From NCBI GenBank assembly GCA_010093745.1, contig MU005973.1, forward strand, positions 186,001 to 250,000: a stretch of DNA of 64,000 nucleotides, in the 5' to 3' direction. Every line of letters begins with the position of its first letter. The first letter of the stretch is position 1. The stretch is from Piedraia hortae CBS 480.64. Taxonomy: Eukaryota. This document shows positions 1-64,000 of this stretch, piece by piece. Under the pieces are notes generated by a model, which worked only from the letters and a program-made list of their open reading frames with translations, had not been told where the DNA came from and did no database searches. The position numbers and the translations under genes were made by a program.

Positions 1-160
1 TCCGTTGAAAAGAGGAATTCTTGTTGGCAAAGCTAAACAAGACCACTTCCTACCAAGTCCGTAAAAATGACAAACCTGGGATCCAATCCCATCGCGAGTC
101 GTAGAGACAACCAGCCTACTACAAATCCGTGAAAGATTCCTTTCAGCTACAAACACATTT

Positions 161-1460
161 CTAATTGTTCTCCGGCCTGAGACTACGGACTGCCTTTCCA
201 GCCCGCCAGATTTCCATGTTACGAATCTCCTCCATTTCCTTCTCAAACGCCTGACGGTAATCCGGACGACTGGCGTATTCCATTGTACGCTGCGTTTCCT
301 TACCGGACTTGACTGAATCGTACAATTCCTCAAAGACAGGACGCAGGGCGTTTTCGAATTTCTTGGACCAGTCGATTGCGCCGCGACGGGCGGTGGTCGA
401 GCAGGCTGCATACATGTAATCCATTCCGTTGGCTCCGATGAGGGGGTAGAGAGATTGCGTGGCTTCCTCAACGGTTTCGTTGAAGGCCTCGGACGGGGAA
501 TGGCCACGTTCACGGAGGACCTTGTACTGTGCAAGGAACATGCCGTGGATGCCGCCCATGAGACAGCCGCGTTCGCCGTACAGGTCAGAATAGACTTCTT
601 TTTGGAAAGTTGTTTTGTAGAGGTATCCGGAGCCGACGGCTACGCCCAACGCAACGGCTTTTTCCTCGGCTTTGCCGGTCACGTCTTGGAAGACGGCGAA
701 GGAAGAGTTGATGCCTCGTCCCTCTTTGAAGAGGGTGCGGACAGTGCGGCCGGAACCCTTGGGAGCTACGAGGATGACATCGATGTCTTTGGGAGGCTCG
801 ACATGCGTCTGGTCTTTGAAGACGGGCGAGAAGCCGTGGGAAAAGTAGAGGGTCTAGACATGTTAGCCAGGATGGTGTGAATGTTTTGGTCTACCCACCT
901 TGCCCTTGGTCAGCAGCGGCTTGATCCGCGGCCACGTCTCGCTCTGGGCAGCATCACTGAGCAGATTCATGACAATGGTACCCTTTTTGATGGCCTCGTC
1001 AACATCAAACAGGTTCTTGCCAGGAACCCATCCGTCCTGGACAGCTTCCTTCCAGCTCGTGCCATCCTTGCGCACGCCGACAATCACATTGAGGCCGTTA
1101 TCACGGAGGTTCAGACCTTGGCCGTGGCCCTGCGAACCGTAGCCAATGAGAGCAAGAGTGTCGTTTTTGAAGTAGTCCTAAAGAGTCAGTTTATTAACAA
1201 TTTTTTCTCAGCTTTCAACGTACCAACAACTTGTCACGCGGCCAGTCGGCACGCTCGTATACAACCTCTTTGTCGCCGGCAAAGTCGACAGTCTTCATGC
1301 CTCGCTGCTGCTTGAGTGCAGTCTGCGCCGGTCGGGTCCATGTTCGTCGACCGCACACTTTCACGACCGAAGCAAAGGTCCGCGTCTGCAAACGGGGTGC
1401 AGCTTGCTTGGAGGCGACATTAATCGCACGTAGAGCTTTGCTGGATCGCTGCAAAGCCAT
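161..1460 (-). CDS. ILV5: Mitochondrial ketol-acid reductoisomerase; 3 exons (1460-1224, 1177-899, 853-161)
   Basis: Spliced translation gives a basic presequence, ADWPRDKLL|DYFKNDTLALIGYGSQG (Rossmann), NLLSDAAQ, TLYFSHG and EVYSDLYGERGCLMG; GT..AG introns 1178-1223 and 854-898 restore the frame. Confidence 0.97.
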
Positions 1461-1507
1461 CTTGAACGAGAGCTTTCAAGTGAGCAGAATAATTATTTTT
1501 CACACGC

Positions 1508-1517
1508 CCGATGTCGG
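1508..1517. promoter_or_regulatory. Leu3/LeuB-type site CCG-N4-CGG (CCGATGTCGG) upstream of ILV5
   Basis: Exact CCGN4CGG about 50 bp upstream of the ILV5 ATG; ILV5 is a known Leu3 target in yeast; TGACTAA (Gcn4/AP-1-like) also at 1538-1544. Confidence 0.6.
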
Positions 1518-1591
1518 GAGGGCTCGTGCGTTTTACGTGACTAACGTAAACGTTCGTAGGATACGGTTAACAACGACTATTTCATACACCT

Positions 1592-2122
1592 CTACTTCGA
1601 TCCACCAAACCACGATGAAACCCCAGACTTGGCCTGCCTGGCGCCGTCCGTCACACGTTTGTCAAACTGATCAATGGCTGAGTTGGCCTTGTCCTGAGCC
1701 TCCTTCATCTTGCCATCAATGTTCTTCTCCGCTTCCCGGCGATACTGTTCGAGCTTACGATCGATGTTGCTCACACCATCTTTAGCGCTAGCCACGACAT
1801 CGTCGAGCTTACGGCCAGCGTCGGCAGCAAACACTTCGCCCTGTTTCTGAGCTTCCTTTCCAGCACCGGGAAGATGGCCCTTGACTTCACGAGAGAGCTT
1901 GGCAGCATCAGCTGGGTGAATGTCAGCATTTCACAAATGCATCTAACAGATGAACTCTCTCACCTTCAGCACGCTTCTCAGCTCCCTTTGCACTACCTCC
2001 CGACTGATAGAGGTAATAACCAACTCCACCTGCGGCCGCGAGGCCAGTCACCTGCCCAGAGTTGATATATATTCAAAGTAAAAAGTAGGCTGGCTTACCT
2101 GCCAAAAGCGAGCACTAGACAT
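1592..2122 (-). CDS. Small conserved fungal LEA-like protein (N-terminal hydrophobic helix, charged helical repeats); 3 exons
   Basis: Spliced MSSARFWQ|VTGLAAAGGVGYYLYQSGGSAKGAEKRAE|ADAAKLSREVKG...KSGVSSWFGGSK; GTAAG and GTGAG donors, CAG acceptors. Confidence 0.8.
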
Positions 2123-2357
2123 GATGAACGTTTGTTGTCGTTGACTCGTGTAGTGGTAATAGGCCCCAAACGGGCGAATCCCCGGGTTTTGGTGTCAACA
2201 ACCAGCCGATGACGTATGGGTGGCTGGATATGGCTAGCGCAGTCCAACCCAGGGAACAAACATCGAGATGGGTCTTCAACCCACAAAATGAGCGTTTACG
2301 AGCTCCCTATTGGGCTCTCTGTAGGAGTCTTACGTGGTCCCTACGTAAATTCCCCTC

Positions 2358-3542
2358 ATGTCTTCCCGCCACCCTGTGATCCCGAAGGGAAAGGAAAAGG
2401 ATGCGACCATCAGCCTGGTAGATGACACTGTGGCAGGAAGTGGCGGCGGTGGTTCGGTAGGTTTGGAGCAACCTTTGACGCTACGGCAATCACTTCGCCA
2501 GCAAATGGCCAAGCAAAAATACGCTCGATATACAAAGGACCGGTACACTTCATCACACCCTTTTGAAGAACCTCAAGCAGAGATCTCGTACTGGGACCGC
2601 GGCCGAGCCAAAGTAGGTTCATATCTCAAACGGAAGCGTGTCCAGCCCCGAGGGAAGGAAAAGGAAGATCGTGTCGTGGACATTCTGTATGAGAATCAGC
2701 GCGGATGGTTCCTCTTTGGATTTCCCCGTTACAGCTCCGCCAGTCTTCTTCCCTGCGATCCCGCCCAGTGGCAACACGGTGACTTTTGTCCCAGTCCCGT
2801 TGACATTCGGAATGCACAGGTTCCAGACCCCAGCTGGGAATGGGAGTGGAGCAGCTGGTATGTCGACATGGGCCGTGACGTGGACGAAGAGGGCTGGGAA
2901 TATTGCACAGCTTTCCGTCAGGGATTCAAATGGCACGGCAACCATCCTTGGATGTCGAGCTTCGTCCGGAGGAGGCGTTGGTTAAGGGCAAGAGTTCGTC
3001 GGCGAGCTGGGGAGTCGTCAACCAGCCTGGAAGCTTTGAACGATAGCGGCTATTCGTCTATTCAACCCAGCAGCGGCGGCGGCAAGAGCCGGGCCTGGGA
3101 GCCCATAGAGGAGGAAATTGCCAACATGCCATCTCTGATTCTCGCCTTGCGTAATGCAAGAGTCGACCGCGAGAAACTGGTTGCTGTCCGCCAGTTTGTC
3201 GAGCATGGAGAGGACGAACTGTACTATCTGGCTGAGTGCATGAATGACATTATGAGCTTGTTCATTTTCCAAAACTCACGCAGACAGTTGCTGACGGAAC
3301 TGATGGAGGCACATTACGATCCAAGTCAAGCAGAGAACATGAAGCGCGCCATCGACGCAGCTGCAGCACAGGTTGAAAATCTGGAATACTGGAGCGATGT
3401 GAAGAGCGTACCTCACACACCTGGACATAACTCGCCCACTGGGAAAGGCAACGAGGACGTGTTTAGTCTTCAGTCCCCTGGGTTGGAACGCTATACCACC
3501 CCCATTGGATCGCCACTGCATGCAGGCAGCCCACTACAATGA
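2358..3542 (+). CDS. Dysferlin/peroxin-domain protein, Spo73/Mug65-like
   Basis: VDILYENQRGWFLFGFPRYS, W-rich WEWEWSSWYVDM..DEEGWEY and FVRRRRWLR motifs of the DysF domain. Confidence 0.85.
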   Translation: MSSRHPVIPKGKEKDATISLVDDTVAGSGGGGSVGLEQPLTLRQSLRQQMAKQKYARYTKDRYTSSHPFEEPQAEISYWDRGRAKVGSYLKRKRVQPRGKEKEDRVVDILYENQRGWFLFGFPRYSSASLLPCDPAQWQHGDFCPSPVDIRNAQVPDPSWEWEWSSWYVDMGRDVDEEGWEYCTAFRQGFKWHGNHPWMSSFVRRRRWLRARVRRRAGESSTSLEALNDSGYSSIQPSSGGGKSRAWEPIEEEIANMPSLILALRNARVDREKLVAVRQFVEHGEDELYYLAECMNDIMSLFIFQNSRRQLLTELMEAHYDPSQAENMKRAIDAAAAQVENLEYWSDVKSVPHTPGHNSPTGKGNEDVFSLQSPGLERYTTPIGSPLHAGSPLQ

Positions 3543-3646
3543 TGAACCATGAACCATTTAGGACATTTTATCTGAACATAAAATTCAGGCTGGTAAACTC
3601 TTGCCATGTAACAAAAACACCCTTATTAATCCTACAATCCTCAAAA

Positions 3647-4885
3647 TTACCCCTTCACAAACCAACCCAGAAGAACCCGTACCCGCTCCCGAACCTGAGC
3701 GATATCAAACTGCGCCTGACGAGACAAAACCACAGCGTGAACATTTCCCGTAGAAACAACCTTCACAAACCCCGGCGTGATCTCTTGACTCATCAGAGCC
3801 AAGCACCGTTCCGCCTCATCCCGACTTATAGGATTTCGTAGACTCTGCTGCAATTGCTGCACAACAGCCGTGACACTCATCGAAATACGTGCCGACCTCC
3901 CACCAAGCGCCATAATCGTCAACACACGTGCGACATCTTCAATACGGTTCAACGCCGCTCTCCGCTCCAACTGCTCCCTCGTAGGACCCGCGGGCATAGA
4001 TGCCATGATCGCCTGCTTGGCCAGAATCCGGTCTAGGAGCTTCACATTGCGCTTTTCTACCCCGACGGTGGACTTTTGCGCTTCGTCAAGCTGAGACGTG
4101 GGCTTGGATGCCCCTGCTTGTGCAGCTGCTTGGCTGGATTTGATATCAACTAGCCGCTCATGCCCACGGGCGAAAATAGGGGCAGCGTTTTTAACGCTGG
4201 AATTTTGACGGATTTCTGAGAGTTGGAGGTTTTGGAGAAAGTTGAGGGGTGATGAGTCGTGTTTCTTCCATTCGCACCACTTTTGACGGAGACGTTGTTC
4301 GAACTTTGTTTTGGTACTTTCTTCGTTGATGTAGCTAGATGAGCGGTTTGTTGTAGGTTGAGTGCGGACGAGACATATTCCGGCTCGGCCAAAGTCTTCC
4401 AGGGTGAAGTCGCTCGTGCCGAAGCCGAGGAGAAGTCTGATGTCTTCAATAGTGACGCTGCGCATTTTCCATGTCTTGGTGATGTGCGGTAGGATGGATA
4501 CGATGTTGGCTGGGGAGGTTGTGCCGTTGTGTGCGTAGTACATTGTCAAGGCCGTTAGAAAGGCCGCGTGGAGTCGGCATACTTCTTGCAGCTCGCTGGG
4601 CAATGGAGCGGGGAAGGCATCTAATTGGAGTTGTTTGAACAAGATGGTTGGGGTCTCAGCCAGGGTAGCATGCTTCACGCGCTTCGTCGGTGTAGTCTGG
4701 TCGATATTGTCGTCGCAAGCGCTCGCATCCGTTCGCTTTCGTTTGTGGCTCGGGCTTGGGGTAAAGGCTGGTGTGCTAGGCTTGACCTTAAAACTGTCGT
4801 TGGATCTATTATAGCTCTTGGTAATGGTGCCGAACGCCTCAATGCTTGCGTTTCCGCTCTGCTTCTGCTTGCGGAGGGAAGGCAT
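3647..4885 (-). CDS. CDT1: DNA replication licensing factor Cdt1-like
   Basis: Two winged-helix-like regions incl. LQQSLRNPISRDEAERCLALMSQEITPGFVKVV (CDT1_C-like); N-terminal PIP-degron-like ASIEAFGTITK; MCB-like cluster upstream. Confidence 0.8.
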   Translation of the reverse strand: MPSLRKQKQSGNASIEAFGTITKSYNRSNDSFKVKPSTPAFTPSPSHKRKRTDASACDDNIDQTTPTKRVKHATLAETPTILFKQLQLDAFPAPLPSELQEVCRLHAAFLTALTMYYAHNGTTSPANIVSILPHITKTWKMRSVTIEDIRLLLGFGTSDFTLEDFGRAGICLVRTQPTTNRSSSYINEESTKTKFEQRLRQKWCEWKKHDSSPLNFLQNLQLSEIRQNSSVKNAAPIFARGHERLVDIKSSQAAAQAGASKPTSQLDEAQKSTVGVEKRNVKLLDRILAKQAIMASMPAGPTREQLERRAALNRIEDVARVLTIMALGGRSARISMSVTAVVQQLQQSLRNPISRDEAERCLALMSQEITPGFVKVVSTGNVHAVVLSRQAQFDIAQVRERVRVLLGWFVKG

Positions 4886-5006
4886 TGGAGCAAATACTCA
4901 ATTATGATATCCAAGTAGTCCAAATGCGTCAGCTACGATAGGTCGTAGACTCGATGGGATAGAGAGCGGCCAAGAAGGGTGGTTGTGAGGAAATGGCTGG
5001 GCAACG

Positions 5007-5043
5007 ACGCGCCCGCGCCGCGTCGCGTCGCGTTCAGGCGCGT
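5007..5043. promoter_or_regulatory. Cluster of MCB-like CGCG elements upstream of CDT1
   Basis: acgcgcccgcgccgcgtcgcgtcgcgttcaggcgcgt; minus strand reads ACGCGACGCGACGCG, 120-160 bp upstream of the CDT1 ATG. Confidence 0.7.
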
Positions 5044-5112
5044 AAAATGTATGCACGTACCAAAACGCTGGCGCTAGCACCCGTTATGATAAATTACATA
5101 ATCAGTTCCTGT

Positions 5113-6393
5113 CTACATTCGCGATTTCATCAGTTCAACCGCAGTTGTGGCCTGTCCGGCTATGTCATCTTCCCAAATCCATCTGAGCCTCTTGTCTGCT
5201 TGTGTTGCAAACTCTTCAAGCTTTGCTAAAGTGATATTTTTGGTGTAAAAGTCTGCCAACCATTCCATGGCTTGCATGCTGGTCTGAGCCACTTGATCTG
5301 CGCGTTTGAACCGCACGGCCTCGTAGGCGAAGAACGCAGCGTCAATCTGTGCCTGCAATGGCTGTGTCTTGTCAATGTGAGTGAGCAGCTCTGCAATCAC
5401 ATACACATCTTCCATTCCCTGTCCAGCCCCAGCACCCTGATGAGGTGTCATTGCATGAGCTGCATCGCCAATCAGGAGCACTTGTCCCTGGTGTATGTCC
5501 TTAAGATGAGGGACGTGGTGAGTTGCATAGAACGGTGGGTCGCCCATGACGTCCATGATTCGATGGACAGTTTCTCCCCAAGACTCAAAAATGCTTTTCA
5601 TCTTTTCTCGCTGATTTGGCACAACCCACTCTTTGCTCGACCAGGGCACCCTGTGCCATGGCCACAGGCCAACATTCACCTTTTGAGCCCGCTCAATCGG
5701 GTACATGACCACGTATGCATCGGGTCCAAGGTACATCTGGCTGTTGCGAGCCTGCTCCCAGCCTATAGCGGCGGCCAATTTGTCTACTGATACAACAGCT
5801 CGAAAAGCACCCATGTCAGAATACTGGGGATTAGTTGCTGGGTGGTTGGGCCCGAGCATGGCTTGACGAGTGGCTGAGTGAATTCCATCACAGGCAATGA
5901 CCACATTCGCCCTGGCATCCGTACCATCGGCAAATTTGAGCTGCACTGAAGAGAAGTCCTGACTCAGGCTTACGAGTTTCTTATTAAACCGGGCATTTCC
6001 AAGCCCTGCTGTTCGAGCCAGGGTCTGCAGAAGCTCGTTTCGAATCACAGTCATACTTCCAGTTGGCGGAGACTGCACCTCCGTTATGAGTCGTGCATCT
6101 TCGTATTCTCCGGACGGTGCTCCCAGCCTGACCTGGAACCACACGTTTTCCTTTCCCTGCTCATTTCTCGTACACAATTTTGCAATTGCTTCGCCAAGAC
6201 TGTTGTCGATCAATCGAAATGCCTCCAGGGCATTAGGGCCAATGTTGATGCCCGCTCCAAGCTCGACAAACGAAGACCTGGCTTCATATATCGTGAATGG
6301 GATCGAACGCTTCTTCAGTGCCGTGGCAAGTGATAGACCGCAAAGGCCACCACCTACAATGGCAACGACAAAATCGTTAATTGCAGTGTCCAT
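5113..6393 (-). CDS. FAD-dependent monooxygenase, salicylate hydroxylase-like
   Basis: VAIVGGGLCGL (GxGxxG), IACDGIHS (DG motif), LLIGDAAHAMTPHQGAGAGQGMED (GD motif); probable start MDTAIND at 6393. Confidence 0.92.
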   Translation of the reverse strand: MDTAINDFVVAIVGGGLCGLSLATALKKRSIPFTIYEARSSFVELGAGINIGPNALEAFRLIDNSLGEAIAKLCTRNEQGKENVWFQVRLGAPSGEYEDARLITEVQSPPTGSMTVIRNELLQTLARTAGLGNARFNKKLVSLSQDFSSVQLKFADGTDARANVVIACDGIHSATRQAMLGPNHPATNPQYSDMGAFRAVVSVDKLAAAIGWEQARNSQMYLGPDAYVVMYPIERAQKVNVGLWPWHRVPWSSKEWVVPNQREKMKSIFESWGETVHRIMDVMGDPPFYATHHVPHLKDIHQGQVLLIGDAAHAMTPHQGAGAGQGMEDVYVIAELLTHIDKTQPLQAQIDAAFFAYEAVRFKRADQVAQTSMQAMEWLADFYTKNITLAKLEEFATQADKRLRWIWEDDIAGQATTAVELMKSRM

Positions 6394-6537
6394 GCATGGA
6401 CAGAGGTGGCTGATCGCTTCTAATGTCATGCATGTGATCAACACGCAACTACTACTGCACGGCTCCGCTTTCTTGCATAAATGCAAAAGCACCATTCATG
6501 AATTTCCTACAGGCCCGCTCATAAAGTCATACAGTAT

Positions 6538-8192
6538 CTATATCTGCCCTTCCTGGCCCAGGTGCGTTGTTACCTTTGCTCCATCTTCCGTCACAGCAAT
6601 ATCGGGATTCAACTTCACCGTCCAATTTCGTACAACATGTCCCTTAAAAACGATTCCAATCATGATGAGATCGACAAAGACGATCAGAAAAGCGCCCATT
6701 CCCCACATCCAGCCTACACCAACAGACTTCTGCCAGTCTGTTATTGTGAAGACAGACATTAGGCCAAAAGACACCCGATAAGCGTTCAAAGCCACGGAAG
6801 CCTCCACTGGGTGGTGTAGGAAGCACTCGACAACATAGTTGTAACACACTGGCAGCGCTAAGAGTGCAGAAAACCAGATGAGAAATGAACCCAAAGCCAG
6901 CACCATGATATGCAGATGATACTGAAGCCCGGCACCGTACAGACCCAAAGCAATGGGCATCAAGATGGAGGGCAAAAGCGTATTAGCCAAGCGATACTCG
7001 GGGTGCCAGGTACCACCGCGCCGACGTGCAAGCCACAAAGGCGTGACATCGTTAAAGAGGTAACCGTACAGCTGAGCGGCAATCATGCCAATCCAGGCCG
7101 TGAAAGTAAAGCAGGCAATCTGCAGGGGGCTGAAACCGTAGCCACCGTGTGCGACCGGAGGCATGACATATGTTGCCAACGTCGACGCTTGCATTATAGG
7201 CAATCCAAGTACGATGAAGATATAAGTACCAGCCAGAATGGTAATTGGTGCGAAACAAATTTGCAAGGGAATAATTGTTGCCCTCCACTAATACTGTTAG
7301 TTCTCTCCAAAAAGTTTCTGTTTTCAGAACAGCTTACCCATGGTGATAGTTTACCCGAGGGCTGCGTGGCCACCCCCGGTAAGAAGGTCTTGAAGCGATT
7401 GGCGAAGAAGTTTGTTGGCAGAGGTGCACGTCCGAGAACACCTCGTTTTCGATCAAAGGTCGTGTCCTCAACGAAGAAGTAAACAGCAATAATTGCAGCA
7501 CCAATGGGACCAAGCGTCCACCAAAAGACATAGTTCCACATTTGCTTCTCCGCCACAAACCCGCTCAAGGTTCCCCCTCCAACCACAGCCAAGATGATGA
7601 AGACCTCGAAAATCGCAAAAGCCTTCCCTCTCTGGTGCAGAAAGAACAGATCCAAGATATAACCACTCCCCAAAATCGCGGGTATAGCACCGAAGAAACC
7701 CGCAAACAATCGTGACAGCAAGAAAGATATATAGTCCCCCGAACCCGTCATCTTAGCCGCCCAAATCTGACAGCAAAAGATTCCAATCAAGCTCCAGAAG
7801 ATGACCGACGCCCGACCGAAGATAGCAGCAAGGGGTATGATGAAGAACGGCCCTGCAACCCATCCCGCCAACGCAGCGGCGACGGTATTCAGCATTTGCG
7901 GCGTGTTCTTATGATACACCTTCTCTTGCAGCACAAAAGTAAGCTGATTCGAATTGGGCGACATCTGAGCCACAAATGCCGCGAACAGCACCGACCCAAA
8001 AATCAGAATCTTCTTCCGAAGAGGCCAGTTCAGGGGATCATCGCGACTGTCTGAAGGCTGTGGATGGAGAACAATATCCTCATTATGTTTCCTGTCAGGC
8101 ACGACTTTGGAACCACCGTCAGTGACGAGTGTGCTGCTCATCTCGTAAGGCTTCTCGCTTGATGCGGATGGGCTTGAAGGAAGAGATTCCAT
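6538..8192 (-). CDS. MFS transporter (DHA1/HOL1-like); 2 exons, intron 7288-7337
   Basis: PQPSDSRDDPLNWPLRKK, DLFFLHQRGKAF, PEYRL motifs and about 12 hydrophobic segments; GTAAG..CTAAC..TAG intron joins the two ORFs in frame. Confidence 0.92.
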
Positions 8193-8437
8193 AACGATGA
8201 TATCCACACCCGTTAGAGCTCGGGAGGTTAGGACTGACTAGCGAGATGTGGACCACCTTTTGTTCATGCAAGACATGCATAAAGAGACTTCTAGCTTTTT
8301 CGGATGCAGTTGCCCTCGGACGTCTTATTAATAGACCTATGGCTTGCAGATGTGCTTTATGAATGGTCGATGTTGGCTGATGAGCGGAAGCCACGACGTT
8401 GAAGACTGAATCGCAGGGGATAGACCTAACCAGCAGG

Positions 8438-8477
8438 GGCAGACTCGGCAGACTCGGCAGGCTCGGCAGGCTCGGCA
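8438..8477. repeat. 9-bp tandem repeat (ggcag[a/g]ctc) x about 4.4
   Basis: ggcagactc ggcagactc ggcaggctc ggcaggctc ggca read directly. Confidence 0.85.
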
Positions 8478-9842
8478 CACACAACGAATCTGTATCGGAG
8501 TCAGTCAGGATAACGTGGTCTATCACACCATTCTTTCTCCGCAGAGCGAGGAGTTGAGCGCACATGGTAATGGCGCCATGTGCCGATCCGAACGCGTGGG
8601 TGGATGCCTGCCACGGAGTCGCATTCGTCAAAGGGGGGTCACGATCCCGGATAGGTGGAAAAGAAGGGTAGAGAATCCAGACCGTTCCGCGGCAGCCATT
8701 TCGACCGCATTGCACCGGCAAGGAATTTACGTTTGACTGTATTTCTCCGTCGGAGCGAGAAATGAAATTTCAACGGAGGGATCTACTTGTTTGCAAGTGT
8801 CATGATACTTGTTGCAACAACGGCTTTTGTTTGTGGTCTGCAGAGGCTAGTGTGGCGATGCTCTGCAACAGCTGAGTTGTTGAAGGAATGGATTGGTGTA
8901 TTGCGGAAATTGTAAACGTTTCCTCGTGTGCAGGGAATAGCGGGGACTCAGATGAACCTTATTCAAAAATCCACTAGTGTTGTAATCAAATTGTTCCCGG
9001 AACATCTTCACCAGTGTTCGGACTCCGAACCACCTTCTGCAATAGGGCTACAGGACGAGGCTGCAGGGGCGAGGCTACGCATCAGCGCACATCAACGGAG
9101 CGGAGCGGAGCATGCCGAAGCGGCGCAGCACATCACCGGTGGAGCATATTTGGCACATGCTACTGTTGGGATGGCTGGTGCGCGCGCACAAAAACGTTTA
9201 CGCCACAATTACAGCCTCATCTACTTTTTCCCGGCAATTAATACGCATGCGTGCGACTATCTTATCATCATATGACGGTCATAAGACCCCGTATGCAATA
9301 ACGCTAGGTCTCCCCCTTGTGCATGCAGGTGACAAGTCGAGAAATGAAGGGCTTGTCCGAAGAAAAAGCGGGGGTTACGGACCCTGGGAAGATCATTGTT
9401 TCACATCTTGGCAGACGACAAGGCGACTATTCCGGCCGTTTCTTGTCACTCAATTGTGAAGGATGGTTTGACAGGGATACACAATCCAATATGGGGGACG
9501 GTTTCTCGCCCACTTCAAAGAAACAACTCGTCCAGCCTGTCTCTTAACCTTGAAAAGGGTGGGTTGATGCCAATCCTCCCATTTTCATTTTCCCCAACTT
9601 CAGAACCAGACTACTGGTATCATTTTTCCCTGCTCACTTACAGGGACACTACAGCCCTCAACCCACTTTTTTGATCCAAGTGGAACAGGATCATGTCGAT
9701 CAACGACCATGAGCCCTTGTCACAACACACCTCATATCAATTAAGGGGGTGTGCAAAGCGACAGGCACCATGACAACAAACGTCTCCAACGTCCAACGTC
9801 CATACCGTTGACCTTTTTTTTCTTTTTCGTCTCTTTTTTTGA

Positions 9843-11286
9843 ATGGCAGGGGCGTCAGCCTCGACAGCCTCAACAGCATCTCGAGAGGCTGAGATTGTCG
9901 TGCCTCTAGTCGTGACGACTTTCGTCGCCTTCACACTCACTTCACTACGTCTCTATGTGCGAAAATTCTTAATCCGGCAGTTGGATTGGGATGACCTACA
10001 CAATGTTCTTGGGATGGTACATTTTGATTCCTCTTTTCCAGGTAGAGTCGCTAACGCCGTGCAGCTATTCATGATAGCAGTCCTTCTGCTTACCTTGTCT
10101 GCCGTACCGCTTGGCTTCGGCCGCCATTTCAGCGTCGTCGACCATCACCTAGCGAGCAGGGGAATCATGTTCCTCCGCATCAGCGAATTCTGTCTCATCA
10201 TGTCCACGGTATTCGTCAAAATCTCAATCGCATTGCTGCTGAAGAAATTATTGTGCGGGTAACCTTTGTGTGGGTCTGCGGATCGCTAACTTTTTGATAA
10301 GTTTACGGACTCGAAACTGGGGAATCGCATTATGGGCGTTCATCATCTTCAACTCGAGCTGCAGTATTTTCGACGCGATTGTTATCTTTCCCCAATGCAC
10401 TCCTGTCGCGTATAACTGGGACAAGTCCATCCCCGGCGGGACGTGTTGGCCCGACAGTGTCATCAACTTTATCGGGATATCTCAAGGAGGTGGGAAACCC
10501 AAACAGATCAAATAGATCAAAGCTGACAGGTAAAAAGTCCTCGCCGCCGCAACAGACATTATATTAGCCTCCCTCCCACTGCTCTTCCTATGGAACATCA
10601 GCCTCCTCTGGCGCGTGAAACTAGGCGTATGGGCGATCATGGCACTGGGATTTGCGTACGTTTGTCCCAACCAACCAACCACCCATGAAACCCCCCCTCT
10701 AACCAGTCCCAGGAGCGGCGGCTTCGCCATCGCACGCACAATTCTCGTACCCAATCTAACAGCAACCAAAGATCCAACCTGTACGTTCCCCACCCCGCAT
10801 CAAACACCCTCTAACCATCTACAGGGGATCTCGTACCACTCTTCATGTGGGCCATGTATTTCTCTCCCCCCAAAAAAATCAATCACCCCCCACCCACTAA
10901 CCCCCCTTGCTAGTTTCGAATCCAACTTCTGCGTCATGGCAGCGGCCCTCCCCTCGATCCGCCCTCTCCTGGGCGGAATTCGAAGCCGTGTAGCAGGCTA
11001 TTCCAACGGGCGTAACACCCCCTCGGGAGTATACAGCGGGAGCGGGCGGGCGCGCAAATCCTGGAAACCCAAGGACGGTTCCGCAGCAGCTGCTGCAAAC
11101 GCACGGGCAGCGCACGATGTCGATGCAGAGTCGAACGAGAGTAATAGCAGTCAGATTAATCTCTGGCCTATTAGGGGTGGTGATCCGGGAATTGTGAAGA
11201 CTACGCATCTGGATATTCGGACACAGCCGAATCATGGGGCGGATTTGGAACAACAGAGACAGGATGCGTGGAATGATGAGATATAA
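9843..11286 (+). CDS. PTH11-like (fungal rhodopsin-domain) 7TM integral membrane protein; about 6 short introns
   Basis: LRLYVRK..LDWDD, GFGRH, KISI, QCTP..YNWDKSIPGGTC, DIILASLP..LW, ESNFCVMAAALPSIRPL motifs across exons; no CFEM domain seen. Confidence 0.88.
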
Positions 11287-11663
11287 TCTTATTGGTTTGA
11301 TTTATGAGGGTGTATGATATCTATTATGTGGTTTGCGGTTTGGCAGGAAGTGTGAGGTTTTGGTTGGGGATGTGGGTGGCCGTGGTGAGTTTAGGACGGC
11401 AGACGAAAGGAAACGTAGTCGAGGGCCGGGAAGGTGCATGCTTTGGCGAGTGAGCTGTGTCACGGAAAGTGTGACCTATTCGAGTACAAGCAGATTCTAT
11501 GCATCTACCAAGGCTTCATGGGAAAGCATATTCACCAGGAACGCTGACGCAGTTGTACACCGAAGCATTCCACCTTCCATATCCCCATAGGGAAGTGTAT
11601 AAGCTACCTAACACACTCCAATGAGTAATGCCCAAAGTCTGGATGAGTTTGATTTGATTTGAT

Positions 11664-12065
11664 TTGATACGTTTTACGTCGAAGAAGTGGGTGTATTCCA
11701 GGAATGTTGAGAGGCTACGGCACCTTCAGCAGTGCCGAGAGCTCAGGGGATGTCCTTGTGCAGATTGGCATACTCGGAGGCATCTGATTTCTTACTGCCA
11801 ATTCCGCAGTAGAAGAAATGTGTCAGCGACTTGCGGCTGCCACACGATCACTCAAGGAGCGCATCAGTATGCTAGAATCCGGGTGGCTCAACAATGCGAT
11901 GCAAAGTGCGAGGCACACCCCGTCCATGTCTTTTTCGTCATGGACGACCGTTCGGGCCGTGCTGAGCACAACTTCCTGACATTTGCGCAGATGTTGCCTT
12001 ATCCTGTGGCTCAGCGGATTGCCGTACGGATAATCACGTCAGGCTTTTTGACATTCAGCTTCTGA
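11664..12065 (+). pseudogene. Decayed ORF convergent with the Harbinger transposase; possible second (Myb/SANT-type) Harbinger gene remnant
   Basis: Coding-like frames with a coiled coil (EEMCQRLAAATRSLKERISMLE) broken by stops/frameshift; the call rests on position only. Confidence 0.3.
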
Positions 12066-12099
12066 GCCCATGGCCAGGCTATGTGGAATTTGGCTTGAG

Positions 12100-13092
12100 A
12101 TGTGAGGCCATCGGCCCACTTCTTTGCAAAATGTATCCCCGATGGGGGCCCGTTTCTCCTCATAAGGAGTTCCTTTGGGCTCGAAACCCTCAGCGGCGCA
12201 GGGACTACCAGGCTGACGACCGCATTACCATGCGGAGACAGCTATGCCATTCGTGAACTGTACGTGTCATGTAATCCGCGGCAAGCAGCACACTGGACCA
12301 CGCTTTCCATCTTCCATGTGCATCAAGGTCGGGCACTACTTCCGAATACATGGAATGGCGAGACTGGCTTGGCAAAGGAGATTGTTTACCGGCAGCCACA
12401 ATCTACCAAGTAATAGTGGTTCGCCGGCACCTCAGAGTACCATGACTCCATAGTCATTGGCCGAGTCCTCGCAACCGGACTGGACGAACGTGATAAACAT
12501 GTCAAAATCGCACGCGGTCACGACATTATGTGACATCACAACCTTCCTATTGCGCTAGGCTTGCAGACCCTCGAAATCCTTCGGCTGCGCGGAGACAAAT
12601 GTGCCGTCTATGGAACCAAGCACACCGTGGAAGAAGAGGTTCGTGGCGTGTTTAATTCCTCAAGAAAGTAGCCAGCCACAGGACTTTTTTTTTTTTTTTG
12701 GCTCTCCTGGGCAAGTATCGCGCCAATGCGATCACTGCTTCGTTAATGCACCGAGTGAACGTGAGGTAGCAGTGCTGATATTGCCGGCGCAACTGGCGGT
12801 AGGTTTTCTTGCGTGCACAGTAGTCCAGAAATATTGTCAGTTTCTCAACTGCCTTTACGTTTGTGTCTCGGAGGCCGCAGTCGCCCAACTTTTTTACCAG
12901 CATGCAAAGGGTGTGTTGTGACATGCGGGTGGTATTCCAGCAATACTGCTCGTCACTCTCCAGTATACGTCGGGTCTCGAAGTAGCCCCTGTACGGATCG
13001 TCCAAAGTGGTGGGCACTACTGGGCGACTGCGATGATCTTCGATCCCTCTGCTCTCAACTTGCTCTTGCCAAGGCGACGGCACAACTGCCAT
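12100..13092 (-). mobile_element. PIF/Harbinger transposase pseudogene (DDE_Tnp_4-like)
   Basis: RMSQHTL..AVEKLTIFL..TYRQLRRQYQH (HTH), GSIDGTFV, RNRK..SHNVVTACDFDMFITFVQSGCEDSAND, HYYLVDCG; disrupted by frameshifts near a T15 run (12685-12699) and in-frame stops. Confidence 0.88.
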
Positions 13093-13199
13093 GCTGCCAC
13101 AAATAGTGCGGGTGGCTTCTCGTCCAGGAAATGTCGTCCAGGCGTGTGAAGAGATGGTGTCCAGCCTGTTTGTTGGCAGCTAGCATGATCGCAAAGCCG

Positions 13200-14790
13200 G
13201 ACGAAACAGGCTAGACAAATTATATCGTCTCCTGACTGCATCCGAACTTCGTGACGAGCTCGGCTTTGATGGCGGGTGTATTTGCCTCTCAGAGAGGGGC
13301 TTCAGCTGGCAAATTTTAACTCGTGTCAGCGTCTGAAATCGGCTTTCCCACTCGCCCCGCCATGACGTTTCGCAGTCTGACTTCTTTGCTTCTGCAAGTA
13401 ATCCGTTGGAGGGCGTCCGTATGTGCAACAACGTTCTCTAGGCGGTCAGACAAATTCTGCTCCAAGATATTACGCTAAGTTTCTTGTGGTATTGCGACTA
13501 CCTGGCACCCGGACAGCGAAATGGTACCATTATGCGCCGTCGCACTGGGTTCTTTTGGGGAGTCTCAAACACGATCTCGAGCGGGTTGTGGGCATGTGCC
13601 GCGGGGGTAGCTGTAGACCAACTAGAAAGCTACTGGACTCATGTCTGTCTGGAGACCATTCCCTTTTGTCGGCAGGCGTTTCTTTTGCTTCCTTGCATGA
13701 CCAAGGGGACGGCGGCAGTGGGTTGCATTCCTTGGCAAGAAGGTTCACTCGGAGCTACTTACACTTTGGACATTGCTCTCCTTTCAACTGCGGAACCTCG
13801 GGGTGCGAATCGGGGACCGCTCGATATTTGGAGCAATACCTGCGGCTCATTCCCCTTGTGGTGACAGTTGTATGTCGGTAGTCTCCATATCGTCGTCTGT
13901 TTTAATAAGTCACATTGGGAGCCTTAGGGGATTGAGCATTGTGAGTCGGCCCCCTGCCCACAACAACTTCCTTAGTGAGGAAGGCTATTGGTGCAGGACA
14001 CGGCTCGTTCTGGCGCTTGCGAGTGTGACCTACAAGATCGTCAGCCAGCCCCATTGCAAACCTCAATCTGCTCCCGCCGGCATTCAGTCGCGCGAATCAG
14101 CTTTGTTGCAAGATAGGCGCCTGTGTGAGGGTTGGTCTCCATGAGGAAGAACTTGTTACTGCTTGGAATCCCTTTTCGCTGAGAATCAGCGACCATCGAG
14201 TAAACTGCGTCTGCCACGTCCTTGGCCAACGATGTCGTCTGCCCCCCGCTGGAGTCAGCAACCAGACAAACAGTCGCTTGTTTGTTTCGCTTTGTAAGCT
14301 GTGCACACAAAGTCTTATACTCGATTTCTGTTGCATGCGAGCAGCCTGTTTAAATGTGCCCAGTCCCACTACTTTAATCATGAAATAAGAGCATTCGCCA
14401 TGTTGGAACCTGTTCCATATCGCCAGCATTAACCACAGAGTAAACTCCTCCGTGAGGAAACCTTAGAAATCTCTTGTTGCTTCTCGTACGGCGAGCTTCC
14501 GGCTTGTTGGACTGTCAAATGGCAGTATAATCTCAGCGTGGGCCGGTGGTAACTGTGCACAGCCGCCATTGGGGCATTCCGATATGCAGGGTCGACAGGA
14601 TGCAGGCCACCATCAAAGGAGTCTACGTTGGCGATGAACCGGCGCAGGGCTCGCACAAGCCTCAAGAGAATGTCGTTGGTCGACTCAGTTCGCTGACGTC
14701 CGGTGGCTTTGCCCGGACAAGGCCCGGGCAGGTTCGTAACCGACACAAACGTGCAGATGAAAGTCGTTGCAAGCCATTATCCTAGCGATT
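13200..14790 (-). pseudogene. Unidentified decayed coding sequence next to the Harbinger transposase
   Basis: Long minus-strand protein-like stretches (RNILEQNLSDRLENVVAHTDALQRI; AKDVADAVYSMVADSQRKGIP) interrupted by stops and frameshifts. Confidence 0.35.
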
Positions 14791-14906
14791 TGGGATGGTC
14801 AAAGTCTTGGCACTTTATGAATACAACCGTTAGCGCGTATATCTCTCCACCAATCGGATAATTCTTTCAGCCTCATTTCACCGTCCAGCAAACACAACAT
14901 CGCAAA

Positions 14907-15806
14907 ATGCCACTGATAATACTAGCGCCGCGGTCGGCGCCTCTCGCCGCGCCAGCAGGCGATGAGATGGAAATCGACGACGACGAAACCGAACGTATCT
15001 ACACCCCGGGGGAACTCATCACATCGGACGCGCAATGGATGCGCGGTCACGGAACCTTTACACAAGCCACGGGTGACGATGAATGGTCCATCTACTCGAC
15101 CGTAGCTGGCACACTGCAAAAAACGAATAAATTGCTCTCAGTCATCCCGCTGAGGGCGCGGTACCACCCTGAAATCGGCGATCTAATAATCGGGCGCATC
15201 GCAGAGGTGCAGAGCAAGAGGTGGAAGGTCGATGTTGCGGCGCCAGTCTCCGCTGCGCTGTTGTTGAGCTCGATTAACCTGCCGGGTGGGCAGCTGCGCA
15301 AGCGCAACGCTGTTGATGAGCTCAACATGCGAGCGTTTTTCGGGGAGGGCGATTTGGTCGTTGCGGAGGTGCAGTCCCTGTTTCAGGATGGTTCTGCTTC
15401 ACTGCATACGCGGTCGCTGAAGTACGGGAAACTTCGCAATGGGTACTTTTTGTCTGTGAATGGTATGGGAGGTGGCGCGGGCGTTGTGCGTGCTAAAAGG
15501 CAGATCTTTACTCTCAACGCCCCCCATGGTGCGGAGCTTAGTGTTATCCTGGGTGTTAATGGTTATGTTTGGATTAGCCAGCCGACAGAAGAGCCGACTG
15601 AGGAGGTCGGCTTGAATAGATTAGAGGAGGTGGCCTCTACGTCTATGTACTCGTCGAAGAACGACTTCATTCCATCGCCGACACGGAAGGAAATCGCCCG
15701 TGTTGCGGGGTGTATCAGAGCGCTCATTGAGTCGGGCGTCAAGGTCGATGAGAGTACCGTACGAGAGAGTTATGATCATAGCGTTGATGAGGATATGTCT
15801 GATTAA
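14907..15806 (+). CDS. RRP4: Exosome complex component Rrp4
   Basis: [32 protein letters not shown] (S1), [25 protein letters not shown] (KH). Confidence 0.96.
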
Positions 15807-16006
15807 TGTCATCTCCTTGGAAAGACTCGAGGAGAGAAAGCCCTTCGCGGTTGACATGTCTCTGCCCTTCCCATATGCCTCTGTGATCGTTCTAGGCATT
15901 GAAACATTCATTCCCTCCTCCAATCCTTCCCGTTCGATCCTTTGCTCCGATCAGAACCCTCGAAGTTCCCGCTGGGGAATGGGCTTTTGATCGCGATCAG
16001 CTCCCG

Positions 16007-16429
16007 TCAGCCGTCTGCCTCTTTACCCTTCCCATGCCCTTCCTTACCCCCTTCCTCCCCATTCATGCCCTTTCCCTGTCCCTTGTCCTCTTCGTCCTCC
16101 ACCTCCACGACATTCACACCCTCCTCCTTTGAACGCCCAATCATCCTCCTCACCCCCCCCTCACCAACCTTCTTCCTCTTCCTAGGCAATTTCTCCCTCT
16201 CTGCTATCCCATCCCCTTCCCGATTCCTCAACCGATGAAAACAAGCATGATGTCCACACCCATCGCAGAGGAACGTGCTCCCCGCGCGGGCAGGATGCTG
16301 CATGAAACGATGGCAGGGACATGATGTGAGCAGGGAAAAGGAGCCTTTGTGGTCACATCGTCCGCGCGGGATCGGGGACGAGGTTAGTATCCAGATGTTG
16401 GGGTCCTTTGAGGGGCGTTTGGGTGGCAT
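16007..16429 (-). CDS. Small Cys/His-rich probable zinc-binding protein with charged tail
   Basis: GRCDHK..SCPCHRFMQHP..CDGCGHHACFH followed by the NLS-like PRKRKKV. Confidence 0.7.
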   Translation of the reverse strand: MPPKRPSKDPNIWILTSSPIPRGRCDHKGSFSLLTSCPCHRFMQHPARAGSTFLCDGCGHHACFHRLRNREGDGIAEREKLPRKRKKVGEGGVRRMIGRSKEEGVNVVEVEDEEDKGQGKGMNGEEGGKEGHGKGKEADG

Positions 16430-17296
16430 GAGTTTCGTTCCTGAAAAGGGAAAGAGAGATGGGTGAGTAATTGTCAGGCTGAGTTGTCTTGGCGTGGAGT
16501 GTTGTTGTTGGATTAAGGTGGTTTATGTTGCGCTGGTGACGATGTGTCGTGTCTTTTCATGTGAGCTTGAGGGGACTGTAGGTAGATTCGTGTTCACATC
16601 TGTCGATGCTATTTTCGCTTGGATTTTTGTTCCTGATGCCGTACTGCCTGCTTCTTTAGCTTTTTAAATATCACATATAGGATTCCCACTTTCCCAGAAC
16701 CAACAGAGAGCATATCCCACTCCAAACCCCCTTACGCCAAGAGCGCAAACACGCTGAACTTTATTTACTCTACTGTATCTTTCAACTCACAACCCTCCCC
16801 AAATCCCCCCGAACTAACTGTCACAAGCTGATTTATCTTCCCATGCGTCCTCGTAAACTTCCTCGCGACCCCATTTGTTTCAACAACCACACCCCCTCCT
16901 CCGCAATCTAGAGACCAATCGACCCCCAACCTGCCGCCAGTCCAATCCAGTCTCCAACTCTATCTCCGTCTCCCCACCCCTCAACGTCGCCCACTCAACC
17001 CACTGCGGAACAACCCACATCGTCTGCGTCGTATTTTCCTTCCTAGATCAGCAGCATCCAGTGGTCGATAAAGCCCTCGCGAGTTGGATCTTAGCTTGCC
17101 CCGAATCTAGTAGAAGAAGCGAAAGGAAGTGCTGTAGAGACTCAGATGTCGTAACCTGGCTGCACAAGCCCTTGGCCAAACTCTCTTGGCACCTTGGCGT
17201 TACACATAATTCTCAAAGCCCCATCAAAAAAGCAAGTAGATAAAACTCTAGGAAGTATTGATACAATTCACAGGAAATATGTAAAGAAAGGGCCGT

Positions 17297-20200
17297 CTAT
17301 CGTCTTCCCCATGCTCTCATACTAGCAAAGAATCCTTTCTTGTCTTTCCCTTCCTTCCCGAAATCTATGGATGCCTTTTCGGTTTTCTTTCGGGCCTTCA
17401 TGGCATCTTTCTCATTCAATTTCACTTGTCGTCCAACAAAGGGTGCTGGTGCTCCATCCTCCTCCGGAGGTCCCGACGTCTTGAGGAACTGCGCCAGCGA
17501 GCTCGTCTCGGGGCGTGCAAGTGCTGGAGAGGGATCTCCTGGGTTGCGGGCTTTGGGTTTTCCGTCTGGACTTGTTCTGATAGGCGGTAGGATTGGGGGA
17601 GCATTGTTTATTGGCGATCGCAGACTCCGGCCTTCATCCTGTGAGGTACGCCGAGACAAGCTAGCACGTCGAGCTCTGTCAAAGAGTCGACTATGTGCAG
17701 AGCTTGGGCGGGTCGGAGAAGTGACACGTTGCTCCGGCTTGGCTTGGTTAGGCAAGATTGCGATATTTCCTGGGCGCTGGTCTTGAGGCAGCTCGCCCAG
17801 TACATCAGCCCCTGAACTTTCCTCATCATCAGTATCGATGGCATTAGGATCCTTATTGCGATGACGAGTGCGTTGTACACCGTCAGGGCTGGGCTTTGCA
17901 GAGAGAGAAGTCTGGGGCTCATCTGGCTTAGACCGCATGGCAAAGCGACGCGCGGCAGGTGAGGTTGCGGTAGGCGATGTTGGGCGACTGCTCCAGCGGG
18001 AGCGTGGCTTTTCACCATACTCAGCTGGCACAGAGGAATTAAGATTGAGATCGAGAGATTTTTTGCCATCGATACATCTTCCAATGTTATCCAGTGGGTT
18101 AGGATCACCACCAGCCGTTGGCGGAGGAGTGGTTCGGAGAAAATCGATGAGCTCTGCATTGGCACTGGCACCGGGATTTGCTGACCGAGCTTGAGGTGGT
18201 GCAGCACTAAAACTGCGAATGTGGCTGCGAGATGAGGAGGCTCTGGCAGCGGAAAGTGTGGGAACCGGAGGGGCAATTGTATTCGGCTCATACTGTGAAC
18301 CTTGCGGACCTGTAGTTCGGATAAAATCTGCAAAGTCACGCGTTGATGTTAACGTGCGCGCATCACGAGCCGTCAGGGATGATGCCGTTGTCTGAGGCCT
18401 GTCGCTTGAGTCTCGTGCCGCCATGGGGGTCAAGGTATACTTGACCGTGTCACCTTTCTGCACAAGCGCATCAAAGTCACCAGGAGCGCGGCCATTGAGA
18501 GTTGTGCGCGAGGTTGGTGAAGCAAGAGGTCGGCGGTCCTTGCGTGTGAGGCTCGTGAGGCGATTGAGGACAGGAACAGGTGAGGATCTCTCTACAGATC
18601 CTCGGTGCTGACTTTCGGCCCTCTTCTGTGGCGAAGCCCCTTCTGCTGCAGCTGCGGCAGCCGCTATCGCCGCTGCTGTTCCGGACGTACCAAGAGCAGA
18701 ACCGTTGATGCTGCGACGCTTTCCATTACGGCCTGGGGCTGTCCAAGAGCGGCTGGTAGAAAGTCCACGAGACGAGGATGAGTCTAGCCAGGTTTCCGGG
18801 GCTGGAACATTTGACGTTATAGGCTGCATTGACTGGCTTCCTGGCTGCTCGTCCGACGTTGGTGCATGATAGTTGCTTCGAGGGACATCTGGAAAAGCAG
18901 TAGTGGAGATCGGTTGCGAATCGGACGAAGATGGCTGCAAGTCCGACTGCGAGTCATCACCAGAGTCTGGCTGTACTTGACGTATGCTAGGCTGCGATGA
19001 ACCTTGCCTCAACACGCTTGACGGCGGCGTCAACTCCGCGTTGGGCTGAAAACGATTGAATGCCTGCTGCGTACCTTGCTCATAGGGCTGTGACACTGGT
19101 GTTGATGTTTGCATATTACCAGTCGAGTATTGCTGAAGATGAGTAGTTGAATGCATGGGAAACGATGTGGACTGCACGGGAGTTTGGGGCCCCGACAAGC
19201 CCTGTGAGGGAACCTGAACGCCAGTTTGCATAGGATACATTGGCTGTTGAGTCTGCACAGGCAAATCTCGATCAGCAGGTTGTACTGAAGCAGTGGAGGC
19301 AGCCTGCGCAGTTGGCAATTGTTGCGCGTTTTGCGACGTAGACGGCTGTTGCATGACATTTGGAAAGCCCTCAGATGCACTCCGTTGCTGGTCAGATTCG
19401 GTATTCTGCAGCTGCTGTTCCGGAACCACGCGGGGCGTAGGGGGCTGGGCGAACTCATGCGCATCCATATATGGTGTAGCTTCCGACTGGGAGCTGTGTA
19501 GATCCCGATTCATGTGTACTTGTGTGCCCTGCGCATCTTGCCCTGCACCCGTTTGGACTTGTTGCTGCTGCGAATTTAACCGAGTACTCTGAAAATTTTG
19601 ACGTATCGGTGACAGAGTTTCCTGGAAATTCTGCCGTCCATTCAAGACATGCTGCGAGAATTGAGCATTGTTCTGCGCCATCGTTGCAGAATCATCTTGG
19701 GTACTTGGCATTCCATTCACTTGAGCATTTTGTGCGGCTTGTGGAATACTCGGCTGAGTTTGCGACATTTGCTGCTGGGCATCTGGCGTGTTTGGCTGTG
19801 CAAGCCACGACCCATTCGGTTGAACATTACGGATGTTTGTGGCGGCTTCTGTTCCATTAGGTCGGGCCTTGTAATGCATGTATGAAGGCGTCATTGGCAT
19901 TACCCCTGGAATCGATCTGCTTTGCTCCGGAGATCGATCGGACTGGGTATGCTGCTGATTCGATTCAACCGTTGCTAATCGTTGGCTTTGCTGCATATTT
20001 GTCATCAATTCAGAGGTTGGACTGATCGTTCTTCGCGGCGGAGATTGCGAGTGCGAATACTTGTCTGCCAGGCCATTCAAGTATTGCAAAGCTGCCGGAG
20101 ACATGCTTTGCTCCAGCTGTTGCTCGGATGCTTTCCTTTGCAAAGGCGAAGCATATGTTTGCAGGCTAGCTGTCTGTCCTGGCGCACCTGGTGTAGTGTT

Positions 20201-21274
20201 GTTGTAATCATTTTGTCTACCAACGCCATCAGGCCGCCCTGCTTGACCAGTGATGAGGTGCTTATCATTGATGAGGCATTTGCTGCTGTCGATTCTATCT
20301 TCGGTAACGGGTCGGCCCGCTGCATCTGCCGCTCCCGCAGTGGCGCCAAGCCCTCCCACAGTGGTGGGACTGTCGGGGGTGGGCAGACCTCCTCGCCATG
20401 ACTTGGGTGGAGGTGTATTGAAACTCTGACCATTACCATCAATCTCTCCGTCTGGCCGGCAAAACTTTCTCGGCGTCGACGGTCGCGTGGATGCGGAAGC
20501 GGTCCGCACAGACTTCCGCCACGTGCGCCAGCTGCGGCCAAGCGTGTGATGCAGGGCGATCTTCTCCACATCGTGATCTTGAACGACCACGAGTCCACGT
20601 TGCGGCAAGTCCGGCTCGGTACTGGCCACAATGCTTCGTCGTGGCCGGCGGGTACGTGCTTCAGCGGCATCCACGGCGACTTGTAGAGTTTGCTCAGCAA
20701 TGTGTTCCAGTACGCCTGTGAGAAAGATGGCCGAAGCCCATGAAACAAGGCCAGATATTTGCGAAAACCGCCAGCTTTGGCGGGCAGCAAAGAGCTCGTC
20801 TTCCTGGACGTACCGCTCTTCTTCCTCATCCTCCACTTCTCCAAGCCGCATGTAGACCATGACCCGTAACCGAGTTCGTTTCCACATCAAATTAAGGTCC
20901 CATGGCCGAGGTGTTGCTCGCTCCTCATCGTCTAGCCCGTCTTCGCCAGCCTCCCCCACCCCTCCATCTGCCAGTTCTTCTAACTCCTCGTCTGCACTTG
21001 CAATGGCCTCTCGGGCAAGGCGGCCCTTGAGCACATCTGTAACAGCAGCGCGTAGGTTAGGTAACTGAGTTGACTGTGCGGCGCCCAGAAAATTGTATAG
21101 CACATGGTCGAGAAATGCATTTATAAGGGCCAAAGCCTGGGGAGTGAAGCGAATGTCTTGACCTTCCCGTCGGGAAGTGACAGCTTGTCTTGCGCCGTCA
21201 CTGGCAACATATGCAGGAGATGGTTTAACCACAGGCGGAATGTGGGTAGCAATACCCGCCGAGGGGGTTGTCAT
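17297..21274 (-). CDS. Large fungal protein with histone-fold-like N-terminus, Q/S/P-rich linker and repeated [DQ]F[LI][RK]T..P motifs
   Basis: Intronless 1325-aa ORF; ASAIFLTGVLEHIAEQTLQVA resembles the H2A alpha2 helix; three repeats near the C-terminus. Confidence 0.85.
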   Translation of the reverse strand: MTTPSAGIATHIPPVVKPSPAYVASDGARQAVTSRREGQDIRFTPQALALINAFLDHVLYNFLGAAQSTQLPNLRAAVTDVLKGRLAREAIASADEELEELADGGVGEAGEDGLDDEERATPRPWDLNLMWKRTRLRVMVYMRLGEVEDEEEERYVQEDELFAARQSWRFSQISGLVSWASAIFLTGVLEHIAEQTLQVAVDAAEARTRRPRRSIVASTEPDLPQRGLVVVQDHDVEKIALHHTLGRSWRTWRKSVRTASASTRPSTPRKFCRPDGEIDGNGQSFNTPPPKSWRGGLPTPDSPTTVGGLGATAGAADAAGRPVTEDRIDSSKCLINDKHLITGQAGRPDGVGRQNDYNNTTPGAPGQTASLQTYASPLQRKASEQQLEQSMSPAALQYLNGLADKYSHSQSPPRRTISPTSELMTNMQQSQRLATVESNQQHTQSDRSPEQSRSIPGVMPMTPSYMHYKARPNGTEAATNIRNVQPNGSWLAQPNTPDAQQQMSQTQPSIPQAAQNAQVNGMPSTQDDSATMAQNNAQFSQHVLNGRQNFQETLSPIRQNFQSTRLNSQQQQVQTGAGQDAQGTQVHMNRDLHSSQSEATPYMDAHEFAQPPTPRVVPEQQLQNTESDQQRSASEGFPNVMQQPSTSQNAQQLPTAQAASTASVQPADRDLPVQTQQPMYPMQTGVQVPSQGLSGPQTPVQSTSFPMHSTTHLQQYSTGNMQTSTPVSQPYEQGTQQAFNRFQPNAELTPPSSVLRQGSSQPSIRQVQPDSGDDSQSDLQPSSSDSQPISTTAFPDVPRSNYHAPTSDEQPGSQSMQPITSNVPAPETWLDSSSSRGLSTSRSWTAPGRNGKRRSINGSALGTSGTAAAIAAAAAAAEGASPQKRAESQHRGSVERSSPVPVLNRLTSLTRKDRRPLASPTSRTTLNGRAPGDFDALVQKGDTVKYTLTPMAARDSSDRPQTTASSLTARDARTLTSTRDFADFIRTTGPQGSQYEPNTIAPPVPTLSAARASSSRSHIRSFSAAPPQARSANPGASANAELIDFLRTTPPPTAGGDPNPLDNIGRCIDGKKSLDLNLNSSVPAEYGEKPRSRWSSRPTSPTATSPAARRFAMRSKPDEPQTSLSAKPSPDGVQRTRHRNKDPNAIDTDDEESSGADVLGELPQDQRPGNIAILPNQAKPEQRVTSPTRPSSAHSRLFDRARRASLSRRTSQDEGRSLRSPINNAPPILPPIRTSPDGKPKARNPGDPSPALARPETSSLAQFLKTSGPPEEDGAPAPFVGRQVKLNEKDAMKARKKTEKASIDFGKEGKDKKGFFASMRAWGRR

Positions 21275-22427
21275 GATGAGGTCCGACTATGTCAGCATAG
21301 GTGTCATGACAATGTTGAGGCCAAACGAGACCCAGCAGCCGTATCCCACACGATCTTCGGGCGCCACTTTCCCGCGCATAAATTGACTTTCAATACATGG
21401 GGCAGGTGGGGCCGCCATTGGCCGTTGGGGGCCAATTGAAGTCGAAGCGTACCTGGAGTCAGGGTCTGGAGCAATTTACACTCTCCCGGCTCCCCTCCCA
21501 TCCCCGACCAAGGCTAGAGATACGAAGCCAGGCTTCCCCGCTCTGTCAATCTAGGATCGTTTGCGGTTGATGTCGGCATGGCGTCAAGCCAAGGCCTTAA
21601 ATGGCAGCCGTTACGATATTTGCTGTCATTGCCCAATCTCCTTGTGATTAGACACCTGTGCCTGGCATGAGCAGAGCTGTCATCGTCCCAGAATTGCAGA
21701 AATGGTACAAGGTTCCGATCCCACGTCCTTATTTTCCGGTTGCAGATATGACGTTTCAGCTCTACACGTGATCTTTCCGCTGGAATGTAGGGCTAAGACA
21801 ATATAGGGCTAAGACCATAAGTGAAGCGCTAAGTGGGTATGATACTGAGCCGCTGCAGAAGCGTGCATAATCACCTTCCTCTCGCAGTGCTGGGTTATTG
21901 TTTTTGCTCTCTGATAATGCTTGGCCATGCTGGTACGTTCTTGGCGGGTGGGGATGCACGATAACAAGGAATGCTTCGCAAAAGAATCTGTGAATTCTCA
22001 ACGTCCTCGCTTTGCAGGGTCCCACTGGGCCCCTCAGTACGTAGAGTCGCACTGCGAACGCATGGTATAGCGTTTCAGACGAGAAGGCGCTGTTGTGGTT
22101 GTCTACGGGATATTCCCTGTAAATGATTGACGTGCTTGATCTTCAACTAGTAAAACGCCATTTCGGTATTGAAATAGATTGTGACAGTCCGACTACGTAG
22201 TTTATACGCCCAATATGCTACGCAATTAAGTGCATTTATCAACGCTCTTACACTACGTCACCTACAGAGCTTCCCAGCATGATTGGAAGATGGTGCAATG
22301 CTAAACTTCATCCCATACGACGATATCAGTGGATCGACGAGGTGGCTGCTGCAGGACGGGCCAAGGCCGACACGCTAGTAGCCCGCAAAAGAACCACGTA
22401 AAGTTGACTCTGAGAAAAGCAATAACA

Positions 22428-22450
22428 TCTGAGTTCTAGTAGAACTCAGA
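22428..22450. repeat. Perfect inverted repeat with 11-bp arms and 1-nt spacer
   Basis: TCTGAGTTCTA-G-TAGAACTCAGA. Confidence 0.8.
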
Positions 22451-22515
22451 CGTGCTAGAGCAAAGTATCTACGGCCCAATCATGAAGCTGGATCTGACCG
22501 GGATACGCAGCTCGC

Positions 22516-22553
22516 CTTCGTCGCTGGATAGAAGCTTCGTCGCTGGATAGAAG
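22516..22553. repeat. 19-bp tandem duplication
   Basis: (cttcgtcgctggatagaag) x2. Confidence 0.85.
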
Positions 22554-23167
22554 AGGGATATCCCGGCTGCCCGGGTCCCGTTGAATCCAACCCCCAAGCT
22601 CCAGGCGGAATAAATCGCTCGGCAAGCGTAAGTGCCAAAGAACATTCACAAAGCGCACTTTGCTCATAATTTCTCCAACTCTGCCCCGTCCTCCTCCATC
22701 ATGATATCGTCTTATCAACAATGTCAAAATAAGCAAAAGACCAAACCTGTTGGAAACCAATCAAACAACCTTGATTGGACATGACGTCGCGTGAACGCTA
22801 TCTGTAAACTCAACCTCCTCCTGCTCACAAAGTCAGTACTACCTACATACAACCCGTATTGTCCAGATTTGGTGTGAGACGATGTCGTTGACAGTGATAT
22901 ACCTCCTGTCAGGCCATGTGTTCAATACTTTCGGAGAGGTGCAGAGCCCTTCATTGCCATGAACACTATTTGTGGACTGCAATACTCGATCACTAGTCCC
23001 ACCCCTACTGTCCAATTTTGCACGAAAGATAACATCATATTTAAGCCGTTGTATCATAGATAATAGCTCTGCAGTCTACTTGGCAGTTTCAAGTCATCAC
23101 TATTCTATTCACAGTACAACGCTCCTCATCCCTACTAATACACGATTAATTATAATACAGACGTCTC

Positions 23168-26100
23168 TCAACCCAGCATAGCACGAAATTCATCATTACT
23201 TTTCGGGCCGGCGTTCTCATTCGTTTGTTTCGTTCTCGTCTGGGTTCCAAGGCCTCCTCTACGGCCCTGGCCACGTCCTCCACTTCCTCCCCTGCCCACT
23301 GATTTGCCACTTTTGCCCAAAAGTTCACCAACGTCGCCTGTGCGCGTCTCCGGCCCAAGGCTCGAAACATCAACGCCCTGTCGTACGCGAAAGGCGTCTT
23401 TGGCATGTGCAAATTCAACAATTGCACCACCATTTGTCCTTCGGAGCTGGATCTTCCGAATCGTACCGTATGACTCCAGGGCTGTTCGGATACGGGCATC
23501 GTTAACTGTGTCGGATAGGTTCAGAATGGCGACTTTCCGTTCGCGGACATTTTGTGCTCCTTCGTCACCGTCACCGTCATTGCTTGTCTTGGAGTCAGAT
23601 GCCATTGATACGTCAGATACTCGTCGTCCCGCGGTTTCTGACGGTGCTTGAACGATAATATCGGCTTTCCGCGCACGGTCTTGTCCCTTGGGCCGAGATA
23701 TTTCAACGTGCAAGATACGGTCTCTAAATGGCTTGTTATTCGCCGCTATTGCCGCCTCAGCCTCATCTTTCGTCGAAAATACTATGAATCCCGTGCCGAT
23801 TCGCTTGTTGTTCACTAGTTTGACCATGTTTATCCTCTCCACTTGCCCATACTGCTCGAAGAAGGACTTGATTTCGTCTTCAGGTGCGTTGCGATCCACG
23901 TTCCTCACGTACAACTCTCGTCCTTCTGCTTGCGCCCCCGACCGGGCTTTCTTTGCTTCCGGATTGGATATCTTGGCTGTCAGTCTGTGTTGTCCGTCGA
24001 GGATCTTGTCGTCCATGGCAGCTTCCGCTTTTTGAGCGTCCTCTTCTCGAAGAAACTGCACATAACAAAAGCGACGCCGGCTGTTGTACTTGAGCGATGG
24101 CAGCCTCACACTCATTATCTGTCCATATGGCTCGAACAGACTCTTGAGTGCGGTCTCATCGTACTCAGCCGGATAGTTGGCAACGTACAGTGTGTTCCGT
24201 TGACCAGCTCGCACTCGCACTTCATGTCCTTCAATCCGCTTGCGATCGCGTGTCTTGGCTGCCAACACCTGTTCGGTGGACTCGAATTCCACTGTTGCAG
24301 ATGCAGACTTGGTATCTTTCTCTTGTCGAATGTGCACCGAACGTGGCACCCCTACATCACGGAAGAATTTCTTGATAACTAGCTCGGTGACGTTCTGTGG
24401 CAAGTTGTGGACGGTGACACAATTATGCTCTCGATCGCGCTTAGCCGGAGCCTGTTCAGGAGCATTTGCGGGCTTTTCGACCGCAGGAGATATATCCTCG
24501 TTCTTGGCTTTGATTCTGCGCCCGTCGTTGGCATGATCGGTCTCTGCCTTCCGCTTCTTCCCGCCAGACACAGTAGCTTCTGTGTCATCAGCAACAATAA
24601 CCTGTAGTCTCAAGGCCTCCTCCGATTCTTTGGTTCGTCGGACTATCATACGTCTTCGAAACTCCCTGGCATCGGCGAGCGCCATCTGCAGCTGCTCAGG
24701 TGACTCATTGTGTTGGAAGTGAGTGATATACTCGTGTAGAATACTGTCAGGATCATCGAGCTCGGGCTCTTTCAGCGCCTTCCGCAATACCTCTGTGGCT
24801 AGCCGAGGCCGGCTCAGGTCTTGCTCGACTCGTCGTGAGTCTGATAGTCGTTCATGGGACCAGAGAAGTAACTCCCACCTGAAATACGACAACCACATCG
24901 TTGCTGAGGTTCGATGAGACTTGGTTAAGTCATCAAAAATTTGGCGTGCGAGCGGAACACGGCGTGCTTCAGTATAAAATTTGATTTGGATCGTCTCTAG
25001 ACGCCAAAGAGGGTCGCCTTGGAAGTCTCGACCGTATACCTCCTCGCCTATACGCTGGATATCCTCCCGTGCCTGCAAGATCCCCATTTCGGCTGTGTCT
25101 TGGTCATACTCGGTGCTGTCAGGCCTGAATGCGTGTCGACGCAAGTAGCCACACCACTCCTGCAACACCTTCAACAACTCTTCCATTCCACCAGCATCCA
25201 AAAGCCCCGAGTTCGTCGCCCGGTGTTTAGTATGCTCAATCTCCTCATGTGATGTTTTCTGGACTTCGCAGCGGAGAATTCGACGGCTCCAAAGATCACC
25301 CGACCAGGGGCAGTGCCGCGTTGCTCGGTCGATAACTGGCAGCACGGGTTGGCCATGAACTGTGAGGAGATCGATGTAGTCGAGCCACCACTCTGCATAA
25401 GTGGGAAAACGTAGAAGAGCGCGTTCGTACTGTGCACAGCAGAGCTCAAGAGCAAATTGCCCCCGTCCAACGTACTTCCGCTCCCACGATAGGTAGGTAT
25501 CGAATGCAGCAAAGACAGCACTGGCATCACCTGACTCATCTGCCTGGCGTAATGACGACTCAAACTGCGATCGCAGCGTAATCTGCTTCTGCGCCGGCTC
25601 CGCGGCGGTCTTTGCCATGATCATCATCTGCTCCCAGTGGTCCGGAAAATGACGACTGATAAAGGACCAATACATCTGAGATGTCTCTTGCCAAGCTGCG
25701 TGCGGCTGTTGCATTCGCTTTACGAACATGTCGCGCACCTTGACAACTGCGACGCCACTTTGTTGCATCAGCTCAATGTACTGGTTCCAAAAGTTGTGGC
25801 TGCAATCCAATCGCCATTGAGTTGCAGTCATGCCTTGCTCAAGCACGACGGTTATCATCTCGCGAGTAAAAAGTTCTTGGCACATGGCGCGGTCTTCTTC
25901 TTTCCACCCTGATTGATCGGCACCTTCTACGACGTGACAAGTAGCGTAGTTGGACTGGATCCATTCAAGATACATCATCCAGAGCCGGACAGATGTAGGC
26001 TCATCTTGCACAGCTTTCTGACAGAGCTCGGTGACTGTGACCCGGTCATCGCTCGACCGAACAAGAATCATCTCATCGGCCAACCAATCAGCCCATAGGG

Positions 26101-26910
26101 CTTCACCGACAGCAAAGCGGCTGTCCATGGCTTCACGAGCCTGTCGAAGGTCATTAAGTAAGGCATAACTATGGGGTTCCGGTGCCTCATCGCCGGTGGC
26201 TTCTTGTGCACGAGTGTGAACTACAAAGCCTTTGTGCAAGATATTAATTAGTTCAACGTGGGAGCCATAGTCGTAAGACTTCTCGCGTAGATGACTGAGC
26301 AGATTGTTCACGGTCTGTGACTCTTCGCTACTCAACACATTAGATGTAAATTCCCGAGGGGGAGGCGTTTGAGCTGGTGCCTCGGCCATGGTCAGATCTG
26401 CAAGCGATTGCCCAGTACCGTTACGGCGAACAGGGGTTATCGTGGCCATTGAGCGAGACGAATTGCACGCCCCTTTGGACCTCATGGCAGGGCTGTTACG
26501 GCTGAGCCGTTGTTCGGGCCGAAGTGACGCGGTTTCTGTGTGGATAATTTAGAAAAATGGGGGTTTAACAAAGCAACAAACTGACCTGTGCAAGGTTCCG
26601 GTGTGAATGATTTGCGATTCGATTGCGTCTGCTGCTGCTCCCCGGTTTTGCCATACGTTCTCCGGACACGTGTGACGTTGCCTGAAGTTTGTCGTACGGA
26701 ACCAAGCGCTTCTTTAGGTTGCGGATCCTCTGATTTCCCGTGGTGGGGTCGCGACACCGAGGCTTCGGGTGATAGCAGAACCTCGTTGCTGAGCCCCGAC
26801 GGCGGGTGTCCGCTTGTAATAACAACAGGCGTCTGCCGTGATCCACGCGACAGCCTTCCAGATGAAGGAGGGAGTGGGTTCTCTGGCGAGAGAAGCGAGT
26901 TGATGTCCAT
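23168..26910 (-). CDS. PRP24: U4/U6 snRNP recycling factor Prp24 (SART3-type); 2 exons, intron 26536-26585
   Basis: HAT repeats (RATRHCPWSGDLW), four RRMs, C-terminal LSm-binding KSNDEFRAML; GTCAG..CAG intron joins the MDINSLL exon in frame to the 1105-aa ORF. Confidence 0.93.
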
Positions 26911-27175
26911 CCTGAGATAGATATGTATGGGAAAGTTGTTACTCTCGGCGCGGGAGCATTATACGGCTATCTATGCAAGCGACAAGATGAAGGAATGTCC
27001 CTCGCATTTGTCGAAGGGTAAAGACTCGTGTAGCGCCACAGATGTCAGTAGAACATCGCGCAGAGTCAACGAGGTTGTTGTTGGAGATGGCGGCCGCTAG
27101 CGTCTCGTCCCGGCCCGGTCCGCCACCCCCCGTACGCCCGCTCTGGACCTGGAGGTCTGAACAGCGACCAGAATA

Positions 27176-28214
27176 ATGAGTCTGGGCCTTCAGGTGAGAC
27201 GGCTTGCAAGCAATGGTATGTGTTGAGCTTCGATATGGGAGTGTTTCTAATTTTACAGGCGGCTTTCGTTCCACCCTACAGATACGCCAACGAGTGCTTC
27301 GGCAACAGGCACGATTTGCATTTTTCGGACGCGACAAGGGCGACCAAAAAGAAAACGTGTCCAATCCTGTTCTTGAGGAATATAACAGCCAGTTAGAAAG
27401 AGAAAGAGCAGAAGGCAAGTCGTCAGCAGCCGACAGTTTGAAGCCGGGCGGTCTCTCATCGTCTTCGATCTTTGAGGACGACCGGCACATCCAAAAGCAT
27501 CTTGCTGGTGACGAAGCAACTGAGTCTAAGAGCGGGACAGTCAATATAGGTGGAGTAGAGCGTGAAGTGCCTCCGATGCTTGCCATGCTGGACCCTGACC
27601 CGAACGCGCGGGAGAGATGGGAGCGAAAGAAGGTAATTGAAATGGTGCGGAAGCGTGGAAGGTTAAGTAAAGAGGAAATGATCAAGCGAACAGAACGGGA
27701 GCACGTCTCAAAAAGCCACAATTTCAAGACTTCAATTAAGAAATTGACCAAGCTGGCGCATCAAATAGCCGGAAAGACACTGGATGAGGCAATCACGCAG
27801 ATGCGTTTCAGCAAGAAGGGCGTTGCAGAGGATGTTCTCAAACAGCTTGAGTTTGCCCGTGACGAGGCGATTGTGAGGCGAGGCCTGGGCCTCGGGGATG
27901 ATCAGGAACCGACCCAGATTCAACTCAAGAATGGCCGCAAACACATCATAAAGAATTCCAGCCAGATCTACATAGACCAAGCCTGGGTGGGAAGGGGACC
28001 GTACGGAAAACTTCCAGACTATCGAGCACGAGGTCGATTATTTATCATGCGTACGCCGTGGACACATTTGACTGTGGTTCTGAAAGAGGAAGCCACGAGG
28101 ATACGGGAGCATGCTGAAAGGGAAGGAAGGAGGCGGATGAAGCTCTTTCGCAAAGCATCGACACAGCTTCCAGATCGGCCGGTGGTGTGGCAGCGGCCTT
28201 GGTATACCTTCTAA
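27176..28214 (+). CDS. MRPL22: Mitochondrial ribosomal protein uL22; intron 27216-27258
   Basis: KTSIKKLTKLAHQIAGKTLDEAITQMRFSKK, IYIDQAWVGRG, YRARGR; GTATGT..CTAA..CAG intron. Confidence 0.93.
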
Positions 28215-30481
28215 TGTATTTTTAGCCTGTACTAGGCTTCCACCCAAAGTACTTCAGCGTCGATGGCTGGAAGGCACTTTTTCTTTTGACAATCTGAGGG
28301 GCCATAACATGTCGTTGTCTGGTCTCCTGGTCGCCTTGCCGCATCGGCCCGTACTTTTTAACAAGGCTTGGCAAGGCCACAGAACTCCATCGGTAAGGTA
28401 GATGAAAATTTAAATTTTTCTTAGCATCAGTGTGGAAGCATACAGTGGTCGGGGACCATCCATCACGGTGACTCCTTCTACCATTTGTGTCGACACTCAT
28501 CAAGCACAGTGCAGTAAGCATGCAATGTTCAATCGATTTTGGATGTAGGAGATTGATCTGGCAAGACTTCTGTCTGCTACATCAACCATTGTAATTAGTG
28601 GTGCGTGGAGGCCGAACCGAGAATGCTGACAGTTCGGTATTGAGGGGATTTCGATGTGTCCTTTACCCGCCGAGTCCGGTTTTTAGTGTCGTTATTTGGA
28701 TCCGCAGGTCATCCATGGCCCACTTCACTCACGTAGAGCGCGGTTGTTGTCGCACCGCGAGAGATGAACTCTCCCAGTGCCTACGTCACAGACTATGCAT
28801 CGTCATGCATTCTCTTGTACAGCATCAGACTCCCTCTTCATCATTGGAGAGCACCCGATACAGATACCTATCGAATGTTGAGTAGGTATCCTACACCATC
28901 TTGTGAAGGAACTCGTTGCTATGAGCACGTGAGCATATTTGCTGAACTTTCCAGGGCTTTGCCATCTCAACGTCACAAAACATGGTCACATTTTGATCCT
29001 TACTCCCACTCTCTGTGTCCATCTTGCACATGATGCTATGCTACAACCACATCTAAAAAAGAACTGCCAAATCGTCCTACGAATGACCTAGACGCTGTTT
29101 TGTTTGCCGCCATATCCTGTTTCGGGCCAACCATGGTTAGCTCATCTGCTTCACCAGGCGCGCGCGTACCGCTATCAGCCGCCCCTTTAAGGAGCCCATG
29201 AGTACACAGTAGGCACTCGTGCAATCCACAGCTTTCATACGCGACAATATTTTGCTCGAGCCTGGGTCCGTGACTCACTCCCAGCGGTTGCCTTTACACT
29301 CTCCTCTTTTGGAAACCTCAGCTTAATATCATATCGCGAACGGAGCGTTCTCCTGATTTATGATGCTTCTATTTTAATGCGGTGAACGTGACTCTTATCC
29401 GTCAGGAGTCACAATACTTCGGAGACATACTCGGGGTGTACCTCCGACTCATGATCTTATGCGCTGTGGGCTGATATTAAGTCGCAGTGATCGTTGCGTT
29501 CTCGTGGCTGCTTTGTGTGGGATCTCAACATGCTGGGTTCCGTGACAACGGCATATGACGATGCAAGTAACGTCTTCCTATTCTACATTTGGCAGCTCCT
29601 GATGAAAGGGATCATGTCCTATGACTTTTCACATGAATAATCTTGGACGGCAGGGCTTGATCGACCTTTGATACTCTTAAATGTATGACCATCTTGCATG
29701 ATTACGGAAAAGAAAATTACTTGCGTGGAAGGAGGTTCGTGCCCTCGACATTGATTCGCTGTGCGGTGAGGGTCATTAGATTGTGTATCTCACCATCTGT
29801 CATTCGCATGAGCGATGCAGACTAGCAGTATAATTACACTGTCGACTGCGTTTGACGGTAGCTACTAGAAAGGGCATAGTATGCCCCAAGACATAGCGCA
29901 CAGTCATCAGCTCGTTAGTTTTAAGGGCTTGCAGTGAGTTATCCCACCTTCACTTACGCCGAGGTGGTAACCTGCTGTCACTTAGAATCAGTGCAGACCG
30001 CGTACCGCATGCTGCAATGTGGCATTGTAAAAAGAAGTAAATACCTTATTTATGCGGGTGGTCAGTCAACTGATATCTCGCTTTGGCGGCATTGCGTGCC
30101 GCTGCCCTACGGCATGGACAAGGGTTCCATCGACAATCGGAACATACCAAGGTATGGGCCTCATTATCAGAGCTGTCAGCATGACTTCGTCACAGCAAAA
30201 CCAGGTTCCACTATAGCTGAGGCCTATGTACAGTAGCCTTACATTGAGGTTGGCATCAAACCCAAGTTACCGTGTCTTGTCGGTGCCAGGTATCATGCTA
30301 TCATAGATATCAATCAGTGAATATCATATCCGGTGAGGATTAAGACGAGGTTCAGTTAACCACCTTCATATGAGGTAGATCTATCAGGCTGGATGACTAC
30401 CGGTTATTTCACAAAGTTGGATCCTGCATAAGCCAGCTTATGCGTTGTCATATTAAAGTTGTTTCAAATGCTGACGCACCT

Positions 30482-30511
30482 ATGAGTCATCGATGGCGTC
30501 GTATGAGTCAC
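30482..30511. promoter_or_regulatory. Paired Gcn4/CpcA (AP-1-type) sites
   Basis: ATGAGTCAT (30482-30490) and ATGAGTCAC (30503-30511), 110-140 bp upstream of the ORF at 30623. Confidence 0.55.
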
Positions 30512-30622
30512 TCCTTCCATTCCGACTTCATAAACGATTACTTCCTGCAGCTAGTGCATCGAGAACTTAAATCGCGTTCAGACCCAACCAAGCCTTAACA
30601 ACCACTACAGCTTTAGGTAGAA

Positions 30623-31060
30623 ATGCAGCAATACCCGCCCTTATCGCCAACAGTACCTACAATCTGGACCAAAGGTGAAACTCCAGAGGACCAAGCCAAT
30701 ATTTCTGTACCGACCCAGAGAGGTACAGTTAACCCTACCAATGGATCGCCCAATCAAGGACCATATTTCCAGGCTATGCTAAAGAAATTCAGCGATTCAA
30801 ACTTACCGGAAAAGCAGCGATCGATCTACGGGAGATTTCTAGTGGAATACTTCATTGCCAAGTGCAAGGAAATCGTGGAGCTAAAGGCGGAGATCGCTGA
30901 AATAAAGGCCGAGCTGGACCGGGACGATGAATTGGACGACGAGGATGATGATGATGATGATGATGATGAAGACTGCTCTGACTCCGATTCGGAAGACCGC
31001 GAAGATGATGAATCATTTTATCAAAGGAGGAGGGGATCTGATGTTGGAATGAAAGATTGA
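30623..31060 (+). CDS. Orphan 145-aa protein with coiled coil and poly-Asp tail
   Basis: ATG-started ORF with heptads (IVELKAEIAEIKAELD) and an in-frame (GAT)n acidic tract; the most convincing ORF in a gene-poor 5.5-kb region. Confidence 0.6.
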   Translation: MQQYPPLSPTVPTIWTKGETPEDQANISVPTQRGTVNPTNGSPNQGPYFQAMLKKFSDSNLPEKQRSIYGRFLVEYFIAKCKEIVELKAEIAEIKAELDRDDELDDEDDDDDDDDEDCSDSDSEDREDDESFYQRRRGSDVGMKD

Positions 31061-32332
31061 AATATGGCCTTGTTCACGTATGCCAAGCTGCCCCAAAGCT
31101 CAAGAAGACTTCCTCTGATCTTTGGCAGTAGCTGGTCTGGAATCATGGGATTCAATAAATTGATGACAAACATGATGAAAATGAGATTGTCCACGGTAAA
31201 GGTTTTTGCATATGTCGATGCATCGTGCCGCAATTACAGCATGTTGCATTTGCGTGTAAGGGTCGGAGAATTGGTGACGTAAGAGCCGAAAATCGGCACC
31301 ACTAGTGGTACCATTTGAGGTTATCGGTTCCGCCACTGTACCACAGAAGCTATTTTCAGCTGCAAGCCCCGTTTAGTCCAATAAGAAGTTTCGGGTATTT
31401 GGTTACAGAGCATGGCTTTGAAACTGTCAACCAGTCAAGTATAGATTGGCACATGGCACTCCGTCCCTTGTGATGAGAAGCGGAGTAGTCAGATGCAAGG
31501 CTAGCTCATGGATTTCTAAGCAGTGATCAGGCAAAAAGGAATACAATTAGCCTGTTGGACTGAATAACACCGAAGGCTCGCGAAGGTAGTTGCCACAAGG
31601 CTGGTAGGTTCATGACGAGTTTCTACATAGGTATGCCACATCCTACTCTTCCCAGCCTTTGAGATCATCCAGTTAAAGGGGACGAACTGATAGTGTGAGT
31701 ACACTAAGACATGAATAACGGTATTGTTGTGTGTGCTGCATACATAAAGGACGTTGTACATGGTCATCACGTGACACATCCTTCAACTCATCCTGCACGT
31801 GTCATCGCATTGTACTGCTAAGGCTATGAGCTAATGCCGTCATGAGCATAAATGGCTGGGTCCATGCTGACCACCTCCCTTTTCGGGTAGGTACTCCGGT
31901 AGACCCAACTTTGCGTCCCCTTGGGGTGAAGGTGGTGGTGATTCAAGGCAGGTCAATCCAGCCAAGTTCTAGGGCTGTGCGTAGCAGTCAATGGACCATT
32001 CTGAAAGCTGGAATCATTGCCTACAACCTCGTTCTGAGGACAAGCTACATGCAGTGGAGCAACCGGTGATCAAACGAGCAGCCATCGACTCCGTCATTGG
32101 TAAATCAACAAAAGCCCCACAACGGTTGATTTTGTAGTGATATCCGTGCGGAACTTTTATGAAAACCATAATCCAACCGCACACTGCCCAAATTTCGTCC
32201 AACCGACCTTTTTCTCACAATATATTCATCACCGTGACGCAATCTTTGGTACCATGAAAAATTTACTTCCTACCCAGTGCCATGTGAATAAGTAGGCATT
32301 TCCCAGTCTGCAGTCCATTTGCATACCACCCA

Positions 32333-32506
32333 CAGTCAACCCTGGTTATAGGGGGTTGGTCTGGCGCGGAATTTCTGTCCGCTATGTCAAGGATCCGCTG
32401 TATCCAGGTACCTACAGAAGAGGGGAGACAAAACTTCGGGTGATGGGAAATCCGCTATAAAGAGGAATCCGCTATGTCCAGTATCCTCTATATCCAATTT
32501 TGACTG
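32333..32506. mobile_element. 174-bp MITE, Tc1/mariner-pogo-like
   Basis: Imperfect TIRs CAGTCAAccctGGtTATAGgGG and (reverse complement of right end) CAGTCAAaattGGaTATAGaGG; right flank TA, left flank CA; five internal TCCGCTAT-like repeats; no ORF. Confidence 0.75.
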
Positions 32507-33762
32507 TATTTGCTCACCCCAAAACTTCTATTCCCAATAGCAACACAAACTTTTAACCCAGCATGATCAGAAGCCGGCTCACCATCCCCTGTTACTAGTA
32601 TTCATTACAATAACACTTTAGCCCACCAACATACCCACCTGATTCAACCCTTGCCCAGGAATCATCCTTCGTTCGCAATTCATAACCGGAAACAACCCTC
32701 CCTCGTGAAAACCGCAACGCCAACAAGCTACGAGAAATATTTCCACCGCCACGGATCTCCTGTCAAACGTACCAAACATTCCTTCAGTTGGGCTTGGCGG
32801 CAACTCATAGTCGTATCCGAGAAGTGGAGCATGGATCGAGCCATTCGGAACGGGACACGGGCTGGTTTGTAAGACAATAGGAAAATAAATAGCATAATGA
32901 TGATTTATGCCTGGGTAACCTATCTCCAGCTGATGGCGTTATTGAGCTTGCCTATTCTATGCAGAAACTCTGCGTTCTGACTGATCCTACACAAACCTCG
33001 CCAGGAGAACATATCCCGCCTAAATGCAACAAAACCCCTACTTGGGTAATAGAAACTTGCTACCCAATACTAGCAAGACAAGGCAGTGCTGATCTGCCTA
33101 CTCCTCAGCATACCCAACGAACGACCAACCCTCTCTAGCGATGGCATAGCCAATGTCATATAACCACCCATCCCCGCATGCACAGCCTACATGAGCCATG
33201 GCACCCTGAAAACCGGGATCGCTGGATGACGACACCGTAATCAGTCTACAAGCCCTAGCCTCACGCTCCTCGAAAAGGTTACTCTAGAAGATCCAACCAG
33301 AAGGGTCGCGACCCGAGCCTGCATGCCAAAGTCTCGCGGCATGACGCGGCACAAGTGGTGAGTAGTGACAAGGGCTCGTATGATACACGCGTCTGTGGCA
33401 AGGGTGACGTGGACGGTAATGCTGGTTCATCCACAACGGCCGTAATGCGTCGAGGCTGGTTGCTGAATGATCGTAAGGCCTCGCAAGGTTTCAGGTACCA
33501 GCGGACCGAGACCGATGTCTTCTCGATGGGTCCGAGCTGTTGCTCTGAAACCCCAGCAATAGATCTCCGCAAATCTTTTCTTCAGGGCACACAATCCATT
33601 TTTGAGAACCGGACGAGTTTTGAGGCAGGGTCGTGGCGGAATATTTCGAGCAGAATCTGACCGCAAGACAATTGCGTAAATCCACACCGAAGAACTACAG
33701 AGCTATGGACGCCTAATGGTATTCTCGGTTACTGTCAGTTTATATCGCCGCCTCAAAGAGCT

Positions 33763-33806
33763 ATCTCCCTCCCTCTCCCTCTCCCTCCCTCTCTCTCTCT
33801 CTCTCT
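33763..33806. repeat. Polypyrimidine (CT/CCCT) microsatellite
   Basis: tatctccctccctctccctctccctccctctctctctctctctct. Confidence 0.9.
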
Positions 33807-34120
33807 TGGTCTGGGGGTAGATGGCAACAAGGTGAAGTATAGCTATGCAGATGCCTCCTCCAACTCATCATCTTTGCGTTATATACATGTTCACTTGGAT
33901 ATGCTTGATTCTAAACCCACTCATCTCAATAGACTCGTCTCGACAGTTTACAATATGGAATCGGAGATGAATGAAAAGGTGTAGACCCATCTTTGACCTT
34001 GACTGTTTACAAATCCCATGCAACCCCATTCCCATGAACCAAACTCGGAAGAACAACGAAAACATGACAAGAGTACAGTTCCTCCAAATTACATCCTCGT
34101 CTGCAAGACAAGTAGTTCGT

Positions 34121-36850
34121 CTATCTCCTTGCAAAGCAACACAACAAACCGCTCTTGCCCAGGAACCAGAGACAGCCCAGGAAACGGACAAAAGACAGCG
34201 CGGCCGTGGCCCAGAGCAACGCACGGAAGAAGTTGGCTGTGCGGTCCGTTGCGCCGCTACTGAAGCCAAACTTATCTAGACTCTCCGATGTGATGGCGAC
34301 TGCAAGAAGAGCGTTGGAGAAGATCCAAAATGTTACGAGACGCGTGCGGAAAGACTTGTACGAGTCTTCTAGCGTCTTCTTGGTCTCCTCCTTGGGTGGA
34401 ACAAACGGCGTTAGGGCGCGCTTGACCGTCTGTTCAAACTGCGAGTCAATGTCGGCTTGCGGCAAGTCGATTTCCTCAATGACGGCGCCTTTGCCGTCCG
34501 ATGCCTTTTGCGTCTGCACAGATGGCAGCGCATCTGCCTTGTCAGAACCCTTGGTACCCCATGAAACATCGTGCCAGTTGCTGAAGGCGTAGACCATCAG
34601 GATGTTGATGTAGCTTGTCATGATGATCAGATATTGCGGGAAGCTGGTAAACATGTGCCACGGGTCCAAGTACATGAAGCTGGCAATGAAGTAGAGACCA
34701 AAAGTTGCACCCAAGGCGATGATAATGATACCAGGTCCAGAGGATGAGAAGAAGCTTTGCAGAAACTTGCTCATACCATCGTTGAAATCAATATCTGTCC
34801 CGGTTTTGGAGGTAAAGGCGTGTACAACAAGGTACATGGACAAGATGATGATGTAGAGTTGAATGACGCCGAAGACGCAAAAGGAGACGAGATAGCTCCA
34901 TCGCGAACCTTTGGGCCGGTTACCAAGGGCCAGGATAAACTGAAGCAGCAAAAAGGCGAGATAGAGGTATTTGAGGATCGTGTTCACCTGCGGAGTAACA
35001 TGGTTGCCAAAGGGAAAGGCATGGTTGTTATTACTGGGCCCGGCCGTGCCCACGAGATCCATGATTACAACCGTTGTGAGGTAGTAGGAAGCTGCAGAGT
35101 TAGCCCATCGGTTACTGCAAAAACTTATCGACTGAAACTTACCCAGTGAGAACCAGGAAAGAACGACAGAGGCAATGTTGTATATCAGCTGCAAATGGAA
35201 GAAAAACATGCGGATGATGTTGTGACCCGAACGGTACATGCGGGCAAAGTGCATGAGCGAGTATAGGGTCGCAGCAAAAGAACCATTCAGCCATCGACGA
35301 CGTTGACCGATGAACTCAGCGGCGCCCTCAGGTACATCGGTCTCACCCTTGGAGGCCTTGACGTAGGTCAAATGCCACTTGCTGCCCGCCTTTGCGACGA
35401 GTTCGAAGCACAGAATACGATCCTCGGCCAAAAACATGTTCTTCTTGAAGATGTTCATGCCCTCAATACCCTTGGGACCAAGCTGCTTGGAAAGCGTGTG
35501 GTCACCGTGGAAGTATTGCTCCAACGGCCGGCCCATAATGGCACGGAAGCGGTAGGCGGAGAAGGCACCAGGCAGCACCGAGACATAGCCAAACGACGAC
35601 TCGAGCGGTTTATCAAGAATATTTGAGATCTTGTACTCAAAATTCTGCACGGCGACCAGCGGATTCAGCAGATTGCGCCAGCCCTTGCCCAGTAGCGCGT
35701 GGATCTCACCACAAGCGCCGCCCAGGTCCTTGTCGTTGTAAAAGGCCTCCCAGAGCGCCAGCAGAGCCTTGTGACCGGGCTTGGTGCCGGCGTCGAGCAA
35801 GATACAAACCTCGGGATTGAGGATGCGGCCAAAAGCAGTGAAGAGCCAGCGGTGGGAGTTGATCTTCTTGCTGTTCTTCTGCTTCAGACAAAACATCATC
35901 TGCACGGGCGGAATAGTAGAAGGACTGTCATCCATGGGGCGAATAAGCTGCTGGTTGGGCGTGACTGACAGCTGTGTTGTGTACTCGAAGATGTGGGCAA
36001 CCGTCTCCTTGCCATCAATGTCCTTCTTCATGATGCCGTCTTGGTAGATACCAATCGTGGCCAGCACGTCCAGTGTGCCCTTGTCACACGGATCGATGCC
36101 GTCAAAGACGAGACAGACAACGATCTTCTGCCACGCCGGTCCGCCCTTGTTCCAGAACTCCGACTTTTTGAGGTTCACAATGTCGCGCACATTCTGCATC
36201 ACACCGTGCAGTGTTCGCGCTGTCAGCATCTTGTCCTCGTTGTAGTAGGTGATGGCAATCAGCAGTTCTGTATGGCGGTTGTTCATGGCCGGCCTCAGGT
36301 TGTAGCCATTCTTGAGGGTAAAATCGTTGGGGTCGCAGGTCGCGGCCGTGTAGCGCAGATGGGTAAACTCCTCGCTGCCGCTCTCCAAGTCGTTGCGGTA
36401 CTTGGCTTGCACCGCGTTTTGGATCGCCGACGGCACTGGGTAGTCGGCGCTGAGCACCGCGCCCTGCACCAGCTTCAGCTTACGCGTGGCATTGCGCTTG
36501 AGGCCGCCGCCCTGTGCGGCAGGCCCGCCAGGAGCTTGCCGCTGCCGCCAGGCCTCGGTGCTGCCGGTCTCGCTGCGCGAGTATGGGCTGGCTACGCGTC
36601 CGGGCACGTCGTAGCCGTCTTGAGATGCATAAGACTCTTGCAGCGAGTAGCCCGTGGTCTCGTTGGCCGGCGTCGCCCCGCGGCTGGGCGACTCGTCGAA
36701 CGGGCCATGAAAAGGCCCCGTCGGGTTCAGCAGCGAACGCTGTGATTCCTCCTCGTCGCTGTCGTGCGTCGGCACCGGGTGATGGTAGGCATTGCCGCGT
36801 GGCAGGTCGTGCAGCGAGTGTCCATCATCGAAGCCCCGCTGGTAAGCCAT
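34121..36850 (-). CDS. Chitin synthase, class III (ChsB/ChsG-type); one 51-nt intron 35092-35142
   Basis: [85 protein letters not shown] intron read through in frame. Confidence 0.97.
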
Positions 36851-37596
36851 GGTGTCTCCGCAGAGGAGGGAGCAGAAGAGAGCGGGAAAAGAAGAGAGAC
36901 AAAGACGCCAGAGCTGAAAATGCCCCGGTGATTCACTCCGTGGTGAATGTTGGAGGCGTGTGCAGCCTCGCGTCTACCCGCTACACCCGCGCGTCCAGGG
37001 TCCAGTCGGGGTCCCATGCCGTTTCAAGGGGTCCCTTCTAAATTGGCGCACACTTTGATTAGCACCGCCAACTGCTTTGATGGATTTTGGCTGCCTCGCC
37101 TGTCCAAGGGGCGCCGCTTCATTAATGGCAAGCGCCAATTATTTTTGTTGTTCACGCGCCTTCCGGGCCATTGGCAGAAGTTTAAACGAGTGGAAACATC
37201 TCGTGGCTGCCTCAGCTATGCCCAACCTATACGACAACCGTCAAACCAACCAGGGCTTCGTTCACCAAAGAAATGTTTGACAGAACTGCACCACCCCTAA
37301 ACCCACTGTAACGTCTCACCCCGAACCTATCGTGACATTCGTCATCCTGCCGCGTCAAGACATGTTTGTCAGTTCAGCCGTGATAACGTCTTGGATGAAT
37401 ATGCCAGGACGATCCGCGGAGCCACGCCGCTCTATGCGTTTGCTGTCATCTTCTCATAGCGGTGTTCGTCTAAACTAACTTCACCAAGAGTGGTAGCGTG
37501 ATGGAGAAGATGACCCGTCGTGTATTCCTCACTTGCCTAACCTCTAGGCCAGTGAGTAGTTCTGCGGTAGTATGCGTACACGCAGACCCAGACCCA

Positions 37597-38315
37597 GTCA
37601 CATAGCAATGCAGTCAAATTCGATGCAAGCTTGACAACTGTCTACTAAACCGTCGAGCGGTAAAGTCTTGAATGGACGGGGATTGTGTCTCTCGCAGCAT
37701 GCCACAATTGATGACAAGAATCCACACACAACCACATGAAGCCAAAGGGCGCGCACCAGCTCCATCAATTAATTGGTCGCCATACCATAGAAATGGGAAG
37801 ATACAGAACCCTTGACTACGCCCGTCACAACTATACAGAACTTCTAAACGAGGAAATTCGTGGATAACGTTTGGCCTCTCTTCAAATCCCGAATGGGACG
37901 ACCATGTGTTCAAGGAAAAGCGGGCCAGCTCATCAGACTCGATCAAAAAAGTCTGATAGATTTTACCGCATCATACACCATGTCATACCCGAATAGCGGG
38001 GGTTTCTCGACGAGTATACCAAGCAGAGTGATCTTCAAGCGCAAGTACGTTACCCGCTTCTGGCCTATCGATATACACGCCAACAATTTTGTGGTTCACG
38101 CAATATAGGGAGCAATGGCTGCAATCTCTTGGCCAAGAAACTTGGTTGAGTACTGAGAACACAACGCAGATATCCGATCCGCTGTTATACCTTCACCTCG
38201 ATTCAACAACGAAATCCCCACAGCTCCCATACCACCATCAGCTACGATGCAATTACTAGCGTTGAAAATCTCATTAACAACACCGGCCAGTTCAGCACAG
38301 CATCCCCCCTCAGCT
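37597..38315 (-). pseudogene. Possible decayed gene of unknown family
   Basis: About 240 codons in one minus-strand frame (ELAGVVNEIFNASNCIVADGGMGAVGISLL...CERHNPRPFKTLPLDG) with about 5 stops. Confidence 0.3.
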
Positions 38316-39387
38316 CAGTAAAGATGGCTTGCAGCGGGTAAGCACCGCCAGTAATTGCCACGGGTGCGTGCGGCTGAATATAGCGGAGATTTTTGGACGT
38401 CCGATGTCCACGTGCCTCCCACAATTCTTGGAATAGGCTGGAAGCCACTTTGTGTCTGCAATTCTGCCCAAAAGCCTCACATTTCATCTATTGTTGACAA
38501 GCCTGGTGACACCATGCTTCCTGGTGCGGGGTCTATTCACTCAAAATATTTACACGATCAATCACCCCATGACAACTGACCCAGCAATGTACCTTTGCAA
38601 AGCAGTTCAGCCCCCTTCGCAGCTACGCATCTGCTAACCTACCAAGCCCTCAAAAAAAGAAACCACCTTCCAAGCGAGCATTATGTAACACATTGCCCCT
38701 GCATTACACCAAAAAAAAAAACAGTATCAACGAGCATGAACTGCATGCAGATCGCACACTGTAAGGTACGTTGTGCAACCATGCACAACATTCCCCCTTT
38801 ACCCCCCCCTACCCTCCCAATCAACCGAATCAACTCGCCATGTGTGTACGCAAGGGATTTAACCAAAAAACTTCGGTCCATCCACGAGCCGGCTCCATGC
38901 ATTCAACAAAGTATCCAATCTGCAGGAAGCAAAGGAACCCATCAAGAAAAGCCGAAAAAGCTCATCATCTGACCCGTAGTAGCGGTGTGTTCCGAGGATG
39001 ATTTTATGCATGTGATCGCCGTTCAAGCTTCTAGAACAGCAACAGATAATCCCTAAGGGCATGGCCTCTTATTGGACGACAGAAACCAGAGAAATGTATG
39101 ATAGGGGTCCCTGGCAGGTAGACATTCAGGGATGAGCAATTCATCAGCCACACCCAACTACGGGGGTGGAAGAGGGCGAAGAAAAATTTTTCAAACTCAC
39201 TGTAACACACCGCTTAAATGTAACCCCCGCGTATCCGTTATTGTTTCAGCCCTACTGGACGTCCTCGTGACGAGGCGAGAATTTCCCAGACCTTGATAAA
39301 AAGGGACCTCGGACTTTCATTGTAGAGTTTTTTTTTTCGTTTTCTTTCCTCTCTTCATCCGGTCTTACATCCCCCGAGGAAGTGGTG

Positions 39388-40247
39388 ATGGCGTCTTATC
39401 TATCTACGGACGTGTCTCGCTTCGAACATCTGATCATTGTGTGCTGCAATGCAACTTACTTGGGGGATGGAGGCAAGATTGGGGACGAGGATCAGTGGAT
39501 TATGAAGCCGTATCAAAGAGCTGATCCGAAGATCGGGAAGAAGAGCGAGACGGCGACGTTTTTGAAACATATTATTGATGGGGTTAGATTCTCGCTCAGA
39601 GATCCAACTGCATTGGTTATGTTCTCAGGTGGTCAGATTGCGGGCACGCCAAGACCGGAGAGCGAGAGCTATTACATCGTCGCACAAGCACTTGCGGATT
39701 CGCAGATTCTTGAACCAATGGCTTGGTCACGGTGTGGGGGTTACACAGAGACTTTCTCTACAGACTCTTACCAGAACCTACTGTTTTCGATTATTCGGTT
39801 TCGACAGGTTACCAAGAGGTTTCCGCGGCATGTTACTGTGCGTGGGCTGTGGTTTATTTGTTTGGAAGAGAGTGGATTGCTAACTTGGGGAACCAGGTTG
39901 TAAGTCACGCTTTCAAAAAAGATCGATTCATGAGGTGTCATGCACCTGCCATTCGATGGCCGATGCGCAAGTTCTCTTTTCATGGCGTTGATCCCCCTTT
40001 TGCGCCTGGAGAGCAGGAAAAGGTGTTTGCCGGGGAGAAGGCTACTCGCGATGAGTTTGAGCGAGATCCTTATGGTATAGGCGCTTTCTTGGGAAAGAAG
40101 AGAGCAGAACGAGGCTGGAACGCGGCAGAAGCTATACCGGAGCTGGAAAGTGAGTGTGAGAAAAAGGTTGTGCGTCTTCTCTCCTGGAAAGGAGGAGACG
40201 ATGGCAAAACTATTTTCCCCGACACGCTGCCGTGGGAAAAGACGTAA
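39388..40247 (+). CDS. Conserved DUF218-like protein (resembles yeast YOR238W); intron 39838-39896
   Basis: HLIIVCC, ETATFLKHI, LVMFSGG, ESESY, TDSYQNLLFSI, VT|VVSHAFKKDRF, GVDPP. Confidence 0.82.
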
Positions 40248-40260
40248 TGGAGAGCTTTTG

Positions 40261-40674
40261 TCAAGGCACTGTGGAGTCCGAGTCATTGGAAAGTTTGTGG
40301 AATCCTTCAACAGCAGCATGGTAGCGATCCAGATTTACGACTCCCGCCGGCCACACCATGGTGGCTTCCACATAGGGGACTTTTTGCTTCGTCCCAACGT
40401 GGCCCATAATGTTCAGCCACGCCCCGACCGTAACCAACTCGTGATTCAGCGTTTCCAACACATTTGTCACACCAACAATGGCAGCTGGGGTCCTTGATTT
40501 GGTCGGGAAGCGCGTGCAAAGCATCAGCGTACCGTTTGTGCCGTTGTAGCCGTGCACGCTTCAAGTGTCAGTCTAGCCACGTAGTCGAAGGGAAAAAGCA
40601 TACCAAGCAAGGAAGCGCACTTTTGTCCCTGGCTGCACTGAATGCAGCTCATTCAGCGGCACCAAATGGCTCAT
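40261..40674 (-). CDS. TEN1: CST complex subunit Ten1 (telomere capping OB fold); intron 40559-40603
   Basis: Spliced MSHLVPL..GTKVRFLAC|VHGYNGTNGTLML..VGAWLNIMGHV..VEATMVWPAG..LDRY. Confidence 0.8.
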
Positions 40675-40783
40675 TGTGGTGAGGTGACGTGAGGTGACGT
40701 ATCAATGCAACCCTAAGGCAGCCCCGCCTCCGAACGTCATCACGCTCCCAATCCACCCGAACAACTTGTTGCAAAAAGAGACC

Positions 40784-41486
40784 ATGTCGGGCTGGGGCTG
40801 GGGCAGTTTCTTCGGTGGCAACTCGGCCAAGAGCAAAGATGCGCCCAAGAACGCCATTCTTGGGCTGCGTTCCACGCTCGAAATGCTGGCCAAGCGCGAG
40901 AAACATCTACAGAACCAGATGGACGAACAGGATGCGATTGCGCGGAAAAACGTAAACACAAACAAGGCAGCGGCTAAAGTAGCACTTCGACGGAAGAAAA
41001 ATTACGAGCACCTGCTGGAACAGACGACGTCGCAGATGATGACGGTCGAGAGTGAGATCTCGTCGATTGAGACGGCGAATATCAACAAGGAGACGCTGGA
41101 CGCAATGAAACGGGCTCAGCAGGCCATGCGCGCTATTCATGGTAATCTCACCGTTGACAAGGTTGATCAGACCATGGAAGAGTTCCGCGCACAGCACGAT
41201 ATTGCAAAGGAAATCGCAGAGGCTTTGGCTCAACCGCAAACGACAATGGATGAGGGTGAGCTTGACGATGAGTTGAATGAGCTGCAGAATGAGGAGCTGG
41301 AGAAACAGATAGTACAGGGCGGAAAGGTGCCCCTGACGGAGCCCTTATCACACACGCCAGGAGGTGAGTTGGCAGTATTCTTACGTATCGTGGCTAACGC
41401 TCCCAGTGCCCAGTCGGCAGCCAGTACAACAAGAAGACGACGAGGACACGGAGCTGCGGAAGCTTCAAGAGGGCATGGCCATGTGA
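40784..41486 (+). CDS. SNF7: ESCRT-III subunit Snf7/Vps32; intron 41364-41406
   Basis: KDAPKNAILGLRSTLEMLAKREKHL, ANINKETLDAM, DKVDQTM; spliced C-terminus EDTELRKLQEGMAM. Confidence 0.95.
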
Positions 41487-41617
41487 TTCGCACGAGGAGT
41501 TTGGGTGTTTTGTTACCAATTTTATAGGGGAGAGATGGTTGTGTTTACCATCGCTTCGTTACTTGCTTGGTAAAAAGGATGGGGTATCTACATACAATCC
41601 AGAGAACCAGCCACAGG

Positions 41618-42490
41618 TCATGTGTACCTTCCCTTCTTAGACATTGTGCTTGGATCTGCAAAGACGTCGACGAATGGAGATCTGCGCTTAGTGCCTGTTC
41701 CCGTGCCGAGATTGATGTGCTTTGGGCGGTTTTCTGACCGTGAGCGTCGCTGTTGGCGCAGGATGCTGGATTTGGATCGTTTGACAAGCTTCGAGTGCGC
41801 ATCTTTTTGTACTCTGATATCCCGCATTCTAGACGTGGGAGAGCGGTGAGGAGGTCGCGGAGTCTGTGCCACCTGACGCGGTGACCGTGCCTGCAAAGAG
41901 GGCTGAGGAGCAAATCTTTGCTGGACATTTCCACTCATCTCGTCGTCACTTGAATCATCATTAGGCGGTGGGCTGCGTCTTTCCGGCTGGCTTGGCCCAG
42001 AGCTATCTTCCTCTTCAACTCTTCCAGTGCCGCTTTGTTCCCGCTGCGATGCCAACAGCAGTCGCGCTAGAATCCACTGCCGAATTTTCCAACCTTCGGT
42101 GCCATATACGTGGCCTATATTGTGTTGGTCAATGTATCTTAGCAAGTCCCCCAATGTGTCTTGATAGCCCGCTGCTCGTGCTCGTTTTTGAGCGTCTAAC
42201 CCCGAGCGGAACAGGGTGGTTACCGAGCGAGCCGCTTCTCTAAAATTCGATACGACTTCCGGATCATTGACCTCCCTCTGGGACGCCGCGATCTCGCCGT
42301 CGTTGTCTCCCTGTGTATCATCGGGCTGTTGCGCCTCTTGTTCGTCAGAGTCGCCTTCATTACGCTCGTCAGAGTCAGAATATTGCCCTGTGTCGTTTGA
42401 ACCGATACTGTACCCCTCGGCCGGGCTCTGATGAATATTCCTGCCTCGCTGAGAGGGAAGAAAGGGTGTGATGCGGTTCATAGAGTCCAT
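41618..42490 (-). CDS. Conserved fungal protein, possibly HAPSTR1/YJR056C-like
   Basis: FREAARSVTTLFRSG..AGYQDTLGDLLRYID..GWKIRQW helical core; C-terminal NLS-like GTKRR..KKGRY. Confidence 0.75.
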   Translation of the reverse strand: MDSMNRITPFLPSQRGRNIHQSPAEGYSIGSNDTGQYSDSDERNEGDSDEQEAQQPDDTQGDNDGEIAASQREVNDPEVVSNFREAARSVTTLFRSGLDAQKRARAAGYQDTLGDLLRYIDQHNIGHVYGTEGWKIRQWILARLLLASQREQSGTGRVEEEDSSGPSQPERRSPPPNDDSSDDEMSGNVQQRFAPQPSLQARSPRQVAQTPRPPHRSPTSRMRDIRVQKDAHSKLVKRSKSSILRQQRRSRSENRPKHINLGTGTGTKRRSPFVDVFADPSTMSKKGRYT

Positions 42491-43197
42491 TTGGTGTGTA
42501 CCTGTATTGAAGTCTCGCTGCAGAGTCTCCTTATGTCTGCGACAAAGAGGAGTAGTCAAGAAGAGTGACAGTTTTCAATGATCTAAAAAGCGTATGAGTC
42601 AGCCACCTTTGCAGCGCTCATGAAGTGGGTGGTGTGTTCAGAGACTCACCGGTGCGGTGACACTTTTTGACGGTTGGTCCCACGTCAATTACACGCTAAG
42701 ACTGGTGTGGCCAATCACATCCTGACACGGAATGTGATCTTGCCGCTTCAAGAGAAGCACATGCGGGAATTGCTAAAAATGGAATGACAGCCGGAAACGG
42801 AACGGCACGAGGCAAAGACAGGGTGACCGCATCTGTCAAATCCATCTTGTTCAAATGATAGCTGGAGAGTCATTTGCACATCTTGGAGGGTGGTTATCAT
42901 GTGGCAGCATGTTAAAGCATAGCCATTGTCATGGCAGTAAAGACGTGTGGCATAGTGCCAAGTTTGGCAGGGTGATGGTCATTGTTAACATAACATTGTA
43001 CTTTAGATGGTTGAGCTTGCAAGATCTGCTCTAGAAACATGACAAACCAGAGTCATCGTAGTGCTGTCCAGTTTCCATGGGCAGCCCCGCCCAGGCGTCA
43101 CCTACCCTGATTTCATCTAGCCTGACGTCATTTACGCGTTGTCATCTAGTCCAACGTCAAATACCACGCATTCGCCCACGTCACCAGCAAGAACACC

Positions 43198-45279
43198 ATG
43201 GCGTCAGTCTCGTCTCTTGATCAAGATATGCGTCAATTACGACGCGACCGATACACGCCTCAGGCAGCCAACGAGGCGCGAAGGTGGATAGAAGACACTC
43301 TTGGCACCACTTTGCCCTCTGGCGACCTTCTCGACGCTTTAAAAGACGGAGTAGCTTTGTGCAAGCTGGCCAACCTCGCCCTACCACCACCGGGTGTTAA
43401 ATTCAAGCAGAGCTCTATGCCATTTGTGCAAATGGAAAATATATCCCAGTTTCTCAAAGCTTGCGAGATGCCACCACTCAACCTTCCCGCACACGATCGG
43501 TTCTTGACTGTTGATTTGTACGAAGGAAAAGATCCGGCCCAAGTGTTGCAGTGTCTCGGTGCATTCAGCAGAAAGGCCAATGCTGCCCAACCGTCTCGCT
43601 TTCGGTCGACCATAGGTCCCCGCAGTATCGCTTCACCCACAGCTGCCAGTACCTCCTTTGGGAGTGTTAGCAAAAGACCCATAAGTCCAACTAAGCCGGC
43701 AGATTTGACCCGCAGCTTAACGGGTGGCTCGACGGGCTCTCATACCAGCACGGCCACGCGTAGTACTACTACCACGGGGAATGTAAGCAGCTGGAGTAGT
43801 AAGCGCGACGAAGGTGTGACAAATCCAGCTTGGAATATTGTGCAGTACGGCTACATGGGTGGCGCGAGCCAAGGAAACCAGGGTATCACGTTTGGTGCTA
43901 GACGGCAGATCACAAGTGCTGCACCCTCTGTGCCGGGTTTGGCCGAAAAAGAGCGGTTGAGAAAGCAGAAAGAAGAAGAAGAGCGAAGGGCCAAGCGTGA
44001 GGCGGAAGAAGAGGAGCAAAGGCGACGTTCACAGAGAGAAGCCGAGGAGGCTCGCGCACGAGAAGAGGAGGAGCTTCGATGGCAAGAAGAATCGAAACGA
44101 CATAGAGAAGATGAGAGGCTTCGACTTGAAGAGCAGAAACGGCAGTGGGAGGAGCAGGAAAAACGGTGGAAAGAAGAGGAAGAGGCAAGAAAAAAGGAAG
44201 AGGAAAGAGTCCAGGCTAGTTTAACAGGCAGCGGTTTATTGAGGGGACAGACTCTGTCGCAATATCGCAAAGAACAGGCGCAACTGGGCAGAGAAACGCC
44301 TGGAGAAGCGAGGGTTCGGGAACTGGAGAAGCAGCTGGAAGAAGCCCGGTTGAGGGAAAAGCAATATCAAGCCGAGCGGGAAAGGGGGGAGAGATCTCGA
44401 CCAGGAACGGCAGAGGCTCGCCTTCCTGAGCGACTGTTAACCAGTCGGAAGCCTGTTCCCGGACCCAAACCAGCACAAGAGACAGCTGCAGAAACAGTTC
44501 CACCTCCACCTACACCGCCACGTAATTCCTCGCCCTTTGCACGGCCTTCCAACTCGATTAATTCACCTTCGTCGACAGAAAGAGAAACCACGCCGTTCCC
44601 TTTCCGTCCAGCACATGCTGCAGCAGGGGCAGCGTCATCAACAACACAGCAATCAGTTGAAGACAAAGACTCGGGGCCATTTTCCCCTCCTCTATCCCCT
44701 CGAACTGAGAAAGTCCCTTCCCAATCAAGACCTCTATTCTCCTCCCGCCCGAGCGCAAACAAGTCCACACAACGCTACGACTCTCTCGACTCCATCCCCT
44801 CTCTCCCTTCTGATCTATCCGGGGGAATTGAATCCTCACCACTGGGCAGTCCCAACCGGCCTGTGCCTGTCCCTGTTACCTATCGACCATATAGCCCTAC
44901 CAAACCCCCTCAACCCGAAGAGGAAAGTCACCAACAACCAACCAGTCTTCCATTGCAAAAACAAAACCCTTCTCCCTTTGCCCGTCCTCCCAGCTCAGCT
45001 TCTGCAGCATCCTTTTCCAAAGGAAATCGGGGTTGGGGAACGAGTTCTCTGCTAGAAAGGGAGATGGAACGTGAGAGGGAGAGACAGAGGGAATGGGAGG
45101 CTAATCAGTCTATGAAGAGTAACCTCAAGGCCGATGGGAGGGAGACGACGACTGCGCATTCGCAGTTTAGTGGGTTTACCGGAGGGGATACGCAGAATAG
45201 GGGTTCCTCGGCGGGGTCTGGGATCAATTTTGGGGGGAAGAGGCAGATTATTGGGCCGAGGCCTGCGCCTGGGAGGTAG
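43198..45279 (+). CDS. Calponin-homology (transgelin/Scp1-like) protein with long charged coiled coil and Pro-rich tail
   Basis: LKDGVALCKLAN, MPFVQMENISQFL, FLTVDLYEGKD (CH domain); QYGYMGGASQ calponin-like repeat. Confidence 0.9.
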   Translation: MASVSSLDQDMRQLRRDRYTPQAANEARRWIEDTLGTTLPSGDLLDALKDGVALCKLANLALPPPGVKFKQSSMPFVQMENISQFLKACEMPPLNLPAHDRFLTVDLYEGKDPAQVLQCLGAFSRKANAAQPSRFRSTIGPRSIASPTAASTSFGSVSKRPISPTKPADLTRSLTGGSTGSHTSTATRSTTTTGNVSSWSSKRDEGVTNPAWNIVQYGYMGGASQGNQGITFGARRQITSAAPSVPGLAEKERLRKQKEEEERRAKREAEEEEQRRRSQREAEEARAREEEELRWQEESKRHREDERLRLEEQKRQWEEQEKRWKEEEEARKKEEERVQASLTGSGLLRGQTLSQYRKEQAQLGRETPGEARVRELEKQLEEARLREKQYQAERERGERSRPGTAEARLPERLLTSRKPVPGPKPAQETAAETVPPPPTPPRNSSPFARPSNSINSPSSTERETTPFPFRPAHAAAGAASSTTQQSVEDKDSGPFSPPLSPRTEKVPSQSRPLFSSRPSANKSTQRYDSLDSIPSLPSDLSGGIESSPLGSPNRPVPVPVTYRPYSPTKPPQPEEESHQQPTSLPLQKQNPSPFARPPSSASAASFSKGNRGWGTSSLLEREMERERERQREWEANQSMKSNLKADGRETTTAHSQFSGFTGGDTQNRGSSAGSGINFGGKRQIIGPRPAPGR

Positions 45280-45464
45280 AGAGATGGAAGAGGGTTATTA
45301 TAGCGTTGCTTGTTATATTGTTTAATCCGTGTTCCTCGATATGAGTACTCGTATCGTTGTACTGATCAGTCCGGAAGATTGAGAAAACAAGCATAAACTT
45401 CATTACAGAACTTCTTTGTACAGTTAAACCCAATGATATTCCCAACGCCCCTCTCTGCTCATCA

Positions 45465-46766
45465 TCATCTATACGCCCCCGGAATGGGCACACTCTCATA
45501 GACCTTCTCCCCCGGCGCGGCTGCCACTCTCTCACCCTCCGGCGCAGCTTCAAATCCTCCCTCCTGCTCCTGCACCGGCGTCGCCTTCTGCACTCTAATC
45601 GGCGGAGCCTGCAATTTAAACTCTTGGGCGGGCCCCAATGTCTCTCCCCTTCCCAATCCCTCCTCCACCCTCCCATCCAACCCTCCGTGAATCCCATAGC
45701 CCCCCGGCGCGAATCCCGGTGTATTCGGCGCGCTCTGCTCACCCAACTTCTTCAAATACAAATCCCCCCTCGCTCGATCCCTATACGCCATCGACTTTCT
45801 CAATTTCCTCTTACTCGCCAACCTCCACAACACTACCCCATAAACCATAATCGTCAACGTCTCAACCACAATCTCAATCACACAGCAGATCAAGCTCCAA
45901 CTCTGCAAGCGACACACAAGATCATAGTCCACCTGGTCCTTGAACAACTCCTTCCGTCGAGTATCAGCGCAGGCCCAGCCCCAGAAATTCTTCTTGTCGG
46001 ATGAGGAGCGGGAGCTCTGTAGGATGCCGGCTCCCATCCCCCAGATTACGATGGATATTATGAAGAAGGTTATGGAAAAGGCCGTATAGTATGCGGCGGC
46101 GCGCTCGGCGCGTTTGTGTCCGCCCTTTGTGTAGTTGTAGAGGATGAGGGTTGAGGCGAGGAGGGATATGATGCTTATGACCAGGAGTGTTAGCTGGGGC
46201 CAGGTTTCTTGATTATGCGACCAGGGGGGGAGGGAGTTGCGAGGAGGGAGGCTTCGTGTCGCGTTGAAGATGGTGAAGGTTGTGGAGAGCATGCCGAGGA
46301 CGATGAGGGAGCAGGAGAAGTTTACCCCTCGTAAGAGGAATTTCGCTATCCGGACGCGGGTTTTGATTTTCTGGTAGAGTAATGGTTAGTTGGGGGAGAA
46401 GGTTGATTGTTACTTTGGGGGGCGACATACGAGATCATGAGCCTGCTGCTTCTCGGTGTGTTTTTCTTCCTTTTCGAGGAGTTGTTCCTCGTTGAAGGTT
46501 GGGGAGAAGAGGGTTCTTGTTGGTGGAGCACCTGGGGTTTTGAGTGCGGATTTGAGAGGACGGGGATAGTCTGTATTGGTTGTGTCGGGCATTTCGACAA
46601 TTTGGGGATTTTGGTGGCCGACGTCTTGGGGTTGGGCGATGTAGTGGTTTGTTGGGGAGATAGGAGAGTGGACTGTTGTTGCTTCTGCGAAACGGGGGGG
46701 TCGAGGTTGTTGGATCGAGGAGGAAGAGAGGGATCGTGTGTCGATTGAGAAGGTTGGTTTGGACAT
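45465..46766 (-). CDS. Four-TM membrane protein, HAM-8 (hyphal anastomosis)-like; intron 46371-46430
   Basis: PLKSALKTPG..SPTFNEEQLLEKEE..HDL|KIKTRVRIAKFLLRGVNFSCSLIVL, WGWAC, LVCRLQSW; family recalled from memory. Confidence 0.75.
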
Positions 46767-47447
46767 GACTGCGGAGTGGTGGTGGGAGGGAGGAGGGATA
46801 GATATTGGTCACCTGGGCGCTTGCGAGCCGCCCAGTGGACTCGATTGGATGCAGGGTCCGGAACGAGGTGCATAGCGCTTGCATATTGGGTTTTGACTTG
46901 TTCGATACTGTGTGGTTGTTGGTTTTGATTGAGAGGATGGTGTCGGTGGGTTCGTAGATGGATAGTTTTGTCTATCTAGTTCACCTCCCTACCTGGACTA
47001 CTTAAGAGTATGTGCGTCTTTCGTGCACTACCTAAGCGCCGGTGTGGGGCAAGCGCTGTAGTCTAGCCGCTGCTACCCCGCATATGCCCACTTGTGAAAC
47101 AGCCACGATGTGATCAGGGCCACGTTCTCGAGGCGAACCTTGCTGAGGTCGTTGTGGGTGGTCAACTGCGACCATGTGATCGAGGTGATCTATGTTCTAC
47201 CTTGAAAATTTGTCTTTGAAGGGTGTGTCAATCGGTGTTCATGGGACCGCTCCACTTCCAAGCCTTAATGAGAAGATGATCATTGCAGGTGTTAATTAGC
47301 AAATACCAGGTGAGAACTTATCCAGGTTCTCACTTGACCAGTTGCCCTCTTCTTCGCCAAAAGATACCACGGACGAATCCAGGCCTATTCATTTCTGCAA
47401 AGCTGCACATGATGACGTATCAGCATCAGGCATTGCAATGATGACTT

Positions 47448-47767
47448 CTACTCAGTATCAGAGCTATCGTTGCTCTCTCTGACCGTGTCTTGAATCGTCT
47501 GCATGTACAATCAGCACTCCACTCCCCCGAATTGCAAACCACAAACTTGATTCAAAAATGTCTTCAGCTCATCGAGCCTATGTGTATGCACGAGCAAATG
47601 CTCCTCGTCAAGATCTTCAATTATAAATGCGTTTTGATGTTCATCGTTAATTTTGATCAGAACAGCCTTGATCGAGGGATCGCATTTAACCAGCACACCT
47701 AAAAATTGTTAGACATATAGTAACGGTATAAAAAAAAATCTCCCAAACCTTTGGTCGCACGCGCCAT
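47448..47767 (-). CDS. TFB5: TFIIH subunit Tfb5/TTDA; 3 exons
   Basis: MARATKG|VLVKCDPSIKAVLIKI..FIIEDLDEEHLLV..|TIQDTVRESNDSSDTE; canonical introns. Confidence 0.92.
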
Positions 47768-47896
47768 TGATGTCAATATCTCAACGCCGGGCAGACGAAC
47801 AACATTTGTGTTGCTGTTCTCGCGCGGGTGTAGCCGTCGGGACAACCCGTCAACTAATGCAGTGTTCTCCAGCGAACACAATTTTCCATTCACTTC

Positions 47897-49519
47897 ATGG
47901 CAGCAGAAATCCAGCCTGTGCCGACTGTGCGGCTTCCACCCGGCCCAGCGCCATTGACCGCTGATCAAGTCTACTGGAAATCTTTCAAGAGACCGCTCCT
48001 CCTTCCCTCGCTGCACAATGCCGGAGTTACGGCCATCACAACCCCCGCCTATAACCCGGCAGGGCCGCAGTCGGACACGTTCGCAGTGACGTCGGGAGGG
48101 CGGGTTCAAATTCACAGTAGCAAGACACGGAAACTGATCAAGACCATCTCCCGCTTCGGTGTGGATGACACAGCGCGGTCGGGGGTCATAAGACGCGATG
48201 GAAGGATTATGCTGGCGGGAGGTGATGGGGGCATCATGCAGGCGTTTGACACCGGGTCGAGGGCAATTCTTAGACAGTGGAAAGGCGGAAGTGGGCCGAA
48301 ACAGGCGGTGCATTGCGTGAGATGGAATCCAAAGGTTCTCACCGAGTTTATCAGCACGAGCGACGATCGTACGGTGAAGTTGTGGGACTTGACGGGTGAC
48401 GAGCCGTCGTGGGTTGGTTTGGGCCATGAGGACTACGTGCGGCGCGCGTGCTTTGTGCCCGGCACGGATGGACTGGTGGCGACGGGAAGCTACGACCAGA
48501 CGGTGCGATTGTGGGATACGCGACGTCGAGGGGATGGCGAAGACTCGGCTGTTCTGACATTCAAGTGTGCAGCTCCTATTGAGGACGTGCTGGCCTTGAA
48601 CGGGACGACTCTTGCCGCAGCGGGGGGCGAGGAGGTGGTCATCCTGGACATGGCCAACGGCAAGACTCAAGCCATTCTTCGTTCTCACCAGAAGACCGTG
48701 ACGTGTTTGGCCTTGGCACAGAACGGTACTCGTCTGCTTACCGGTGCACTCGACGGCCATGTCAAAGTGCACAGCATCGGCACCTGGAAGGTAGTGGCGG
48801 GGATCAAGTATCAAGCTCCTATCCTAACACTGGCCGTGATACAGTCAGGGCCACGAGAGAACGGGCGGGAGGATAAGCATATTGCAGTCGGGCTTCAGTC
48901 TGGTCTGTTATCAGTACGCACACGTCTAGCCGGGTCCGAAAAGGCGCAAGAACGTGAGAAAACAAAGAAGATGAACGCTCTTCTTGCTGGTGAGGCAGAT
49001 GAATACGAACGACGAAAGCGGAAGAAGGACTTGAGACAAGGCATCCGGGCTCGCGATCGGGGAAAAGACTTCCGAGGCGAGGGCGCAGACCTCATAATCA
49101 CTGGCCAAGATATGACCAAAAGAAAAAAGCTGAGACCCTGGCAGAGTAATCTCAGAAAAGGAAAATACGGCCTCGCACTTGACCAAGTCATGGCTGAACG
49201 ACAGACAAACGAGATCATGACGCTGATCACAGCTCTACAACACCGTAGTGCTTTACGGGCTGCCCTGAGCGAACGCAGCGAAGAGCAGGTTCTTCCGCTT
49301 CTGTCGTGGGCAGTTAGATATGTCAGAGACCCAAGGTATCTGCAGCTGGTGCATGATGCGACATCTGTCATACTGGAGTTATATAGTGCGAAGATGGTCG
49401 AGTGGCCGAGTGCGCGGGCGTTGGTTGAACGTCTTACTCGACGAGTTCACAACGAGGTTGATCTGGCTCAGCAGGCAGTAAGCACCATGGGTGTGCTCGA
49501 ACTACTGGAAGCGGGTTAA
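47897..49519 (+). CDS. UTP15: U3 snoRNA-associated WD40 protein Utp15
   Basis: YWKSFK start, WD40 repeats (GHEDYVR, GSYDQTVRLWD, HQKTVTCL), UTP15 C-terminal ALQHRSALRAAL. Confidence 0.93.
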   Translation: MAAEIQPVPTVRLPPGPAPLTADQVYWKSFKRPLLLPSLHNAGVTAITTPAYNPAGPQSDTFAVTSGGRVQIHSSKTRKLIKTISRFGVDDTARSGVIRRDGRIMLAGGDGGIMQAFDTGSRAILRQWKGGSGPKQAVHCVRWNPKVLTEFISTSDDRTVKLWDLTGDEPSWVGLGHEDYVRRACFVPGTDGLVATGSYDQTVRLWDTRRRGDGEDSAVLTFKCAAPIEDVLALNGTTLAAAGGEEVVILDMANGKTQAILRSHQKTVTCLALAQNGTRLLTGALDGHVKVHSIGTWKVVAGIKYQAPILTLAVIQSGPRENGREDKHIAVGLQSGLLSVRTRLAGSEKAQEREKTKKMNALLAGEADEYERRKRKKDLRQGIRARDRGKDFRGEGADLIITGQDMTKRKKLRPWQSNLRKGKYGLALDQVMAERQTNEIMTLITALQHRSALRAALSERSEEQVLPLLSWAVRYVRDPRYLQLVHDATSVILELYSAKMVEWPSARALVERLTRRVHNEVDLAQQAVSTMGVLELLEAG

Positions 49520-49579
49520 TCCCTTCAGAGAAGACTAAACAAACTCATCCACTATACCCCATGCCCCAAGCAATCCACA

Positions 49580-50779
49580 TTACATATCTACCGTTTGATT
49601 CAACTCCTTCAACCTCGCAGAGACCATCTCCATCCCCTCCTTGAATCCCGTTGACTCCGCCAACCTCAACGCCTCCTCATAATGTCTCTTCGCAGCAGGT
49701 AAATCGTCCACCATCTCCGCAAACTCTCCCAAATTATGCCTAGCCGCAACGCATCCCCGATCACACTCCTCATTTCTCTCCTCCTTGGGCACAGCACCAG
49801 CCACATCCAGCGCCTTCTGCGCCCACGCCTTTGCCGACTCAACCAACTCCCCCCGCGAAGCGGCCCTACCATGCTCACCCCGACCCGTCGTCTGCTGCGC
49901 CAGCGCAGAGGCAAGATTATTCATCACCACAACCCTATGACACCCTTTATCCTCGCACAACGTGATCGCCTTCAAGAACAGCGGCGCAGCCAAATTATGT
50001 TCCCCCTTCCCCTCAAACCTCATCCCCAGCGCCTCCATCGCAGCGCCCATCTCCCCATCCGACAACCAATTCCCAAGTTCCTCCCTCAGCGTGTTTTCCG
50101 TCCAATGATTCTCCCTCTTAAGATTCTCCCTCCTCCTCCCCTCACTAAGCAAAGTCTCAACAGCCCAAACGAGCTGTTCCTCCGCCCTCTCATCGTCCCC
50201 ATACAACTCCGCCAGCTTAAGCGAAATCCCCACCGTCTTCGCAAGAACTCTCGTTCTCTTCAACCTATTCCCCTCCTGCTCGCTGATACTGCTTATAAAG
50301 TCAAGACAATTCCTCCTCACCAACTCCAACACCGAAATCGCTTGCGGGAGGGAATTGTAGTCCTCGCACAGCTGCGCGACGCGGAGTTTGAGGCCCAACA
50401 CTTCGTCGCTGAAGGGGTCCATTCCTATTCTTTCGCTGGTTTGGATTGCGTCGCGATAGTAACGGAGGGCTTCCTTCGGGTCGTGAGTTATTATGTGGGC
50501 GTGGACTGCTTTGCGGAGGAGTTTGGCGACGGAGGGGGGGTACGGGTGGAGGGTGTGGGTGAGGTAGGTGTAATACAACCCCACGCAGGATAGAGCGCCG
50601 AGGGTGGTGAGGAGGAGGAGGGTGCTGAAGGGGAGGGTTAAGGGGTGGGTGCCCCGGAGGGTGCCCCGGAGGGGGGTGAGGATGGAGGCATGGCGGCGTC
50701 CGGGACTGGTGAGGGTGATGGGGGCTCGGAGGGTGAGAGGAGAGAGGCTCCGCCAGAGGGGACGTGGGAGGCGGCGCAT
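49580..50779 (-). CDS. Mitochondrial TPR protein, Mgr3-like
   Basis: Arg-rich presequence, one TM, YPPSVAKLLRKA, MDPFSDEVLG and TPR helices (MNNLA, HNLGEFA). Confidence 0.75.
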   Translation of the reverse strand: MRRLPRPLWRSLSPLTLRAPITLTSPGRRHASILTPLRGTLRGTHPLTLPFSTLLLLTTLGALSCVGLYYTYLTHTLHPYPPSVAKLLRKAVHAHIITHDPKEALRYYRDAIQTSERIGMDPFSDEVLGLKLRVAQLCEDYNSLPQAISVLELVRRNCLDFISSISEQEGNRLKRTRVLAKTVGISLKLAELYGDDERAEEQLVWAVETLLSEGRRRENLKRENHWTENTLREELGNWLSDGEMGAAMEALGMRFEGKGEHNLAAPLFLKAITLCEDKGCHRVVVMNNLASALAQQTTGRGEHGRAASRGELVESAKAWAQKALDVAGAVPKEERNEECDRGCVAARHNLGEFAEMVDDLPAAKRHYEEALRLAESTGFKEGMEMVSARLKELNQTVDM

Positions 50780-50843
50780 CGCTTGTCGCGTTGCTGTGCG
50801 TGGGTGTGGGTGTGGGGGCGTTAACTTTGCGGAAACAGTCACC

Positions 50844-51995
50844 ATGTGCGGACGATATGTGTTGTCGCTCCCGCCGTCGTATATACGCAGTCGACTGGTT
50901 TCGCAGAATTTGCCCGTGGACGATGCGCCGCGCGATGATGAGCAGCAAACGACGTACAATTTCGCGCCGGGGGGGAGGGGGGTTATCTACCGCCCAATCA
51001 CCCGTTCACCACACGATGGAGAGCCCAGTCCTAAGAAGGCAAAGCTGGAGAAGAAGACATCGTACCACCTGCAATCGGCGAGATGGGGTCTCATCCCGCA
51101 CTGGACGAAGCAGCCACCGGAATACAGGAGCATGATGAAGACGATTAATTGTCGGGATGATAGTTTGATGGAGAATAGAGGGATGTGGACTGCGATGAAG
51201 AGAAAGCAGCGGTGTGTTGTTATTGCGGAGGGGTTCTATGAATGGATGCTCAAGGGCTCGACGAAAGTGCCGTATTATGTGAAGAGGAAGGATGGGGGGT
51301 TGATGTTCTTTGCTGGGTTGTGGGATTGTGTGAGATATGAGGGAAAGGAGGAGGTGGTGGTTTCGTATACGGTTATTACGACGGAGAGTAATGCCCAGTT
51401 GAGGTTTTTGCATGAGCGTATGCCGGTTATACTGGAGGCGAACTCGGAGGGGATGGGGATTTGGTTGGATCCGGAGAGGGTGGGCTGGGATGAGGAACTG
51501 CAGGGAGTTCTGAAGCCGTTTGAGGGTAAGTTGGAGTGTTATCCCGTTGATCCGGCTGTAGGGAAGGTGGGAAATGATTCTCCGAGATTTGTGATGCCCG
51601 TGAATAGTAGGGAGAATAAGGGTAATATTGCGAATTTTTTTCCAAAGGGTGAGAATAAAAGGGATGGGGATGTTAAAGAGGCCAAGAGTGCCAAACAAAG
51701 TGTTGATGAGAATGCTAAAGAGGCTGAGGACACCACGGAAAGTCCTACAAGCGATGGCAAGACTTTTGACGCAGCTGATGCCAAGCCCAAGATTAAGCAT
51801 GAAGAAGAAGGTGCACATGGCAACACAACGGCCGATATCAAGCCTGCTGCTATCCTCAAAACCCCTACAAAGCAACCAATTACAACGTCAAAATCTGCGT
51901 CCAAAACCCCCTCAAAGAAGCGCGTCAAATCACCAGCAAAAACCCCCAAGGGCAACCAATCAATCACAAACTTCTTCACCAAAAAGAATTCCTAG
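50844..51995 (+). CDS. SRAP/HMCES (DUF159) abasic-site cross-linking protein
   Basis: MCGRY with catalytic Cys2, YNFAP, RWGLIPHW, INCR, EGFYEW, HERMPVIL; C-terminal PIP-like NQSITNFF. Confidence 0.95.
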   Translation: MCGRYVLSLPPSYIRSRLVSQNLPVDDAPRDDEQQTTYNFAPGGRGVIYRPITRSPHDGEPSPKKAKLEKKTSYHLQSARWGLIPHWTKQPPEYRSMMKTINCRDDSLMENRGMWTAMKRKQRCVVIAEGFYEWMLKGSTKVPYYVKRKDGGLMFFAGLWDCVRYEGKEEVVVSYTVITTESNAQLRFLHERMPVILEANSEGMGIWLDPERVGWDEELQGVLKPFEGKLECYPVDPAVGKVGNDSPRFVMPVNSRENKGNIANFFPKGENKRDGDVKEAKSAKQSVDENAKEAEDTTESPTSDGKTFDAADAKPKIKHEEEGAHGNTTADIKPAAILKTPTKQPITTSKSASKTPSKKRVKSPAKTPKGNQSITNFFTKKNS

Positions 51996-51997
51996 CC

Positions 51998-52186
51998 TCA
52001 CTCCCGTCTTTTGCTCTTCTTACCACCTCGGAACATTGCTTCGAATGCTTTGCCAATCATGACGATGATAATCGCAACCATGTATTGAATGAGCTGAGCG
52101 ATCCAGCGTGCAGGACCCCAGAGACGACCGTCATCATTGCGTACATGGCCGGCGTCGCGTATGAACTGGGCCGACTTCGAAGGCAT
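51998..52186 (-). CDS. Putative 62-aa single-TM microprotein
   Basis: MPSKSAQF..WIAQLIQYMVAIIIVMIG..GGKKSKRRE; fills the gap between the SRAP and GGT genes. Confidence 0.45.
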   Translation of the reverse strand: MPSKSAQFIRDAGHVRNDDGRLWGPARWIAQLIQYMVAIIIVMIGKAFEAMFRGGKKSKRRE

Positions 52187-52326
52187 TTGAGTCAAGTCAA
52201 TGTCAGACCATGAAACGCGGGAAAGTTGACAGGGCAGTTACCCCACCATCACTGATGATCAGATATCAGATGCGGGGTAACCGAGCAACGTCCGAGGACG
52301 ACGGGGAATTTTGCATTGCCCAAAAA

Positions 52327-54147
52327 ATGCCTCTCCGTCCTTCAGCTTTTGCTAATGGCAAAGTCGACTTTGTCCCGTTTCCCTCCCGTCGCTCCGTCGT
52401 TCATAGCCGTCATGGAATTGTAGCTTGTACCCAACCACTGGCGGCTGCTTGTGGCATTGAAGTCTTGGGTCGAGGCGGTAATTGTGCCGATGCCGCTGTA
52501 GCTGTTGCAGCCGGCCTCAACCTAACCGAGCCTGGCTCCACCGGTATCGGCGGTGACATGTTCTGTCTATTCTACAGAGCTAAAGATAAGAAGGTATATG
52601 GACTGAACGGATCGGGACGGAGCCCTGGCGCAGCTTCGTTGGATCGGCTGCGTCAGGAACTGGGGGATGGCAAGGCTGGACATATTCCCCTCAGCAGTGT
52701 GCATGCCGTTACTGTGCCAGGTGCCGCAGCAGGCTGGGTGGACACGTTTGAACGATTCGGCAGTGGACGCCTTAGTCTGCAGGAAATCCTCGATCCAGCC
52801 ATACAGCTGGCCGAAGAAGGATTTCCGGTCAGCGAATCCATGGCTTACTACTGGGATTTGAGCGAGAAACAGCTGCTTTCAGCTTCGCCTAATGGAGCGG
52901 AAATGCTCAAGGCTGATGGTTCCGCACCTAATGGGTGCCGTGCGCCACGGGTGGGTGAAATCATGAAGAACCCTACGTTGGGCAAGACTTTTCGACAATT
53001 AGCCGAGGATGGTAAAAAAGGCTTTTATACTGGTCGCATTGCCGACGAGATTGTGCAGGCGGTGAGTGACCGTGGTGGCCTGCTCAGCCACAACGACCTT
53101 CGCAGACACATGGAGCGAGGATCCGAGGACACGGAACCAATCAGCGTTCGGCTTAAATTGCACGAAATGGCACAGCGGCACGGCAGCCACATGGACGTGG
53201 CCGGGGGCGAAGAGGGCGTTGATGTGTGGGAACACCCGCCCAACGGTCAAGGGATCGTTGCCCTGATTGCACTGGGAATTCTGCAGGAGCTGGAACAGCG
53301 CGGTCAGGTGCCGCGTTTCGGGCCTGCGGACCACAATACTGCACCTTACCTCCATGCCGTTATCGAGGCGCTGCGCATCGCCTTCGCAGATGCAACATGG
53401 TGGGTCTCAGATCCGGACGGTGCAACAGTGCGACCGCATGCCATGCTGAACCGTGAATACCTCGCTCAACGCGCCGACCTCTTTGATCCTGCAAAGGCAT
53501 CTGCACCGTTAGCACACGGTAGTCCGGCGCAAAGTGGCTCAGACACGGTCTACTTTGCCGTCACGGATTCCGAGGGCAACGGCATCAGCTTCATCAACAG
53601 CAACTACCACGGGTTTGGCTCCGCCATCGTTCCACGTGGCTGTGGTTTCAGTCTGCAGAATCGCGGTGCTAATTTTGTGTTGAGCCCAGACGGCCATCCA
53701 AACCTGTATGCTCCGAACAAGCGACCATATCACACAATCATCCCCGCCGTAGCAACCAACGCGGCCGACGGTAGCCTGCACAGTGTTTTCGGCGTAATGG
53801 GCGCCTTTATGCAGCCCCAGGGACACGTGCAAGTGCTGCTCAACCAGCTCCTGTTTGGTCTCTCGCCGCAGTCGGCGCTCGATGCTCCGCGCATCTGCGT
53901 TGGAGCCGGAACGGGATCGGAACGAGCAGTGTGGCTAGAGGAAGGGATGCCCGCTGAAACGATTGAAGGATTGCGCAAGATGGGTCATCAAGTAGAGGTT
54001 ATCAAAGACTGGGAAAGGGGCCTGTTTGGCCGTGGTCAGATTATCCGCTGGCACGTCGACGCCATTGAAGGCGCGGGTGTGTGGAGCGGGGGGAGCGATC
54101 CCAGAGGTGATGGGGCTGCAGTGCCAGCTTTAGCATCGAAAATGTGA
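52327..54147 (+). CDS. Gamma-glutamyltranspeptidase (intracellular YwrD/LmbA-like type)
   Basis: GGNCADAAVAVAA, TGIGGDMF, SDTVYF (catalytic Thr), PNKRPYHTIIP, MGAFMQPQGHVQ, SDPRGDG; no TM anchor. Confidence 0.93.
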   Translation: MPLRPSAFANGKVDFVPFPSRRSVVHSRHGIVACTQPLAAACGIEVLGRGGNCADAAVAVAAGLNLTEPGSTGIGGDMFCLFYRAKDKKVYGLNGSGRSPGAASLDRLRQELGDGKAGHIPLSSVHAVTVPGAAAGWVDTFERFGSGRLSLQEILDPAIQLAEEGFPVSESMAYYWDLSEKQLLSASPNGAEMLKADGSAPNGCRAPRVGEIMKNPTLGKTFRQLAEDGKKGFYTGRIADEIVQAVSDRGGLLSHNDLRRHMERGSEDTEPISVRLKLHEMAQRHGSHMDVAGGEEGVDVWEHPPNGQGIVALIALGILQELEQRGQVPRFGPADHNTAPYLHAVIEALRIAFADATWWVSDPDGATVRPHAMLNREYLAQRADLFDPAKASAPLAHGSPAQSGSDTVYFAVTDSEGNGISFINSNYHGFGSAIVPRGCGFSLQNRGANFVLSPDGHPNLYAPNKRPYHTIIPAVATNAADGSLHSVFGVMGAFMQPQGHVQVLLNQLLFGLSPQSALDAPRICVGAGTGSERAVWLEEGMPAETIEGLRKMGHQVEVIKDWERGLFGRGQIIRWHVDAIEGAGVWSGGSDPRGDGAAVPALASKM

Positions 54148-54857
54148 TCCTCGGCCGCAGCAATTTTCTGGAACATGTTGTGGTACGGGGGAGTTAATGA
54201 CCGTGAACTGTGAGCAAATGATTGCGAAAACCCAACAAAGCAAAGCCTTTACTAACATCCACAATGCCGGGACGTTGAACGGCCATAACTGCGGTCTAAT
54301 TGGCCCAGTTCGCGCCAGGTTAAAGTGCGCAGCCTTAGCTCCAACCCAAAGCAACAAGCGAGAAACAAGCAGAGCTTTCCAGTTTGGTTATATTCTACAT
54401 CAAACAATGGGCGGTTTGCGTTACTATGAGTGCACGAGCAACGTGTCAATCGGGAGTGATTGCTGTCACCATTTGCGAGTGGCAGATGACATGCAGCACC
54501 CATGCATAATCTCGTATTCGCATTCAAGCCCGGCCGTTTTGGGGAAAAACGTTAGGTAAGGCGTATGGGGAAGAGGATGGTGGTACATGAAACACGCCTA
54601 ATGCAAGTCTTCATGACTGCGCGTTTTCTCACCGTGGTAAGCTTCCCCCCTCTAGGAAAGAGTTTCACCCTTTAACTTTCCCACTAGCGTCTGCTGTTTG
54701 TGTGTGTGATTACCCAACCCCCATGCAAGCTCTACATTAGAATGCGAAACCTGCTCCATGGTACCAGAATGGCGGAAGCGAACAACGTACGAGTGAGAGA
54801 TGGGTTCGCTATAAGGCAGGCCCTTTTTTTCTTCGCTTCCTTTTCTTCTCATCGACA

Positions 54858-56624
54858 ATGGTTCAAGCATCGCTTATCGCTCAGCTGAAAAAGCAAAGTC
54901 CCAACGTTCCCACTCGAAAAGCCCTGATCCTCACGGGGCTTCAGAATGACTTCATCTCGCCAAACGGCAAGTCTCCGCTCGAATCAGAGGGCTGCCTCGC
55001 AGACCGTTTGCGGAGACTAGTTCCAGCCTTTCGACCGTTTGGTGACGTGATCTGGATTCGCTCCGAATACGACGGCACAGACGACGATGGGGATGGCGCC
55101 GTTGTGGCTGATGATGATGAACTTTTCCTCTCATCCAAGATTCGCGATCCCTGTTGCTTAGCAGGATCCTGGGGAGCCAGATATCCCACTGAACTAGAAC
55201 ACATACAGGAAAAGACAGACTGGTATGTCACCAAAACCACGTATTCCGCATTTGCCTCGACGAATCTGCTCTTAAAACTCCGCTCGCGTCTCATCACCGA
55301 GCTCTACTTTGCCGGCTGTCAGACGAACCTCTCAGTCTTTGCAACCGCCCTGGACGCGGCTCGTTACGGGCTAAAAGTCACAATCGTACGTGACTGTGTG
55401 GCGTATCGGCGTCGCCACCGCCACGAAGAAGCAATGCGCTATCTCATCGAAGCAATGGATGCTGAAGTCGCCTCCACATCCACTGTCCTGTACGATCTGC
55501 ACCCGACCAAACCATCCGGTGACAGCCCGCTAGCCGTAAACAGCGATTCCGAGGACGAGGAAATGCCAGACGTATGTCCCCTAACCTTACCAAACCACAA
55601 ACCCACTTACACAAGTACAGTACCAATCCCTAATATCGCGCCTCCCAATCCGAGCCTAATGACGACATCAAAACCAATATTCCCCGACTCCTCCTCCAGC
55701 AGCATTACCAACAATCTCCTCTCCCCCTCCGAAGCATCCACAATCTTCACCCGCCTTAAATCCGAAGCCCAATGGCAAACAATGCACCACCAAACAGGCG
55801 AAGTCCCGCGCCTGGTATGCTGCCAAGGTGATACCGGCTCCGATGAGCCTTTATACCGCCACCCATCAGACCGTACATTACCCCTAACGCCCTGGACACC
55901 CGCCGTCGAAACTATCCGCCGCGCAGCGGAGCAATCCGTCGGCCACGAGCTCAACCACGCTCTGATACAACTCTACCGCTCCGGAGCGGATTACATCTCT
56001 GAGCATTCTGACAAGACGCTAGACATTGCTCCGGGAAGTTTTATCGTCAATGTATCTTTTGGCGCGCAGAGGACGATGAAGTTTCGATCGAAAAGGGGTT
56101 ATAAATCTTCCAACTCTGTAGATACCATCGCTAGGGGAACGGACATGGAAGGCTCTACAAGTGCGGATCATACTGTAGATGGCCCTGCAGATCTCCTTCA
56201 AGGGGGTGTAGATCCCCAAACAAGTCCTCCAACGCCCCCTTCCCAGAGGACTATCATCCGCGTCCCCCTACCGCACAACTCCCTCCTCTCCCTCTCCCTC
56301 CCCCACAACGCGAAATATCTCCATTCCATTCCCACAGATAAACGCCCCGCGTCCCTCCTTTCTCCCGAAGAGGCCGCGTACGGGGGGGAAAGGATTAGTC
56401 TGACTTTCCGCAGAATAGGTACCTTCCTCACCCAAGAGGGGAAGATTTGGGGGCAGGGGGCTGTTTCTAAGACTAGGGATAAAGCGGGGTTGGTGATCGA
56501 GGGGGGGGCTGAGGCGGAGGGATTGTTGAAGGCGTTTGGACGGGAGAATCAGTGTGATGAGGGGTTTGATTGGGAAGGGACGTATGGGAGAGGGTGGGAT
56601 TTGGTGCATTTGAAAACAATATGA
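54858..56624 (+). CDS. Isochorismatase-like / AlkB-type 2OG-Fe(II) dioxygenase fusion
   Basis: ALILTGLQNDF, KTTYSAF, VRDCV (cysteine-hydrolase fold); LNHALIQLYR, EHSDKTLD, YLHSI, RISLTFR (2OG-Fe(II)). Confidence 0.9.
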   Translation: MVQASLIAQLKKQSPNVPTRKALILTGLQNDFISPNGKSPLESEGCLADRLRRLVPAFRPFGDVIWIRSEYDGTDDDGDGAVVADDDELFLSSKIRDPCCLAGSWGARYPTELEHIQEKTDWYVTKTTYSAFASTNLLLKLRSRLITELYFAGCQTNLSVFATALDAARYGLKVTIVRDCVAYRRRHRHEEAMRYLIEAMDAEVASTSTVLYDLHPTKPSGDSPLAVNSDSEDEEMPDVCPLTLPNHKPTYTSTVPIPNIAPPNPSLMTTSKPIFPDSSSSSITNNLLSPSEASTIFTRLKSEAQWQTMHHQTGEVPRLVCCQGDTGSDEPLYRHPSDRTLPLTPWTPAVETIRRAAEQSVGHELNHALIQLYRSGADYISEHSDKTLDIAPGSFIVNVSFGAQRTMKFRSKRGYKSSNSVDTIARGTDMEGSTSADHTVDGPADLLQGGVDPQTSPPTPPSQRTIIRVPLPHNSLLSLSLPHNAKYLHSIPTDKRPASLLSPEEAAYGGERISLTFRRIGTFLTQEGKIWGQGAVSKTRDKAGLVIEGGAEAEGLLKAFGRENQCDEGFDWEGTYGRGWDLVHLKTI

Positions 56625-56838
56625 AAGGGGAGGGGTTGAGTTCGTAGGGTATTGGGAACGCATTCGTGCTCGGCGTGCGAGACAGACCTTGGCGAAGTAT
56701 GTGGGCTATGTGAACGCATTGATTAGTGGTCTGCCGTACAGGTTCAGCAGAAAGGTTGGATTGGGAGATGACGTGTGGACTTGGGGTTGGATGACGGGAG
56801 GGAGTTTGATATGGATATTGCAGTAATGTTACTAACAT

Positions 56839-57579
56839 CACTGCCGGCAAATTACGGTAAACTTACAGCTCACGTGATGGGACATGTAAATTATCCGTAA
56901 ATTTACTGCTAATTCACGTGCTAGATTACACTAGCCAAGTTGGCTAGTACCAAAAGGGAGCGCTGGGGGCGCGATGCCTTTTTGGGACTAGTGACTGGCA
57001 TGGATCTGACCTCACTTCTGTTGAGACTTGCTAACGATAGTCAGGATCAGACGTTGCCGAGCCGTGATAATCTCGAAGTTGGCGGTGCTGAAAGCGTGAA
57101 GCGTGAACGGCATGGTGCTACGCCCGACTGCATCTACAGTTGCCGATAAACCTTGGAGATAGGAGCATATATTCTTTGAGGAACGATGCTCACCATGGCC
57201 ATTATCGGACGCGTGATGGCCTTCAGACTGGTGGTGCCGAAAGCCTGAAGAATCGCTTGATTTGTCGGCACAGGACATGAAAGAACCTCCATTCAGCGAT
57301 GAGGCCATAACAGAAGACGAGGCTATGGAAGGCAGCCAAATGGTTTGGTTGGATGAGGAGATGGATGACGAGGGCTGCACCTTGGAGAGTGAAATGTTAT
57401 CAGTGGCTCTTTTGTTGTAAGGTAGCTGCGTGTAAGAGTTCATATCGGACTGTTGACTTTCGCTATGTATGTCGCACATCAGGGTTGAAAAACCCGTCTC
57501 CGGCTACCTCTGTGAAGAGGTGTTGGAGGTGATGGTAAATTTACCGCGTGGAGCGGTAAATGTGGTAAATTTGCCGGTA
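56839..57579. mobile_element. Non-autonomous TIR element with CACTG terminus (CACTA/CMC-like), about 740 bp
   Basis: Left CACTGCCGGCAAATTAC, right GTAAATTTGCCGGTA; CAT (ACATC) on both sides; several GTAAA[CT]TTAC subterminal motifs at both ends. Confidence 0.6.
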
Positions 57580-57887
57580 CATCTATAATTTACTAGTCAT
57601 TGCAAATCTGGGTAAACGCAAATCGCCCCGATCCCTAGGTACACAGCCAACCCCCCGGCATGATGCTGCGTCATGCGGGGTAGGTTGCGTGACGCAGGCG
57701 ATTGGGCAACTAATCTCGACATGTCGCGAACATATCAAGGCCATTGGCAAGTCAAGCACATACAGATAAATATCAAAAGAGAACACGGCCGTTTTCCCAA
57801 GAGTACCTTCTCCACCTGAAAAATCAGATAATACTAAATCCCCTTACAAATCTCTTGCATATATAAATCTCAGACAGCCCAGCAGGA

Positions 57888-60800
57888 TCAATTATCATGC
57901 GTTAGCATGTGGATGTTTTCGATCCAGCGATTGCCATACACGCCGTCTGCGGAGTGCCTCCAAGCAAACCCTTCAACGATTTCCCGTTCTCTTCTGGTTG
58001 GGTTAGGCACCCAAACTTTTCGGCAATCCACAGTGTAGAAGTGTGGCACGTTTAGGACATTGGAGATCGAGCTCACGGGCACTGTTGTGAATCGCTCACG
58101 AGAGGCCAACAAAGGAAACCCAAAGGTGCCATGCTGGTCTTCCAATGTGGTTGTGCAAAATTCCTCAAGAAAGGCGACATGATGGGCTGTGCCCAGCTGT
58201 TTCAAGAGAAATCTGAGCCGGAAAATAGTCTGACCACTACATTTGACAAACGATCTAACACTGCATTTGACAAGTGCATGCAAGCGGGTAAATGCCTTGT
58301 GCGAGTGTTGGGACCAGCCCAAGCCAAACTTCGTAAAAAGCCCATCATGAGCTGGCAAATCCCCTGGTGGCAATTGTATGCTCATCATGTGAATCGATGC
58401 AGCCGGTTCATCGAGAAGGCCCAACAGCCGCCGCATCCTCGGCTGGTTGAGAGCCTCGATGCACTTCTCCCCGGCCTGTGTCATATGAGTGCCATCATGA
58501 CACCAGCAACCCCGGTTGGCAAGATGATTTTGAGTCGCTCCAATTGACGCATGACCAGCGGCATCAAAGGAACTTTCTTGATGGTTTGAGTGCCGTACGT
58601 AACCCCGCAGGTGCCGATTGAGCGATTCTGGGATCTCCGAGGATACTCCTTACGGTGAGCCAATTCTGCGCACCATTTCAGGCACATGGACAAGCATATG
58701 AAGCTTTTTTTTTTCTTTTTTTTTTCTGATGCTGTCCAGGCCCAAGGCGTCAATTCATAGCTGAAGCATACTTTCGTAACGATGCTTGAACAGTGCTGCC
58801 CACCGGTTGATGTCTTCGATCTGCCTAGAATATATCATCCTGGCAAGATCGGCTGCGACACACCACAGCAGCAGGAGCCTACGGACCGTACCCGTTCGTC
58901 CCCTTGAGGAATAGAAGGAGACCAAAGTTCCCGGCCAGATCTCGATCAAAGCCCGAGAATCCGAGCCCACGAAGGACTTGCTCCTAAGCAGGATCTGTTG
59001 CGCGTCCAGAGAACTGTTCATCCCATCCCGGCTTGATGAGGCTACGCAGAGAGCCAACTCCTCAAAGTCCGATTTAATCGTCGGGTCATCCAGAGACTGG
59101 TGCCAGAGGCTTCTGACAAATCCCAGTGGCACACCATGCAATATTTCAGATGGGATATCCTGGTGCATATCAAATCCTTCCAAGTGGTATAGTGAAGAGA
59201 TTGGTGGCTTGCTGCCATTCCCAGTTCTCTCAAGTGCCCGAGAGTACTCTTTGGATCTGGGTGCTGCCGCCGAAGCCACATCTTGCCACGACGTAACACT
59301 TGCTTTGTTGAACAAGCAATTGCGGCAAGAGCAGTTACTCGTGTGCTGATGGGAGATCACACCAGAAGCTGCAGGAATGTCTGCGAGAGCCATGGTAACC
59401 CCTCCAAAGACGACCTGCGCTCTCTTACGCCGAGGATCAAAAGCTTTGATTCCCCGTTGGAGCCGGACGAACTCAGGAGTGAGGCTATCAATCATGGTAT
59501 TGCCCTTCATCCTTGCCCCAACAGCCACGAAATGGTTGGCGGAGGCATGGAAATTTTCCGTGAAAGGCATTAGTGACCGTACCGCATTGGTTGCGAATGC
59601 AGGATAGTACTCACTGCACGTGGCTTCCCGGAAAAGGTAAGGGACCAAACCTCCAGAGGGTTCCATTTGGAGGTGGTTGTGGCGCTTGTGCCATCCGTCC
59701 AGAAATTGATGTTGAGTTGGGAGACTCCAGCTCCATATATTTCGTGACAAAGGCTCGAGCAGGATGTGGTTTCGTTACGAATTCCACGAACCCCGGAGCA
59801 AGGCGTTCCGCATTTTCGGCTACCAGACTGACATCAGACCCGGGAAAAGCGTTGAGAATTGTGTACTCTGGCACCCATAGGATCGTATCTTCTGCGACAT
59901 CTGGGAAGCCGTTCAAAGTTCTGATGATGACGATAGGACGGTGCACGCTTTGGTCGATGGACCGACGTAATTTCATTGCACGTACAACACTAGTATTTCC
60001 GTGGATTTCACGACCATAGAACATGACGAATTCTGCAGAATCACCAGGCGAAAGCTGCAGAATATCGCGGAGCCAAACGTCAACTTCTTGACCCTGGAAG
60101 GCCAGAGTTTCCATCGGGCGGAGCAAGCGAGGCTCCCACCTGCACTTATTTGCATGCCAAACTTCCGAGCAACGATTGCTCTGGATAAGATCAGTCGTGG
60201 CCGGGCTGCTTCGAGAGTCTACCACCTGTGGAAGCTGAGCAAGTGACTTCCACGAGTCACTCGCAGCCTGCATCCTGACGATGTCAGGTATGCTGATTTG
60301 ATAAAAAGGTTTGTTTTCTGCGTTTTTCCTCTTCTCCACCTTCGGTCGTGGCATCTTGTCCCGAAACTTTTTCAGAGCCTTCAGCGAGGGGATCTCAACG
60401 GGGTGGTCCATCACCAGGATGTCACGAGCGAGGTCTAGGACACTGGACATTATACTGTCACTTATCAAATGACTATGGTTATGTTGAAACATAATAGCCG
60501 CAGGAACTCCCCCGAGGGGAAAGGAAACCAGGGATTACTCGGCCGAGAAATTCTCACGGGCTCAGGAGCCACGAAAATAGAAGGATTCGGGCCGTCCGTC
60601 TCCATAATCGCCTTGAATTGAGGTTAGTCAGGCTCATACCGAGGGAATCTGTCAATCGACTTACGCAATTCCTCAAGAATAGGTTATCTTCTTCAAGTGT
60701 TTTTCCATCGTCAGAAGCGTTTAATGACATGAAAACTTCGCATTCATCATCACCCTCCCCCCTCCCCCCCTCCCTGGCCCGGAATATTCACATGCCCCAC

Positions 60801-61338
60801 TATCGTCAATCTGATCATCGGTACACTCGCTGTTGAGGGAACTGCGAACTTCGTCGTTATGCTCGGGATTCATCTGATATGCACTGGCACCACTTTTATC
60901 TTCAAAATGCTGGTCTACTGCGTACGCAGCACCAAGTTCTTCAAGATCGTTCGCTGTATCCGCATGGGTTATTGCCCATGAAGGACCCTGTGCTTCGGCT
61001 GACGCCGCTTGCTCCGCAATTCTTGCGGCAGCCTCCGCAGCTTCCACCGCTCTTTTGTCTCTGACCACTCTTCGAACACCTTCGGCATTATATCGTTCAG
61101 CAAAATCCAAGTACTCCTGGTAAAGCTCGGGACCTGTTGTCTGCTTGTCCCGTTCATTTTCCAAGTGCTTACTTTCAAGATGTTCCCCAGAAAGTTTGTC
61201 CCGAGTGGTCAGCGTGGGGTGAGTGCCCTTTTCATGACAGAGCGGGCAGTTGCTTGGCGGAAGTTTGGGTTTACGACGTTTGGAAAGCATTCTGTATGGT
61301 GAAGGAATCAGACATTCAATTGAGTTGCTTGAAGTCAT
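57888..61338 (-). mobile_element. Decayed EnSpm/CACTA (CMC)-like transposase, about 1,150 codons
   Basis: C2H2-like CPLC..HLESKH; SEVWHANK; INFWTDGTSATTTSKWN; LADIP..SH..CSCRNC; HQDIPSEILHGVPLG; KLHMLVH..RRIG; SE..ESLN..SNH; split by several frameshifts and 2-3 stops. Confidence 0.8.
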
Positions 61339-61860
61339 CGACAGTTCGCATGGAAGGCAGCAACATGAGTTGGAACTTCTCGAATTTTTAATCTATGGAT
61401 CATATCATCAAGGTGTTTCCCAAAAGCTTCCCGTCAACACATCAAAAGTTTGATCGACACGAACCGCGACACGGGGAGATCAACATCAAGTGATAATATT
61501 GAAACAACTAGAGTTTTGACTATGTGAATTTGTTTTTGTGACACTACCTACTGGAAAGCCACATTCCGGTTGGTGAAAGGCAGAGAAGAAATGCTTTTGC
61601 ACAGACGCTGAGAGCTTGAACAGTTCCAACATGAGAGTGATGGATGAAGGATAATGCCACCCATCCTGGTGAAGATGAAACCGTTGAGCAACCAAAATCG
61701 CCCCAAGATCTACCGCGTGGCGGTGGTCCGCCATCATCCCTTGTTAAGTGGCAGTTTAGGGAAACAAAGAGACCTCAGCAGTCTTGCAGAAAACAATATC
61801 CTCGGTGCTCGCTCTCCCACTATCTCCCAACTTGTTTACATCACCTCCACATTACACACT

Positions 61861-62575
61861 ATGCCAAAACAAACAGGCATCAAGAGCAAAGGGAATGGCA
61901 AGCGCATCGTTAAAAACCAACCAGAAAGTGCACCTCCCGAACGAAACATCCGACAGAGAACTTCGGGTGCAGCTACCGCGCCTGAGAACACGCAAAAAAT
62001 TCGAAGGGCTGTAGGCAGAACTCGCAGGACACCGGGTCGGACGATTCTCCCGTTCTGTCCAGGCACGTTAACGCTCCTGAGAACGACTCTCGCCGTCGTA
62101 TACCACAGAATATATGCCAGGAGATGACCGGATAGATTTCGGAAACTACGACACCGGGGTTGAGATTGATCAGCAGTCGGAAGTTGCAGGTGTTCGGCCG
62201 ATTCAGGGCCTTGAAATAAGACTCGACACACTGGTGAACGATCTCAAATGTTCAAGTGCCAACAGTGGCTCCAAAAACGGTGCATCTGCCGAGGAAGTTG
62301 TTGCATTCGTGCAAGACACAAATCTCATGGAGCCAGGCTTCATGAGGACATTGCTTAGAATAAATTCGCCCGTGATCGCGAATTCGTTCATACCGCGAGG
62401 GCTACAACTAGTCCTCCGAGACAACGCAGAGCTGCGCCAAGAGCTGCGCGAAGTCAAAGACCAAGTCTCGATCTTGGTCGAATGGGAGGTTATCAACCCC
62501 CACTCACAGAACAGTTCCACTATGCAGGATCACCGTCAAGCGGAATTAACTCACTCGTCCCAAACCGAACTCTGA
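61861..62575 (+). pseudogene. Frameshifted ORF divergent from the transposase; candidate second gene of the element
   Basis: MPKQTGIKSKG basic start, frameshift near 62030-62115, coiled coil LRDNAELRQELREVKDQV; TGA overlaps the kinase ATG. Confidence 0.45.
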
Positions 62576-63941
62576 TGGCGGACCCAGGAGAGAAGCCTTT
62601 TCCATATGAATGCGCTAACGCTGATTTTGAAGCGCTCTTTCGCCATATACCGGGCGGATTCCACCCTGTGCATCTCGGGGACATCTTGCACAATGAGCGT
62701 TATAGGATCTTGCACAAGCTAGGCTATGGATCCTTCTCAACTGTCTGGGCGGCGAGAGATGAACAGTAAAGCTTCTGCACCCCATCTTACTGGTGAGATA
62801 GGCTAATCGATATACAGGAAGCAAAGATATGTGGCGATCAAAATCCCCGTTGCGGATGCTCCGTCAACCCTCGAAACAAGCATCTTAAGAACTTTGGCAG
62901 AAAGTAAGACCGAACACCCCGGCATGGCCTACTTACCCACCCTGCTTGACGAATTCGAGCTGGTAGGGCCAAATGGAACACATAATTGCATTGTAACTGA
63001 AGTTTATGGCGTCTCCGTCGGGTTAGATCTGGAGGACGAGCATGTCCCACTCCTTGCCAGTGCTGCCAGGAGACGTCAACGAGAAGTTCTACAGGCCGTC
63101 GACTGCCTGCACCAACATGGCATCGTGCACGGTGACTTGTATACCGGCAACGTCGTGTGGACTCTACGCGGCGTCGATGATCTTACAGAAGAGGAATTTT
63201 TGCGGTTCTTTTGTTATGCACAGATCAAAGAAGTGAAGAGCAAGGACGGATCCCCTCTGCCGCCGAATGTGCCCAGATACCTTGTGAAGCATGACTATCG
63301 TCCTACTCAGGCTTGGAATGAGGACGACATCATGCTCATAGATTTCGGGCAAGCGTTTCATTTGAATTCCCCACCAGATGGGCTCGTGACCCCGCTGCAA
63401 TATCGTGCCCCAGAGATTGTTTTCGAAGAAACGCTTGACGAAAAGGTGGATGTGTGGAGTGCTGGCATGTTGGTATGTGCTTCATCTGTCCGACACCTCA
63501 GCAAGCTCACCTCGATAGTGTTTTGTGCTGTTGACCACCTTCCCACCAATAGACCCAATGATTTTGGATGAAGACGAGCTCATCGATGCTCTGATCAAAG
63601 CGACCCATCACCAGCTTCCCGAACGTTGGCAGGAAGAAGGCCAAGAGATGATTTCTAACGTCAAGTATCCCGCTTCCGACGATTATGCAAACTTTCAAGC
63701 AATCATTGAGGCATTCGTTGAAAGGGCCGATAGCGAGAAAGTGCAGGATTTACCAACACAGGTTTTCCAAAGGGCAGGAGACCTGTTCGAAAAGACATTG
63801 CGATTGGATCCCAAAGAGCGCATCTCGGCAAAGGAAGCTCTCGAGTTGGACTGGTTCAAAGATACTTCCTCACCAGCCATTCTAACTTCCACTCCTGGAA
63901 CGTCGGGTCCCACTTCTAACACACGCAATCCCGACAGTTAG
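62575..63941 (+). CDS. SRPK-like Ser/Thr protein kinase; introns 62766-62817 and 63473-63518
   Basis: GGFHPVHLGD, YRILHKLGYGSFSTVW, YVAIK, GPNGTHNC, HGDLYTGN, DFG, YRAPE, DVWSAG, LRLDPKERISA. Confidence 0.92.
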
Positions 63942-64000
63942 TATCGCTGAGGGTATCAGAAATGGCTTAATGCTAATTGATAGCTTCAATCCTTCGTTGA

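Follow-up and report, generated by a model that had tools for sequence, protein, structure and literature searches.

The question raised by this locus is whether four unrelated-looking open reading frames on the minus strand of a 64,000-nt stretch of Piedraia hortae CBS 480.64 contig MU005973.1 (hereafter the window) are the remains of one transposase gene and, if so, to which family it belongs and how it came to be in an ascomycete. The first-pass annotation had proposed a large EnSpm/CMC-type transposase of a kind associated with rusts and other basidiomycetes. The window is gene-dense fungal DNA, and the locus is flanked on one side by a gene encoding isochorismatase and 2OG-Fe(II) oxygenase domains (54741-56624, Pfam) and on the other by a protein kinase starting at about 62576 (Pfam). 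Our analysis indicates that the locus is very probably the dead remnant, truncated on its right side, of an ESTA-like (CMCT) cut-and-paste DNA transposon from a multi-copy family of its host.

Six-frame translation recovered the transposase motifs where they had been placed by the annotation, and HMM and tblastn matches were collinear, confirming that the four ORFs are one gene. It is a decayed DDE transposase gene in pieces, collinear with intact relatives of 1,041-1,166 residues. Specifically, an HMM of the relatives, which partly consist of near-identical P. hortae copies, matched five stop-to-stop pieces in collinear order (E-values from 3e-8 to 1e-120), out of the 1,549 stop-to-stop ORFs of the window; these collinear matches are not a product of chance. 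Additionally, an HMM restricted to the N-terminal parts of seven distant relatives matched the pieces at 60724-61392 (E = 6e-6) and 59614-60534 (E = 2e-4), and tblastn with intact relatives gave the identical order of pieces at 26-43% identity. The gene and its introns are as follows.

57888..61338, minus strand: transposase pseudogene of about 1,100 codons once two introns are removed; start codon at 61338 or 61290, uncertain
60612..60664, minus strand: putative 53-nt intron (GTAAGT...CTAAC...AAG), placed by consensus signals and an in-phase join of the frames
59559..59614, minus strand: 56-nt intron (GTGAGT...CTAAT...ACG) with a non-AG acceptor in the window copy; other copies differ at 59560

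A joined protein of about 1,150 codons had been proposed. That the pieces make a single protein holds, but the length does not, since dividing 3,451 nt by three to give 1,150 counts both introns; without them, 1,114 codons remain when counted from the ATG at 61338 and 1,098 from that at 61290. Similarly, the frame breaks had been read as frameshifts, which is correct for at least three of them, whereas two junctions are better explained as introns, the one at 60612-60664 being predicted. The intron at 59559-59614 is spliced at the same place in the P. hortae gene models P0002 and P0003, and its donor lies at the matching codon, with position and phase shared, in all four related loci examined (L001-L004). 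Concerning 60612-60664, no spliced sense RNA across it was seen in the contigs of runs X1 and X2.

The conserved motifs were located in the window copy and counted in a 101-row alignment of the core, composed of 97 proteins selected for core coverage, the window and three loci.

61165..61248, minus strand: zinc-finger-like N-terminal motif CxxC...HxxxxH, aligned with the motif of the seven distant relatives in the 6e-6 match
59693..59695, minus strand: first catalytic Asp, in FWTDG (D in 77 of the 80 rows with a residue)
59379..59381, minus strand: second catalytic Asp, in LADIP (D in 92 of the 94 rows with a residue)
59316..59327, minus strand: C(2)C motif, CRNC (C in 88/101 and 82/101 rows)
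59136..59147, minus strand: EILH motif (H in 100/101 rows)
58686..58706, minus strand: H(3)H motif, KLHMLVH (K, H and H in 101, 101 and 98 of 101 rows)
58626..58628, minus strand: probable catalytic Glu, in ESLN (E in 99/101 rows)

In this alignment the two Asp residues, CxxC, ExLH, KxHxxxH and ExxExxN are nearly invariant, and the consensus of 108 relatives (DDTSGNxSKxWN / GDNP / EILHxxLLG / KFHxLxH / TExFESxN) reproduces the motif order that the annotation had listed for fungal EnSpm-like DDE transposases. The first Asp does lie, as had been suggested, in a frame missing from the ORF list: INFWTDG...KWN...GKPR was read at 59710-59618, in a stop-to-stop frame (59570-59833) that contains no ATG. 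It had also been noticed that the C-terminal block reads through two stops, and the core indeed continues past a TGA and a TAA into the ORF at 57888. A run of A before KLHMLVH gives three extra in-frame residues in comparison with P0002 and P0003. A further conserved Glu is found three residues upstream of that of ESLN (100/101 rows); the latter is the one we tentatively take to be catalytic, after the RAG1 ExxN motif. Pfam C2H2-type fingers occur in the relatives P0043 and P0127, and the N-terminal piece of the window has no Pfam match to such a finger. When 11 window pieces were searched against Pfam the transposase pieces remained without any match, and no Pfam family reached its cut-off in window pieces, in P0001-P0003 or in the 35 related transposases scanned.

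No match was found in the PDB by sequence, and the fold was approached through the relative P0003, which shares 78% identity with the window core and whose AlphaFold model (108-row alignment) reached a mean pLDDT of 86; what follows thus describes a relative with its first two catalytic positions mutated and not the window protein itself. Foldseek with this model gave 45 matches at E ≤ 0.001, and all those listed, down to rank 45, were RAG1, BbRAGL or Transib. The best of 48,161 chains was RAG1 (Z 20.0, rmsd 4.0, 371 residues aligned), with the P element (Z 13.9), Transib (12.4) and Hermes (8.6) next. A full-length model of P0004 from a shallow 14-row alignment had a poor core (pLDDT 55). According to the model, the catalytic core fold is RAG1/Transib-like, with D-D-E in an RNase H fold, and the same D-D-E triad is present in the window. 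The likeness to RAG1, ProtoRAG and Transib (PDB 6DBI, 6B40 and 6PQN) is one of core fold (Z 20.0, 18.5 and 12.4 for the P0003 model), while sequence identity is only 8-14% and no RAG2-like gene was identified here. Transib and RAG target duplications are 5 bp long, in contrast to the TA seen here.

The following lesions were annotated in the coding region.

60750..60790, minus strand: frameshift in a G-rich run, position approximate, deduced from the frame switch where homology is weak
60486..60492, minus strand: frameshift following a PWFPFPS motif, a frame switch between homologous blocks
59735..59736, minus strand: frameshifting 2-nt insertion unique to the window copy, absent in 4 X1 and 3 X2 contigs
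58755..58757, minus strand: premature TGA, a sense codon in P0002 and P0003
58650..58652, minus strand: premature TAA, a sense codon in other copies

With three frameshifts (around 60770, around 60489 and at 59735), stops of two types and an acceptor that lacks AG, the window copy as sequenced is dead and cannot make the enzyme. P0002 and P0003 read through the region of 59735-59736, and the other copies, seen as contigs of two public runs aligned at 80% likeness, lack the 2-nt insertion and differ at both the TAA and the acceptor. Nine protein-changing differences in the core were found among the variant rows listed (40 of about 740, with a gap in P0002 at one position); the other copies agree with both P. 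hortae proteins at six of them, and the window agrees with these proteins at three. RIP was considered as the cause of decay and rejected on the dinucleotide indices of the window copy (TpA/ApT 0.48, composite index -0.93) and on its symmetric transition counts.

One transcript-like observation bears on whether the gene could still be in use.

60623..60677, plus strand: 55-nt GT..AG intron of an RNA antisense to the transposase, from one X2 contig of 377 nt with 0 differences

This contig, identical to the window copy, skips the 55 nt, which suggests that an antisense RNA is made and spliced at this locus. Skipping was found in one contig of X2 and none of X1, and the GT..AG ends fit the plus strand only; that X2 is an RNA run is a database guess, two introns being skipped only there. 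The antisense intron is nearly a mirror of the predicted sense intron, the branch site of the latter being the donor on the opposite strand. A domesticated or still functional gene, working through recoding, read-through or a functional antisense unit, could draw on these identical X2 contigs, one of them spliced, but we consider it barely credible: the gene carries three or more frameshifts besides its two stops and altered acceptor, wherever other copies cover one of these lesions they lack it, and the spliced RNA is antisense, has no long reading frame and comes from a run whose nature is guessed. The dead copy thus remains our reading of the locus, and its borders and companion gene were delimited as follows.

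57640..57641, no strand assigned: TA flank, presumed to be a target-site duplication; other contigs part from the window sequence immediately ahead of 57640 (6 from X1, agreement 0.47, and 2 from X2)
57642..57710, plus strand: element terminus, starting CACAG, with short hairpin-like repeats behind it; beyond 55000, TACACAG occurs only here
57642..62480, no strand assigned: extent of the repeated element in the window copy, cut off on its right side; covered by divergent contigs
61648..62480, plus strand: divergent second coding region in two overlapping frames (ORFs 61648-62127 and 62081-62575), repeated in other copies

Since six X1 and two X2 contigs enter differing flanks before 57640, this is a true terminus with a shared TA; other copies carry small indels at 57651-57702. 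At the opposite side, three X1 contigs depart from the window sequence after 62480 into one common other sequence (agreement 0.91). A right-hand inverted-repeat partner of the CACAG end was not found within the 64-kb window, which is why we regard the copy as truncated on the right; with its second end missing it is not mobilisable as a unit, and its TA duplication is seen on one side only. The family itself is multi-copy: 287 X1 contigs were aligned, 138 of them less than 95% alike. A scan of metagenomes confirmed 17 loci out of 148 candidates, most of them short or partial, and only one of the 17 (L002) has paired TACAC..GTGTA ends. L002 is a complete 5.7-kb relative, whose CACTA...TAGTG ends form a 32-nt inverted repeat (91%) and are flanked by TA on both sides, and it holds a two-exon transposase, with space left for a second gene in divergent orientation. 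The right end of L002 recurs in L001 next to a different flank, and L003 ends in GTG followed by TA. The second coding region of the window (61648-62480) has no Pfam identity and no Atlas match above 0.81; compared with its counterpart in L002, its best score was 51, inside the range of 30 shuffles (39-51).

These ends, together with motifs and fold, determine the family. Excerpts of Kojima 2025 (PMC12730594) define ESTA by TA duplications and RAG1 likeness and place it inside the CMCT clade, whose members share C(2)C and H(3-4)H; the 84 ESTA families listed there all start with CAC, and their suffixes read as rust or Agaricus bisporus, none as ascomycete. The window copy shows D-D-E, CRNC and HMLVH and, at one end, the CA of the 5'-CA..TG-3' termini that CMCT elements have. 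L002 is flanked by TA at either end, TA also follows L001 and L003 on their right and is shared where copies diverge before 57640, and both the window end and L002 start with CAC. On sequence features, ESTA is the nearest published match and the best filing for the element, in place of EnSpm proper or Plavaka; no published ESTA protein stands in our tree, so that membership rests on ends, motifs and fold. A protein of Melampsora, a genus with listed ESTA families, is also among the relatives. The clade described here differs at the first Asp, with WxDG in place of the DDTSG of the wider group. Furthermore, L002 with its 5.7 kb is below the approximately 6.6-14 kb of the autonomous ESTA families listed in the excerpts, and no TET/JBP gene was seen here, such a gene being present in four of the 84 listed families (PMC12730594).

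The claim of a CMC/EnSpm-type transposase is consequently borne out, by fold and consensus motifs, as a CMCT DDE transposase, with ESTA and not EnSpm proper as its nearest family. That the element belongs instead to Plavaka or to fungal EnSpm proper is very unlikely, although several resemblances point that way. CAC..GTG ends (L002 even starts CACTA), the motif order and a second gene within the element are all shared with fungal EnSpm/CACTA, and Transposase_21 (PF02992) was matched by 7 of 35 relatives, below the cut-off of 28.6 bits (17-21 bits, E about 1e-3), but by no window piece and by none of P0001-P0003. Plavaka (PF18759) is likewise a fungal CMCT transposase, and an Atlas feature search led to clusters with Plavaka as the nearest (PF18759 in 38-100% of members) and also to Transposase_21 clusters. 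The motifs themselves are common to all CMCT groups in the excerpts of PMC12730594. Against this reading, the same excerpts treat fungal EnSpm and ESTA as distinct, give fungal EnSpm a 3-bp duplication and assign Plavaka the termini TGT..ACA (A) or CATCA..TGATG (B), whereas the ends here are CAC..GTG with TA, and the flanks of L002 share TA only (left ..CTA, right TAG..). Nor was any Plavaka Pfam match found at E ≤ 0.01 in the 35 related transposases or in P0001-P0003. KDZ (Kyakuja-Dileera-Zisupton) elements duplicate 7-8 bp (PMC12730594, excerpts), compared with TA here, and KDZ Pfam models matched neither the window pieces nor P0001-P0003 nor the 35 relatives.

Having filed the element near ESTA, we turned to its relatives. 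The closest proteins are P. hortae annotations with 89% and 78% identity, and the species also holds subfamilies near 30% identity; P. hortae is a Dothideomycete, which makes the Eurotiomycetes frame of the first-pass annotation doubtful. HMMER against 1.84 billion representatives gave 438 proteins at E ≤ 0.001, 18 of them at 1e-30. Thirty matches, taken from 150 listed of the 438, were looked up and 19 had organism names: six P. hortae, nine basidiomycetes, four chytrids or blastoclads and no other ascomycete, in a sample that passes over unannotated or RIP-damaged copies. The claim that the family is uncommon in Pezizomycotina fits these annotated proteins and can be held at that level. Word-index protein searches gave two matches and none among longer proteins (8,000 candidates scored each), in searches that also missed known relatives, and a relative was encoded in none of 140 candidate stretches of viral contigs. 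L002 and L006 adjoin HET and NACHT-type genes, neighbours that point to filamentous Dikarya as hosts; narrowing these hosts to Pezizomycotina is our own presumption. As proof of Pezizomycotina hosts the neighbours were rejected, because NLR genes of the HET/NACHT type occur in agaricomycetes too (PMC4986451, in excerpt).

A quick tree of 101 rows united the window with the P. hortae proteins and environmental copies in a clade of 17 rows with a long stem (SH-aLRT 99), a support also obtained in a quick 89-row tree. A bootstrap tree of 36 rows recovered the window clade (100/99) outside a 16-row basidiomycete clade. AU tests rejected joining the clade to the rust pair (p = 0.0025), to seven agaric rows (p = 0.00045) or to all 16 (p = 0.0055), figures that apply to 36 of the 101 rows under LG+G4, with long branches and row sets picked after the first tree. 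The horizontal transfer from rusts or other basidiomycetes that had been suggested is, with AU p values of 0.0005-0.006, not supported, since the tests reject joining the clade to the sampled basidiomycetes. We consider this origin highly improbable, even though basidiomycetes supply the best named non-Piedraia matches among those looked up (Lentinula P0017, 127 bits), the 19 matches with names include no ascomycete besides P. hortae, and the ESTA families listed in PMC12730594 (excerpts) are all basidiomycete; identity to basidiomycete proteins is only about 22-25%, and the clade is deeply diverse, its other members standing approximately 1.6-1.9 changes per column away from the window.

The sequences likewise do not support a single lineage inherited by plain descent within Dikarya. 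Horizontal entry into the Piedraia lineage, old or more recent, with a different ascomycete or an early-diverging fungus outside the sample as donor, is unlikely but deserves to be weighed. It would suit the patchiness of the family: named clade members among the 30 matches looked up are all of one species, and a profile search of 90% clusters gave six proteins, none with an organism name (8,000 candidates scored). It would also suit the position of the clade, which is not sister to the basidiomycete set, contrary to simple vertical Dikarya descent, and the lack of a RIP signature in the indices given above. On the other hand, there is no donor, the nearest non-Piedraia members being about 26-34% identical; two to three deeply split P. 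hortae subfamilies and the intron shared with L001-L004 indicate long residence or old diversification; and patchiness is explained equally well by loss, RIP damage or missing annotation. The simplest reading is a paralogous branch of old origin that has mostly been lost or lacks annotation. By sequence comparison the clade is old, separate from the basidiomycete sequences and composed of at least two to three subfamilies among the P. hortae proteins. The suggestion of an unclassified lineage can be kept for a sub-lineage, a separate clade in the trees, and no further. This is probably an undescribed CMCT lineage, whose distance to the ESTA of rusts and agarics equals that between the latter and chytrid relatives; that it lives in few filamentous ascomycetes with intact, RIP-free copies and entered Piedraia by transfer from an unsampled fungus is an improbable extension. 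Intact relatives include L002 and the single-ORF proteins P0004, P0006, P0007, P0011 and P0168.

The DNA cutting and joining chemistry of RAG1, Transib and CACTA enzymes is established. On the basis of this knowledge and of the modelled fold, a transposase of about 1,100 residues would, in the intact family, bind short terminal inverted repeats starting with CAC. Both ends would be cut by an RNase H-fold D-D-E centre with an inserted zinc-binding CxxC/HxxxH domain and then joined into a TA site, leaving TA duplicated. By analogy with CACTA elements, the divergent second gene probably encodes an accessory factor.

The window copy itself is ordinary debris and does nothing; its branch is seemingly uncatalogued in ascomycetes. 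No paper on an ascomycete ESTA or CACTA element was found in the literature searched, most subscription journals and Repbase aside. ESTA received its name as recently as 2025, with listed families from basidiomycetes, according to the excerpts of PMC12730594; the present family adds an ascomycete to the range of ESTA-like elements and, as far as proteins go, chytrids and blastoclads as well. The family has no Pfam model, and domain-based transposon surveys would therefore miss it. A repeated ascomycete element without a RIP signature is a small lead on host genome defence, and the compact intact relatives (the 5.7-kb element and the single-ORF proteins) offer material for studying how a RAG1-like enzyme chooses TA targets.

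Beyond its left terminus, the ESTA-like copy is bordered by the sequence CTAGG followed by TA, which directly adjoins the CACAG terminus (57580-57641). From its sequence, this reads as the terminus of a CCTAG-type element, the TA being common to it and to the CACAG terminus. Sharing of the TA suggests that one of the two elements may have inserted at the target site of the other. A partner for the CTAGG end was not found in the window sequence after 55000. Further out, 56839-57580 is probably the remnant of another repeat; it begins with CACTG, carries GTAAATTTAC-type repeats close to each end together with a partial inverted match, and differs from other copies in the aligned contigs, one of which lacks 103 nt. 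On the same side lies one gene, read in one frame and assigned by domain search:

54741-56624, + strand, isochorismatase domain and AlkB-type 2OG-Fe(II) oxygenase fusion gene

It is not a captured TET-like gene, because it is positioned outside the terminus of the ESTA-like element.

On the right side (62451-63941), a kinase gene starts approximately 100 nt beyond the point where the element breaks off; contigs from kinase paralogues align over this region too. In the public sequencing run X2, a contig with a splice at 62766-62817 starts within the ESTA-like remnant. The same run contains a joint leading back to approximately 64 nt resembling 56765-56830, hinting at a direct repeat, past the window's end, that brackets the whole block.

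Within the copy, one X2 contig represents a putative spliced antisense RNA (60514-60945, + strand), X2 being taken as RNA by guess. Its intron (60623-60677) and the inferred minus-strand intron (60612-60664) overlap nearly end to end, and no long reading frame was found in this RNA. Elsewhere in the window, a short frame at 12652-13179 (minus strand) resembles a PIF/Harbinger transposase and may be a fragment of one.

Among environmental relatives, five proteins (P0004, P0006, P0007, P0011, and P0168) form one sub-clade; they are intact transposases, each encoded by a single ORF that lacks the intron common to the window copy and the metagenome loci L001-L004. Metagenome contigs with more distant relatives (L015:1-7402 and L017:13465-13469) have a TACAC start and/or a GTGTA end at their extreme ends, as if they were assembled whole TA-flanked elements.
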